Notes under the pieces: generated by a model
The model's input: only the letters and a program-made list of their open reading frames with translations
Databases searched by the model: none
What the model was told of the DNA's origin: nothing
Program-made: the position numbers and the translations under genes
In this document: in pieces, positions 1 through 64,000 of the stretch
Numbering within the stretch: the first letter of the stretch is position 1
Layout of the letters: each line of letters opens with the position of its first letter
From: Anaeramoeba ignava BMAN
Taxonomy: Eukaryota > Protista > Anaeramoebae
Reading direction: 5' to 3'
Assembly: GCA_028826165.1 (NCBI GenBank)
Contig: JAPDFW010000080.1
Span: 124,001-188,000 of the forward strand
DNA: 64,000 bases

Positions 1-3000
1 ATGTAGCTAAGAAATCGAAAATATCTTCTGCCAATTTTTTATGCTCTTTTTTGTCTTCAGATGAACGAAGTATTCTATGCAAGATTTCTATAAATATTTT
101 TTTCGATATTAATTTCGATATTAAATTTAATATTAATTATTTACCAAAATGTTCAGGTAAAATGATTGGATTTTTGTTTTTAATTAAAGAATGCAATTTT
201 TCTATAAAAATTGAAGCTAAATTCATGTTGATTTGGGACAAAATCTATATTTTTGTTTTTTCTTTCCATTTTAGTTCCTTTTTTTTTTTAAAAAAAAAAA
301 TATTTTGTTTTTATTTGTTTTTACATGTTTAGATTCTGGAATATCTTTCATTCGATTGAGTATTCGTGATTGATCTATATTTTATATTATTTTGGAGCAT
401 AAATTCATGAGTTTAAAGATTTTTAAAGTTAAAATTAAAAGGAAATGTTTATAAGTTATGAAGAATTTTACTTTTTTCATCAGAAAAACTCAAGTAAAGC
501 ATTTCTAATCCTTCTAAATATTTTTGGTTAATGTTTTTTAATTCAAATTTGGGAGCCAACTAAAAGGATGTTTTAAAGAAAAGAAAATTAGGTGGGAAAT
601 AATAATCTTTTTTTATCATCTTGTTTTAAATTAATTTACAAATTTGGATGCTGTTGAAATGATATGAGGATAAATTTTATTCACTTTTCGAAGTAATTTA
701 CAATATGAATTCATCCAGAAAGTGTTATCGTTATCCTTTAAAATATCCAACATTGCTTTAATCGGAATTTCTCCAGGATTTCGTGTCTTTTTAAATTGGA
801 AGAAAGAAAGAACCAAAAACAAAAAAAAAATTTTTTTTTGTGTTCAATTTTTGGATTTTTGGATTTAAATAATTCATACATATTCTAATTTAAGCACTTC
901 AAGATCCAATTTTGATTCTCGATAAGCAAAATCCCATTCTTGTTGAAAAATTTGATAAATTGCTAAATTTTACAAAAATTTCACATCAAAATTTAAAATC
1001 AAAATTTATTTTTGTTTTTGTAAATACAGGCTTCTTTTAAGTGGAAAATTTGTTTTAAAATGTCAGAAATTTTTAAAAGAGCTTCTAATAATTTTTGTCT
1101 AAAAAATGAATTTGGATAACAAAGAGCTATTATTATTGCTGCTTGGATTGCATCAAAGTCCTGTTGTTTTAAAATGAATATGGAATCTCTCATTTGATTA
1201 TTTTCATTGTTTTCATTGTTTTCATTGTTTTTTTCAATAATTTTTGAGTTTTCGATTTTAATAGTTTCAGAATAAATTTGTTCAACAGTAGTGATAAATT
1301 TGAGGATGTTGGTACCAAATTGAGCATATAATTCATCTGAATTCGATTTATCCATTATTGAAAGGAGATATTGAGGTAATTCATCAATAACAGCAGAAAT
1401 AGATGAATTTTGTTTCTTCATCATTGAGATTAGGGTTTGTGCGGAAATGTAAGAGATTTCTGAATCGGAGTTGTTTGTTAGTTGCCAAATTTTGTTTATG
1501 ATGCTTTTTTTAACATCCGACTCATAAGATATCTCAACAAGCACAGAAGTTAATAAAAAGAATTTGAGTGGATAATTTTTAGAAGATTTAGATTGCTTTG
1601 TGCCTAAGAGTTTATCCATAATTGAGTTCAGTCTTTCGACAATTTTTTTTGCCAGTTTAGTGCCAGTTATGACTTGACAAAACCCAAAAGGGATAATAGA
1701 CTCCAAAAAGCGAGCTTGCGAAAGTGTAATATGCTTAGGCTCTATCATTTGGAGCAAAACCTTAAAGACTTTCGATTGTGCGCCAGAATCTTTGAGGGTG
1801 GCCATACACAAAAATTTCCAAAATTTTTTTTCCACTTTTTTTTTGATATGTTGATTTTGGGATTTGGTAATAATATTATTGAATTCTGTAGCATAAGCAT
1901 GATGAAGGTTCATTGTTGTTGAATAAAGAAAAATATGTAAGGAATTCAATCCGTAATTACTAAATTTGGGGAGGTTTGTAAGCTTTTCAAGTTTTCCATC
2001 CCATTCTTTAAAATCCAAATTTTCTGGGAAGTTTCGAATATAAAAAAGAGAAGACATAAACTCATCAGATCGATTTGTTTTTGTGAATAGATTAATAAAC
2101 ATTTCCAGAAATTTGTTGAGTTCTTCCTGATTAATTTTCTCGAGTGAAATGGTTTTGAGAAACTTTATTAGTTCATTTTCATCCTTTTGAGCAGTATCTA
2201 AGAAGTATGCGTGGAAAAATGTGAAGAAATTGGATGTGAGTTGATTAAGAGTTTTGCGAAATAGGTTTTTAAGGTATTTTTTGTTTCTGATTTCAAGAAG
2301 TTGAGTAGGTTTTGTTTTTTTAATTATTTGATGGAGATCAAAAAAGTATTTGAAAATTTTTTTGAATAAATCTTTATCTAAGCGAGCAATTTTTGTTTGG
2401 AATAAAACTTGAAGAAAGAGTGCGAATAGACAATTATAAAGTAATTTTGAATCCTTTGCTAAGTTAATCTTTTATTATGAATCAAATATTAAATTGAATA
2501 TTAAATTTATTTAAATATTAAATCAAATATTAAATTGAATATTAAATTAAATATTGAATTAAATATTAAATTTATTTAAATATTAAATTGAATTTTGAAT
2601 TAAATATTAGATTAAATATTAAATATTAAATATTAAATATTAAATTAAATATTAAATTAAATATTAAATATTGAATTAAATAAAATTTTTAATTTATTTT
2701 TTTCCGGTTTTGAATTTTACTTCTTTTTTGCCAAGAGATCGCATAAAAATATTACTTATTTCTTTAATTTTTTCTGAAGAAATATGAATAGAAATTATTT
2801 GAATCATTTCTAAATTTTTCTTTAACAAGACATCCTCCTCTAAATCATAAAATCTAATACTATCTTGTTTTAAAAGCTTTTTTCACATAAAAAAAAATTA
2901 TTTTTTTTTTAAAATGAATAAAAACGGAAAAAAAAATTTTAATAAAAAAAAATAATTACAAGTTTTGCTTTTTTTTGGAAATTTTCTTTAAATGAAAAGT

Positions 3001-3370
3001 AAATTTTTGGAAGAAATTTTAAAGAAAATGAATTTGGATCTGGTATTATTTCATTATAATTTAATTTTGGTTGTTTATGTTTTTGTTTTTGTTTTTGTTT
3101 TTTTGGATGCTTTTCATGTTTATGTTTTTTTTGATGTTTTTTTTGTTTTTGATTTTGATTTTGATTTTGATTTTGATTTTGATTCTGTTTCTTTTTTTTG
3201 TTTTGATTTTGTTTCTTTTTTTTGTTTTGATTTTGATTTTGATTTTGATTTTGATTTTGATTTTGATTTTGCTTCTTTTTTTTGTTTTGATTTTGATTTT
3301 GATTTTGATTCTGTTTCTTTTTCTTGTTTTGTTTTTGCTTTTTATTTTTATTTTTATTGAGTTCGGACAT
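1..3370 (-). CDS. Large helical (HEAT/ARM-like) scaffold, possibly Furry/Tao3/Mor2 family; multi-exon, runs off the window start
   Basis: ATG at 3370 preceded by TCATTT motifs. A K/QN-rich N-terminus splices (GT at 2959) through exons to the 999-2102 and 631-822 ORFs. FDAIQAAIIIALCYPNSFFRQKLLEAL and FWMNSYCKLLRK..YPHII weakly recall the MOR2-PAG1 N-terminal domain. One junction near 250-280 is out of phase. Confidence 0.45.
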
Positions 3371-3444
3371 TAAAAAAAAATGGAAGAAAAAAAAAATGAA
3401 AAATGAAAAAAAGGAAAAAAAAAATAAAAAAAAGGAAAAAAAAA

Positions 3445-3680
3445 TCTAAATTAAATTTCTAAATTAATTTCCAAATTAAATTCTAATTAAATTTCTAAAT
3501 TAAATCCTAAATTAAATTTCTAAAATAATTTCTAATAAATTTCTAAATTAATTTCCAAATTAAATCCAAATTAATTTCCAATTAAATTTCTAAATAATTT
3601 CTAAATTAAATTCTAAATTAAATCCTAAATTAAATTTCTAAATAAAATTTCCAAATTAAATCCTAAATAAATTTTAATTT
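3445..3680. repeat. 11-12 bp AT tandem array (AAATTAATTTCT-like) between divergent genes
   Basis: Degenerate tandem repeat visible directly between ATG 3370(-) and ATG 3726(+). Confidence 0.8.
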
Positions 3681-3725
3681 AAAAAAATTTTTTTTTCATT
3701 TTTTTCTTTTAAAAATATAAAATAA

Positions 3726-5966
3726 ATGGCATTTTATCAATTAAAATTAGAAGAAGCTCTTTCAAAAGAGAAACTCAAAATACATGCATTAAACAGCGAC
3801 GTTTATCTTCCAATAAAAAAAATTGCAAGTAAATTATCTAAGTTTTTCAAAGATCAACAAGGATTTTATCCTCGACCAAAAATCAAGCCAAAACGAGCAA
3901 AAAAAAAACCACAATCAAAAACAAAAGGCAAAAAAGGGAAGAAAAAAAAAAAAACGAAAAAAGCGCCAGCAAAAAGAAATCCAAACCAACGCGAGACACA
4001 AATTAACGATCCATTTTATCAGGCGTATCATACACGAGAGATAGCGCTTGAAAGAATACCTGCATATAAAATGCTAGTGACCGAAGTTAATAAGAGAGAG
4101 AAGTTGCGTGACTTATACAATTTCTTGATATCGCCCGTTGTGATGGCGACCCTTCTTGGGCTAAAGCCGTGCTTCTGTTTCGACTTAGTTTTCGAAATGA
4201 AGATCAATATTGTCAATGTCCCTCCGCAAGAGTTTTATGACTTATACAAGCAGTTCCCAGAAAAATACGAACAAACGCCACGTTTGATTGCCGGACTTTA
4301 TTCGTTGACACTTAAAAATGTCATTTCGGAATTTTTTCCTGGCAAATTTGTTTTCTTGCTTTTTCTTAAAGGGAGTGAATGGTCATTTTTTGCTGTCAAC
4401 CGAAACCATCCGTTAAGTGTCAAATATCTTTCGGGAGAAATGACAGGATGCAAACCCAACAAGCTTTATTTTATCAAGAGAGAAATAAACTTGGCACACA
4501 AAGAATTGGGCGAAATTTACGGTTATGATTTTAGCAACTGCTGTCTTTTCCAAAAAAACGAAGCTGAAAGAATTCAATTGCAAAAGGATCAAGAAGAATT
4601 GCAAAAGCAAAAGGAAAAAGCGACAGAAAAGAAGAAGAAGGAAATTGAGAAGAAACAGAAATATCTGCGCAAGCAAATGAGTCGCGAGAAAATCATCGGA
4701 AAGATTTTTTTTGAAAAACGTCAAAAATCACTGGAAACAACAATGTACTCTTGTCAGGATCTTGTTTGGGAGCTTCATGAGGTCGAAACAGGCATGAAAA
4801 AGCTCGAGGGATATCGAGTTTGGTTCGAGTATTTCCTGTCAAAACTCAAAAGTATCAAACTTGGCAAAATTCTAATCGACATCAGAGAATACCAACTCAA
4901 AGTCAACGACCTAATGGGAAAAGATGGCATTAACGCTTTTTATTCTTCAAAAGAGCAGCAAGTTCTTGATTGGATGCAAATGATCGAAAAGTTGTCTGAA
5001 CAAAATAAATCCCAAATTAAAACAATGTCCCCCCAAGATTTGAAAAAATCTGACATTATTTTGGATCAAATTGATGATGATCAAGATGACGATCAAGATG
5101 ATGATCAAGATCAAAATCAAGATCAAAATCAAAATCAAAATCAAAATCAAAATCAAAATCAAGACAATCGAAATATAAAATCAGATGAAATTTTAAAAAT
5201 TAACGAAAATATAAATGCAAATGATTCATCAAATATAAATGAAAATTTAAACACAAATGAACAACTTCTTCAAAACTCAAAATCAAAGGAGAATATCATT
5301 CAAAATTTGAAAACAAATGAGCAAATTATTAAAAAAGCAAATGAAAAAATTCAAGAACTTAATGAAACAATTATCCAAAGTACAGATCAAAAAATGCAAG
5401 AATTAAACCAGAAAATTAGTGAAGAATTAAAACAAAAACAAAATGAAAAACAAAATGAAAAACAAAATGAAAATGAAAATGAAAATAAAAAACAAAATGA
5501 AAAACAAAATGAAAAACAAAAAGAAAATGAAAATGAAAATCAAAATGAAAATGAAAATGAAAAACAAAATGAAAATGAAAATGAAAATGAAAATGAAAAA
5601 CAAAAAGAAAATGAAAATGAAAATTTAAAAGAAAAAGAAAATGAAAAAGAAAATGAAAAACAAAATGAAAAACAAAATGAAAAACAAAATGAAAATGAAA
5701 ATGAAAAACAAAATGAAAAACAAAATGAAACGTTTAAAATTGAAGAAATAAATGAAGATGAAACATTTAAAATTGAAGAAATAAATGAAAATGAAACATT
5801 TAAAATTGAAGAAATAAATGAAGATGAAAAACAATATGAAATAGAAATAACAGAAACAAAAGTTAAAATTGAAGAAATAAATGAAGATGAAACAATAGAA
5901 ACACAAAAAGAAATCAAAAAAGAAACAAGAGTTAAAATTGAAGAATTAAGTGATGATGAAAATTAA
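3726..5966 (+). CDS. Uncharacterised 746-aa protein: globular N-half, coiled coil, QN/EN low complexity, C-terminal repeated KIEE(I/L) motifs
   Basis: Intronless long ORF, GC-richer coding core, TCATTT upstream at ~3696. No family recognised. Confidence 0.8.
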   Translation: MAFYQLKLEEALSKEKLKIHALNSDVYLPIKKIASKLSKFFKDQQGFYPRPKIKPKRAKKKPQSKTKGKKGKKKKKTKKAPAKRNPNQRETQINDPFYQAYHTREIALERIPAYKMLVTEVNKREKLRDLYNFLISPVVMATLLGLKPCFCFDLVFEMKINIVNVPPQEFYDLYKQFPEKYEQTPRLIAGLYSLTLKNVISEFFPGKFVFLLFLKGSEWSFFAVNRNHPLSVKYLSGEMTGCKPNKLYFIKREINLAHKELGEIYGYDFSNCCLFQKNEAERIQLQKDQEELQKQKEKATEKKKKEIEKKQKYLRKQMSREKIIGKIFFEKRQKSLETTMYSCQDLVWELHEVETGMKKLEGYRVWFEYFLSKLKSIKLGKILIDIREYQLKVNDLMGKDGINAFYSSKEQQVLDWMQMIEKLSEQNKSQIKTMSPQDLKKSDIILDQIDDDQDDDQDDDQDQNQDQNQNQNQNQNQNQDNRNIKSDEILKINENINANDSSNINENLNTNEQLLQNSKSKENIIQNLKTNEQIIKKANEKIQELNETIIQSTDQKMQELNQKISEELKQKQNEKQNEKQNENENENKKQNEKQNEKQKENENENQNENENEKQNENENENENEKQKENENENLKEKENEKENEKQNEKQNEKQNENENEKQNEKQNETFKIEEINEDETFKIEEINENETFKIEEINEDEKQYEIEITETKVKIEEINEDETIETQKEIKKETRVKIEELSDDEN

Positions 5967-6177
5967 AATCCAAAATTAAAAATTTAAAATTTAGAAAATT
6001 TAGCTTTATTTAGAAATCCAACAAACTTTTACATAACCATCTTTTTTTATTTTTAATTTAAAAAATTTTATTTAAAAAATTAAAATTTTAAAACAATTTT
6101 TTAAAAAGTTACTCATCCAATTTATAACACGTTTTTATCAAAGAAACAAAAAAATAAAACAAAAACAAAAAAAAACA

Positions 6178-6269
6178 TCATTTTTTCTTTTCATTTTTTT
6201 TCATTTTTCATTTTTTTCATTTTTTTCATTTTTATTTTTTCATTTTTATTTTTTCATTTATTTTTCAAA
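6178..6269 (+). promoter_or_regulatory. Tandem initiator-like (T)TCATTTT cluster upstream of the ATG (example of a window-wide motif)
   Basis: Several TCATTT copies lie directly 5' of ATG 6270. The same strand-specific motif precedes almost every gene and matches the parabasalid Inr TCAY(T/A). Confidence 0.65.
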
Positions 6270-8903
6270 ATGGTTTTTCTTATCCTGAAATCTTTATTTG
6301 GATCAACAACATTATCTTTATTTGCAGCATGTCTATTTGTTGTGACATGTTTGCTATCATTAATTCTAATTTTTTTTCGAATTCGCACAATTATTCAATC
6401 ACAAACAGAAACAGAAACAGAAACAGAAGCAGAAAGAGGACTTTCATTAGGAACAGAAATACAAACAAGACTTGAATCACAAAACGAGATAATCCGTTAT
6501 CTTCGAAGAAATCAAGAAACTCAACTTTTGGAACTTGCTTTATCATCAAGAGATTTTTCAGAACAAGATTATGAAAGGCTTTTATCACTTGATAATGAAA
6601 CTCCAACTAAAATTTTGCAAAGAGCTTCCCAAGTCGAAATTAATAGACTTCCTGTTAGAGTTATTTCTAAAAACGAGGAATTGAGATTAGCTCAAAATCA
6701 ACGTTTTTGTTCGGTTTGTTTGTCAGAATTTAAAGAAAATGATGTTGTCAAAACTCTTCCTTGTTTTGTAAGTTTTTTATTCAATGTCATTTATAAAATT
6801 AATTATAAAATTAAATATAAAATTATTTATAAAATTATTTATTAAATTAAATATAAAATTATTTATAAAATTATTTATAAAATTATATATAAAATTAATT
6901 ATAAAATTATTTATAAAATTAATTATAAAATTAATTATAAAATTAATTATAAAATTATTTATAAAATTATTTATAAAATTATTTATAAAATTATTTATAA
7001 AATTATTTATAAAATTATTTATAAAATTATTTATAAAATTATTTATAAAATTATTTATAAAATTAAATATAAAATTATTTATAAAATTAATTATAAAATT
7101 AAATATAAAATTAATTATAAAATTATTAATAAAATTATTTATAAATTTATTTATAAAATTATTTATAAAATTAAATATAAAATTATTTATAAAATTATTT
7201 ATAAAATTATATATAAAATTATATATAAAATTAAATATAAAATTATTTATAAAATTATTTATAAAATTATTTATAAAATTATATATAAAATTATTTATAA
7301 AATTATTTATAAAATTAAATATAAAATTATTTATAAAATTATTTATAAAATTAAATATAAAATTATTTATAAAATTATATATAAAATTATATATAAAATT
7401 ATATATAAAATTATATATAAAATTATTTATAAAATTATTTATAAAATTATTTATAAAATTATTTATAAAATTATTTATAAAATTATTTATAAAATTATTT
7501 ATAAAATTATTTATAAAATTATTTATAAAATTAAATATAAAATTATTTATAAAATTATTTATAAAATTAAATATAAAATTAAATATAAAATTAATTATAA
7601 AATTATTTATAAAATTAAATATAAAATTAATTATAAAATTATTTATAAAATTAATTATAAAATTATTTATAAAATTAAATATAAAATTATTTATAAAATT
7701 AAATATAAAATTATATATAAAATTATTTATAAAATTATTTATAAAATTATTTATAAAATTATTTATAAAATTATTTATAAAATTAAATATAAAATTATAT
7801 ATAAAATTATTTATAAAATTATTTATTAAATTATTTATTAAATTATTTATTAAATTATTTATAAAATTAATTATAAAATTATTTATAAAATTATTTATTA
7901 AATTATTTATAAATTATTTATAAAATTATTTATAAAATTATTTATAAAATTATTTATTAAATTATTTATAAAATTAATTATAAAATTATTTATAAAATTA
8001 TTTATAAAATTAATTATAAAATTAATTATAAAATTATTTATAAAATTAAATATAAAATTAATTATAAAATTATTTATTAAATTATTTATAAAATTATTTA
8101 TAAAATTATTTATTAAATTATTTATAAAGTTATTTATAAAGTTATTTATTAAATTATTTATAAAGTTATTTATAAAATTATTTATAAAATTATTTATAAA
8201 ATTATTTATAAAATTATTTATAATTTTATATATAAAATTATTTATAAAATTAATTATAAAATTATTTATAAAATTATTTATTAAATTATTTATAAAATTA
8301 TTTATTAAATTATTTATAAAATTATTTATAAAATTATTTATTAAATTATATATAAAATTATTTATTAAATTATTTATTAAATTATATATTAAATTATTTA
8401 TAAAATTATTTATTAAATTATTTATAAAATTATTTATAAAATTAATTATAAAATTATTTATAAAATTAAATATAAAATTATTTATAAAATTAATTATAAA
8501 ATTAAATATAAAATTATTTATTAAATTATTTATTAAATTATTTATAAAATTATTTATAAAATTATTTATAAAATTATATATAAAATTATATATAAAATTA
8601 AATATAAAATTATTTATAAAATTATTTATAAAATTAATTATAAAATTAAATATAAAATTATTTATAAAATTATTTACAAAATTATTTACAAAATTATTTA
8701 TAAAATTATTTATAAAATTAAATATAAAATTATTTATAAAATTATTTATAAAATTATTTATAAAATTAATTATAAAATTATTTATAAAATTATTTATTAA
8801 ATTAATTTATTTTTTTTCTAATTAGCATTTTTTTCATCAATCTTGTATTGAAAAATGGTTAAAAATTAAAAAAAAATGTCCTGTTTGCGATTCTTGGATT
8901 TAA
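6270..8903 (+). CDS. Transmembrane RING-H2 E3 ubiquitin ligase (2 exons: 6270-6767, 8826-8903)
   Basis: N-terminal TM helix and DYERLLSLD motif. The RING-H2 (CSVC...LPCF|HFFHQSCIEKWLKIKKKCPVC) is completed only by splicing GTAAGT 6768 to TAG 8825. Confidence 0.9.
6790..8805. repeat. ~2 kb 12-bp minisatellite (TTATTTATAAAA variants) filling the RING gene intron
   Basis: Direct tandem repeat that gives the spurious IKLF ORF 6784-7923. Confidence 0.95.
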
Positions 8904-9269
8904 AAAAATTGTTTTTTTCTTTTCTATTTTTGTTTAAATAAATTGAATAAAAATCACAATTTAAACAAATTTTTTATTTATATTTTTATATTTTTATTTT
9001 TTATAATTTGGCTCATAAATTCAATTATAATCAATTAAATTTCAGTAGTAGCAAATTATTTTAATCATTGCCAAATTTAAATTTAAATTTAATTGAAAAT
9101 AAAAAAATGAAAAAAAAAATTAAAAAAAAAATTATTTAAAAAGGAGAAATTTAAATAAAAAAAATATTTTTTCTCCTTTTTTTAAATAAAAAAAATAAAA
9201 ATAAAAATCAAAAATCATTTTTTTTCCTTTTCTTTATAATTTTTTTTTCCTTTTTAAAAAATCAACAAA

Positions 9270-11150
9270 ATGGCAAAAATATCAGCAACAATTATAAGTT
9301 TATTATCAGGAGTAATGTTTGCAGCAGGATGGTGGATGTGGATTGATGCAGCAGCTTATGCATCTCACATAAAAGATCATCAATCGGTTAAATTTGAATT
9401 TTATCTTCCTGGAATTTTTGCAACAATTTCTTGGATTATGGTTGGCATTACACCCATATCTTCCGAAGACGGTTTGGAAGATGAAGACCGTTCTAAACGC
9501 ATTAAGATTTGGCTCTTCGCCTCTTTTACAGTTGGTTTCGGTTCTATTATGGGCTCTGTTTGGGTCCTTGCTGCTGTTTATGCTAAAACTGGTTCAGATA
9601 AACCTGATACTGTTTGGCCTGGTGTTGCTGGTCTCTTTCAAACCTCTCTTATTTTCGGTTGGTAAGTTCTTTATTTTTTCAATTTAAAATTAATTATAAA
9701 ATTAAATATAAAATTATTTATAAAATTATTTATAAAATTATTTATAAAATTATTTATAAAATTATTTATAAAATTATTTATTAAATTAAATATAAAATTA
9801 ATTATAAAATTATTTATAAAATTATTTATAAAATTAATTATAAAATTAATTATAAAATTATTTATAAAATTATTTATAAAATTATTTATAAAATTATTTA
9901 TAAAATTATTTATAAAATTAAAATTAAAATTAAAATTAAAATTAAAATTTAAATTATTTATAAAATTATTTATTAAATTAAAATTTAAATTATTTATAAA
10001 ATTATTTATAAAATTATTTATAAAATTATTTATAAAATTATTTATAAAATTATTTATAAAATTATTTATAAAATTATTTATAAATTTATTTATAAAATTA
10101 TTTATAAATTATTCATAAAATTATATATAAAATTAAATATAAAATTATTTATAAAATTATATATAAAATTATTTATAAAATTATTTATAAAATTAAATAT
10201 AAAATTAAATATAAAATTATTAATAAAATTATTTATAAAATTATTTATAAAATTAAATATAAATTAAATATAAAATTATTTATAAAATTAAAATTAAAAT
10301 TAAAATTAAAATTAAAATTTAAATTATTTATAAAATTATTTATAAAATTATTTATAAAATTAAAATTAAAATTAAAATTTAAAATTAAATATAAAATTAA
10401 ATATAAAATTATTTATAAAATTTAATATAAAATTAATTATAAAATTATTTATAAAATTAATTATAAAATTATTTATAAATTTATTTATAAAATTATTTAT
10501 AAAATTATTTATAAAATTAATTATAAAATTAATTATAAAATTAAATATAAAATTAATTATAAAATTATTAATAAAATTATTTATTAAATTAAATATAAAA
10601 TTAATTATAAAATTAATTATAAAATTATTTATAAAATTATTTATAAAATTATTTATAAAATTATTTATAAAATTATTTATTAAATTATTTATAAAATTAT
10701 TTATTAAATTAATTATAAAATTATTTATAAAATTAAATATAAAATTATTTATAAATTAAATTTAAAATTAATTATAAAATTAAATATAAAATTATTTATA
10801 AAATTATATATAAAATTATTTATAAAATTAAATATAAAATTATTTATAAAATTATTTATAAAATTATTTATAAAATTATTTATAAAATTATTTATAAAAT
10901 TAAATATAAAATTATATATAAAATTATATATAAAATTATTTATAAAATTATTTATAAAATTAAATATAAAATTATTTATAAAATTATTTATAAAATTATT
11001 TATAAAATTAAATATAAAATTATTTATAAAATTATTTATAAAATTAAATATAAAATTATTTATAAAATTAAAATTAAAATTAAAATTAAAATTATTAGTT
11101 CGTTACTTTATCGTTGGGCTAAGTCGATTAATACATCAGAAATGATTTAA
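9270..11150 (+). CDS. VPS68: Vps68/TMEM50 (UPF0220) endosomal membrane protein (exons 9270-9661, 11099-11150)
   Basis: SGVMFAAGWWMWIDAA, KIWLF..F..GFGS, VWPGVA..FQ motifs. The GTAAGT..TAG intron restores the C-terminus CSLLYRWAK. Confidence 0.88.
9685..11095. repeat. 12-bp minisatellite (same unit as RING intron) plus AAAATT tracts filling the Vps68 intron
   Basis: Direct tandem repeat that runs to within a few nt of the acceptor AG at 11098. Confidence 0.95.
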
Positions 11151-11414
11151 TTTGCTCATTTTACCTTCTTTTTTCTTTTTTATCTTTTTTTTCTTCTTCT
11201 TCAAATTTTTGATTTTGAATTTTTCTTATTCAATTACTTTTCTTGATTCATCCAGAATTTGATAATAAAATTCTTAACAAATAAGAAAATACAAAATTCA
11301 AAATTCAAAATACAAAATTCAAAATTAAAAATTCAAAATTAAAAATTAAAAATTAAAAATTAAAAAAAGAAAATATTGAAAAATTAAATAAGAAATTAAA
11401 TAAGAAATTGAAAT

Positions 11415-14056
11415 TTATTGATTTAAATGATCTAATTTCAGGCTTACAAAAGAAAAAAATATATTGATAAATAACAATACAGATCCAAAAGCAACAATGT
11501 AATCAGAAACAGTTTTTATTTGTGTTGAATTTATATTAATTTGATTAAGTAAATCCATCATATTTTTTTTAGGGAATTCTTTGTTGATTTTTGGAGAATT
11601 ATTTTGATTATTTTGATTATTTTTTTGATTAACAAAATCAAATTCAGAATCAATTTCAGAATCAAATTCAGAATCAGTTTCATGTTCAGTTTTATTTTGA
11701 TTTTCTTCAGAATCAAAATCAGAAGTAAATTCCGAATTAGTTTCTTTTTCTTTTTCATTTTCTTTTAAATTTTCTTTTAAATTTTCTTTTAAATTTTCTT
11801 TTAAATTTTGATTTTCTTTTAAATTTTCTTTTTCTTTTTCATTTTCTTTTTCTTTTTCTTTTTCTTTTAAATTGTCTTTTAAATTGTCTTTTTCTTTTAA
11901 ATTTTCTTTTTCTTTTAAATTGTCTTTTGATGAATTTTTTGAAAAAACATCAAATAAAAATTCAACAAAAGCATGAGTAATTAAACCTCCATCCATTAAA
12001 AAAGAAGGAGTAACATTCATAATAACTAAAGCACTAGAAATAGAAACAAAATATTTTAATAATAATTGGAAATATTGAGGGATTTTTAGTAAAACAGGAA
12101 ACCATTTAGAAATCCCTAATCTATCAATATAATCACCAACTTTGAGAGCTTGATATAATATTTCCGGTTTTTCATGGAAAATAACAACATTTCCACTTTT
12201 CATTTCAAATCTAATTAACATTTTTTCATTGATTTGCTCTTCAAAAATACATTCTTCACTTTCGGGACACATTTCATTATTAAAACATCGAGTATTTGTA
12301 ATTACTGAAGAAACTGGAAGACATATTTTCTGATGCAAAAATGATCTAAAGCAATGAAGTAATTGCTCGTTTTTGATTTCTGAGAAATCTTCATCACAAC
12401 AATATAAACCATATTTATCACTTGATGATTTTGCTTGTTTTTTTGAAACACAAAATCCTTGAATGTCAAAATTTAAATCTTCAATAAGAAATCTAAATTG
12501 GCTTGCTTCTTCACTTGAGTATCCTAATGAATTACTCAAATAAATGTAATTGAGATTTGAGTTTGCATTTTCAAAATGTGTTATTCTGTTTCTATTTTCT
12601 TGCGATAAATGTTGAAATGCTTGAACATAATCATTTATTGTTTTTATTTTGTGTTCGTTAATTTTCAATATTGAATCACTAGCTTCAAAAAGCGGTTTTT
12701 TTGTTTGGAAATTTGTTTGTAATTTTTCATTGTGTGAAATTATAACTGCTCCTTCTTGATTTGTGTAAAATATTGATATTATTGTTGAAAAGAAAACTAA
12801 AACTAGAATTGATAAAATAATTCCAAACATATTATGCCAAATTCCAGCACAATAAATTTTCAATTTTTTTTGTGGGGAAGCTTGATGAATTGTCTAATAA
12901 TGAAAATAAATATTTATTTAATTTAATATTTAATTTAATATTTAATTGAATATTTATTTAATTTAATATTTAATTTAATATTTATTTTAATATTTATTTT
13001 AATATTTGATAAAAATACATCAGGAATATCAACAAATGCACCTGGATAAATTACTGCTAAAAAAATTCCAAATCTTTAAAAAAAAAATTTCCCAAGAAAT
13101 AAAGAAATAAATTATTTTAAATAAAATTAATTAAATTTGTTTTTTTTTTATAAACTACTTTCTAATTTGTATATCATGAGCAACTGATGCAAATGCATGA
13201 CCTAATTCATGAATAATTCCATTAAAAAAAAGTGCAAAAATAAAAAAAGGAAGATGTGAAGAAGGAACATTGATTCCAGGAATCTAAATTATAATTAAAA
13301 TCAAAATTTAAATTAAAATTAAAATTAAAATTAAAATTAAAATTAAAATCAAAATTTAAATTAAAATTATAATTAAAATTAAAATTATAATTAAAATTAA
13401 AATTATAATTAAAATTAAAATTAAAATTAAAATTAAAATTAAAATTAAAATTAAAATTAAAATTAAAATTAAAATTAAAATTAAAATTAAAATTAAAATT
13501 AAAATTAAAATTAAAATTAAAATCAAAATTAAAATTAAAATTAAAAATTAAAAATTAAAATCAAAATTAAAATCAAAATTAAAAATTAAAATCAAAATTA
13601 AAATTAAAATTATAATTAAAATTAAAATTAAAATTAAAATTAAAATTAAAATTAAAATTAAAAATTAAAATTTCAAATCGGATAAAAAATTAAAATTAAT
13701 ACAATTGGTGTTAAAACTTGTTCAATTTTTTTTGAAGGAACAACAAAACGAGATACAAATTTCCAAATATTAAAAATCCATAAGAAAAAAGAAAAAGCTA
13801 AACAAAACAAAGTAAAAAACACTCCAACCAAAAACCAAATCTTAAAAAAACGTCTAATCCAAGGTTTTCTTTTGAAAAAAAAAGTATTCAAATAATTGCT
13901 TAATCGATTTGATTTAAAAGTAATTGAAAATAATGAAATATTTAAACCAATTTTAGATTGAAATTTCATAATTAAATGTGGAAAAAAAACTGCAAAAATT
14001 CGAAGAATAATAAAAGAAAAGATCCAAATTATTATATAAATTGTAATTGAAAACAT
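11415..14056 (-). CDS. MBTPS2: Site-2 protease (M50 intramembrane metalloprotease), 4 exons
   Basis: Spliced product gives TPI|IPGINVP...IIHELGHAFA (HExxH), FGIFLAVIYPGAFVD, KIYCAGIWHN, a PDZ-like/Cys-rich lumenal region and NVTPSFLMDGG (LDG motif). Confidence 0.92.
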
Positions 14057-14191
14057 TATAATAAAGAAAAACAAAGAAAGAAAAAAAATGAAAAAAATGA
14101 AAAAAAAGAATAAAAATTTTAATTAAAAAAAATTTTTTTTTCTCCCTTTATTTAAAATTCTCCTTTTTTTTTTTGTTATTTAATTTTAATT

Positions 14192-17100
14192 TTAATTTGT
14201 TTTATCAATTGAAATTTGGATTGGATTTGGTTCTTTTGAAAGTTCTTGATTCCATTTATTTATTAATTCATTAATTTTTGCATCTTTATAAATCTTTTCT
14301 TTATTTGAATTCAATAACAAAATAATTGCTTCAGAAAATCTTTTATTTTCAACAAGTGTATTGAACATTAAGTCTTCTTCAAGGAAACAAGTCGCAAAAA
14401 TGGCTGGATCTGTTTTGTTTGATTGAATTAAACGTGGTAAAATATGATTTAATTTGCTTTTTTGTTCTGTTTTTGCTAAAAATAAAATATAATGATTTAA
14501 ATTTCTAGAATCAATTTCACTTGATTTTTCAAAAGATTGTTCAGAAATATCAAGTTGTTTTCCTTTGTAACTTTGTTCTGCAAGTTCTAAATAATTTTTT
14601 GCTAAAAATAATTCTTGATCCAAAAAAAAAAAGCAAAAAAAAAAAAAGTGGAACAAAAATTTTTTGAATTAATTTTTTCATTTGTTTTTTTGTTTTTTTT
14701 GTTTTTTGAATTTATTTACTTTGTGAATTGATATTTTTTGATTCTGTTTTATTAACTTCAATTTTGAAATTGATTTCATTTTCCATTTCTCTTAAAATGT
14801 TAAATCCATCTAAAAAAAGTTTGTTTCGAAGAAGAATTTCAAATTTTATTTGTGGATCAACACCTGAAAGATGAACACAATAATTTCCAAAACCTCTTTT
14901 ATCAAGAAATATTGCTAAATTATTATGTAACTTTGGATTGATAAATTGTATCCTAAATTTCAAATTAAATTTTAAATTAAATCAAATTTTAAATTAAATC
15001 AAATTTTAAATTAAATCAAATTTTAAATTAAATTTTAAATTAAATCTTAAATTAAATCTTAAATCAAATCTTAAATTAAATTTTAAATTAAATTTTAAAT
15101 TAAATTGTAAATTAAATTTTAAATTAAATTAAATTGTAAATCAAATCTTAAATTAAATCTAAAATTAAATCTAAAATTGAATTGTAAATTAAATTGTAAA
15201 TTAAATCTAAAATTAAATTTTAAATTAAATTGTAAATTAAATTGTAAATTAAATCTAAAATTAAATTGTAAATTAAATCTACCATTTCATTGCTTCTTCT
15301 GGATTTTTCCATTGAATAAGAAATTTAAATTTGAGAATTGGATGAAAAATTTTAATTTCTTGAAATTTTCTAAATTGATCAATTAATAGTAAATTATCAC
15401 CAATAAGAGTAATAAAGTTGATTTCACCTAATGGTCTGGGTTGTTTTGGAACAAATTCATCATCTAAAAATAGATTTGTATCTGATTCTATTCTATAAAT
15501 CATATCATGTTCTAATGATGCTATTATTTCATATTCAAGAATTTGTTCATCTTTATGAGGAAAAACTAAATAGAAATAGATTTAATTAAATAATAAAGCA
15601 AATTAATTAATTTAAAAAATCAATTTAAAATTAATTTAAAAATATTTCTTTTCAATTTAAAATCAATTTAAAATCATTTCAAAATTGTTTTAAAATTATT
15701 TCTTTCCAATTTAAAATCATTTTAATTTCATTCCAATTTAAAGTCATTCCAAAATTGTTTTAAAAATATTTCTTTCCAATTTAAAATCAATTTAAAATCA
15801 TTTCAAAATTGTTTTAAAATTATTTCTTTCCAATTTAAAATCATTTTAATTTCTTTCCAATTTAAAATCATTTTAATTTCTTTTCAATTTAAAATCATTT
15901 CAAAATTAATTTAAATCCAATTTAAAATCATTCCAAAATTGTTTTAAAATTATTTCCTTCCAATTTAAAATCATTTTAAAATCATTTCAAAATTAATTTA
16001 AAATCAATTTAAAATCATTCCAAAATTTCTTTTCAATTTAAAATCAATTTAAAATCATTCCAAAATTGTTTTAAAATTATTTCTTTTCAATTTAAAATCA
16101 TTCCAATTTAAAATCATTTCAAAATTGTTTTAAAATTATTTCTTTTCAATTTAAAATCATTTCAAAATTGTTTTAAAAATATTTCTTTTCAATTTAATTT
16201 CTTTTCAATTTAAAATCATTCCAATTTAAAATCATTCCAATTTAAAATCAATTTAAAATCATTTCAAAATTGTTTTAAAATTATTTCTTTTCAATTTAAA
16301 ATCATTCCAATTTAAAATCATTTCAAAATTGTTTTAAAATTATTTCTTTTCAAAATTGTTTTAAAATTATTTCCTTCCAATTTAAAATCATTTTAAAATC
16401 ATTTCAAAATTAATTTAAAATCAATTTAAAATCATTTTAAAATCATTTCAAAATTAATTTAAAATCAATTTAAAATCAATTTAAAATCATTTCAAAATTT
16501 CTTTTCAATTTAAAATCATTTCAAAATTAATTTAAATCCAATTTAAAATCATTCCAAAATTGTTTTAAAATTTTGTTTGAATAAAATTTCCTTTTTAAAT
16601 TGTAATTTACCGCAATAAACATCTTTTTCAGAAGCAAGAAAAAGAACTGTTGAAATCCAACAACCACTTTGAAAATTCATAACTATATGACCGATATTAT
16701 TAAACCTTGCCTGAACATCAAAAACATGAACCTCATTTTCATAAATCATTGCACAAAAACTGGCAGTATCATCGAAAAGAACAGAAATAGGAACAGGAAG
16801 AAAGCCGCTAATACTGCTATCACCTGTCCAAGAATAGAATTGAAAGCGAAGATCATGAATCAAATGACTTTTCTCAAATTTCGGAACATTTTCGACATTT
16901 TGGACCTTTTTCTTGGATTTGGTTTTGCGAAGAGGTTGCTCAGGCTTAACGTATTTTGCATTGATTTCTTCATCAGAAGCATAAGTGATTCCTAGAAGCA
17001 TTCCGCCATGGATCTCCAATATCGGCTTTGGAACCGAAAATTCTATGCTTTTCTTCGCTACATTGCTTAGTGTGTGTTCGTTCTGAAGAGATTCTTGATA

Positions 17101-18819
17101 GTTCGTTAAGGTTGTCACTTGCAAAACTGGCGGTTCATAATAATAAAGTTGGTCCTTGTTTTTTGTCTTTTTTTTCTTTGATTTTCCCGAATCTTCCAAA
17201 AGTTTTTTTTTGGGCGGGAAAAGAACTGCAAACCGATCGTTTTTTGCATTTTGTTCCCATTCAATTTGCACGCATTCTCCGCGATCGTGCTCTTTGAATG
17301 ATTGAGCTCCACAAATTTCAAAAACAAACTTGTCTTTATGGAATACAGAAAACAATCCTTTTGTTCCGCTTGCAAGAATTTTGATATCTTCATCGGGAAG
17401 AAAATCCTTTGCATACCGCGGCTTTTCTTGCTTGTTTTTCGAGTCCAAAAAATTGGGTTTTAACTCGAGAATTTCCACTTTCATTTTGTTATTAAGATAG
17501 TAAAGTTCCTTTTTGTTGTTTTCCAAATTCCTGATGAAAAAATTGGGGTCTTTTGAGGCCGTTAAATGAAGAGCAACAAAAACAATGATTCCCTTTGATG
17601 AAGCGCAGATGAATCTGTTGTGATATAAGGGATGCTGTTTGACACAGTATATTTTCAGTTGTCTGATGATATTTCCAGAAGAGTCTTGAAGCTCATGATG
17701 GATTTCCTCGCTTAAAGAAAAATAATGGTTGTCCCAATCAGTATTTTCTGAATGACTGATTGATTTCGTGATCCATCCCTTTGTGTCAATAAAAATAATC
17801 TCGTCGAGATCTTTGGAGACAGAAAACGGGAAAGTCCCAACAAGTTCTCTTTTGTTTTTCAACACTCTTTCGTTAGTTGTCAAATTTCCGTTTTTTGTGT
17901 CAAGTTCACAAAGTGTAACGGATTTGTCTGCATAATAAATTGCGATTTTTTTCGTCACCGGATCGTGCTGGAATTGCTGAACATATGAACTTGATTTTGT
18001 TTTGTTTTCGTTGATAAATCTGCTATTTGCAATCGAAAACAATTTCAATGTTCCATCAACAGATCCGCATAACAAACAAGTATTTTCTTGGAAATATCTG
18101 GCAAAATCTTCTTTTTCGGGTTTTGCCAGTTCAGTTTTGTTTTGGATCCATAAAACTTCCAATAAATTGAGCGGTTTTGTTGTGACTTCAACAAATTTTT
18201 CAATTTTGTTTTTTTTGTAGTTGTAAAATAAAAATCTGCCATCGGAAAGTCCAAGCGCAATAAAACCCCATGAATAAATGACTTCGGATGTCGTTATTGT
18301 TGCTTTTTGTAGTTGTTCTAATTGGAAGTCTCTGTGTTGATGTTTTAAATAGTCATAAGATAAAATGAAATTTTGGGTAACAATCAAAATGAGATGCAAA
18401 TCTTCTTCATCAACTGGGTTTTCAATAAAGAAGTTTTGAGGAACCATTTTGCGTTTTGTTTTGCCTTTTAATGCGTTGACTCTTTTCCACCAATTTATTG
18501 TCCATTTGTCGACAAAATACATGCTTTTAATTTGATCGATTTTCGGGTTGACTTTTTCTTTTGTTTTAGAAATTTCTGTTTGGAGATCAATAATATTTTG
18601 TATTTCCTTGCTTAATTTGTCTGCGATTCTTTTCTCGTAAATTTCCTCAAGACGAATTGTTTGAATTGCTGTTTTTGTTGTTGTGTTCCAGATAATGATT
18701 TCGTTATTTTCTGTTAAGGAAAGAATCCAAGGCAAAACTGGATGTGCAACAACAAGAGTTTGTTCAAATTTTGTTTTAAAAAAATATTCAATTTCGATTT
18801 CTTTAATTTTTTTTTCCAT
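14192..18819 (-). CDS. TTRAY2: TSET/TPLATE complex beta-propeller/solenoid subunit TTRAY2 (TWD40-2-like); exons 18819-16611, 15565-15283, 14952-14720, ~14613-14192
   Basis: Ordered motifs match plant TWD40-2 as I recall it: HPVLPW..IIIWN, IYEKRIADKL, IKSMYFVD..INWW, IYCVKQHPL, GGMLLGITY, FQFYSW...GFLPVP...FCAMIY, RPLGEI..LLLID, HNNLAIFL..HLSGVD..KFEI. Confidence 0.8.
15620..16570. repeat. Degenerate 11-22 bp array (AATTTAAAATC / AAAATTGTTTT) filling TTRAY2 intron 1
   Basis: Visible tandem repeat between donor 16610 and acceptor 15566. Confidence 0.85.
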
Positions 18820-18854
18820 TTGAAAAGAGAAAAATGAAAAATGAAAAATGAAAA

Positions 18855-20060
18855 ATTTGTTTTAAAATTGATTTAAATTTGTTTTAAAATTGTTTTAAAA
18901 TTGATTTAAAATTGATTTAAAATTGTTTTAAAATTGATTTAAAATTGATTTAAAATTGATTTAAATTTGATTTAAAATTGATTTAAAATTGATTTAAAAT
19001 TGATTTAAAATTGATTTAAAATTGATTTAAAATTGATTTAAATTTGATTTAAAATTTGTTTTAAAATTGATTTAAAATTGATTTAAAATTGATTTAAATT
19101 TGATTTAAATTTGATTTAAAATTGATTTAAAATTGATTTAAAATTGTTTTAAATTTGATTTAAATTTGATATAAATTTGATTTAAAATTTGTTTTAAAAT
19201 TGATTTAAAATTGATTTAAAATTGATTTAAATTTGATTTAAATTTGTTTTAAAATTGATTTAAATTTGATTTAAATTTGATTTAAATTTGATTTAAATTT
19301 GATTTAAATTTGATTTAAAATTGATTTAAATTTGATTTAAATTTGATTTAAATTTGATTTAAATTTGATTTAAATTTGATTTAAAATTGATTTAAAATTG
19401 ATTTAAAATTGATTTAAAATTGATTTAAAATTGATTTAAAATTGATATAAAATTGATATAAATTTGTTTTAAAATTGATTTAAATTTGATTTAAATTTGA
19501 TTTAAATTTGATTTAAATTTGTTTTAAATTTGATTTAAATTTGATTTAAAATTGTTTTAAATTTGATTTAAAATTGTTTTAAATTTGATTTAAATTTGAT
19601 TTAAATTTGATTTAAAATTGATTTAAAATTGATTTAAATTTGATTTAAAATTGATTTAAAATTGATTTAAATTTGATTTAAATTTGATTTAAAATTGATT
19701 TAAATTTGATTTAAATTTGATTTAAAATTGATTTAAATTTGATTTAAAATTGATTTAAATTTGATTTAAAATTGATTTAAAATTGATTTAAAATTGATTT
19801 AAATTTGATTTAAAATTGATTTAAATTTGATTTAAATTTGATTTAAATTTGATTTAAATTTGATTTAAATTTGATTTAAATTTGATTTAAATTTGATTTA
19901 AAATTGTTTTAAATTTGATTTAAATTTGATATAAATTTGATTTAAATTTGATATAAATTTGATTTAAATTTGATATAAATTTGATTTAAAATTGATCTAA
20001 ATTTGATTTAAATTTGATTTAAATTTGTTTTAAATTTGTTTTAAATTTGATTTAAATTTG
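18855..20060. repeat. ~1.2 kb 11-bp tandem array (TTGATTTAAA[A/T]), intergenic
   Basis: Highly regular direct repeat between the BRK1 3' end and the TTRAY2 promoter. Confidence 0.95.
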
Positions 20061-20243
20061 TTTCGTTCAATTTTAATTAAATTCATTTCACATTTTCATA
20101 AATTTTTTTTGTTTGAAAGATAAGTTCTTTATTGAATTTGAATTTGAATTTGAATTTGAATGTAAAATTAGTTCAAAAAAAAGAAAAAAAAAAGAAAAAA
20201 AAACAATCAAAATAAAAATTTGATTTTTGTTTTTTTTTTTGAA

Positions 20244-20544
20244 TTAATTGTTTCCATCAAGAATATCAGCTGTTTGAAGAGTTGCTTCAATAGAATCCAT
20301 TCTTCTTTCAAGATTATTTAACTTTTCAGCAATTTTTGCTAATCTGTATCTTGTTGATTTTTCTATAAAATAAATTTATTAATTTTTTAATTTATTTTAA
20401 TTTATTTATTTAAAACAAACCAAATTTATTCAAAAATTCAGTAACTTTCAAAATATTCATTGAAATGGATTCAACAAATTCTCTGTCTTTCCAATCTTGA
20501 ATTGTTAAATCATTTGTATGTTGAAATTTTGGTAAATGAGCCAT
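20244..20544 (-). CDS. BRK1: BRICK1/HSPC300, SCAR/WAVE complex subunit (exons 20544-20421, 20362-20244); not in the ORF track
   Basis: Spliced translation is MAHLPKFQHTNDLTIQDWKDREFVESISMNILKVTEFLNKF|EKSTRYRLAKIAEKLNNLERRMDSIEATL, with a 58-nt GT-AG intron. Confidence 0.9.
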
Positions 20545-20851
20545 AATAATAATTATAATAATAATTGTAATAAAAAAAGAAAAAAATGAAAAATGAAAAA
20601 TGAAAAATTAAAAATTAAGAAAAAAAAATTTTTCCTCTTTTCTTTTTATTAACGATTAATTTCCCAAATTGTTAATTTTCTTTTAATTTTAAATCTTTTT
20701 TGACTCTTTTTGTTTTTTCTTCTTTTCGTTTTTGAAATTTTTTTGAATAAAATTTTTTTTTTCATTTTTTTTCATTTTTATTGTTTATTTTTTTTTTTCA
20801 CTATTCAATTCAAATAATTTGAATAGGAAAATTTTACTGTTTATTTGAAAT

Positions 20852-22042
20852 ATGTTTTCTTCAATTATAAAAACAATATATTGGCTTCTTTCATCTTCAT
20901 CACTTTTTGTTTTCTACTTGATTTTTGGGACCAATTATGGACAAAAACAATCACTTACGGTTGTTTCACTTGAAATTATTTCATCAATTTTTGCAATAAT
21001 TTTATCAGGAAATTTTTTTTACAAAATAATATTTTCTCCTATTATGCTTATAGTATGGGGTATTTGCCTCACAGTTCTTTTTCATAAATTCCTTCCTGAT
21101 TACATTTCGCAATATTATTATGAATATTTCTTAGTGCATTCAATACCTGTGCTTTTTCTGATAGAGGCAGTTCAAGTGGTGCGTTTGATCTTGTTTTTCA
21201 ATCGCAAAAAATCAAGCGACTTCATGAACTCAAGAGTTCGTCATTTCCTCTTTAAACTTATTGTCTCAGTTTCCTGTTTTGGGATTTCTGCTCTGATGTT
21301 CTATCAGACACTTGCATGCTCAACTCTCAACGACGAGCTCTTGCTTTATGTCTATTCTGTGGCAGGTTTTATCGCTCTTTCCCTGATATTATCCCTCTTC
21401 TCAAAAAAGAGAAATATTTCTGACGCTGCAATGATTAGTTTATTTCTTTCTTTCACAATGAATAGCTCACTCAAATTTACATACCAACAAAAAAACTGCA
21501 ATTTTTTTCAAAACATAAAAATTTATCAAACTCATAATTCTTCAGACCCGCCAACTGTACCACATTCAGAGAGCCAATCTTCTTTTTCTTTTGTTGACCA
21601 ACTTTGGCAAATGCAATCGGATCCAAGAAATTTCACAATCTCGAACTTGAAGATTCTTGCAAGTCAAACAATCAAAGATTTACTTAATGAACAAAGTATT
21701 AAATATTTGCTTCCTCTTCTCAATTACATGCAGCCCTTATTTTCCTTCGCCCTTGCCTACTTTGCTGTCTTCTATATTCCTTATGATTTGAGTTACCAAA
21801 AATGGATCAGAAATCCAAAAGGTATTTTGAAAGCTGATTCTATTGTTATAAAAGAAACTCAATCAAGAAAAGCTCGTAAAATCGCTGGTTCTGGTTTTGT
21901 TAGAGCTGCAAGTTATATATTTATTACTTATCTTCTTTCTTTAATGAATTGGAAAATTCAACCCATTTGGTACATTTTTCAAAATATTTTAAGTTCTGTT
22001 TTGTTTATTATTCTTTTCATTTATGATACTTTTTCAACTTGA
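20852..22042 (+). CDS. Polytopic membrane protein, possibly ICE2/SERINC superfamily
   Basis: Intronless with ~8-10 hydrophobic segments. LIEAVQVVRLI and KRNISDAAMISLFLSF weakly resemble ICE2/SERINC helices. Confidence 0.5.
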   Translation: MFSSIIKTIYWLLSSSSLFVFYLIFGTNYGQKQSLTVVSLEIISSIFAIILSGNFFYKIIFSPIMLIVWGICLTVLFHKFLPDYISQYYYEYFLVHSIPVLFLIEAVQVVRLILFFNRKKSSDFMNSRVRHFLFKLIVSVSCFGISALMFYQTLACSTLNDELLLYVYSVAGFIALSLILSLFSKKRNISDAAMISLFLSFTMNSSLKFTYQQKNCNFFQNIKIYQTHNSSDPPTVPHSESQSSFSFVDQLWQMQSDPRNFTISNLKILASQTIKDLLNEQSIKYLLPLLNYMQPLFSFALAYFAVFYIPYDLSYQKWIRNPKGILKADSIVIKETQSRKARKIAGSGFVRAASYIFITYLLSLMNWKIQPIWYIFQNILSSVLFIILFIYDTFST

Positions 22043-22333
22043 TATTCTCCTTTTAAAAATAGCAAAAAATAATAATAATAAAGAAAAAGAAAACTGAAAA
22101 AAGTTTGTTTAATTGTTTTTTGTTTTTTTTTTGTTTTCTTTTTGTATTTGGTTGAATTGAACCAAATTATTTGAAACTTCAATTCGTTTTTTTTTTTTTG
22201 ATTAATTGATTAATTGATTAATTGATTTGAAAGAAAAAAAAAGAAAAAAAAAAAAGATTGAAAAATTTCTGAAAAGGATTAAAAAGTAAAGTAAAGAATT
22301 TGATTTGAGAAGAAAAAGAGGATCTTCACAAGT

Positions 22334-25077
22334 TTAAAGAGCTTGATAAGTAGTAGTTTTTTGGCGTTTGAATTTATGGAAGAACCAACCACCAATAAAG
22401 GTAACACCACTGCACAAAATAACGACCAAGAAAACATAACCTCCTTTCAATCCTGATGAAGATGAAGCTGATTGTGAGTATGATGGTGTTGGACATGGTG
22501 ATAATGTTGGACATGGTGGCCAACTGTAACATGGTGTTGGTGTTGGTGGGAATGGGTTTAATGGGCAACCGTGTGCTGTTACATATGTTACTTCTGTTCT
22601 TGTTGGTGTTGAAAGAGTAACTTCAGTGATATCGATAATTTCACCTTTTTTTTTTTCAAATTAAAATTTCCAAATAAAATTATTTTAAAAATTTTTTCCA
22701 AATATTGAAAGGAATATTTATAATAATTATTTAAAATTTTTCCAAATATTGAAAGGAATAAAATTATTTAAAATTTTTCCAAATATTGAAATAGTTGATT
22801 TCTTTTCTTACCTAGGCCTGCATCTGGATCACAAATGAAATCATAACGAAGATTATGAAGTGGATGAGAATCTCCATCATCGACTTGATAGTTCAAAGAA
22901 ATACCATCACTAACATTAGTGCTATCTGGTAAATATTTATAAGTTGTAATATTAAGTTGACCTAATTGATGACAACTTCCACTTGGGTCAAGTCTCCATC
23001 CTGGAAGAAGATCTGGAGTACAACACTAAGATGAATAAAAACAAAATTAAATTTATTATTAATATTTTATATTTATTAATATTATTTTATTTATATTTAT
23101 ATTTATATTTATTATTATTTTATATTTATTATTATTTTATATTTATTAATATTTTATATTTATTATTATTTTATATTTATTAATATTTTATATTTATTAA
23201 TATTTTATATTTATTAATATTTTATATTTATTCGTCATTTTTTCGGTTTTTTTTGCTTTTTCAAAAAATTAAATTATTTTTCGAATTTGATTGAAAATTT
23301 CAAAAATGAAAAAAGAAAAGAAATACATACAGGACAAAGAGGTTCATAACCAACAGTATCACAAATTGCCAAGAAATATTGGTCACCAGAGATTTGATTC
23401 TTCCAATAATACTCATCAATAAGCAAACTCAAGTCAAAAAGTTCATCTCCAAAAATTGTTTTACACAACCTTGGGTCTGGAGTTGGTGATGGTTCAGGTG
23501 AGGGCGTTGGATCTGGGCATGCAAGATATGTTCCAACGTTGATATGCAAATGTGGTGGTGTTGTATCGTATTCAAAAACGGAAATTAAATCGAAGTGATC
23601 ATCTTCATTACAGAAGAAATTGTAGACCATATTTGCTTTGGTTTGATTTGTTGGAGTTACTGTTTGATATGTTAATGTAACTCCAATCCAAGTATAATTA
23701 TCATCTATAAAAATTAAATACAAAATTTTTAATTTTAATTTCAATTTTAATTTTCAATTTTAATTTTAATTTTGATTTTAAATTTTAATTTTGATTTTAA
23801 TTTTAATTTTAATTTTAATTTTAATTTTAATTTTAATTTTAATTTTAATTTTAATTTTAATTTTAATTTTAATTTTGATTTTAATTTTAATTTTAATTTT
23901 AATTTTAATTTTAAATTTTAATTTAAATTTTAATTTTAATTTTAATTTTTAATTTTAATTTTAATTTTAATTTTAATTTTTAATTTTAAAATTTTAATTT
24001 TTTAAATTTTTAATTAAATTTTTAATTTTAATTTTTAATTTTTAATTTTAATTTTAATTTTAATTTTAATTTTAATTTTTTGATTTTAATTTTAATTTTA
24101 ATTTTAAATTTTAATTTTAATTTTAATTTTAATTTTAATTTTAATTTTAATTTTAATTTTAATTTTTAATTTTAATTTTAATTTTAATTTAATTTTAATT
24201 TTAATTTTAATTTTAATTTTAAATTTAATTTTAATTTTAATTTTAATTTTAATTTTAATTTTAATTTTGATTTTTAATTTTAATTTTAATTTTAATTTTA
24301 ATTTTAAAATTAATTTTTAATTTTAATTTTAATTTTAATTTTAATTTTAATTTTAATTTTTAATTTTAATTTCAATATTAATATTAATTTTAATTTTAAT
24401 TTTAATTTTAATTTTGATTTTTAATTTGATTTTTAATTTGATTTTGATTTTGATTTTGATTTTGATTTTAATTTAAATTTTAATTTTAATATTAATATTA
24501 ATTTTAATTTTAATTTTAATTTTGATTTTTAATTTTAATTTTAAATTCAAATAATTTTAATTTCAAATTCAAATATTAATTTTGATTTTAATTTTAATTT
24601 TAATTTTAATTTTAATATTAATTTTAATATTAATTTTAATTTTGATTTTTAATTTCAAATTCAAATAATAATTTCAAATTCAAATAATTTTAATTTCAAA
24701 TTCAAATAATTTTAATTTCAAATTCAAATAATAATTTCAAATTAAAGCATACCAATAAATCCCCAATTTTCACCAATGTCAAATTCACCCCAATCATAAC
24801 AAGATCCATTATTAAGTGATTTTCCAGTCATATTTGTAGGATTTGAGGCAGATACATTACAACAAGGACATTGAGTTTCATTAATTGGATTCAATGGTCC
24901 ACAAAGATTAAGAAAATATCGAATTAATGTATCAAGATCATACCATTGATAATTGGCTCCTAGTTTTCTGGCAGAAGTAAAATTGTAAGTGTTATGTACT
25001 GCCGGGAAAATACAAGTATCAGTTAGTACTCCTGTTGCGAGCAAAAGAATTCCAAAAATGAAAAAAATCCCTTTCAT
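22334..25077 (-). CDS. Type I membrane protein with two mannose-6-phosphate-receptor homology (MRH/ATG27-like) domains; 4 exons
   Basis: Signal peptide, then two repeats of (Y/F)(N/D)(F/L)..Y..N/A.C..C...F.C....T...CP. These are followed by PTPSP linkers, a TM helix (GYVFLVVILCSGVTFIGGWFF) and a short tail ending YQAL (YxxPhi). Confidence 0.75.
23730..24740. repeat. (TTTTAA)n hexamer array filling MRH gene intron 1
   Basis: Direct repeat. Confidence 0.9.
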
Positions 25078-25339
25078 TTGTCAAAACAACTAATGAATAT
25101 TTGACAAAAATGAAAAAAAAAATGAAAAAAAAAAATTTAATTTTTTTTAATTTAATTTAATTAAAAAAGAAAATGAATTAAAAAAAAAATAAATTAAAAA
25201 AAGGGGGCATAACTGATAAAATTTATTTAAAAAAGAAAAATATTTTTTTTTAATTAAAAAATAAAAAGGAGAAAAATATTTTTTTGTTTTTTTTTTTAAT
25301 TTAAAAAAAGGAGAAAAATATTTTTGTTTTTATTTATTT

Positions 25340-26325
25340 AAAAAAGTGGAATTAAATTTATTTAAAATGTGTAATTAAATTTATTTAAAAAATTGGAATT
25401 AAATTTATTTAAAAAAATAGAATTAAATTTATTTAAAAAAATAGAATTAAATTTATTTAAAAAAATGTGGAATTAAATTTATTTAAAAAAGTGGAATTAA
25501 ATTTATTTAAAAAAGTGGAATTAAATTTATTTAAAAAAAGTGGAATTAAATTTATTTAAAAAATAGAATTAAATTTATTTAAAAAAGTGGAATTAAATTT
25601 ATTTAAAAAATTGGAATTAAATTTATTTAAAAAATATAATTAAATTTATTTAAAAAAGTGGAATTAAATTTATTTAAAAAAGTGGAATTAAATTTATTTA
25701 AAAAATTGGAATTAAATTTATTTAAAAAAATAGAATTAAATTTATTTAAAAAAATATAATTAAATTTATTTAAAAAAGTGGAATTAAATTTATTTAAAAA
25801 AGTGGAATTAAATTTATTTAAAAATGTGGAATTAAATTTATTTAAAAAAATGGAATTAAATTTATTTAAAAAGTGTGGAATTAAATTTATTTAAAAAAAT
25901 GGAATTAAATTTATTTAAAAAAATAGAATTAAATTTATTTAAAAAAATATAATTAAATTTATTTAAAAAATGGAATTAAATTTATTTAAAAAATGTGGAA
26001 TTAAATTTATTTAAAAAATATAATTAAATTTATTTAAAAAATATGGAATTAAATTTATTTAAAAAAAGTGGAATTAAATTTATTTAAAAAAATGGAATTA
26101 AATTTATTTAAAAAATGGAATTAAATTTATTTAAAAAATGGAATTAAATTTATTTAAAAAATGGAATTAAATTTATTTAAAAAAATGGAATTAAATTTAT
26201 TTAAAAAATGGAATTAAATTTATTTAAAAAAATTGGAATTAAATTTATTTAAAAATGTGGAATTAAATTTATTTAAAAAAATGGAATTAAATTTATTTAA
26301 AAAAATGGAATTAAATTTATTTAAA
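25340..26325. repeat. ~23-25 bp tandem minisatellite (GGAATTAAATTTATTTAAAAAA[A]T) between divergent genes
   Basis: About 40 copies with a constant core and a variable A-run/junction. Confidence 0.92.
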
Positions 26326-26375
26326 AATTCATTTTTCATTTTTCATTTTTTCATTTTTTTTGTAAATTAAAAAAT

Positions 26376-27920
26376 ATGAATATAAATTTTGAAAATAAAT
26401 CACAACTTTTTTCAAGTATTGAAAAACTATATTTATCACCAGAATTTTACGATTTTCAAATTCAAATCAAACAAAACGAGCGAATTCAACGAACATTTTT
26501 ATGTCACAAAACAATTCTTTGGAGTAGAAGTGAATATTTTCAAGGATTGCTAAGAAGCCAAATGAAAGAAAACATTGAATCCAAAGTAATTTTCCAATCA
26601 TTCTCAGTAAATGCGATGGAATCAATCCTCCGCTTTATGTACACTGGCTCAATGGAAATCAATCCTGATAATGTGATTGATATTTTACTAATTGCAAAAA
26701 GATTATTCATTTTGGATGAAAAATTGATACCCTTTCTATATCACTTCATTACTCAAAATCTTGACACAAAAAATGTCATTGGAGTTCTAAGATTTGCAAA
26801 GCACTATCAATTTGACGAATTATATATTAACTGCCTCAGGTTTATAATCCAGAACTTCGACAATATTTATACAAATAAAGAAATACTCACACTTTCGGAA
26901 AAAGATTGGATTTCAATTTTATCTGATCCTTCTTTTTCACCTTCAATTCCCGAAATGCAACTCTTTAAAACTCTTGTTAAATGGGGTGAGTTCAACCTGA
27001 ATTTCGTCGTGGAACCTTCAGCAAACCCCTCAGATAAACAACTGCAGAAAATCCAGAAAAAACTATCCAAATGTTTGAATCAGATTCGATATTCTGATTT
27101 CAAATTTGATGAACTTGTTCAAATCCAAAAATACAACATTATTCCTTCACAAATCCTTGAGGATGCATTTCAATTCCATGAAAACCCACTAAACAAACAG
27201 AAAATCATCAAAAAATATTCCAAAAAAAAATCATCCATTTTCAACACAAGATTTATTCCCTTTAAGGATTCCAAAATCATCACTAAGCATCACAAACATT
27301 TTGCGGAAATCCTCCGCAAATGGATCAACGATAATGATTTTTTTGATCAGATGAGAATGGGCTTTTCGGGATCAAGAGATGGCTGGGACGCAACAATATT
27401 TCACAATAAATGCGACCAAAAAGGAAAATCACTTGTAATCATCAAATCAAAAAACGGGAACATTTTTGGCGGTTTTACTGCAAAGGGTTGGAATTTTGAG
27501 CGGTGGAAATGGGACCGCGTTGATATTTATGATAATAATTATGGATATATAACTGATGAATCTGCTTTTTTGTTTTCTTTGGTTAGTCCAAGTTCAAAAT
27601 TCCCTCAATTTTTCCCTATTAAACCTCAAAAATTTGCTATTGAATATTCCCCAATTATGGGTCCTGCTTTTGGTGATCTTTATGTTGGTAATTTTGGCAA
27701 TATGAAAATCGGTAATTCTAAACTTTTTGGTTGTTGTTATCAACTTCCTGTTGGTATTGTTAAGAAATCAAAACAAGCTCGTGAATTTTTTACTGGTATT
27801 GAAAATTGGGAAGTTGAAGAATTAGAGATACATTTTATTTTGAAACATGATTTAAATGAAAATTCAAATGAAAATTCAAATGAAAATTCAAATGAAAATT
27901 CAAATGAAAATTTAAATTGA
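26376..27920 (+). CDS. BTB/POZ-BACK-TLDc protein
   Basis: BTB: DFQI..FLCHKTILWSRSEYFQGLL..MKE, ILRFMYTG. BACK: CLRFI..NF..LSEKDW..IL, EMQLFK.LVKW. TLDc: GSRDGWDATIFHNKCDQKG.SLVIIK..NIFGGFT, GPAFG. Intronless. Confidence 0.9.
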   Translation: MNINFENKSQLFSSIEKLYLSPEFYDFQIQIKQNERIQRTFLCHKTILWSRSEYFQGLLRSQMKENIESKVIFQSFSVNAMESILRFMYTGSMEINPDNVIDILLIAKRLFILDEKLIPFLYHFITQNLDTKNVIGVLRFAKHYQFDELYINCLRFIIQNFDNIYTNKEILTLSEKDWISILSDPSFSPSIPEMQLFKTLVKWGEFNLNFVVEPSANPSDKQLQKIQKKLSKCLNQIRYSDFKFDELVQIQKYNIIPSQILEDAFQFHENPLNKQKIIKKYSKKKSSIFNTRFIPFKDSKIITKHHKHFAEILRKWINDNDFFDQMRMGFSGSRDGWDATIFHNKCDQKGKSLVIIKSKNGNIFGGFTAKGWNFERWKWDRVDIYDNNYGYITDESAFLFSLVSPSSKFPQFFPIKPQKFAIEYSPIMGPAFGDLYVGNFGNMKIGNSKLFGCCYQLPVGIVKKSKQAREFFTGIENWEVEELEIHFILKHDLNENSNENSNENSNENSNENLN

Positions 27921-28357
27921 AATTAAAATTCATTTTGAAATTCAAATTAAATTCAAATTCAAATTCAAATTCAAATTCAAATTAAATTCAAATTCAAATT
28001 CAAATTAAATTCAAATTCAAATTAAAATTCAAATTTAAATTCAAATTAAAATTAAAATTAAAATTAAAATTAAAATTAAAATTTAAATTCAAAATCAAAT
28101 TCAAACCAAAATTCAAATCAAAATTCAAATTCAAATCAAAATTCAAATTCAAAATTCAAATTAAAATTGAAATTCATTTTGAAAATTAAATTAGTTTCTT
28201 TTAGTTTTCTATTCATTCCTCTTTTTTTTATATGTCGAAAAATAAAGTTTTTTTTTTTGAAATACTTTTTATTCCTTTTTTTTTTGAATGAAAATAATCT
28301 TTATCAAAAAAAAAAAGGAAAATAATGCTTCTTAATAAATTTTTGTTTAATTTTTGT

Positions 28358-29293
28358 TTAATTTTTGCAACAACCTTTTTGAGGTTTTTTTGAAGTCAAA
28401 GAGACATCAACAATTTTAATATGATCAACATTTTTGGGTTTATTTTTTGGATTTTCAATTTCATCAATTTCTAATTTTTTGCCTCTATCAATTAAAGATC
28501 TTTCATAAAATTTTCCAATAGTTGTCCAAATAGAATTAACATTTTCTCCTGTTTTTGATGAAACTTCGAAAAATTGAGCCTTAAGTTGATGTGCTTTTTT
28601 TTCTCCTTCTTCCAATGACACTTTTCTTAATTTGCTATTTTCTTGGACAAGATCCAATTTTGTTCCCACTAAAATTACAAACCTGTCAACATTTGCATTT
28701 TCTAGCATTTTTATATAATGGTCAAGCCTTGAAAAACTGTTCCGATCAATCAAGGCTTTTCATTTGATAATTTTTTAATTTAAATCAATACAAATACATT
28801 TACATTTTAAATTATATTTATTAGTCAAATTTACAATAAACAATTAAAGCACAACCAGCTCCTCGGCAATAAGCAGGAGCAAGTGAATCAAATCTTTCTG
28901 TGTGAAGTTGTAAAAAATTCAAAAAAAAAAAATATTTTAAAAAAATATAAATTTAAGTCTTTTTTCGGTTATTATAAATCGTAAAAATTTCATTGTATTT
29001 TTCAATATAACCTTGTCCTGCTGTGTCCCAAATTGCAAAAGTATATTCAGAATCATACATTCCTTGATATTTTTTTACTAGACACACAATTTTCCATTAA
29101 TTATTTATAAAAAAATTTACTTTTTTTTTTTCTGGTTATTATTTATAAATGTAAATTTACATAATGTTGAAGCCCCAATTGTCGTTTCTGGATCGACAAA
29201 TTGACCCTCAACTATTCTAGTAATAAGTGTAGTTTTCCCAACAAGTGAAGAGCCGAGAATTACAATTTTAAGATCTGCAACATCATAAGACAT
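28358..29293 (-). CDS. Rab GTPase of the endocytic Rab5/20/24 group; 4 exons
   Basis: Spliced: KIVILGSSLVGKTT, TTIGAS, IWDTAGQ|ERFDSLAPAYCRGA, VGTKLDL, EVSSKTG, C-terminal GCCKN. YCRGA recalls Rab20; GTKxD and SSKTG recall Rab24. Confidence 0.9.
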
Positions 29294-29750
29294 TTTATTT
29301 ATGTATTTTTATATGAGGTTTTTGTTTTGAAAAAAAAAATAAAAAGGAAAAAAAATGGAAAAATGAAAAATGAAAAAATGAAAAAATGAAAAAAAAAAAT
29401 AATTCCTTTTTCCCATTTTTTTTTTTTAAATTATTTCCTTTTTTTAAAAAAGATTTAAATTTTTTCTTCTTTTATTTTTTTTTTTTTTAAGAAAGAAATA
29501 ATCAAGTGATGTTTTTTTTTTCTCTCTTTCAAATAAAAACAAAATTTAAATTTTTCTGATCATTTCTTATTTAAAACTTCAAATTAAAATTAATTTGACA
29601 AATAAAGAAAAAAAGAAATGGAAAAAATTTTTTTTTTGGTTTTTTTTTTTAATTTTGATTTTCATTTTTTTTCTTTTTTATTCAATTATATTTTTTTTTT
29701 AATTTGTTTTATTTGAATTGTTTTGTGTGTTTTTTTTTTTTTTTACATTT

Positions 29751-32700
29751 ATGAAAAGCATAAAATTCTTCACCTCTTTTTATTTTCTTCGTTTAACACA
29801 AAAACAAGATCCTTCTAACCAAAAAACATATTTGGCCATTGACGTTGTTCTTGGTTTTCCAAATCTTGAAAATAAAAAAGAAATTGAAAAAGTTAAAGAT
29901 TTTAGCTTTCCAGAAATCTCAGAAGCAACAAAAATGGATTATATTGCAAAGTAAAAAAATGAAAATGAAAATGAAAATGAAAATCAAAACCTTTTTTTTT
30001 TGTTTTTTGATCAACAAATATAACAAAACAATCAATACAAAAAATAACAAGCGACATTGAAAATAATTTAAAAAAAAAACCACCATAACTTTTAATTCAA
30101 AAAAAATATGTCAAACAAAGAAAAGATATTGAAAAAAATTTTTTTTTTCTCTTTTTATTATTTTTCTTTTCTTTTTTTTTTTTTAGTGCTTCTTTTACAT
30201 TTGCAACAACAGATATGGATGGAAATAGAACTTTTGGTGTTTGTAAAAGATCTCAAAAATCAACAATTCGTGCAGTTGAGTGTATTGTTTTTATATCAAA
30301 TATGTAAAAATTCAATTTAAAATTAAAATAAAAATTAAAATCAAAATTAAAATTAAAATTAAAATTAAAATTAAAATCAAAATTCATTTATAAAATTAAA
30401 ATTAAAATCAAAATTAATATTAAAATTATAATTAAAATCAAAATCAAAATCAAAATTAAAATCAAAATTAAAATTAAAATTAAAATTAAAATTAAAATTA
30501 AAATTAAAATTCATTTATAAAATTAAAATTAAAATTAAAATTAAAATTAAAATTAAAATTAAAATTCATTTATAAAATTAAAATTAAAATTAAAATTAAA
30601 ATTAAAATTAAAATTAAAATTAAAATCAAAATTAAAATCTAGACCACTTTTATCATTATTTTCAAATATACTTTTTGTATTTGATTTAATGAGAAATGAT
30701 ATTGGTTCAATTAAATCACTTCTTCAAAGACTTTATCGATATCCAATTCCAGATCCAGGTCAATCAATTAAATTTTCCATTCCTTTTAATAATAAAGATT
30801 ATCAATTCACAAGACCAGAAACTCCACTTGGTGATGTAATTATAATTTTTATTATAATTGTGTTTATTGTTTATTGTTTATTGTTTATTGTTTATTGTTT
30901 ATTGTTTATATAGTATAATTTTAAAATGCTTTTTACTTCTTTGGGAAGAAAAGAATTGATGTGCTTATTTGCTTCTTTAATTTTTGAAAGGAAAATTCTT
31001 TTTTCTTCTTCAAGTTTAAATCGTTTATCGAATTGCATTCTTTCTTCTATTGCTCTTCTACATCCTTTTAAATGGCATGTAAATTGAAGAAGAGTTTATT
31101 TAATTAAATTCAAAATTAAATTTAATTCGATTTCAAATTCAAAATTAAAACTAGCATATACTTATTCCATTATTACCTGAAAAATATCTTGAGGCAGCAA
31201 AAGCACCAATTCCATTTATTCTGGGAGTTCATACTTCATTTATTCCACAATTAGAGGAAATGGATCTTCATGATATTGTTTACATTGATTTAGATGATAA
31301 TAGAGTAGAATTTGACCCTAATGATATTAAACTTCTTCCTTCACATAGAGCAGCAAGATTAATTCGCGCTCTAAATCAACATAGATCAATGAATAACAGT
31401 AAATTTTCTTTTTCGATTTATCGTTTACTATACAATATTAATTTGATAATGTTTCTTTTTTTTTAAAAAATAAAAAAAAAAAAGAATTGGATAATAACCA
31501 AATTGATTTAATTATCCAAGAATTTCTATCCTTTTGGATTAAAATCTTTGGCGATTACTCAAATTTTATGAAACTAAAAGAAAATAACACAGATTACGAA
31601 TTTCAAATGGAACAATTTTCATCAACAAAAAGAAGAAAAACAAAAAAAGTATAAAATAATTGAAACAATTTCTTTCTTTTCTTTTCTTTATATGAAATAT
31701 TAATAATTGTTATTATTCTAAATTTTCAGTTTTTAAAACATTTCCAATTAACTCAAATGTTTGAAGTTTGGATAAGAGAAAAACAAGAAAGAATGAAATC
31801 AAATCAAAAACAAAGCTTAATTGATGATTTTTTTGAACTTTCAATTAGTGTATCCCTTTTATATTTTGAAAAGAAAAAAAAAATTCATTTATAATTCAAT
31901 TCATTTTAATCGATTGCGTTTTTTTTTTGCAAATAACAAATCCAGAAAGATTCAACTCTTGGAAATTCTAATGAAAATGAGAAAAATGGAAATGAAAAGC
32001 CAAATGAAAATAAAATGCAGGTTATCGATGGAACTAATCCATATTGTGATTTTTCTCCTTGTGTTGGAGTTTTTGAAAAATGGAAAGAAATGGAAAGAAA
32101 AGCTCTTGAACAACAAAATTCACCCAAAAAATTTGGAGTGGAAACAAACAAAGAAAAACAAGAAAAAGAAAAACAAAATGATGAGTATCTCCTCAATGTA
32201 ATTGAATCTACATATCAATCATCCAAACAATTTAAAAAATTTTCAGCGGCATTTTCAAAAAGATCCGATTTCGAAAAATTAAATACTAACAAAGATACAG
32301 GTATTATATAATTCATATTTCATATAAAAAATATCCAAAAACATGAAATGCCAAACAAAAAAAAATATTCAAAAATGAAATAGATGAAAAAACCAAAAAA
32401 TCAAAATCCAAGAAAAAAAAACAAGATAAAAAATCAAAATCTTCAAATGTAAATCAACTTCCTCCTCGTAAATCAATTGTAGACACATATTTTCCAAAAG
32501 AAGTTCAATCTTCACCAACTCCAAAAGTGAAGAAAACTTATTCTTTTAAAACTCTTAGACCACAAACATTAAGAGATCGATTCGAAAAAAAACAGAAAAA
32601 GAATCGACGAAAAAAAAAGAAAGATAAAAAAAATAAAAAAAATACAAATTCCAATACAAATTCCAATACAAATTCAAATATAAATTCAAATTCAAATTCA

Positions 32701-32853
32701 AATTCAAATTCAAATCCAAATCAAACAACTGAAACAAATCAAAAATTTACATCCAAATTTAGATCTAAATCTCAATTAAGTGCAAGAGTTAATTTACGTT
32801 TACAAAGATCATTCAGTGTAGCTAATCCAAAGCAAGTTAATGAAAAGGATTAA
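29751..32853 (+). CDS. DENN-domain Rab GEF (DENND1/2-like), 9 exons
   Basis: Spliced: DFSFPE, FTFATTDMDGNRTFGVCK, LFASLIFERKILF.S..L..LS, LLHPFKWH|HILIPLLP...APIPFILGV, DIVYIDLD, FLSFW..IFGDY, TQMFEVWI, then a basic low-complexity tail. Confidence 0.9.
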
Positions 32854-33020
32854 ATTTATTTCTTTCTTTTTTACTTTTTTTGTACATTTTCGGATAATAA
32901 GAAAATTAACAATTTTTTTTTCATTTTTCATTTTTCATTTTTCATTTTTTCATTTTTAATTTTTCCATTTTTAAAAATAAAAATTTAAATTGATTTTAAT
33001 TGGATTTGATTTAATTTGAA

Positions 33021-34862
33021 ATGAAACTTAAACTTCAATTTATGAAAAAAAAATCAATTATTGGTATTTTTATTATTTTTATTGTAACTCTTTGTATCAG
33101 TTTCTTCATTGGAATTCTTGGACCTACAGTTTGGAAAAAAAAAGAATATAATTTTACTTTTACTCCAAATGTTTGCAAAATTATTAATTTTAATTTTAAT
33201 TTTAATTTTGATTTTAATTTTGATTTTAATTTTAAAAAAGTTTGGATATTTTTTATATGGTTCTATTGAGAATTTACAAAATTTAAATCATCAACTTGAT
33301 TTGTCACTTCAATTAGAGAATCCTTTGAACATAGATATTGATGTTGAAATTGGAATATTAGTTATCCTTCGTGGTAAAAATAGACATTCAGAAAATGGGG
33401 AAATAATTGGAAAAATTACAAACAAAACAAGAAATATATTTTGCAAAGTATTTTTTATTTAAATAACTATTTTGTTCATCAAAATTGCATTTAAATCAAC
33501 TGTTCACATTCTTGTTGTTCTTTTTTTTTTTATTAAAATTAGAAAAATGATTTTTGTGATCCAATTTATTTCGTTCATCAAGAATTTATCAAATTTTCAA
33601 TCTATATTTTTGAAGCAACACTTTTTATTCCTTTGGAATTACCTTCCTTCACAAGTGCTCTTGTTGAAGTATATTTAAAAATTGAGGAAATTAATTCCCA
33701 AAAATCCAATTTCTAAATGAAATTTTTTTTTTTTTAAAAATAGGCTCGTTTTTTCAATATAAATTTTTCAATTTTTAGATTAGTTCTTTCTTATTTTTAT
33801 GTTGTACTTATTCTCTTTGGTATTGTTTATGGTGCTTTTATAACAAGACAATATAAATGGAAAGATTTGGCATATGAGCAAAAGTGGATTGGAATTTTGC
33901 TTATTTTTTTATTATTTTTTATCAGTATTTTTAATATTTACAAAATTTTTCATTTTCATTTTCAAAAACAAAATTATTCTTTTCTTTAGATCCTTTTTAT
34001 CCAACCATTTTTATGATTTATTCATCATTTCCTATTTTATTATCTATATTGTTTCAATCCTTCTTTTTTATATCGTTATTTGCTTTTTGGATTATTATTT
34101 TCGACTCTTTTCGTTTTGTAACCAAAAAAAAAATTTTTTTTTCCTTTCTTTTTTTTGACAGATTTTTTAATTTTCTTATCCAAAAAAAAATTTTGTTCTT
34201 TTCTTCTTTTTGGGAATTAAAAGAGAAAATTAAGTTTCAAAATATTTTATCTTCCAAAAATTATTTTATTATTGATTATTTATATTTTTATGATGATTTT
34301 GCTTATGAAACAATCAGTGAATTTAAAAGAAGATCCGCAATTTGATGAAACTACAGATGATTCCTCATTTATTTATTTATTTTTTTTCTTAATTTGCTCT
34401 ATACTTATTTATTTATTGTGGTTTGCTTATATTATCTATCGTGTTTTTCGAGAAATTAAAGAGATCGATAAATCAAAAAAAATATTTGGGTTTCTTTTTG
34501 GATTGTCAACTTTCTGTCTTGTATATTTCGGACTATATGCATTAATGGGATGGACTAATATCAATTATTTTTCTTCAAAAGAATTTATTCTGACAAGATC
34601 TCTGTTTACATTTTATATTTTGTTTATTCTTTATACATTTACTCCTGCTTCAAGTAGAATGTTACAACGGAAAGGAATTCAAAAACTTTTTGATAATCAA
34701 AATCAATTAGAAATGGATGAAAATGAAAATGAAAATGAATATGAAAATGAAAATGAAAATCAAAATGAATATGAAAATGAATATGAAAATGAAAATGAAA
34801 TTGAATATGAAAATCAAAATGAAAATGAAAATCAAAATGAGAATGAAAATGAATTTAAATGA
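33021..34862 (+). CDS. TMEM181: TMEM181 (Wntless/MIG-14-related) membrane protein, 6 exons
   Basis: MKLKLQFMKKKSIIGIF..FFIGILGP, RNIFCK|KNDFCDPI, WKDLAYEQKWIGILL..NPFYP, LFAFWIIIFD, FYLPKI, LYTFTPA. Confidence 0.85.
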
Positions 34863-35219
34863 AAATCAAAATGAAAATGAATATGGAAATGAATATGAAA
34901 ATGAGAATGAAAATGAATATGAAAATGAAAATGAATTTAAATGAAAATCAAAATCAAAATCAAAATCAAAATGAATATGAAAATGAAAATGAAAATGAAA
35001 ATGAAAATGAAAATGAGAATGAAAATGAAAATGAATATGGAAATGAATATGAAAATGAGAATGAAAATGAAAATGAATATGGAAATGAATATGAAAATGA
35101 ATTTAAATGAAAATGAAAATGAAAATCAAAATCAAAATGAAAATAGTGAAGAGAAAAATTTATGAATTTTGTTGTTTTAAAAAAAAGTTTTTTTATTGGA
35201 TTTATTTTGAAAAAAGATT

Positions 35220-37025
35220 AAAAAATTATTTAAAATTATAATTATAAAATGGATTATAAATTTAATTTAAATATTTATTATTTAAAATTATTAATAAAAA
35301 TAGATTAAAAATTGGAATAAATTTATATTAATGAAATTAAATATAATTTATTTATTATTTAATTTAAAAAATTATTTAAAATTATATTATAAAATAGATT
35401 ATAAATTTAATTTAAATATTTATTATTTAAAATTATTAATAAAAATAAATTAAAAAATTGAAATAAATTTATATTAATAAAATTAAATATAATTTATTTA
35501 TTATCTAATTTAAAAAATTATTTAAAATTATATTATAAAATAGATTATAAATTTAATTTAAATATTTATTATTTAAAATTATTAATAAAAATAGATTAAA
35601 AATTGAAATAAATTTATATTAATAAAATTAAATATAATTTATTTATTATTTAATTTAAAAATTATTTAAAATTATATTATAAAATAGATTATAAATTTAA
35701 TTTAAATATTTATTATTTAAAATTATTAATAAAAATAAATTAAAAATTGAAATAAATTTATATTAATGAAATTAAATATAATTTATTTATTATCTAATTT
35801 AAAAATTATTTAAAATTATATTTTAAAATAGATTATAAATTTAATTTAATTATTTATTATTTAAAAATTATTAATAAAAATAGATTAAAAATTGAAATAA
35901 ATTTATATTAATAAAATTAAATATAATTTATTTATTATTTAATTTAAAAATTATTTAAAAATTATATTATAAAATAGATTATAAATTTAATTTAATTATT
36001 TATTATTTAAAATTATTAATAAAAATAAATTAAAAATTGAAATAAATTTATATTAATAAAATTAAATATAATTTATTTATTATTTAATTTAAAAATTATT
36101 TAAAATTATATTTATAAAATGGATTATAAATTTAATTTAATTATTTATTATTTAAAATTATTAATAAAAATAGATTAAAAATTGCAATGAATTTATATTA
36201 ATAAAATTAAATATAATTTATTTATTAATTAATTTAAAAATTATTTAAAATTATAATTATAAAATGGATTATAAATTTAATTTAATTATTTATTATTTAA
36301 AATTATTAATAAAAATAGATTAAAAATTGAAATAAATTTATATTAATGAAATTAAATATAATTTATTTATTATTTAATTTAAAAATTATTTAAAATTATA
36401 TTTTAAAATAGATTATAAATTTAATTTAAATATTTATTATTTAAAATTATTAATAAAAATAAATTAAAAATTGAAATAAATTTATATTAATAAAATTAAA
36501 TATAATTTATTTATTATTTAATTTAAAAATTATTTAAAATTATATTATAAAATGGATTATAAATTTAATTTAAATATTTATTATTTAAAATTATTAATAA
36601 AAATAAATTAAAAATTGCAATGAATTTATATTAATAAAATTAAATATAATTTATTTATTAATTATTTTAAAAATTATTTAAAATTATATTATAAAATAGA
36701 TTATAAATTTAATTTAAATATTTATTATTTAAAATTATTAATAAAAATAGATTAAAAATTGAAATAAATTTATATTAATGAAATTAAATATAATTTATTT
36801 ATTATCTAATTTAAAAATTATTTAAAATTATATTTTAAAATAGATTATAAATTTAATTTAATTATTTATTATTTAAAATTATTAATAAAAATAGATTAAA
36901 AAATTGAAATAAATTTATATTAATAAAATTAAATATAATTTATTTATTATTTAATTTAAAAAATTATTTAAAATTATATTATAAAATGGATTATAAATTT
37001 AATTTAATTATTTATTATTTAAAAT
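35220..37025. repeat. Satellite: 13 tandem copies of a ~144-146 bp almost pure-AT unit
   Basis: Marker GATTATAAATTTAATTTA recurs at ~35252, 35397, 35543, 35687, 35831, 35977, 36122, 36267, 36411, 36555, 36699, 36843 and 36989. Confidence 0.93.
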
Positions 37026-37817
37026 TAGATTTTAATGGATAACAAAATTACCAAAAAGGGGTAAAAAAAAAAATTTAAGTAAATTGGAAAGTCCAAAATT
37101 TTTTGATTAAAATCTTTTAAATAAAAAATTTTAAAGAATAATTTAAAAGCAAAAAAAATTTGGTTATTTGGAATTTTGAAAATAAAATGAATTAAATTAA
37201 AATTAAGTAGAATTTTATAAAAAATTAATCAATTAAAATGATCATTTGATCTTTTAAATTTTTTTTAAAAATAAAATCTAAGTTATTTTTTTTAGAATAG
37301 ATCCTGTTCCAATTTATTATAAAATTAAACAAAAAAAAAAGTTTTTCATTTTGTTCAATTTTTGCCAACAAAAAATTTAAAAGATCAAAACATTTAATCA
37401 AAGATTCAAAACTAAATAAAAAATATATAAATATTTCTTGTATAATTTTGGAAATACTTTTAAATTTGTTTATAAATCTATTTTGATCGATTTTAATTTT
37501 AATATTTTTAATAAGAAAAAAAAAATTATTAAATCTAAAAATACCCCCTTTTTAAATAAAACTAACAAAGAAATAAAATAAAGGAACAATAAAAAAAAAA
37601 CATTCACCTTTCATTTTATTAAAATTTATTATTAATTCGATTATTAATTTATTAATTTAAAAAAAAAAAAAGAATTCGAAAAAGGAAAATCAACTAATTA
37701 AAAAAATAAATAATAAAAAATTTTTTAAAATAAAAAAAACATTTTTTTCATTTTTGATCTAAAAGAATAATAAAAATAAATTTAATTTTAGTTAATTTCT
37801 TATAAAAAAAAAAACAA

Positions 37818-40037
37818 ATGGGAAATCGAAATTTATCCGCAAATTTAAAAGAATTAAAAACTGCAAGATACAGTAAATTAATACACGCTTCAAAAGAAGC
37901 AGTTATTTGTATCGATGAAAATGGCAAATACATTCTTGCAAACTCTTCTGCTGCTAAAATTGTCAAGGCTAAGTCACCAAAAGCAATCACAAAACTTCCA
38001 CCTTGGTCTTTGGCACCAAAAATTCAAACAAGTACTAATATGGATAACCAACAAATGATTGAATATTATTCTATAAAACTTTCTGAGTAAATTTTTTTCT
38101 TTTCTTTTTTTCTTTTTTCTTTTTTTTTTTCTTTTGTTTTGTTTTGTCAAAATTTTGATCAAGAAAATTTACCAGATAATCTTCTGTTGTTTATAAATTT
38201 TAATTATAAAAATTAAATATAAATTTTAATTTAAAATTATATATAAAATTAATTATAAAATTATTTATAAAATTTAATTTAAAATTATTTATAAAATTAT
38301 TTATTAAATTATTTATAAAATTATTTATAAAATTATATATAAAATTAATTATAAAATTAAATATAAAATTAAATATAAAATTATTTATAAAATTAATTAT
38401 AAAATTTAATTTAAAATTTAATTTAAAATTATTTATAAAATTATTTATTAAATTATTTATAAAATTATTTATAAAATTATATATAAAATTAATTATAAAA
38501 TTAAATATAAAATTATTTATAAAATTATTTATAAAATTATTTATAAAATTAAATATAAAATTATTTATAAAATTATTTATAAAATTATTTATAAAATTAA
38601 ATATAAAATTATTTATAAAATTATTTATTAAATTATTTATAAAATTATTTATAAAATTATTTATAAAATTATTTATAAAATTATTTATAAAATTATTTAT
38701 AAAATTATTTATAAAATTATTTATAAAATTATTTATAAAATTATTTATAAAATTATATATAAAATTATTTATAAAATTATATATAAAATTAATTATAAAA
38801 TTAAATATAAAATTATTTATAAAATTATTTATAAAATTATATATAAAATTATTTATAAAATTATTTATAAAATTATTTATAAAATTATTTATAAAATTAT
38901 TTATAAAATTATTTATAAAATTATTTATAAAATTATTTATAAAATTATTTATAAATTTATTTATTAAATTATTTATTAAATTATTTATTAAATCAATTAT
39001 AAAATTTATTATAAAATTAAATATAAAATTAAATATAAAATTATTTATAAATTTATTTATAAAATTATTTATAAAATTATTTATAAAATTATTTATAAAA
39101 TTAAATATAAAATTATTTATAAAATTAAATATAAAATTAATTATAAAATTATTTATAAAATTAAATATTAAATTAAATATAAAATTTATAATATAAAATT
39201 AGATCACCAAATGGAGTAGTTGATTTTGATTTCCAAATGAAAACACTACCTGGAGAAATAATATGGGTTCACATGTGGGCAACACCACTAATGCTAAACG
39301 GGAAATACGCAACACAATTGATTTTCCGACAAATAGCGGAACCAACAGGAAAATCAATGAAATTATCATCAACAACAGTAAACTTAAACATATCAGATTC
39401 ATCTGAAACATCAGTGAATTCATCACGAAACGATGTATCAGAATTCTATGGAGAAGACACAGAAAAACACAACGAAAATCAATATCAAAACTCAACAGTT
39501 ACAACAGAATCTGAAATAACTCAACATGAATCAAATGAACCAAAAAGTGAGGAAAAAAAAATCAATGTGATTGTAAATACACAAAGACAAAACGACTCAC
39601 AAATCTTTGTTTCTTCAAGACCTTCCAAAAATCAAACCCAAACTTTTACAAGCGATTCAACTGATCTCAATTCAATTATCGAAAAAATCGATTCTCAAAT
39701 TCGTGACTTAACAAGTGAAAAAACAAAATTGATTCAATATCAAAAACTCATGGAGAAATACACAAAACTCAACGATGAAATCCAAGAAAAAAACTCAAAC
39801 TTGTCAAAATTACAGACTGAACTTGATGAAAATCGTCGTACAATTCAATCTTTGAACTCAAAAGTCGAAACAATGGAGACTAAACTTAAAAAATCAAAAC
39901 AAAAAAAACAAGTTTTAGAAACAAAACTTGAAGACTCTCAAAAAGAAGCAAATAAGCAAAAAAATGAGGTTAAAAGACTTACTAATCGTTTGAAAATTGT
40001 GGAAGAAGCGAAACAGAATTTGGAAAAGCTTATTTAA
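37818..40037 (+). CDS. PAS-domain protein with Ser/Thr-rich linker and C-terminal coiled coil (exons 37818-38086, 39203-40037)
   Basis: LIHASKEAVICIDENGKYILANSSAAKI, SLAPKIQ and the spliced SE|SPNGVVDFDFQMKTLPGEIIWVHMWATPL..QLIFRQI form a complete PAS/PAC. The protein starts MG. Confidence 0.85.
38200..39200. repeat. 12-bp minisatellite (TTATTTATAAAA) filling the PAS gene intron
   Basis: Same unit and same sense orientation as the RING and Vps68 introns. Confidence 0.95.
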
Positions 40038-40246
40038 AATAAAATCAAAAAATTTTCCAAAAATATTTTCTTTTTTCTTTTCAATTTAATCAGAAATATT
40101 TTTCTCGTTTAATTGATTTTTTGTTTGATTCATTTGAGTCTTTTTTCTTTCAAAAAAAAATTTTTTCAATCAAAAAATAAAAAACAAAAAAATAATTTTC
40201 ATTTTCATTTTTCATTTTCCATTTTCCATTTTTCAAAATAAATAAA

Positions 40247-41461
40247 ATGGAACAAAATTTTTTAAATAATTTTTTCTCAAATCCTTTTTTATGGGGATTA
40301 GACCCAATATTTAATTGCTATCCAAAATTATTTATTAAACATATTATGAAAAATATTAAGAAATTAGAAGAAGGTTTTTATTTTTTCAAAAAATCAAATT
40401 CAATCAAAGAATATTTGCATCCAATTTGCAAAGTGGAAATTTTTGGATTTGTAATTGAATTCATTCCACAACAAAGTTTTGATGAATGTATTCTTGATGA
40501 TGGAACAGGAACAATTAAGTGCATTTTAAATCATGGAAAAAATCAAGAAAATTCAACTAACTATTTATTATTGCATCAACTTTTAGTTGTTCGAGGAACT
40601 TTAAAATTTTACAAAGAAATTGAATTGAAAATTGAAGAGCATAACATAATTTCGGATCCAAATGCTCAATCTCTCTTCATTTTGGAAAGAATTGATTATT
40701 ACAATCAAGTTATTTCAAAACCTTTTCAAATTGATGACAATTTAAAACTTCAAATTGAAGAAAATTTGCCCTTGTTTTATCCTGATTCGCACAACAAAAT
40801 TCAATCTATCCTCACAAATATCAATGCAATAAAAATCAAAGACCAATTATTTTTCCATCAATTCCAAAATATCGAATCTTTTCTCAATAAATTTACAATG
40901 TTTATCATCAAAACTTTTTTTGATAACATTTCTTTTACTTTGGATTCTCTTTTCCAAAATCAGCATTTGGTTGATGTTCTGCTTATTTTATCCGAAAGAA
41001 ATTTCCAATCAACTCAAATCGACACAATTTTTGAACAAAATTCTACAAATCAATCTAATTTAAATGAAGATTTTGGAAAACAAGAAAATTCAATAATAAA
41101 AAATATTTCAATTCAATCAAATCAAAAAAAAATTGTTTGTAATTTAAAAATTGTGGATTGCAACGAGAGAATATGGAATTTAATGGAAGGAATCTTGGAT
41201 TATTTGATTCAAATTAATTTTATCAGAGAAAATTCAGAATCAAAATTTTATTATGTAATGATTCCACTTAAAAATCAAGTATTATCAATTTTTATTCAAT
41301 CAAAAAGGTTCCCTCTTTCATTCCAACAAATCTCTTCACAAATCAAACAAAATAAACAATTCTCATTTGTTTCCCAATTTCAAATTAAAAAGGCATTAAA
41401 AAATCTTGAGAAAAATTCATTTATTTATCAATCAAAATTTGATAATTATTTTATTATGTAA
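40247..41461 (+). CDS. STN1: CST complex subunit STN1 (OB fold + winged helices)
   Basis: FLWGLDPIF..YPKLFIKHI, HPICKVEIFGFV, ILDDGTGTIKC, VRGTLKFY, ISDPNAQ, and a C-terminal wH (IKKALKNLEKNSFIYQ). Confidence 0.88.
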   Translation: MEQNFLNNFFSNPFLWGLDPIFNCYPKLFIKHIMKNIKKLEEGFYFFKKSNSIKEYLHPICKVEIFGFVIEFIPQQSFDECILDDGTGTIKCILNHGKNQENSTNYLLLHQLLVVRGTLKFYKEIELKIEEHNIISDPNAQSLFILERIDYYNQVISKPFQIDDNLKLQIEENLPLFYPDSHNKIQSILTNINAIKIKDQLFFHQFQNIESFLNKFTMFIIKTFFDNISFTLDSLFQNQHLVDVLLILSERNFQSTQIDTIFEQNSTNQSNLNEDFGKQENSIIKNISIQSNQKKIVCNLKIVDCNERIWNLMEGILDYLIQINFIRENSESKFYYVMIPLKNQVLSIFIQSKRFPLSFQQISSQIKQNKQFSFVSQFQIKKALKNLEKNSFIYQSKFDNYFIM

Positions 41462-41479
41462 AAAATGAAAATAATAAAC

Positions 41480-43740
41480 TTATTTTTTGGAAAGAACTAA
41501 AAAAGTAACTGCAATTGAAAATAAAAAAAAAGTGCCAAAAAATATCAAAAAATTTCTTTTTCCGTGGATTTCTTTGAAATAGAAAATACTCCAAAGAGAT
41601 GAAACAACAATAGGTCCAATACAAACAATAGGATATCCAACAGAAAATCCCAAAGTTCTTGTTGAAATAAACCAGGCAACAGAAGCAGTTCCCCAAATAA
41701 GTCCTGATATAAAGCTTGGGAACAAAACATCCATTGAAAATAGAGGTTTAACAAATATAGAATAAGTCACTACGCCTACTAAACTTGCAATAAATATTCC
41801 TGTGAAATGAGAAAGAACAAAATCAAATTGTCCTGAATTCGGATTATTTCTTGACCAAATCATCATCGGAATTAGATTAACTCCTGTAAATATTCCGATT
41901 ATAACTACACTCATTACTCCAATGAAATGTCTTGATTTTGTTCCCATTTTTCGGATTTTTTTCAGTAATTTTGGATCGTTTCTTTCTTTTAAATAATTAA
42001 CAAATTTATTTTCAAAATCAAAATCAAAATCAAAATTAAAATCTGTTTCTTGATAGTTTTGTTTTAATTTGATTTTTTCTTCTTTTTCTTCTTTTTCTTC
42101 TTTTTCTGTATATATGTCTTGCCATTCTGTTTCTGTTTCTTGATTTTTATTATGATTTTGATTTTGATTTTGATTTTTATTTTGATTTTGATTTTGATTT
42201 TGATTTTGATTTAAATTATGATTTTGATTTTGATTTTTATTTTGATTTTCTTCAAAATTGATTTCTTCCCATTGAATTTCTTTTTCCATTGATTTCCTTT
42301 TCTTTGTTTTATCAAGACTTGGCTTAATGAAATAAAATAGAATTAAAGCAAATAGAGCTAATAAAACACCTAAAATACTATAAGCTTCTGATTTAACTTT
42401 TTCTTTTGTTGCTCCAAATAACCCTAATCTTCCAACAAGATAACTTTTATTTTTAAATTGAATTTTTAAATTGAATTTGAATTGAATTTAAATTTAAATT
42501 AAATTGAATTTTTGAATTGAATTGAATTTTTAAATTGAATTGAATTTAATTTAAATTGAATTGAATTTTTGAATTGAATTGAATTGAATTTTTGAATTGA
42601 ATTTAATTGAATTGAATTGAATTTAAATTGAATTGAATTGAATTGAATTGAATTGAATTGAATTGAATTGAATTTAAATTGAATTGAATTGAATTTAAAT
42701 TGAATTGAATTGAATTTTTAAATTGAATTGAATTTTTAAATTGAATTGAATTGAATTGAATTTTTAAATTGAATTGAATTTAAATTGAATTGAATTGAAT
42801 TGAATTAAATTGAATTGAATTGAATTAAATTGAATTGAATTGAATTGAATTTAAATTGAATTGAATTGAATTTGAATTGAATTGAATTGAATTAAATTGA
42901 ATTTTTAAATTGAATTGAATTGAATTGAATTTAAATTGATTTGAATTGAAATGAATTTGAATTAAATTGAATTTAAATTGAATTAAATTGAATTAAATTG
43001 AATTGAATTGAATTGAATTTAAATTGAATTGAATTGAATTGAATTAAATTGAATTGATTTGAATTTAATTGAATTTGAATTGAATTGAATTGAATTAAAT
43101 TGAATTGAAATTGAAATTGAATTGAATTGAATTAAATTGAAATTGAATTGAATTGAATTGAATTGAATTAAATTGAATTGATTTGAATTTAATTGAATTT
43201 AATTGAATTGAATTGAATTGAATTTGAATTGAATTGAATTAAATTGAATTAAATTGAATTTGAATTGAATTGAATTAAATTGAATTAAATTGAATTGAAT
43301 TGAATTAAATTGAATTGAATTAAATTGAATTAAATTGAATTTAAATTGAATTTGAATTGAATTGAATTGAATTGAATTGAATTTAAATTGAATTTAAATT
43401 GAATTTAAATTTTTAAATTTCGAAAATACCCAACAATTAAATTTGTTCCTGAAGAAAATAAAAAACCAACACCCAATCCAACAAATTCTAAACCAATAGA
43501 AACAAACATATTCGCAAATCCAATGAAAATCCCACCAATAATACCAGATTTCACAAAAATTGGATGTTCAGGAATAAATACAGTTAAAAGACCAATTAAA
43601 AAAATTCCATTTGATAAAATAAATTGAAAAATCATTCCATCTCCAAGTTTGTTTTGAACTTTATTAACAGGAGCAAGATAAGAACCAAAAAATATTGCTG
43701 CTATAAATGAGGCCAGATACCCTAAAGAAGCTGAAGTCAT
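41480..43740 (-). CDS. TMEM144: TMEM144-family (DMT superfamily) transporter; exons 43740-43430, 42443-41480
   Basis: FFGSYLAPV..GDGMIFQF, VGLGVG..LIVG|YLVGRLGLFG, FVLSHFTGIF, PSFISGLIWG, GYPI..GP..VSSLW..FYFKEI. Confidence 0.88.
42450..43410. repeat. (GAATT)n pentamer satellite filling the TMEM144 intron
   Basis: Direct repeat. Confidence 0.92.
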
Positions 43741-44017
43741 TTCAATAAAAATTGAAAAATAAAAATTAGAAATATTTTTTTTCATTTTTTTTTCAAGTTT
43801 TGAAATGAAAAAAAAAATTTTTTTTTAAAAGAAGAAGAAGAAAAAGAAAAAGAAAAAATGTCATTTTAGATTCAATTAAAATCACAATTAAAATTAAAAT
43901 TAAAATTGAAATTAAAATTAAAATTAAAATTAAAAGTAAAATTAAAATTAAAATTGATTTTTATTTTTAATTTTGGTTTTAAAAAAGATTCTAAAATGAA
44001 AAAGAAATTTTTTTGTT

Positions 44018-45828
44018 TTAAAGAAGATCTTCATTTTCTTTTAAAAATTCAATTAATTTTGTTAAAGCTTTTGAACGATGAGAAATAGAATTTTTAACTT
44101 CACTTGGTAATTCAGCATAAGTTTTATCAAAACCATCAGGTTGAAAAATAGGATCCTAAAAAGAAAAAAAAATATTTATATTATTTTGAATTATTTTGGA
44201 TTATTTTGAATTATTTTAAATTATTTTGGATTTATTTTGAATTATTTTGATTTATTTTGAATTATTTTGAATTATTTTGAATTATTTTGAATTATTTTGA
44301 ATTTATTTTGAATTATTTTGAATTATTTTGGATTATTTTGGATTATTTTGGAATTATTTAGAATTATTTGGATTTATTTTGGAATTATTTTGAATTATTT
44401 TGTATTATTTTGAATTTATTTTGAATTATTTTGAATTTATTTTGGATTATTTTGGATTTATTTTGAATTATTTTGAATTATTTTGGATTATTTTGGATTA
44501 TTTTGGATTATTTTGAATTTATTTTGGATTTATTTTGAATTATTTTGAATTTATTTTGAATTTATTTTGGATTATTTTGTATTATTTTGAATTTATTTTG
44601 GATTATTTTGAATTTATTTTGGATTTATTTTGAATTTATTTTGAATTTATTTACCCATCCAAAATTATTTGGACCTCTTGCTGGTACAATTTTTCCATTG
44701 GTTTTTCCAATAAATAATTTTGGTTCATAATCCTTTCCTTGACAAAATCCAAAAATACATTGTGCATATGCACTTTTATCTTCATAAGCTGCTAATAAAT
44801 TATTTAATCCTTGATGTCCAATTGATGTTAAAAACCATTTTCTACAAATAAAATTATTTATTGATTATTTATTGATTAATTATTGATTAATTATTATTGA
44901 TTAATTATTGATTAATTATTTATTAATTATTGAATAATTATTGATTAATTATTGATTAGTTATTGATTATTTATTGATTATTTATTGATTAATTATTGAT
45001 TAGTTATTGATTATTTATTGATTATTTATTGATTAATTATTGATTAGTTATTGATTATTTATTGATTAATTATTGATTAATTATTGATTAATTATTTATT
45101 AATTATTGAATAATTATTGATTAATTATTGATTAGTTATTGATTATTTATTGATTATTTATTGATTAATTATTGATTAGTTATTGATTATTTATTGATTA
45201 ATTATTGATTAATTATTGATTAATTATTGATTAATTATTGATTATTATTGAATAATTATTGATTAGTTATTGATTATTTATTGATTAATTATTGATTAAT
45301 TATTAATTATTGGATTTTGGATTGTTGAATTATAATTTTTGGATTTATTGATTTTTAAATACATATAAGGACCAGGAAGACCATTTAAAGCATTATAACA
45401 AAGAGAAGTATCTTCACAAATAACAGGAGAAGTAGCTTTTTCAGCAGCTAAAGAACATTTTTCTTTTGCGATATCTACAGGATCACCTTGAAATTCAGGA
45501 AGATCAAGATCAAGAACTTCAGCTTCAATTGGAACATTTTGCATTTCCAAAATCTTATTAACTTCTTTTGCTTTGTTTTTATTACCTTTTATTTTAATTT
45601 TAATTATAATTTTAATTTTTTAATTTTAATTTTAATTTAAATTTTAATTTTAATTTAAATTTTGATTTTAATTTTAATTTTAATTTTAATTATAATTTTA
45701 ATTTTGATTTTAAATTTTAATTTTAATTTTAATTTTAATTTTAATTTTATAAATGAATTTTAATTTTAATTTTAATTTTTTAATTGTTTCAAACCTGTTA
45801 CAAAAAGAATTTTTTTCTTTTGATTCAT
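44018..45828 (-). CDS. ITPA: Inosine triphosphate pyrophosphatase (ITPA/Ham1), 4 exons
   Basis: FVTG|[32 protein letters not shown]|KWF, FGW|[23 protein letters not shown]. Confidence 0.95.
44180..45305. repeat. Two different intronic arrays in ITPA: 10-11 bp (TTATTTTG[A/G]A) at ~44180-44650 and 11-bp (ATTATTGATTA) at ~44860-45305
   Basis: Direct repeats separated by an ITPA exon. Confidence 0.88.
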
Positions 45829-45908
45829 TTAAATTAGAAAAAAAAAATGAAAAAAAAATTTAAAAAAATTTTTCATTTTTTTTTTTTAATTTTTTTTTTA
45901 ATTAATAA
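45829..45908. promoter_or_regulatory. Minimal 80-bp bidirectional promoter (ITPA / CDC50) with one initiator-like TCATTT per strand
   Basis: AAATGAAAA at ~45846 (TCATTT on - strand) and TTTCATTTT at ~45872 (+ strand). Everything else is A/T runs. Confidence 0.65.
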
Positions 45909-47931
45909 ATGGAACATCCAAACAAACCTAAAAATAGCGCATTTAAACAACAAAGACTAAAGGCTTGGCAACCAATTTTAACACCACGTCCAGTAATAAC
46001 CACATTTTTTATAGTAGGAGCAGTATTTGTTATAATTGGAGTTGCACTTACTGTTTCAACAAACAAAGTCAAAGAATCAAAAATTGAATATACAGATTGC
46101 CCCCTAAACTCAACTTGCACAAAATCCATCGGTAATTTAGGGATTTTAATTTTAATTTTGATTTTAATTTTATAAATGAATTTTAATTTTAATTTTAATT
46201 TTAATTTTAATTATAATTTTAATTTTAATTTTAATTTTAATTATAATTTTAATTTTAATTTTATTTTTAAATTTTAATTATAATTTTAATTTTAATTTTA
46301 ATTTTAATTTTAATTTTAATTTTAATTTTAATTTTAATTTTAATTTTAATTTTAATTTTAATTTTAATTTTAATTTTAATTTTAATTTTAATTTTAAATT
46401 TAAATTTTAATTTTAATTTTAATTTTAATTTTGATTTTAATTTTAATTTTAATTTTGATTTTAATTTTAATTTTAATTTTAATTTTAATTTTAATTTTAA
46501 TTTTAAATTTAAATTTAATTTTGATTTTAATTTTGATTTTAATTTTATAAATGAATTTTAATTTTAATTTTAATTTTAATTTTAATTTTAATTTTAATTT
46601 TAATTTTAATTTTAATTTTAATTTTAATTTTAATTTTATAAATGAATTTTAATTTTAATTTTGATTTTATTAGAAATTTCTGACAAACTTTCAAGTCCAG
46701 TTTATATGTATTATCAACTCACAAACTATCATCAAAATCATAGAAGATATGTTAAATCTCGTTCTGATAAGCAATTAAGAGGTGAAAAGGTCTCTTTTAA
46801 AGATTTGGAGATTTGCAAACCTCGTCGTTCTTTAGATGATTCTAGTTCTCCTGATAAAATTTATATTCCTTGTGGTTTGATTGCTTATTCAAAATTTACT
46901 GGTAATTAAAATTTAATTTAAAATTTACAATTTACAATTTACCATTTATAACTTTTGATTTATAACAAAAATAAATATTACTTTTTATTAGATATATTTG
47001 AATTAGGTGATGGAGCATCAAATTTTACTTTATCTAAAGGTGATATTGCATGGAATTCAGATGTTACGAAAAAATTTCAAGTAAATTTAAATTTTAAATT
47101 AAATTCAAATTTTAAACTAAATTCAAATTTTAAATTAAATTCAAATTTTAAATTAAATTCAAATTTTAAATTAAATTCAAATTTTAAATTAAATTCAAAT
47201 TTTAAATTAAATTCAAATTTTAAATTAAATTCAAATTTTAAATTAAATTCAAATTTTAAATTAAATACAAATTTTAAACTAAATTCAAATTTTAAATTAA
47301 ATTCAAATTTTAAATTAAATTCAAATTTTAAATTAAATACAAATTTTAAATTAAATTCAAATTTTAAATTAAATTCAAATTTTAAACTTGAAAAAGAATC
47401 CTAATCCATTTCCTGTAGGAATTGAAATCCAAAGAAATTTCGAAGATCCTGATTTTGTAAATTGGATGAGAGTGGCTGCTCTTCCAACTTTCAGAAAACT
47501 TTATGCAAAAATTGATCAAGATATTGAAAAAGGAACATATAATTTATATATTAATAACAGTAAATATTCTTAAACATGAAATGAAATGAAATGAAATTTA
47601 AAAATATTCTTAAACATGAAATTAAATGAAACTAAATTTAAAAATATTCTTAAACATGAAATGAAATGAAATGAAATTTAATTAAATTTAACTTTTATTC
47701 CCTTTTTTTTTGTTTTTTTTTGAAATAGCATATGAAGTTAGTTCTTTTGATGGAACAAAAACAATTATTTTAACAACTACTTCATGGGCTGGTGGTAAAA
47801 ATATATTTCTTGGATCTGCTTATCTTGCTTTGGGATCATTTATAATTGGAATTGGAATATTTTGTTTAATTACTCATTTAGTTGCTCCAAGAAAACTTGC
47901 AGATACAACTTATCTTCCTTGGAAATCTTAA
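45909..47931 (+). CDS. CDC50: CDC50/LEM3 P4-ATPase flippase beta subunit, 5 exons
   Basis: KPKNSAFKQQRLKAWQPILTP, PVYMYYQLTNYHQNHRRYVKSRSDKQL, PCGLIA, IAWNSD, FVNWMRVAALPTFRKLY, TTSWAGGKNIFLG. Confidence 0.96.
47085..47385. repeat. 18-bp tandem repeat (AATTTTAAATTAAATTCA) filling CDC50 intron 3
   Basis: Direct repeat that gives the spurious NFKLNS read-through. Confidence 0.9.
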
Positions 47932-48166
47932 AAGGAAAAACTTTTATTTTTTTTTCTTAATTTTTTTTTTCTTAATCCTTTTTTCTTTTCAATTTGAAAT
48001 TTTTTTTTTTTGATTATTTTTCATTCAAATTTTTAATTTTAAAAAGTCTTTCTCTTTCTTTTTCTTTCTTTCCTTTTTTAATTGAAATAAAAAATTAACA
48101 AAAAAAAAAGAAAGAATTTTGTTTTTGTTTTTGTTTTTGTTGTTTCGTAAATGATAAAAAAAAAAT

Positions 48167-51100
48167 TTAATTCATAATTTGAGTTTTTGATTTTGAAAGA
48201 GTTTTTGGTTTTTCTTTTTTTGAATCTTTTTTTGAGTCTTTTTTTGAATCTTTTTCTGAAGGATTTGGTGTTACTATAGGATCCATTGTAAGATTTTTTT
48301 TAACAAGACGTTTATATTTTGTTTTAGTTTTTTGTTGAGATTTTGTTCTTGCAATTGGAGTTTTTGTGTTTTTTGATTGTAATTTTGATTGAGATTTTGA
48401 TTGTAATTTTGATTGAGATTTTGATTCTTGTTTTTTTTGAGGAGATTCTGTTGTTAAATCAACAGAAGAATCCTGTTTATTTTCATTTGATTTTTCATTT
48501 AATTTTTCATTTGATTTTTCATTTGATTTTTCTTTTTGTTTTGGATCAATAACTTCTTCTTTTTCTTTGATTTTTGGAGAGTAAATTTTTGCTGCATGTG
48601 CATGAATTTTCTTTTTTGATTTTTCGTTTGTTTTTTGTCGTGTTACTGTTGCTTCAACGATTGAATAAGGTTTTTTTTTATCACTATTTTTAGTTTGATC
48701 TTTTAAATCACTTGATTTATTAATTTCTTTTCCTTTTCCTTTTTTTTGGAGAATTCGAATTTCATATTTGCAATTTTTTTTAACAAAATCTTCAAATTTC
48801 ATAAATCCTCCACCAACACGAACAACAACAAAACCTAATGAAATTATTTTTTTTGAATGAATTTTTTTTTTAAATGGAATTATTTTTAACATGAATTATT
48901 TTTTAAATGAATTATTTTTTTTGAATGAATTATTTTTTTTGAATGGAATTATTTTTTTTTGAATAGAATTATTTTTGAATAGAATTATTTTTGAATGAAT
49001 TATTTTTTTTGAATAGAATTATTTTTGAATAGAATTATTTTTTTGAATAGAATTATTTTTTTTTGAATAGAATTATTTTAGAATGAATTATTTTTTTTGA
49101 ATAGAATTATTTTTTTTTGAATGAATTATTTTTTTTGAATAGAATTATTTTTTTAAATGGAATTATTTTTAAATGAATTATTTTTTTTGAATAGAATTAT
49201 TTTTTTTTAAATGAATTATTTTTTTTGAAATGTATTATTTTTGAATGAATTATTTTTTTAAATGAATAGAATTATTTTTGAATGGAATTATTTTTTTTGA
49301 ATGAATTATTTTTTTTTAAATGAATTATTTTTTTTAAATGAATTATTTTTTTAAATGAATTATTTTTTAAATGAATTATTTTTGAATGAATTATTTTTGA
49401 ATGAATTATTTTTTAAATGAATTATTTTTTTAAATGAAATGTTTGAATTCCTTTTTTTTTCAATTAAGTTTACCTTCAAGTATTCGAAGTGAAATTTTTC
49501 TTGTTCCGAAAATATAAAGTGAATCTAATTTATCTGGATTAAATTTTAATTCTTTTACATTAAAGGGAACATTATATTTTTTCAAAACATTTTTAACTTT
49601 TAATGCAATAACTTTGGATATATTCTTTGAAATCAAAGAAGGGTCTTTTTCAGGAATAAAAATTGCTATTTTTTTTTGAAATTTGAAATTTGAATTTAAA
49701 ATTTGATTTGAATTTAAAAATTTGATTTGAAATCTGAAATTTGATTTAAAATACATTTTGGATCACTTAATTCACCATAACCATTTGCATTATGAGCATG
49801 AACAGCTAAAGAATAAGATTTTCCACTTTCAAATTGTTCCAAAGAAATAAAATGCTCGAGAGTCTCAATAGATTTTGAATTATCAACAAGAACCTCATAT
49901 TTATCAATAGGCAATCCATTATCAAAAGGAGGATCCCATTTTGCAATTAATTGTTGTAATTTAAGAAACTTGATTTTATCAGGAACACCAGTTTCAAGAT
50001 GAAAATCCAACAAGTCACACCAATCTCCAACAACAAGCTCATTGATGCATCTGACACGAGCAGAATAAAACAGGCGGGGATTGAGATCACTGAATTTAAA
50101 CTCGGTATTTTCTGTCGAAATAATTTTCGGTTGGACGTTTGTTGATTGCTCCTTCTCATTCATTTCAATTTCATAAGAAATAATTTTAAGTCTTCTTTTT
50201 GAAGGAGGAAACCAACTCAAAATGATCTCCTGATTTTTCTGTGTGGTTTTGAGATTTCTGACTAGTCCTGGATAACCATTTAATGTTTTATTTTCCTGTA
50301 AGTTACTCCAATTCCCAAATCCCACAGAATTATGAGCTCTTATTTTGAGCGAGTATTTCTTATTCATTTGAAGTTTCTCAAAATTGTATTTAAGTTCGCT
50401 TGTTGATAACGGTTCTTTTTCACCAGAAAATTCGATTTGATAAAAATCGATTGGTGATCCGTTATCATTTGGAGCTTCCCATTTGAAATCCAAATTTTGA
50501 TATCCTTGAGTGCAGGAAATTGACTTGATAACTCCTGGAATTCCAAGAAATGTTGAGTATGTTTTTGGTTCACTCCAATCGGCAAATCCCTTTTGATTTT
50601 TGGCACGAATTCTGATCTCGTAGTTTTTCCCTGACTCAAGTCCATCAATAACAGCTTCAATTTGGCTGCCTTTTTCACCACTGATTTCCTTTACTATTTT
50701 CCCATTTACTTCAATGTGATATCCTTCTATTTCTGCACCACAATCACTCGGCTGTTCCCATGATAATTTCAAATGGTTTATTCCTTCATCTGTGCAATTT
50801 ATGTTTTGTATTTTTTCAGGGACTTTTGTGAGTGTTTTAAATTCAACAGGATCGCTCCATTCACCAGCTCCATTTTGGTTGTTTGCGCGAATAGATACCT
50901 TGTATGATTTACCAGGCGAGAGGGAATCAAGTGTTATTTGAGGAACAAAGGATGTGAATATTTGATTTTGATTTTGATTTTCAATTAAATTTTCATTTGA
51001 ATTTAATTTCCCCATTTCTTCCATCTTGATCTCATAAAATTTTATTGTTTCTCCTTGATTTTGTGGTTCTTTCCATTGCAAATCAACAGAATTTTCATGT

Positions 51101-54100
51101 ACATTTTTTTCAATATCACAAACTTTTGATGGAACCCCTGAAATTGTTTTAAAAGTAAATGATTGACTCCAATCAGAAAAACCACTTTCATTCGCAGCAC
51201 GAACACGGATTGTATGTTCGGATCCTTGTGACAAGCCTGAAAACAAAGAAGAATTAATAGAAGATTGGAGAACTTTTCCGTCAAATTCAACTTCATATAA
51301 TTTAATTTGAGATCCTTTATTTGTTGGCGGATCCCAATCAAACTGGAGACTTTGAGGAAAGGGGGTGCATCGAATGGGATTTACTGGATAAGGTGGTTCG
51401 TCAACGACGAATATGTCTTTGGGCTTTGACCATTGACCGAATGCAGAAGGATTATCTGATTTTGCGCGGATTCTGATGGAATGATTTCCGGGAGATAATG
51501 TCCCTAATTCCTTGCGTGGATTTTTCACTTCATCGATTATTTTCCCATCAACTTCAACTTGGTAGCTTGAGACCGTTATTCCCCCTGTTTCGGGTACGGC
51601 CCAGCTCACCTCAAACCCTTCCTTTGTTGGCGAAACCTCGATTCCTTCCACTATTCCTGGAGCATCTGCATCTGTTTTGAATGTTTGCTCTTCGCTCCAT
51701 TCTCCATATCCAAGCGCGTTTTTTGCACGCACTCTCACACGGAATTCAGTTCCGCCAGGAAGATCCCCAATTTGTGTAAAAGGGGTTTGTGTTTCTTGAG
51801 AAATTTTTCCGTTGATTTCAATTTGATATCCTTCAATTCGGATATTTTTTTCATTTTGCGGCTCCTTCCAATCCAAATTTAATTCGTGTTGTTTCGCAAA
51901 ACAATTGATTTCTTTGATTTGATTTGGAGCGGTTCCTTCTGTTGTTATGTGAATAAAATCGCTCCATTCTCCATAACCTACTTGGTTTTTGGCGCGAACT
52001 TGAATATGATAAATTTCATTGGGAATCAATTTGTCTAAAACTATTGATGGGTTGGTGCATTTTATCTGATAAGGTTCTTTACCAGGAGCATATACTTGTA
52101 CTTCATACCCCTCTATTGAGGATCCTCGATTATCGGGAACATCCCATGCTAATCCGAGTGTTGTTGATTTTTTTTCGGCACATTTTAAATTTTTAATTTT
52201 TTCAGGAACTAATTTTTTTTTTAAAGAAATTTTATATAATTTTTATATAATCTTCTTTTTAACTTTTTTTTTCTTTTGGAATAATTTACCTTCCTTCTTT
52301 TCTTCTGGCTTTTTTTTTTTGTTAGAATTTTTAAAAAATAAAAAATTTTTTTCATTATTTTTTTTCATCCAATTTAAATATCTAAAAAAAACTAATAAAT
52401 GAGCATATATAACATACATTAAGTTGTTCATAATTTTTAAAATATGAGAGATATGTTATCACAGAAAGTTTATCAGGTTCTATCAGCATATCTGCAGGAT
52501 CAAGTAGTTGAGGGATATTTAAAACTTCATTTGCTTTTTGGAATGCAAGTTCAAGAATTTTTTCTGGTTGTGACTTAAATAAAGCAATAAAAAAAATGGA
52601 AATATATTTTGTGAATTTAGTTGATGATTTAAAAGTGAAAAAAAATTTTTTTTCAAAAATACTTTATCAAGTTCACTAATATTAATAGTTCCTGGTTTTA
52701 ATTTATTTATTAATTCACATAATGCTATTCCATCTTTAAGACTATAATTTTAATAATTTTAATAATTTTAATAATTTTTATAATTTTAATAATTTTAATA
52801 ATTTTAATAATTTTAATAATTTTTATAATTTTAATAATTTTAATAATTTTTATAAAAGAAATTGATACCTTGTTGTTAAGCTATCAATTCTAATTCCAGT
52901 GGATTCAAGTTTATTTCTTAACCAATCAAGAAGTATATCTTGAATTGATTTTGTTTTTTCATCATTTTCCGAAGAAATATGATATCTACGAATTAAAATC
53001 CAAATCAATCCAAGTGTTATCTTTAAATTTTGATCAACAAGATCTTTAAAATTATTTTAATTTTAATTTTAATTTTAATTTTAAATTTATAAATGAATTT
53101 TAATTTTAATTTTAATTTTATAAATGAATTTTAATTTTAATTTTAATTTTATAAATGAATTTTAATTTTAATTTTAATTTTAATTTTAATTTTAATTTTA
53201 ATTTTAATTTTAATTTTAATTTTAATTTTAATTTTAATTTTATAAATGAATTTTAGTTTTAATTTTAATTTTAATTTTAATTTTAATTTTATAAATGAAT
53301 TTTAATTTTAAATTCAATTTTAATTACCTTGACTTCCTATATTTACTAATTCCATCGAATTTTTTGGTTTTACTTCTTCTATAAAATTTAATGCAATATT
53401 GCAATTAGAAATTTTTTGAATTTTTAAACTTGGTTTTTGTGCTATTTTTTGTCTGCAATTTTTTCCGGAAAGTAATTCTACTAAATGAAGAAGACGAACT
53501 CCATCAGAAAAATCTCTTCTTATATTATTAATTGATAAACTTCTTTTTTTTAGATAAGTATTACACCATCTTGTAAAGGTCTTGAATTTTAAGTTGAATT
53601 AAAATTAAAATTGAAATTAAAATTGAATTTAAAATTAAAATTAAAATTGAAATTGAAATTAAATTTTAATTTAAAATTGAAATTGAAATTGAAATTGAAA
53701 TTAAAATTGAATTTAAAATTGAATTTAAAATTGAATTTAAAATTGAAATTAAAATTGAAATTAAAATTGAATTTAAAATTGAAATTGAAATTAAAATTGA
53801 AATTAAAATTGAAATTAAAATTGAAATTAAAATTAAAATTAAAATTGGAATTAAAATTGAATTTGAAATTGAAATTAAAATTGAATTTAAAATTGAATTT
53901 AAAATTGAAATTAAAATTAAAATTGAATTTGAAATTGAATTTAAAATTAAAATTTGAATTTAAAATTGAATTTGAAATTGAATTTAAAATTAAAATTTGA
54001 ATTTAAAATTGAAATTTGAAATTGAAATTTGAAATTGAAATTGAAATTGAATTTGAAATTGAAATTGAATTTGAAATTGAAATTGAAATTAAAATTGAAA

Positions 54101-54670
54101 TTAAAATTGAAATTAAAATTGAAATTGAAATTAAAATTAAAATTAAAATTTAAATTAAAATTGAAATTAAAATTGAAATTGAATTTGAAATTGAAATTAA
54201 AATTAAAATTAAAATTGAATTTGAATTTGAAATTGAAATTGGAATTGAAATTAAAATTAAAATTGAATTTGAAATTAAAATTAAAATTAAAATTTAATTT
54301 GAATTTAAAATTGAATTTGAATTTAAAATTAAATTTGAATTTAAAATTTGAATTTGAAATTGAATTTAAAATTGAAATTGAATGGAATTTTAATTTTGGA
54401 TTGTTGATAGAAATGTATCATTTTTTAAAACATTTTCTTGTAAAAAGTTTTGTAAATGTAAAATTAAATAAAATTCTTTTTTTTTTAAAAAAAACTTGTG
54501 AAAAAAATAAATTAAGAACAAACACAAAGCTTCATAAATTAACGATTTTAATTGATCAAAAAAAAAAACAAAAATTCAAAAAAAAAAAAATTACAACGTT
54601 TTACTTTCATTTGAGTTCTAATCCATTGAGGAAGTTTATTTTCATCTTGAACATCATAAATATCTGTCAT
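48167..54670 (-). CDS. CH-CH actin-binding domain + 9 x FN3 + GAR (GAS2) domain + basic tail; 9 exons
   Basis: ATG 54670. ABD: WIRTQMK|TFTRWCNTYL..DFSDGVRLLHLVELLSG..NCNIALNFI..LVNIGSQ|DLVDQNLKITLGLIWILI..LLDWL..SLKDGIALC.LI..IPQLLDPADM..PDKLSVITYLS. A 19-nt exon lies at 52308-52290. FN3 exon is 52208-49755. GAR: YIFGTRKISLRILEG|FVVVRVGGGFMKFEDFVKK (exons 49665-49474, 48834-48167). Confidence 0.88.
48870..49440. repeat. GAATTATTTTT(T)n array in the intron splitting the GAR domain
   Basis: Direct degenerate repeat. Confidence 0.85.
53590..54380. repeat. (AAATT[G/A])n hexamer array in intron 1 of the CH-FN3-GAR gene
   Basis: Direct repeat that gives the spurious KL-repeat ORFs. Confidence 0.9.
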
Positions 54671-54994
54671 TTGTATTTTTTGTGTTTTTTGTATTGTTTT
54701 TTGCATTATTTTTTGTAATTAGAAAAAAATTGAAATGATAATAATAATAATAAAAATAAAAATAAAAAAGAAAAAAGAAAAAGGAAAAATTAAAAAAAAA
54801 AAAATAAGAAAAAATAAAGATTGTTTTCTCAAGATCATTTTTTATTTTTGATTTTTTATTTTTTCCTTTTCATTTTTTTCTTTTTTTCTTTATTCTTTAT
54901 CTTTTTTTTTTTAAAGAAATCAAATCAAATTTCAATTTAAAATCAAATTAAAATCAAATTAAAATTAAATAAAATTAAAATTAAAATTAAAAAA

Positions 54995-57894
54995 ATGGGT
55001 GCAAATTCAACAAAAAAACTTAACGAAAAAAAATTTCAAATTCTTAACGTTATTGGAAAAGGGAGTTTTGGGACAGTTTACTTAGTGAAGCAAAAAGGAA
55101 CGAAAAAATATTTTGCGATGAAAGTATTGGAAAAAAAACGGATATTAGAAAAAAACCAAGTGAAACATTTGCAGGCAGAACGTAACGTTCATAAACAATT
55201 AAACAACCCATTTATAGCGTCACTTGTTTGCTCATTTCAAAATGAATCTCAATTGTTTATGGTTATTGAGTTTGTAAATGGTGGTGAAATTTATTACCAT
55301 TTGGATCGTGAACAAGTTTTTTCTCAAAGTCGTGTTAAGCTTTATGCTGCTGAGATCATTCTTGCTTTAGAACATATTCATTCAAAAAAAATTGTTTATC
55401 GGTTTGTTACTTTTTTTTCTCTAATTTTTTTTTGTCTTTTTTTTCTTATTTTTTCTTGTTTGCTTTTCTTTTTTTTTTTAGTGATTTAAAACCAGAAAAT
55501 ATTTTATTAGATTCAGAAGGTAATTTGCGTTAAAAAATACCAAAAACAACAAAAATTTCTGAAAGAAATTTAAAAAGGAATTTAAAAAGAAATTTAAAAA
55601 GAAATTTAAAAAGGAATTTCTGAAAGAAATTTATAAACAAATTTATAAACAAATTTATAAAGAAATTTATAAAGAAATTTATAAAGAAATTTATAAAGAA
55701 ATTTATAAACAAATTTATAATCAAATTTATAATCAAATCTATAAAGAAATTTATAAAGAAATTTATAAAGAAATTTATAAACAAATTTATAAACAAATTT
55801 ATAATCAAATTTATAATCAAATTTATAATCAAATTTATAATCAAATTTATAATCAAATTTATAATCAAATTTCTAAATAAATTTATAAAGAAATTTATAA
55901 ACAAATTTATAAAGAAATTTATAATCAAATTTAAAAACAAATTTATAAAGAAATTTATAAAGAAATTTAAAAACAAATTTATAAAGAAATTTATAAACAA
56001 ATTTATAATCAAATTTATAATCAAATTTATAAACAAATTTATAATAAAATTTATAAACAAATTTATAAACAAATTTATAAACAAATTTATAATCAAATTT
56101 ATAATCAAATTTATAATCAAATTTAAAAAGAAATTTAAAAAGAAATTCATAATGAAATTTTATAAACAAATTCATAAACAAATTTATAAACAAATTCATA
56201 AACAAATTTATAAACAAATTCATAAACAAATTTATAAAGAAATTTATAATGAAATTTTATTATAAATTTATAATCAAATTTATAATAAAATTTATAATTA
56301 AATTTATAATAAAATTTATAATTAAATTTATAATAAAATTTATAATAAAATTTATAAACAAATTTATAATCAAATTTATAATCAAATTTATAATCAAATT
56401 TATAAAGAAATTTATAAACAAATTTATAATTAAGTTTATAAAGAAATTTAAAAAGAAATTTATAATCAAATTTATAAATAAATTTATAAACAAATTTATA
56501 AACAAATTTATAATCAAATTTATAAAGAAATTTATAAACAAATTTATAAACAAATTTATAATCAAATTTATAATCAAATTTATAAACAAATTTATAATAA
56601 AATTTATAATCAAATTTATTCTATTTTCTTTTTTTTATAATAAATAGGTCATATTCGTTTAATTGACTTTGGATTATCTAAAATTTTACATGACGGAGAA
56701 GATGGGAAAGCTAAAACATTATGTGGAACACCAGAATATTTAGGTTTGTGAATTTAATAAAAAACAAATTATTAATGACAGCAAAGAATTGACGAAGCAA
56801 ATAAAATCAATTTTTAATCTAATTTAAAAAATCTAATTAAAAATTTAATTAAAAATTTATTTAAAAAATTCCCACTTATTTTTAATAGCTCCAGAAATTT
56901 TAACTGGTGAAGAACAACATTATGCTGTTGATTTTTGGAGTCTTGGTGTTATTATGTTTGAAATGCTTCATGGAATGGTAATTTTTCTTTTAGATCAAAA
57001 TTTTAGATCAAAACTAAAATCAAAAACTAAAATCAAAATTTAAATCAAAAATTTAAATCAAAATTTTAAATTATAAAAGCCACCTTTTTATTCAGATAAT
57101 TCTAATGATATGTATATCAAAATTTTAACTGAAGATCTTAAAATATCAGATTCTTTAGACCAATCAACTAGATATGTTCTTCAAGGTGTAATAAAAAAAA
57201 GCCATTTAATTTTATTAAATTTTATTTAATTTTATTTAAATTTTATTTAATTTTATTTAATTTTATTTAATTTTATTTTATTCAAAATTCTCATTTTTTT
57301 CTTTCTTTATTTTTTCTGTTTTGTTTTTCTGTTTTGTATTATTTAAAGTTATTGGATAGAAATCCAGCAACTAGATTAGGATTAGATAAAAAAGGAAAAC
57401 TTAATATTAAAAAACATCCTTTTTTTAGAGGAATAGATTGGGATAAAGTGTATCATAAACAATACATTCCAGAATTTATTCCAAAAGTCAATGTACAAAA
57501 TTAAAATTAAAATTAAAATTAAAATTAAAATTTAAATTAAAATTAAAATTAAAATTTAAATTAAAATTAAAATTAAAATTTAAATTAAAATTATTAAAAT
57601 TAAAATTAAAATTAAAATTAAAAATTTATTAATGATTTTTAGAATACAACTGATTTAAGTCAAATCGATCCAAAATTTACACTTGAAAAAATTGATAATC
57701 TTGAACCAAAAGAAGCTATTGAAACAGATGCATTCAAAGGATTTTCATTTATAAATGAAGAATACATATCACAAAAACCAAAGAAAAAAAGAAAAGGAGG
57801 AATTAGACTTCGAGCTTGTACAAGAGTTTCAGATGATGATGATGATGAAAAAGGAAAAGATACTGATTCAGATGAAAAAGAAAAAGAAAAATAG
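54995..57894 (+). CDS. AGC-family Ser/Thr kinase (PKB/SGK/S6K-like, no PH domain, N-myristoylation motif), 7 exons
   Basis: MGANST, GKGSFG, AMKVL, YR|[25 protein letters not shown]|[23 protein letters not shown], and the hydrophobic motif FKGFSF. Stop TAG at 57892-57894. Confidence 0.95.
55560..56620. repeat. 12-bp array (AAATTTATAA[AG/AC/TC]) filling kinase intron 2
   Basis: Direct repeat that gives the spurious INLF/IKFI ORFs. Confidence 0.92.
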
Positions 57895-58372
57895 AAATTC
57901 AAATCATATTCTCCTTTTTTTCTCTTTTCCTTTTATTTTTTTTTTCGTTGAAGATTCTTTTTGTTGATCAAATTTTATCTTCTTATTTCCTTCTTTTTAT
58001 TCTTTTTATTCTTCTTCAAATTCTAACATTCATATTCAAATATGTATACATTATTTTAAGTTGGAAAGAATTCTCCAAAAATTTTTAAAAGAAAAATTTA
58101 TCAGAAAAAAATTTTTAAAATTAAATTTAAATTCAAATTTAAAATTAAAAAAATTTATTTTAATCCACTTTTGTTTTTTTTTTTAAATAACAAATAAGAA
58201 CAAAAATTTAAACTTATTTCTTTAATCTTTAATTTTTAATTTTTTAGTTTTTAATTTTGAAAAAGATTTAAAAAGGAAATTTTATTGAAAAAGTTTTTTT
58301 CTTTCTCTTAAAAAAATGAAAAAAAAAAAAAAGAAAAGAATTTTAAACCGATAAAATTAATTAATTAATTAT

Positions 58373-61300
58373 TTAATTATTATTATTTTTTGGTTTCATT
58401 TGAGGTTTGTGATGAGGATTATTTTTTGGATAATCACGATTTCCTGAATTTGAATAATAATGATGAGAATTTGGAGGAATATATGGTTTTTGATAATTAT
58501 TTGGATAAATATTAGGATTTTGAGAATAATTGAAAGAGGGATAAAATTGATTTTGAGGATTATTTTGAAAACGAGTAATATGTTGATTTGAATAATGGAA
58601 ATGACTTGGATTTTGATGGTGATGATATTGCTGTTGATTTTGGTGAGATTCTTTTGGGTTTGGATTGGATTGCTTTGTTCTTTCTTGATTTGGTATGTTT
58701 TGCTGTAAGTTATTATCGTTTCTTGTTGAAAAATTTGTTTCATTTTTGCTTGGTTTTTGTTGATTTTGTTGGATATTTGTTGGTCTTCCAAATTGTATTT
58801 GGATTTGTTTGACAGGATTTGAATAAGAGGGTAAAACAACTGATGTGTTTGTTTTATTATTGTTTCGAATCATTGGTGTTGTTTGGGTTGATTGCGTGAT
58901 TTTCACAGATGTTTCATTGGAGTTTTCTTGAGAATTATCGGAATTTGTTTCAGATTCTGATTCGATTTCTGAATCAGATTCTGATTGTGATTTGGAGTTT
59001 TCAGACTCGCTATTTGAATCTTGTTGTGATTCCGATTGCGATTCTGATTGTACGTCTTGATTTTCATTTTCATTTTCATTTTCATTTTCATTTTCATTTT
59101 CATTTTCATTTTCATTTTCATTTTCATTTTCATTTTCATTTTCATTTTCATTTTCATTTTCATTTTCATTTTCATTTTCATTTTGATTTAAATTTTCATT
59201 TTCTTGTTTGTCTAAATTAGATTGATTTTCACTATCAATTTTATTTACGTTTTCTTGATTTTGTTTTGGAACAAATGATTTTTTTGGATCTCCTTTTCGA
59301 ATCCATTTTCTTTCCGGTTTTTTTGAGATTATTCTTGAAGGTTGTTGATTTGACTTGTTCCTGCCAAATACTGTTTTTGTTTGATTATTTGAGGTTTGTT
59401 GCTTATCAACTCGATTAAACCTACTTTTTTGAGTAGATTGTTTATTACGAGTCACCCAAACATGCTTAGATTGAGTAAATTTAGAAGAGCTTGGCTTTTG
59501 ATTTTTTGAATTTTTTAAAAGAACAAATCGTTTTAATGTTTCTTGTTGCGGTTTTGTTGAAAATTCATAGTTTTGCTTCTTTTTAGCAACATATCTCATA
59601 CGATTGCTCATATCTGTTGTAACGTTTTCCTGCTGATTTGATTTCATTTTCCATCTTGATGAGTCTTGTTTTGAGCTCTTGAATTTTTGAGGTGTTTCTT
59701 TTTCAGATTGTTTGTTTGATTCGTTTATTTTTAAAATATCGAAATTTAATCCTATTGATTTCTCAAATTTTCTTAATCTTTCTTCTACTCTTAATTGGCT
59801 TTCTTTGCTCAAAGAAATATCTCTTGGTTTTCTTTGTTTGGGTTTTGGGGAAAAGGTTTCTTTTGGTGATTCGTTAGGTGTTTCTGAGTTGTCAATGTCT
59901 TCGCTATCTTTGTTGTCAATGTCTTCTTGATTTAGATTTTCTTCTTTATCTTCAATTGAGTTTTCAGTTGTTATTTGTTCTTTGTTTTGATTTGGAGAAT
60001 TTAAATTTTCATCATTTGATTTTTTCAAGGATTTTTTTTTAGAAGTTGTAATTCTTTTCCATTGATTTCCTTCAACTAATGCAAAAATTAAAATTAAAAT
60101 TAAAATCAAAATTAAAAAATTAAATTTAAATTAAAATATAAATTAAAATTAAAATTAAAAAATTAAAATTAAAATCAAAATTAAAATTAAAATCAAAATT
60201 AAAATTAAAATATAAATATAATTATAAAAATAAAATTAAAATATGAATATAAATATAAATATAAATATAAAAATAAAAATACCAAGTAAATTTTCAAGTG
60301 CTTTATCAAAGTTTTTATTAACTTCCATATAAATATTATGTGCTAAATCAAATGGAAATCCACTATCCATCATTTCTACAAGTAAATGTATTGCCTTAAA
60401 ATCACTATTTGAAAGATTTTGTTTGAGTTTGATGATTTGTTTTTTTTCTGATTTTGAATAATTCTCTTTAAAAGAAAAAAATTTAAATTGAAAAATTGTT
60501 TTAAATTTTAGTTTTGTTTTATTTTTGTTTAATTAAATAAATTGTTTTAAATTTTGTTTTAATTTTGTTTTAATTTTATTTTTGTTTTGTTTTTGTTTGT
60601 GTTTTAGATTTTGTTTTGTTTAATTGTTTTTGTTTTTATTTTGTTTAATTAAATAAATTGTTTTAAATTTTGTTTAATTAAATAAATTGTTTTAGATTTT
60701 GTTTAATTAAATAAATTGTTTTAAATTTTGTTTAATTAAATAAATTGTTTTAGATTTTGTTTAATTAAATAAATTGTTTTAAATTTTAATTTTGTTTTTA
60801 TTTTTTGTTTAATTAAATAAATTGTTTTTATTTTTGTTTTAATTTTGTTTTAATTTTGTTTTAATTTTGTTTTTGTTATTTTTTGTTTAATTGTTTTTAA
60901 TTTTGTTTTGTTTGTGTTTTATTTGTGTTTAATTGATTTTGTTTTTGTTTTGTTTTTGTTTTAATTTTGTTTTAATTTTGTTTTATTTGTGTTTTAGATT
61001 TTGTTTTAATTTTGTTTTAAATTTTGTTTTAGATTTTGTTTTAATTTTGTTTTATTTTTGTTTTGTTTTTGTTTGTGTTTTAGATTTTGTTTTAATTTTG
61101 TTTTTGTTTTATTTGTGTTTTAGATTTTGTTTAATTGTTTTTATTTTTGTTTTAATTTTGTTTTTGTTTTGTTTTTGTTTTAATTTTGTTTTTGTTTTAT
61201 TTGTGTTTTAGATTTTGTTTAATTAAATAAATTGTTTTTATTTTTGTTTAATTAAATAAATTGTTTTTAATTTTGTTTTTGTTTTTGTTTGTGTTTTAGA

Positions 61301-61555
61301 TTTTGTTTTAATTTTGTTTTTAATTTTGTTTTTGTTTTTGTTTTTGTTTTTAATTTTAAATTTATTTTTGCTTTTGTTTTTGTTTGTGTTTTAAATTGTT
61401 TTATTTGTGTTTTAAATTTTGTTTGTGTTTTAAATTTTGTTTTGTTTTTGTTTGTGTTTTAGATTTTGTTTATATTTATTTTTGTTTTAGATTTTTTGAG
61501 AATGTGCAAATTTACTGAGAAATTCATTTAAAAAATATTCATCTTGCGTTTCCAT
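58373..61555 (-). CDS. UBA/CUE-like domain + long disordered, N/Q/P/Y/H-rich protein (UBAP2L/Lingerer/Def1-like architecture), 3 exons
   Basis: ATG 61555. Spliced AIHLLVEMMDSGFPFDLAHNIYMEVNKNFDKALENLL|VEGNQWKRITTSKKK gives UBA/CUE followed by W..(V/I)..KKK. The C-terminus is prion-like. Confidence 0.6.
60490..61490. repeat. Degenerate T/G-rich array (TTTTG / TTTAATTTTG) filling intron 1 of the UBA/CUE gene
   Basis: Direct low-complexity repeat. Confidence 0.85.
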
Positions 61556-61691
61556 TATTAAAAAAAAGAAAGGAAAAAAATGAAAAAAAATGAAAAAAAA
61601 ATTTTTTTCTTTTTAATTAAATTTTTTGTTGTTTTTTGTTTGAAAGAAAAAATAAAAGGAAAAAAAAGAGGAAAAAAATTGGGAAGAAAAA

Positions 61692-63736
61692 TTAATTATT
61701 ATTATTGTTATTATTGTTATTATTATTGTTTTCATTATTGTTTTCATTGTTTTTATTATTGTTTTCAACCGGAAATTGTGATTTGTGGATTTCTTCAAAT
61801 TTTTCAACAACAAAATTGACATTTCCTGTATGAAAATTTAAAGACTCTTTCAAATCCTTTTCGGTAAACAAAATTCCACTTTTTTCAAGAAGTTCACCAG
61901 CTTTTTGAAATTCTTTAGTATATTTAAAGCCAAGAGGATCAAGGTCTTCGAATTCCTGATTAAATTTTTGGAATTGAGATTGAGTAAGTGAATTTTGATT
62001 TAATTTTGGATCTTGATTTGAATTTTCTTTTTGAGAAACTGCTTTAACTTTTATATCAATATAAGCATTTGGACCAAAAAAGTGATTTTCATCTAAAGAA
62101 AGTTTCCAATAACTTGCATAACGTCCTGGTTCTTCATGTGCAAAAAATACAAGACTCACATCTTTAAATTCATTTGGAAAAATTTCTCCAACTTCAATTG
62201 GTTTTATATCGTGGAAAATATCTCCTGTTTTATAACATAATTTGGTTGTTTTTGGAAGTGGTTCTCGTGATTGGTTCGTTATTCGCCATTTTTGTAGAGA
62301 TTGATCTCCTGGTTTTAGTATAAATTTATCTTTCACTAATGTCTCGATTTTCACTGAGAATTCTGTTATTGTTGATTCGTTCATTTGTGTAGAATCTAGT
62401 ATTATTCTGTTATCATTATTTTTTGATTTGGATTTTTTGATCTCTATCAAATGAATTATTATTTTAATTTTGATTTTAATTTTGATTTTGATTTTGAATT
62501 TGATTTTGATTTTGATTTTGATTTTGATTTTAATTTTAATTTTGATTTTGATTTTGATTTTGATTTTGATTTTAAATTTGATTTTGATTTTGATTTTGAT
62601 TTTGATTTTGATTTTGATTTTGAATTTGATTTTGATTTTGAATTTGAATTTGATTTTAATTTTGATTTTGATTTTGATTTTGATTTTGATTTTGATTTTG
62701 ATTTAAATTTGATTTAGATTTTGATTTTGAATTTGATTTTGATTTTGATTTTGATTTTGATTTTGATTTTGATTTTGATTTTGATTTTGATTTTAATTTT
62801 AATTTTGATTTTGATTTTAATTTTGATTTTGAATTTGATTTTAATTTTAATTTTAATTTTGATTTTGATTTTGATTTATATTTTGATTTTTGATTTTGAT
62901 TTTGATTTTGATTTTTGATTTTTGAATTTGATTTTTGATTTTGATTTTGATTTTGATTTTGATTTTTGATTTTTGATTTTGATTTTGATTTTGAATTTTG
63001 ATTTTGATTTTGATTTTGATTTTGATTTTGATTTTGATTTTGATTTTGATTTTGATTTTGATTTTGAATTTGATTTTGATTTTGATTTTTGATTTTGATT
63101 TTGATTTTGATTTTGATTTTTTGATTTTGATTTTTGATTTTGATTTTGATTTTGATTTGATTTTGATTTTTGATTTTTTTAATTTTGATTTTAATTTTGA
63201 TTTTTAATTTTGATTTTATTTTGATTTTGATTTTGATTTCTTTGATTTTTTGATTTTGATTTTGATTTTGATTTTGATTTTGATTTTGATTTTGATTTTG
63301 ATTTTTGATTTTGATTTTGATTTTGATTTTGATTTTGATTTTGATTTTGATTTTGATTTTTGATTTTGATTTTGATTTTGATTTTGATTTTGATTTTGAT
63401 TTTGATTTTGATTTTAATTTTAATTTTGATTTTGATTTTAATTTTAATTTTAATTTTGATTTTAAATTTGGAACTAAAAGAAAAAAAAAAGTTTTGTTTA
63501 ATAAAAAATTTACTAAGAAATAAAATATCAAATTTTGTTAAAGAATCTTTTAAATCACTTTGTTTTGTTATCCTAATCCAATCACCTTCAGAATCCTTAT
63601 AAAAAATAGATTTAATTTCTGAACAAGAAATTAAATTTGAAATTTTTTCAAAAAAATCTTTTAAAGAAATTTCTGAATTAATTTCCGTTGAAAATTCTTG
63701 ATTTTCAAATTGAATAATTGAGGGAATTGCTTGCAT
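61692..63736 (-). CDS. NBR1-like selective autophagy receptor: PB1 + FW domain + LIR-like motif + UBA-like (exons 63736-63514, 62443-61692)
   Basis: PB1 OPCA: SIFYKDSEGDWIRI...DL. FW: PGD...KWRITN....P...EIFPNE..DVSL..A..PGRYASYWKL...FFG...IDIKV. Also QEFEDL (LIR-like) and LKESLNFHTGNVNFVV (UBA-like). Confidence 0.8.
62460..63470. repeat. (GATTTT)n / sense (AAAATC)n hexamer array filling the NBR1-like intron
   Basis: Direct repeat that gives the spurious KS/KI/QN ORFs. Confidence 0.92.
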
Positions 63737-64000
63737 TTTTTATTTATATTTTTATTTCTGTTTTTATTTATGTTCTTATTTGTTTTATTTTGCTTTTTAA
63801 AAAAAGAAAAAAGAAAAAAAATGAAAAAATAAATTTTTATTATTTTTCTTTTTTAAATTCGATTTATTCTTAAATGGAAAATAAAAAATCCTTTAATTTT
63901 AATAAATCTAAAAATTTTCAATTCAAAAAAAGAAATTTTCAATTTAAAAAAAAAAGAAATTCCAAATTTAAAAATCGGAAACTAAAATTTACAGAAGAAA

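Follow-up and report, generated by a model that had tools for sequence, protein, structure and literature searches.

Spectraplakin-type actin-microtubule crosslinkers are considered to have been elaborated from a CH + GAS2 core in opisthokonts or animals. The spectraplakins themselves (MACF1/ACF7, dystonin, and Drosophila Shot) occur in animals and consist of an N-terminal tandem CH domain, a long rod, a C-terminal GAR domain, and a basic tail. Their rod is made of plakin/SH3 parts and spectrin repeats, an EF-hand pair precedes the GAR, and the tail contains GSR repeats and SxIP. GAS2 and GAS2-like proteins have CH and GAR in one polypeptide, with a single type-3 CH and a short hinge between the two. 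In animal GAR domains, zinc maintains the structure, and mutation of the zinc site abolishes microtubule binding by MACF1. The GAS2 residues that touch tubulin are R242, R252, G254-256, and W257 (PMC12084551).

Outside the animals, CH-GAS2 proteins are reported in Amoebozoa, fungi, and choanoflagellates (PMC9145010). SNAP1 of Trypanosoma brucei comprises a coiled coil and a GAR-like domain, which lacks most zinc ligands and has lost four of the five basic contact residues; this degenerate GAR does not bind microtubules and is dispensable for localisation (PMC10656233). Filamins combine an actin-binding domain with a beta-sandwich rod of filamin/ABP280 repeats and a C-terminal dimerising Ig repeat. 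Anaeramoeba flamelloides has an uncharacterised protein of 6,329 aa, KAJ3451208.1 ('fibronectin type III domain-containing 3ba-related'), with about 47 FN3 matches directly ahead of a C-terminal zinc-free GAR, and no CH was detected in it.

The DNA analysed here (the window) is a stretch of 64,000 nucleotides from Anaeramoeba ignava BMAN, a host related to Metamonada. The HSP70 of this genome shares 80% identity with A. ignava HSP70, which fits the amoeboid anaerobe named as host in the original prediction. The gene under study lies on the minus strand and is bounded by unrelated genes of the opposite strand, a protein kinase from 54995 and CDC50 ending at 47931. By a local count on the spliced frame, nine exons form one ORF of 1,365 codons with 0 internal stops. 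Its features are as follows.

Exon 1, 54706(54670)-54605, minus strand: start codon and lead-in to the actin-binding domain.
Exon 2, 53580-53328, minus strand: most of CH1; Pfam CH E=4.4e-11, profile 6-79.
Exon 3, 53043-52869, minus strand: end of CH1, inter-CH linker, and start of CH2; Pfam CH 4-28 in its second half.
Exon 4, 52741-52663, minus strand: middle of CH2; Pfam CH 31-54, E=4.6e-6.
Exon 5, 52573-52418, minus strand: end of CH2; Pfam CH 65-107, E=5.6e-5.
Exon 6, 52308-52290, minus strand: inferred 19-nt micro-exon, PEEKKE and the first base of Val.
Exon 7, 52208-49755, minus strand: 2.45 kb, nine FN3 domains (rod); Pfam fn3 E=4.3e-97.
Exon 8, 49665-49474, minus strand: first half of the GAR, helix 1 to strand 3.
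Exon 9, 48834-48167, minus strand: second half of the GAR (VVRVGGGF...) and Lys/Ser-rich tail; stop TAA 48169-48167.
Introns 1-4, 54604-53581, 53327-53044, 52868-52742, and 52662-52574, minus strand: GT..AG.
Introns 5-8, 52417-52309, 52289-52209, 49754-49666, and 49473-48835, minus strand: GT..AG.

All eight introns are GT..AG with compatible phases, range from 81 to 1,024 nt, and together span 48835..54604. Their GC content is 3-16%, against 22-42% in the exons. The single ORF and eight phase-compatible GT-AG introns of the original prediction are thus reproduced, and its five elements are all present in the order and on the strand proposed. An in-frame ATG at 54706 lies 12 codons upstream of its start at 54670 and is itself preceded by an in-frame stop five codons further upstream, and it is the more likely start of the two. 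Exon 1 ends in ...QWIRTQMK before a GTAAAA donor, and exon 2, which has no start of its own, resumes with TFTRWCN, the usual beginning of CH1. Short tandem repeats fill introns 1, 2, 3, and 8. None of the sequencing runs listed is on record as RNA; one run contains 0.58 of the words, a share that fits exons only, or equally DNA without the tandem repeats.

Domain searches were made exon by exon. The Pfam CH pieces are colinear across the four exons 2 to 5. The best solved relatives of exon 2 are filamin A/B (6.7e-15, residues 51-127), with alpha-actinins next, and exon 3 aligns to filamin A 132-185, directly past the exon 2 match. The protein has the N-terminal tandem CH actin-binding domain that is typical of spectraplakins. 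This head resembles filamin/alpha-actinin (E about 1e-14) more closely than MACF1/plectin (E about 1e-7), and the filamin/alpha-actinin type assigned earlier is borne out by both the Pfam pieces and the solved structures.

The rod comprises nine fn3 stretches in exon 7, the number counted originally, and no Pfam spectrin, plakin, SH3, or filamin-repeat match was found there. A Pfam search for two CH and nine fn3 domains, suggested as a check at the time, finds both when done per exon. Eight of the repeats are delimited, at 87-104 aa, and are 26-40% identical to one another. A homologue search among proteins with exon 7 returned generic FN3 proteins only, at <=27% identity, and a metagenome scan with the same exon gave no match. 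An extracellular role of the FN3 domains was considered and rejected; exon 1 is hydrophilic, inspection by eye reveals neither a signal peptide nor a membrane segment in it, and the domains at the two ends are of cytoskeletal kinds.

The GAR domain is divided between exons 8 and 9 and was scored as separate halves against a Pfam GAS2 (PF02187) gathering threshold of 21.3 bits. Exon 9 alone reaches 15.8-18.3 bits over positions 46-64 only, and exon 8 alone has no Pfam match. Against the protist GAR profile A2 (hhalign), exon 8 matches columns 24-63 (92.8%, E=4e-7) and exon 9 columns 67-94 (97.1%, E=6e-11), so that the two halves abut at the intron, as the original prediction of an intron-split GAR had it. 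Exon 8 also matches residues 15-68 of the unsplit GAR in the paralogue L001 (E=1e-4). The two best solved matches of exon 9 are MACF1 GAR chains, both weak (E about 0.2). The L001 GAR scores 25 bits in a genome scan and 20.7 in hmmscan, and its only solved sequence relatives are the GAR domains of GAS2 and MACF1; a homologous-protein search with this region gave no match. Ten of its 14 library relatives were scanned with Pfam, and all ten lie above the GAS2 cut-off (23-42 bits). An AF2 model of the L001 GAR has a pLDDT of 87.8 and consists of a helix at 2-30, five strands, and a helix at 83-103. The GAR fold of five antiparallel strands and two flanking helices is hence found in this model, to which the window exons align. 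Foldseek places it with four GAR structures, 5x57, 1v5r, 5ve9_C, and 9kbw_A, at probabilities of 0.97-1.0, the next match being at 0.44.

The Cys-Cys-Asp-Cys zinc site is absent from the window GAR. Exon 8 has no Cys, exon 9 has a single one (KKNC) near the place of the C-terminal zinc ligands, and profile A2 has no conserved Cys. By a reading of the alignment, the tubulin-contact residues are kept, namely an Arg in SLRIL (exon 8) and the Arg and GGG in VVRVGGGF (exon 9), with Phe in place of Trp. The tail after the GAR is 186 aa long with a pI of 10.0, and contains 48 Lys (26%) and 26 Ser (14%), in line with the Lys/Ser-rich tail first described. It lacks an SxIP motif ([ST]x[IL]P pattern).

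When compared to spectraplakins, the protein thus has the same succession of parts and, as far as the sequence allows a prediction, the same job of linking F-actin to the microtubule lattice. Its rod, however, is built of nine FN3 domains instead of plakin and spectrin units, Pfam detects no EF-hand in exon 8 or in the last part of exon 7, the tail lacks both GSR repeats and SxIP, and the GAR is without the zinc site of spectraplakin GAR. It resembles GAS2 proteins in the union of CH and GAR, the GAR fold, and the tubulin-contact residues, but has a CH1-CH2 pair and a rod of ~800 aa (the 817-aa FN3 exon) between them. With filamins it has in common the actin-binding domain, which is most like that of filamin A/B, and a beta-sandwich rod, in which fn3 domains and a GAR replace the filamin repeats and the dimerising Ig repeat. 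The spectraplakin/GAS2 comparison drawn at the outset is apt, including the tandem CH and the FN3 rod in place of spectrin repeats. The A. flamelloides giant has a GAR core, LEGYAVIRVGGGFMKFDEF, that is very close to the window GAR core, and differs in that no CH domain was detected in it. Like SNAP1, the window product is a protist protein with a C-terminal GAR that lacks most zinc ligands, but it adds the CH and FN3 parts. No paper was found that describes a tandem CH + FN3 + GAR layout, in line with the original view of an architecture with no characterised precedent; protist CH + GAS2 proteins and the A. flamelloides FN3 + GAS2 giant were already known.

Two loci on contig C69 of the same genome match the window gene in both the order of the parts and the intron positions, running from CH-CH through 17-24 FN3 units and a split GAR to a basic tail. 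Their exons are 31-65% identical to the window exons (exon 3 50%, exon 4 65%, and exon 5 60%), exon 5 and its counterpart end at the same place (...YF.NY..LN), and CH2 is joined to the FN3 array there by one plain phase-0 intron. In the paralogue L001, a single uninterrupted reading frame covers FN3 and GAR. Every GAR locus found in the genome stands after FN3 domains, and the heads differ. On contig C84 the FN3-GAR cassette has a membrane-type head, DUF5765, and the copy on C93 has no recognisable head. A fragmentary FN3-GAR copy is present on C64, and the C69 copies have several frame breaks inside near-identical FN3 arrays. A changed genetic code was considered and dropped, because the in-frame TGA stops in the C69 matches fall in introns and thus give no sign of one. 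Introns split the canonical tubulin genes of the genome, and its alpha-like genes that are unsplit have a divergent sequence. Neither FN3 nor CH was detected in 80 environmental loci that belong to the GAR subfamily of the window gene. Their ten longest ORFs contain the GAS2 domain only, apart from weak coiled-coil matches in two, which loosely recall SNAP1, and the contig around one environmental GAR (L013) has coiled-coil-like pieces and no CH or FN3.

The 19-nt exon 6 has a GC content of 42%, compared with 11-13% in the adjoining introns, with AG on one side and GTAAAT on the other. Read on into exon 7, it gives the same KKE-PEKI linker as is found ahead of the FN3 units in the C69 paralogue. 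These features speak for the putative micro-exon of the original prediction; weaker donors at 52413 and 52392, however, also join exon 5 directly to exon 7 with the frame kept.

Three candidate donors face a single acceptor between exons 5 and 7, and in most such cases chance alone would supply a join that keeps the frame. The parts could accordingly be two or three adjacent units (a CH-only protein, an FN3 protein, and a small GAR protein) with separate mRNAs, which chance frame-compatible GT..AG pairs in AT-rich DNA make appear joined. Exons 5 and 7, if unspliced, each reach a stop within 11-13 codons, and an ATG at 49756 opens the frame of exon 8. Exon 7, however, has no usable start codon; its first Met is residue 395 of 817, so it cannot start a protein without truncating four FN3 domains. 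The gaps between the parts, at 81-210 nt, are intron-like and too short to hold promoters. At the two C69 loci the parts come in the same order, with a single canonical intron joining CH2 to FN3, and the open frame of L001 unites FN3 with GAR. Independently of the exon domain searches, the C69 loci are the strongest support for a single gene, and separate mRNAs are highly improbable. It is slightly more improbable still that the gene belongs to an expanding repeat family as a copy that is silent or in decay and has no present function. The broken C69 arrays and the C64 fragment would suit such a fate, but the C69 breaks may be homopolymer errors of the long-read assembly, the window gene is intact over its full length, and its nine FN3 domains, though old as judged by their divergence, each still match the FN3 profile. 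One gene with the architecture CH-CH + FN3 x9 + GAR + basic tail, presumably transcribed as one mRNA, is very probable.

The product of this gene is put forward, with moderate confidence, as a putative, independently assembled actin-microtubule crosslinker. The original prediction proposed the same; exon domain searches and paralogues support the architecture, and the function is predicted from it. One nuclear gene would yield a cytosolic protein of about 1,365 aa that holds actin filaments at one end and microtubules at the other. The filamin/alpha-actinin-type tandem CH at the N-terminus would bind F-actin, and the nine diverged FN3 domains would form a beta-sandwich rod of about 30-35 nm, as estimated from the usual FN3 size. 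The Gly-Gly-Gly hairpin and flanking Arg of the GAR would insert at the tubulin intradimer groove as in GAS2, and the Lys/Ser-rich tail may add an electrostatic grip on the acidic microtubule surface.

The same gene and architecture could also encode a protein whose zinc-free GAR does not bind microtubules and serves protein-protein contacts, a role suggested for GAS2L3 and SNAP1. In that case the product would act as a scaffold anchored on actin that, for example, tethers an organelle, symbiosome, or centrosome region to actin. The missing zinc ligands and the behaviour of the SNAP1 GAR agree with this, and the FN3-GAR cassette behind a membrane-type head on C84 fits a general tethering module. 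In contrast to SNAP1, the domain retains its tubulin contacts, namely two Arg, an aromatic residue, and the GGG hairpin. A strongly basic tail comes after the GAR in the copies of the window, C69, and C93, and the L001 model folds confidently without zinc. A GAR of this non-binding kind is rather unlikely, and the putative crosslinker is the preferred reading. The gene provides a natural case in which to ask if a GAR that has no zinc site is still able to fold and to bind microtubules.

The centrosome of Anaeramoeba is acentriolar, and microtubules radiate from it (PMC11550330). The crosslinker would be a candidate for coupling this centrosomal array to the cortex in a fan-shaped anaerobic amoeba. 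Its succession of actin head, rod, GAR, and basic tail follows the spectraplakin logic with another rod domain, in a lineage that neighbours Metamonada. Because it would have been rebuilt there with an FN3 rod, the spectraplakin-like layout may be a repeatable solution and not a single invention. More tentatively, a separate modular family of microtubule tethers may have arisen within Anaeramoebae, in which different heads were grafted onto one constant cassette composed of an FN3 array, a zinc-free GAR, and a basic tail. These would be a filamin-type actin-binding domain (window gene and C69), a DUF5765 membrane head (C84), or none that is recognisable (C93 and the A. flamelloides giant). Members of such a family would connect the radial microtubules with the actin cortex and with membranes, among them perhaps the symbiosome-hydrogenosome mass, and the family would parallel the spectraplakin/GAS2 system of animals by convergence.

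The gene model runs on the minus strand from 54706 to 48167 in nine exons, and its predicted architecture of a CH-CH head, FN3 rod, GAR (GAS2 domain, PF02187) and tail is well supported in silico.

Exons of the gene
54706-54605, minus strand: e1, start codon and lead-in to CH1
53580-53328, minus strand: e2, most of CH1
53043-52869, minus strand: e3, end of CH1 and start of CH2
52741-52663, minus strand: e4, middle of CH2
52573-52418, minus strand: e5, end of CH2
52308-52290, minus strand: e6, 19-nt micro-exon, inferred
52208-49755, minus strand: e7, nine FN3 domains
49665-49474, minus strand: e8, first half of GAR
48834-48167, minus strand: e9, second half of GAR, basic tail and stop

All eight introns are of the GT...AG type, measure 81-1,024 nt, and have a GC content of 3-16% versus 22-42% in the exons. 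When the exons are joined the phases fit, and the resulting frame, counted locally for length and stops, is 1,365 codons long and free of internal stops, in agreement with the original prediction of eight phase-compatible introns and one open frame. The start proposed there, 54670, is the second in-frame ATG, whereas ATG 54706, which has an in-frame stop before it, is the likelier start codon. The neighbours, a protein kinase from 54995 and a CDC50 gene whose last exon ends at 47931, are both unrelated and on the opposite strand. The window consists of eukaryotic DNA that is very rich in AT, its GC content being 10-37% in 2-kb steps. Introns 1 (53581-54604), 2 (53044-53327), and 8 (48835-49473), and also intron 3, are almost entirely short AT-rich tandem repeats, which produce long spurious opposite-strand ORFs such as 53611-54000 and 54029-54718 ('KLKLNLKL...'). 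Ordinary neighbours elsewhere in the window encode a BTB-BACK-TLDc protein, in one open frame (26376-27920, plus strand), and the C-terminal portion of a transporter of the TMEM144 type (41480-42289, minus strand).

Domain searches were run exon by exon. The pieces of the Pfam CH profile are colinear (6-79 in e2, 4-28 in e3, 31-54 in e4, and 65-107 in e5), and e2 and e3 align with residues 51-127 and 132-185 of filamin A. Filamins and alpha-actinins score far better, at E ~1e-14, than MACF1, plectin, dystrophin, and spectrin, at E ~1e-7. These matches identify the head as a classical CH1-CH2 pair, an actin-binding domain of the filamin/alpha-actinin type, as had been predicted. The Pfam fn3 profile matches e7 at 4e-97 in nine stretches, the number of repeats first counted, and Pfam finds neither filamin repeat nor spectrin in this exon. 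Eight delimited repeats have 87-104 aa and share only 26-40% identity, which marks the array as old. The tail after the GAR comprises 186 aa with 26% Lys, 14% Ser, and a pI of 10.0, and is Lys/Ser-rich as described; it contains no SxIP motif.

In the Pfam search of the GAR, the e9 exon alone matches only GAS2 profile positions 46-64 at 15.8 bits, under the cut-off of 21.3 bits, and e8 alone has no match. An unsplit GAR on contig C93 of the same genome (L001) scores 25 bits, and its only solved sequence relatives are the GARs of GAS2 and MACF1. When 1.84 billion representatives were scanned in full with HMMER, L001 had 14 matches, and all 10 of those examined with Pfam pass the GAS2 cut-off. 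A profile built from the GAR domains of these relatives, A2, matches e8 at columns 24-63 (92.8%, E 4e-7) and e9 at columns 67-94 (97.1%, E 6e-11). Because these columns abut, e8 and e9 are read as halves of one GAR, which bears out the intron-split domain. The AF2 model of the L001 domain (pLDDT 87.8) has the order helix, five strands, helix, which is the textbook GAR order. Its best four Foldseek matches are the four PDB GAR structures at a probability of 0.97-1.0, and the next is at 0.44. The GAR subfamily of this gene, L001, and their relatives lacks the Cys-Cys-Asp-Cys zinc site. It keeps the tubulin-touching residues known from the cryo-EM structure of GAS2 on the microtubule (PMC12084551), namely the strand-3 Arg, the strand-4 Arg, the GGG hairpin, and the aromatic after it, here Phe.

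Frame compatibility by itself is weak evidence that the CH, FN3, and GAR parts form one gene. Stronger support for this joining comes from the exons and paralogues. The first Met of e7 lies only at residue 395, so upstream coding exons are needed, and e2 has no start codon of its own. Contig C69 has two inverted paralogue copies with the same element order, each on one strand: CH1, CH2 over three exons, 17-24 near-identical FN3 units, a split GAR, and a Lys/Ser/Thr-rich tail. Compared singly, their exons share 31-65% identity with those of the window gene and end at the same places, and the GAR is split at the same position, between LEG and ..RVGGG. In these copies a single ordinary phase-0 intron, 85 nt long, connects CH2 to an open frame of 1,339 codons that holds the FN3 array. 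L001 has FN3 domains and GAR within one uninterrupted frame. These features together argue for a single gene, as originally claimed. The e5-e7 join has three frame-keeping solutions, the micro-exon and direct joins from the weaker donors 52413 and 52392. The micro-exon stands out with 42% GC, and with the start of e7 it reads ..EKKE-VPEKI.., like the KKE-PEKI linker before the FN3 units of the C69 gene; Val most often precedes the opening Pro in the other e7 units. The 19-nt exon has this indirect support and is a putative exon; both direct joins also keep the frame.

One HSP70 encoded here shares 80% identity with an Anaeramoeba ignava HSP70 and at most 74% with anything else. Sequenced Anaeramoeba genomes are AT-rich with >30,000 introns, except the GC-rich, intron-poor A. 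pumila (preprint 10.64898/2026.04.11.717937). The 42.8 Mb contain at least 146 CH matches and, from a first look, 454 FN3 candidates; this organism makes heavy use of both domains. The CH matches include several runs of four per open frame (fimbrin-like). Two alpha-tubulin-like genes, C116:68563-69879 (438 aa) and C70:392070-393401 (443 aa), are intron-less and lack the usual acidic C-terminal tail, and tubulin matches of a more canonical kind, for example the beta-tubulin L024, are intron-split. All GAR loci found in the genome follow FN3 domains.

GAR loci of the genome
Window gene: CH-CH head, FN3, split GAR
C69, two copies: CH-CH head, FN3, split GAR
C84: DUF5765 head, FN3, GAR
C93: FN3-only gene with GAR (L001)
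C64: broken copy

The C69 inverted pair lies at 432600-443600 (L014, L015) and 271300-280400 (L016, L017). Its arrays consist of near-identical 264-nt units, with 24 and 17 unit starts, and have several frame breaks, differently placed in the two copies, which are either homopolymer assembly errors or decay. At C84:234150-243700 (L009, L003), a DUF5765 head (E=2e-19) is followed further along the same strand by FN3 and GAR matches, which suggests that an FN3-GAR cassette was reused with a membrane-type head. The fragmentary, frame-disrupted copy of the C84 FN3-GAR end at C64:326400-327800 (L019) adjoins an RCC1-BTB gene and is probably a pseudogene.

Beyond this genome, a 6,329-aa protein of A. 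flamelloides ends in a GAR and has ~47 FN3 matches; no CH was detected in it. In environmental data the zinc-free GAR subfamily is common: one scan gave at least 466 relatives. With the motif FGTKKIY...RVGGGYM.FEEF, it is widespread in aquatic metagenomes (contigs L028-L107, JGI/ENA), where the GAR is usually C-terminal in ORFs that are otherwise poor in domains and in a few cases have weak coiled-coil matches. The ten longest of these ORFs have the GAS2 domain only, with at most weak coiled-coil matches. At 80 fetched loci neither FN3 (HMM from the window FN3 units) nor CH (phmmer with the window CH exons) was found (0/80 each), and both searches recovered the paralogue controls; since most contigs are short, this absence is suggestive and falls short of proof. 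Proteins with CH+GAS2 have been reported from Amoebozoa, fungi, and choanoflagellates, and one ciliate is reported to have a GAS2 domain (PMC9145010). Among the papers searched, none pairs 'GAS2 domain' with 'FN3', and none links fibronectin to Anaeramoeba.

The best reading of the product, drawn from sequence, is an actin-microtubule crosslinker. The filamin-type head would sit on F-actin, the FN3 rod would act as a spacer of ~30-35 nm (estimated from typical FN3 dimensions), and the GAR and basic tail would engage the microtubule lattice. Microtubule binding by a zinc-free GAR is the chief point of doubt. The retained tubulin contacts and the basic tail favour binding, and the degenerate GAR of SNAP1 in T. 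brucei, a protein that fails to bind microtubules (PMC10656233), calls for caution. The spectraplakin likeness first proposed holds for the layout and the predicted job, but the protein lies outside that family and lacks a plakin or spectrin rod, EF-hands, and a GSR/SxIP tail. Nor does it belong to the GAS2-like proteins or the filamins; e7 has no filamin repeat. As CH+GAS2 proteins and FN3+GAR in A. flamelloides are already known, the combination would be a variation on a known plan. Anaeramoeba is a fan-shaped amoeba with an acentriolar centrosome, from which its microtubules radiate (PMC11550330), and a crosslinking role would suit such a cell.
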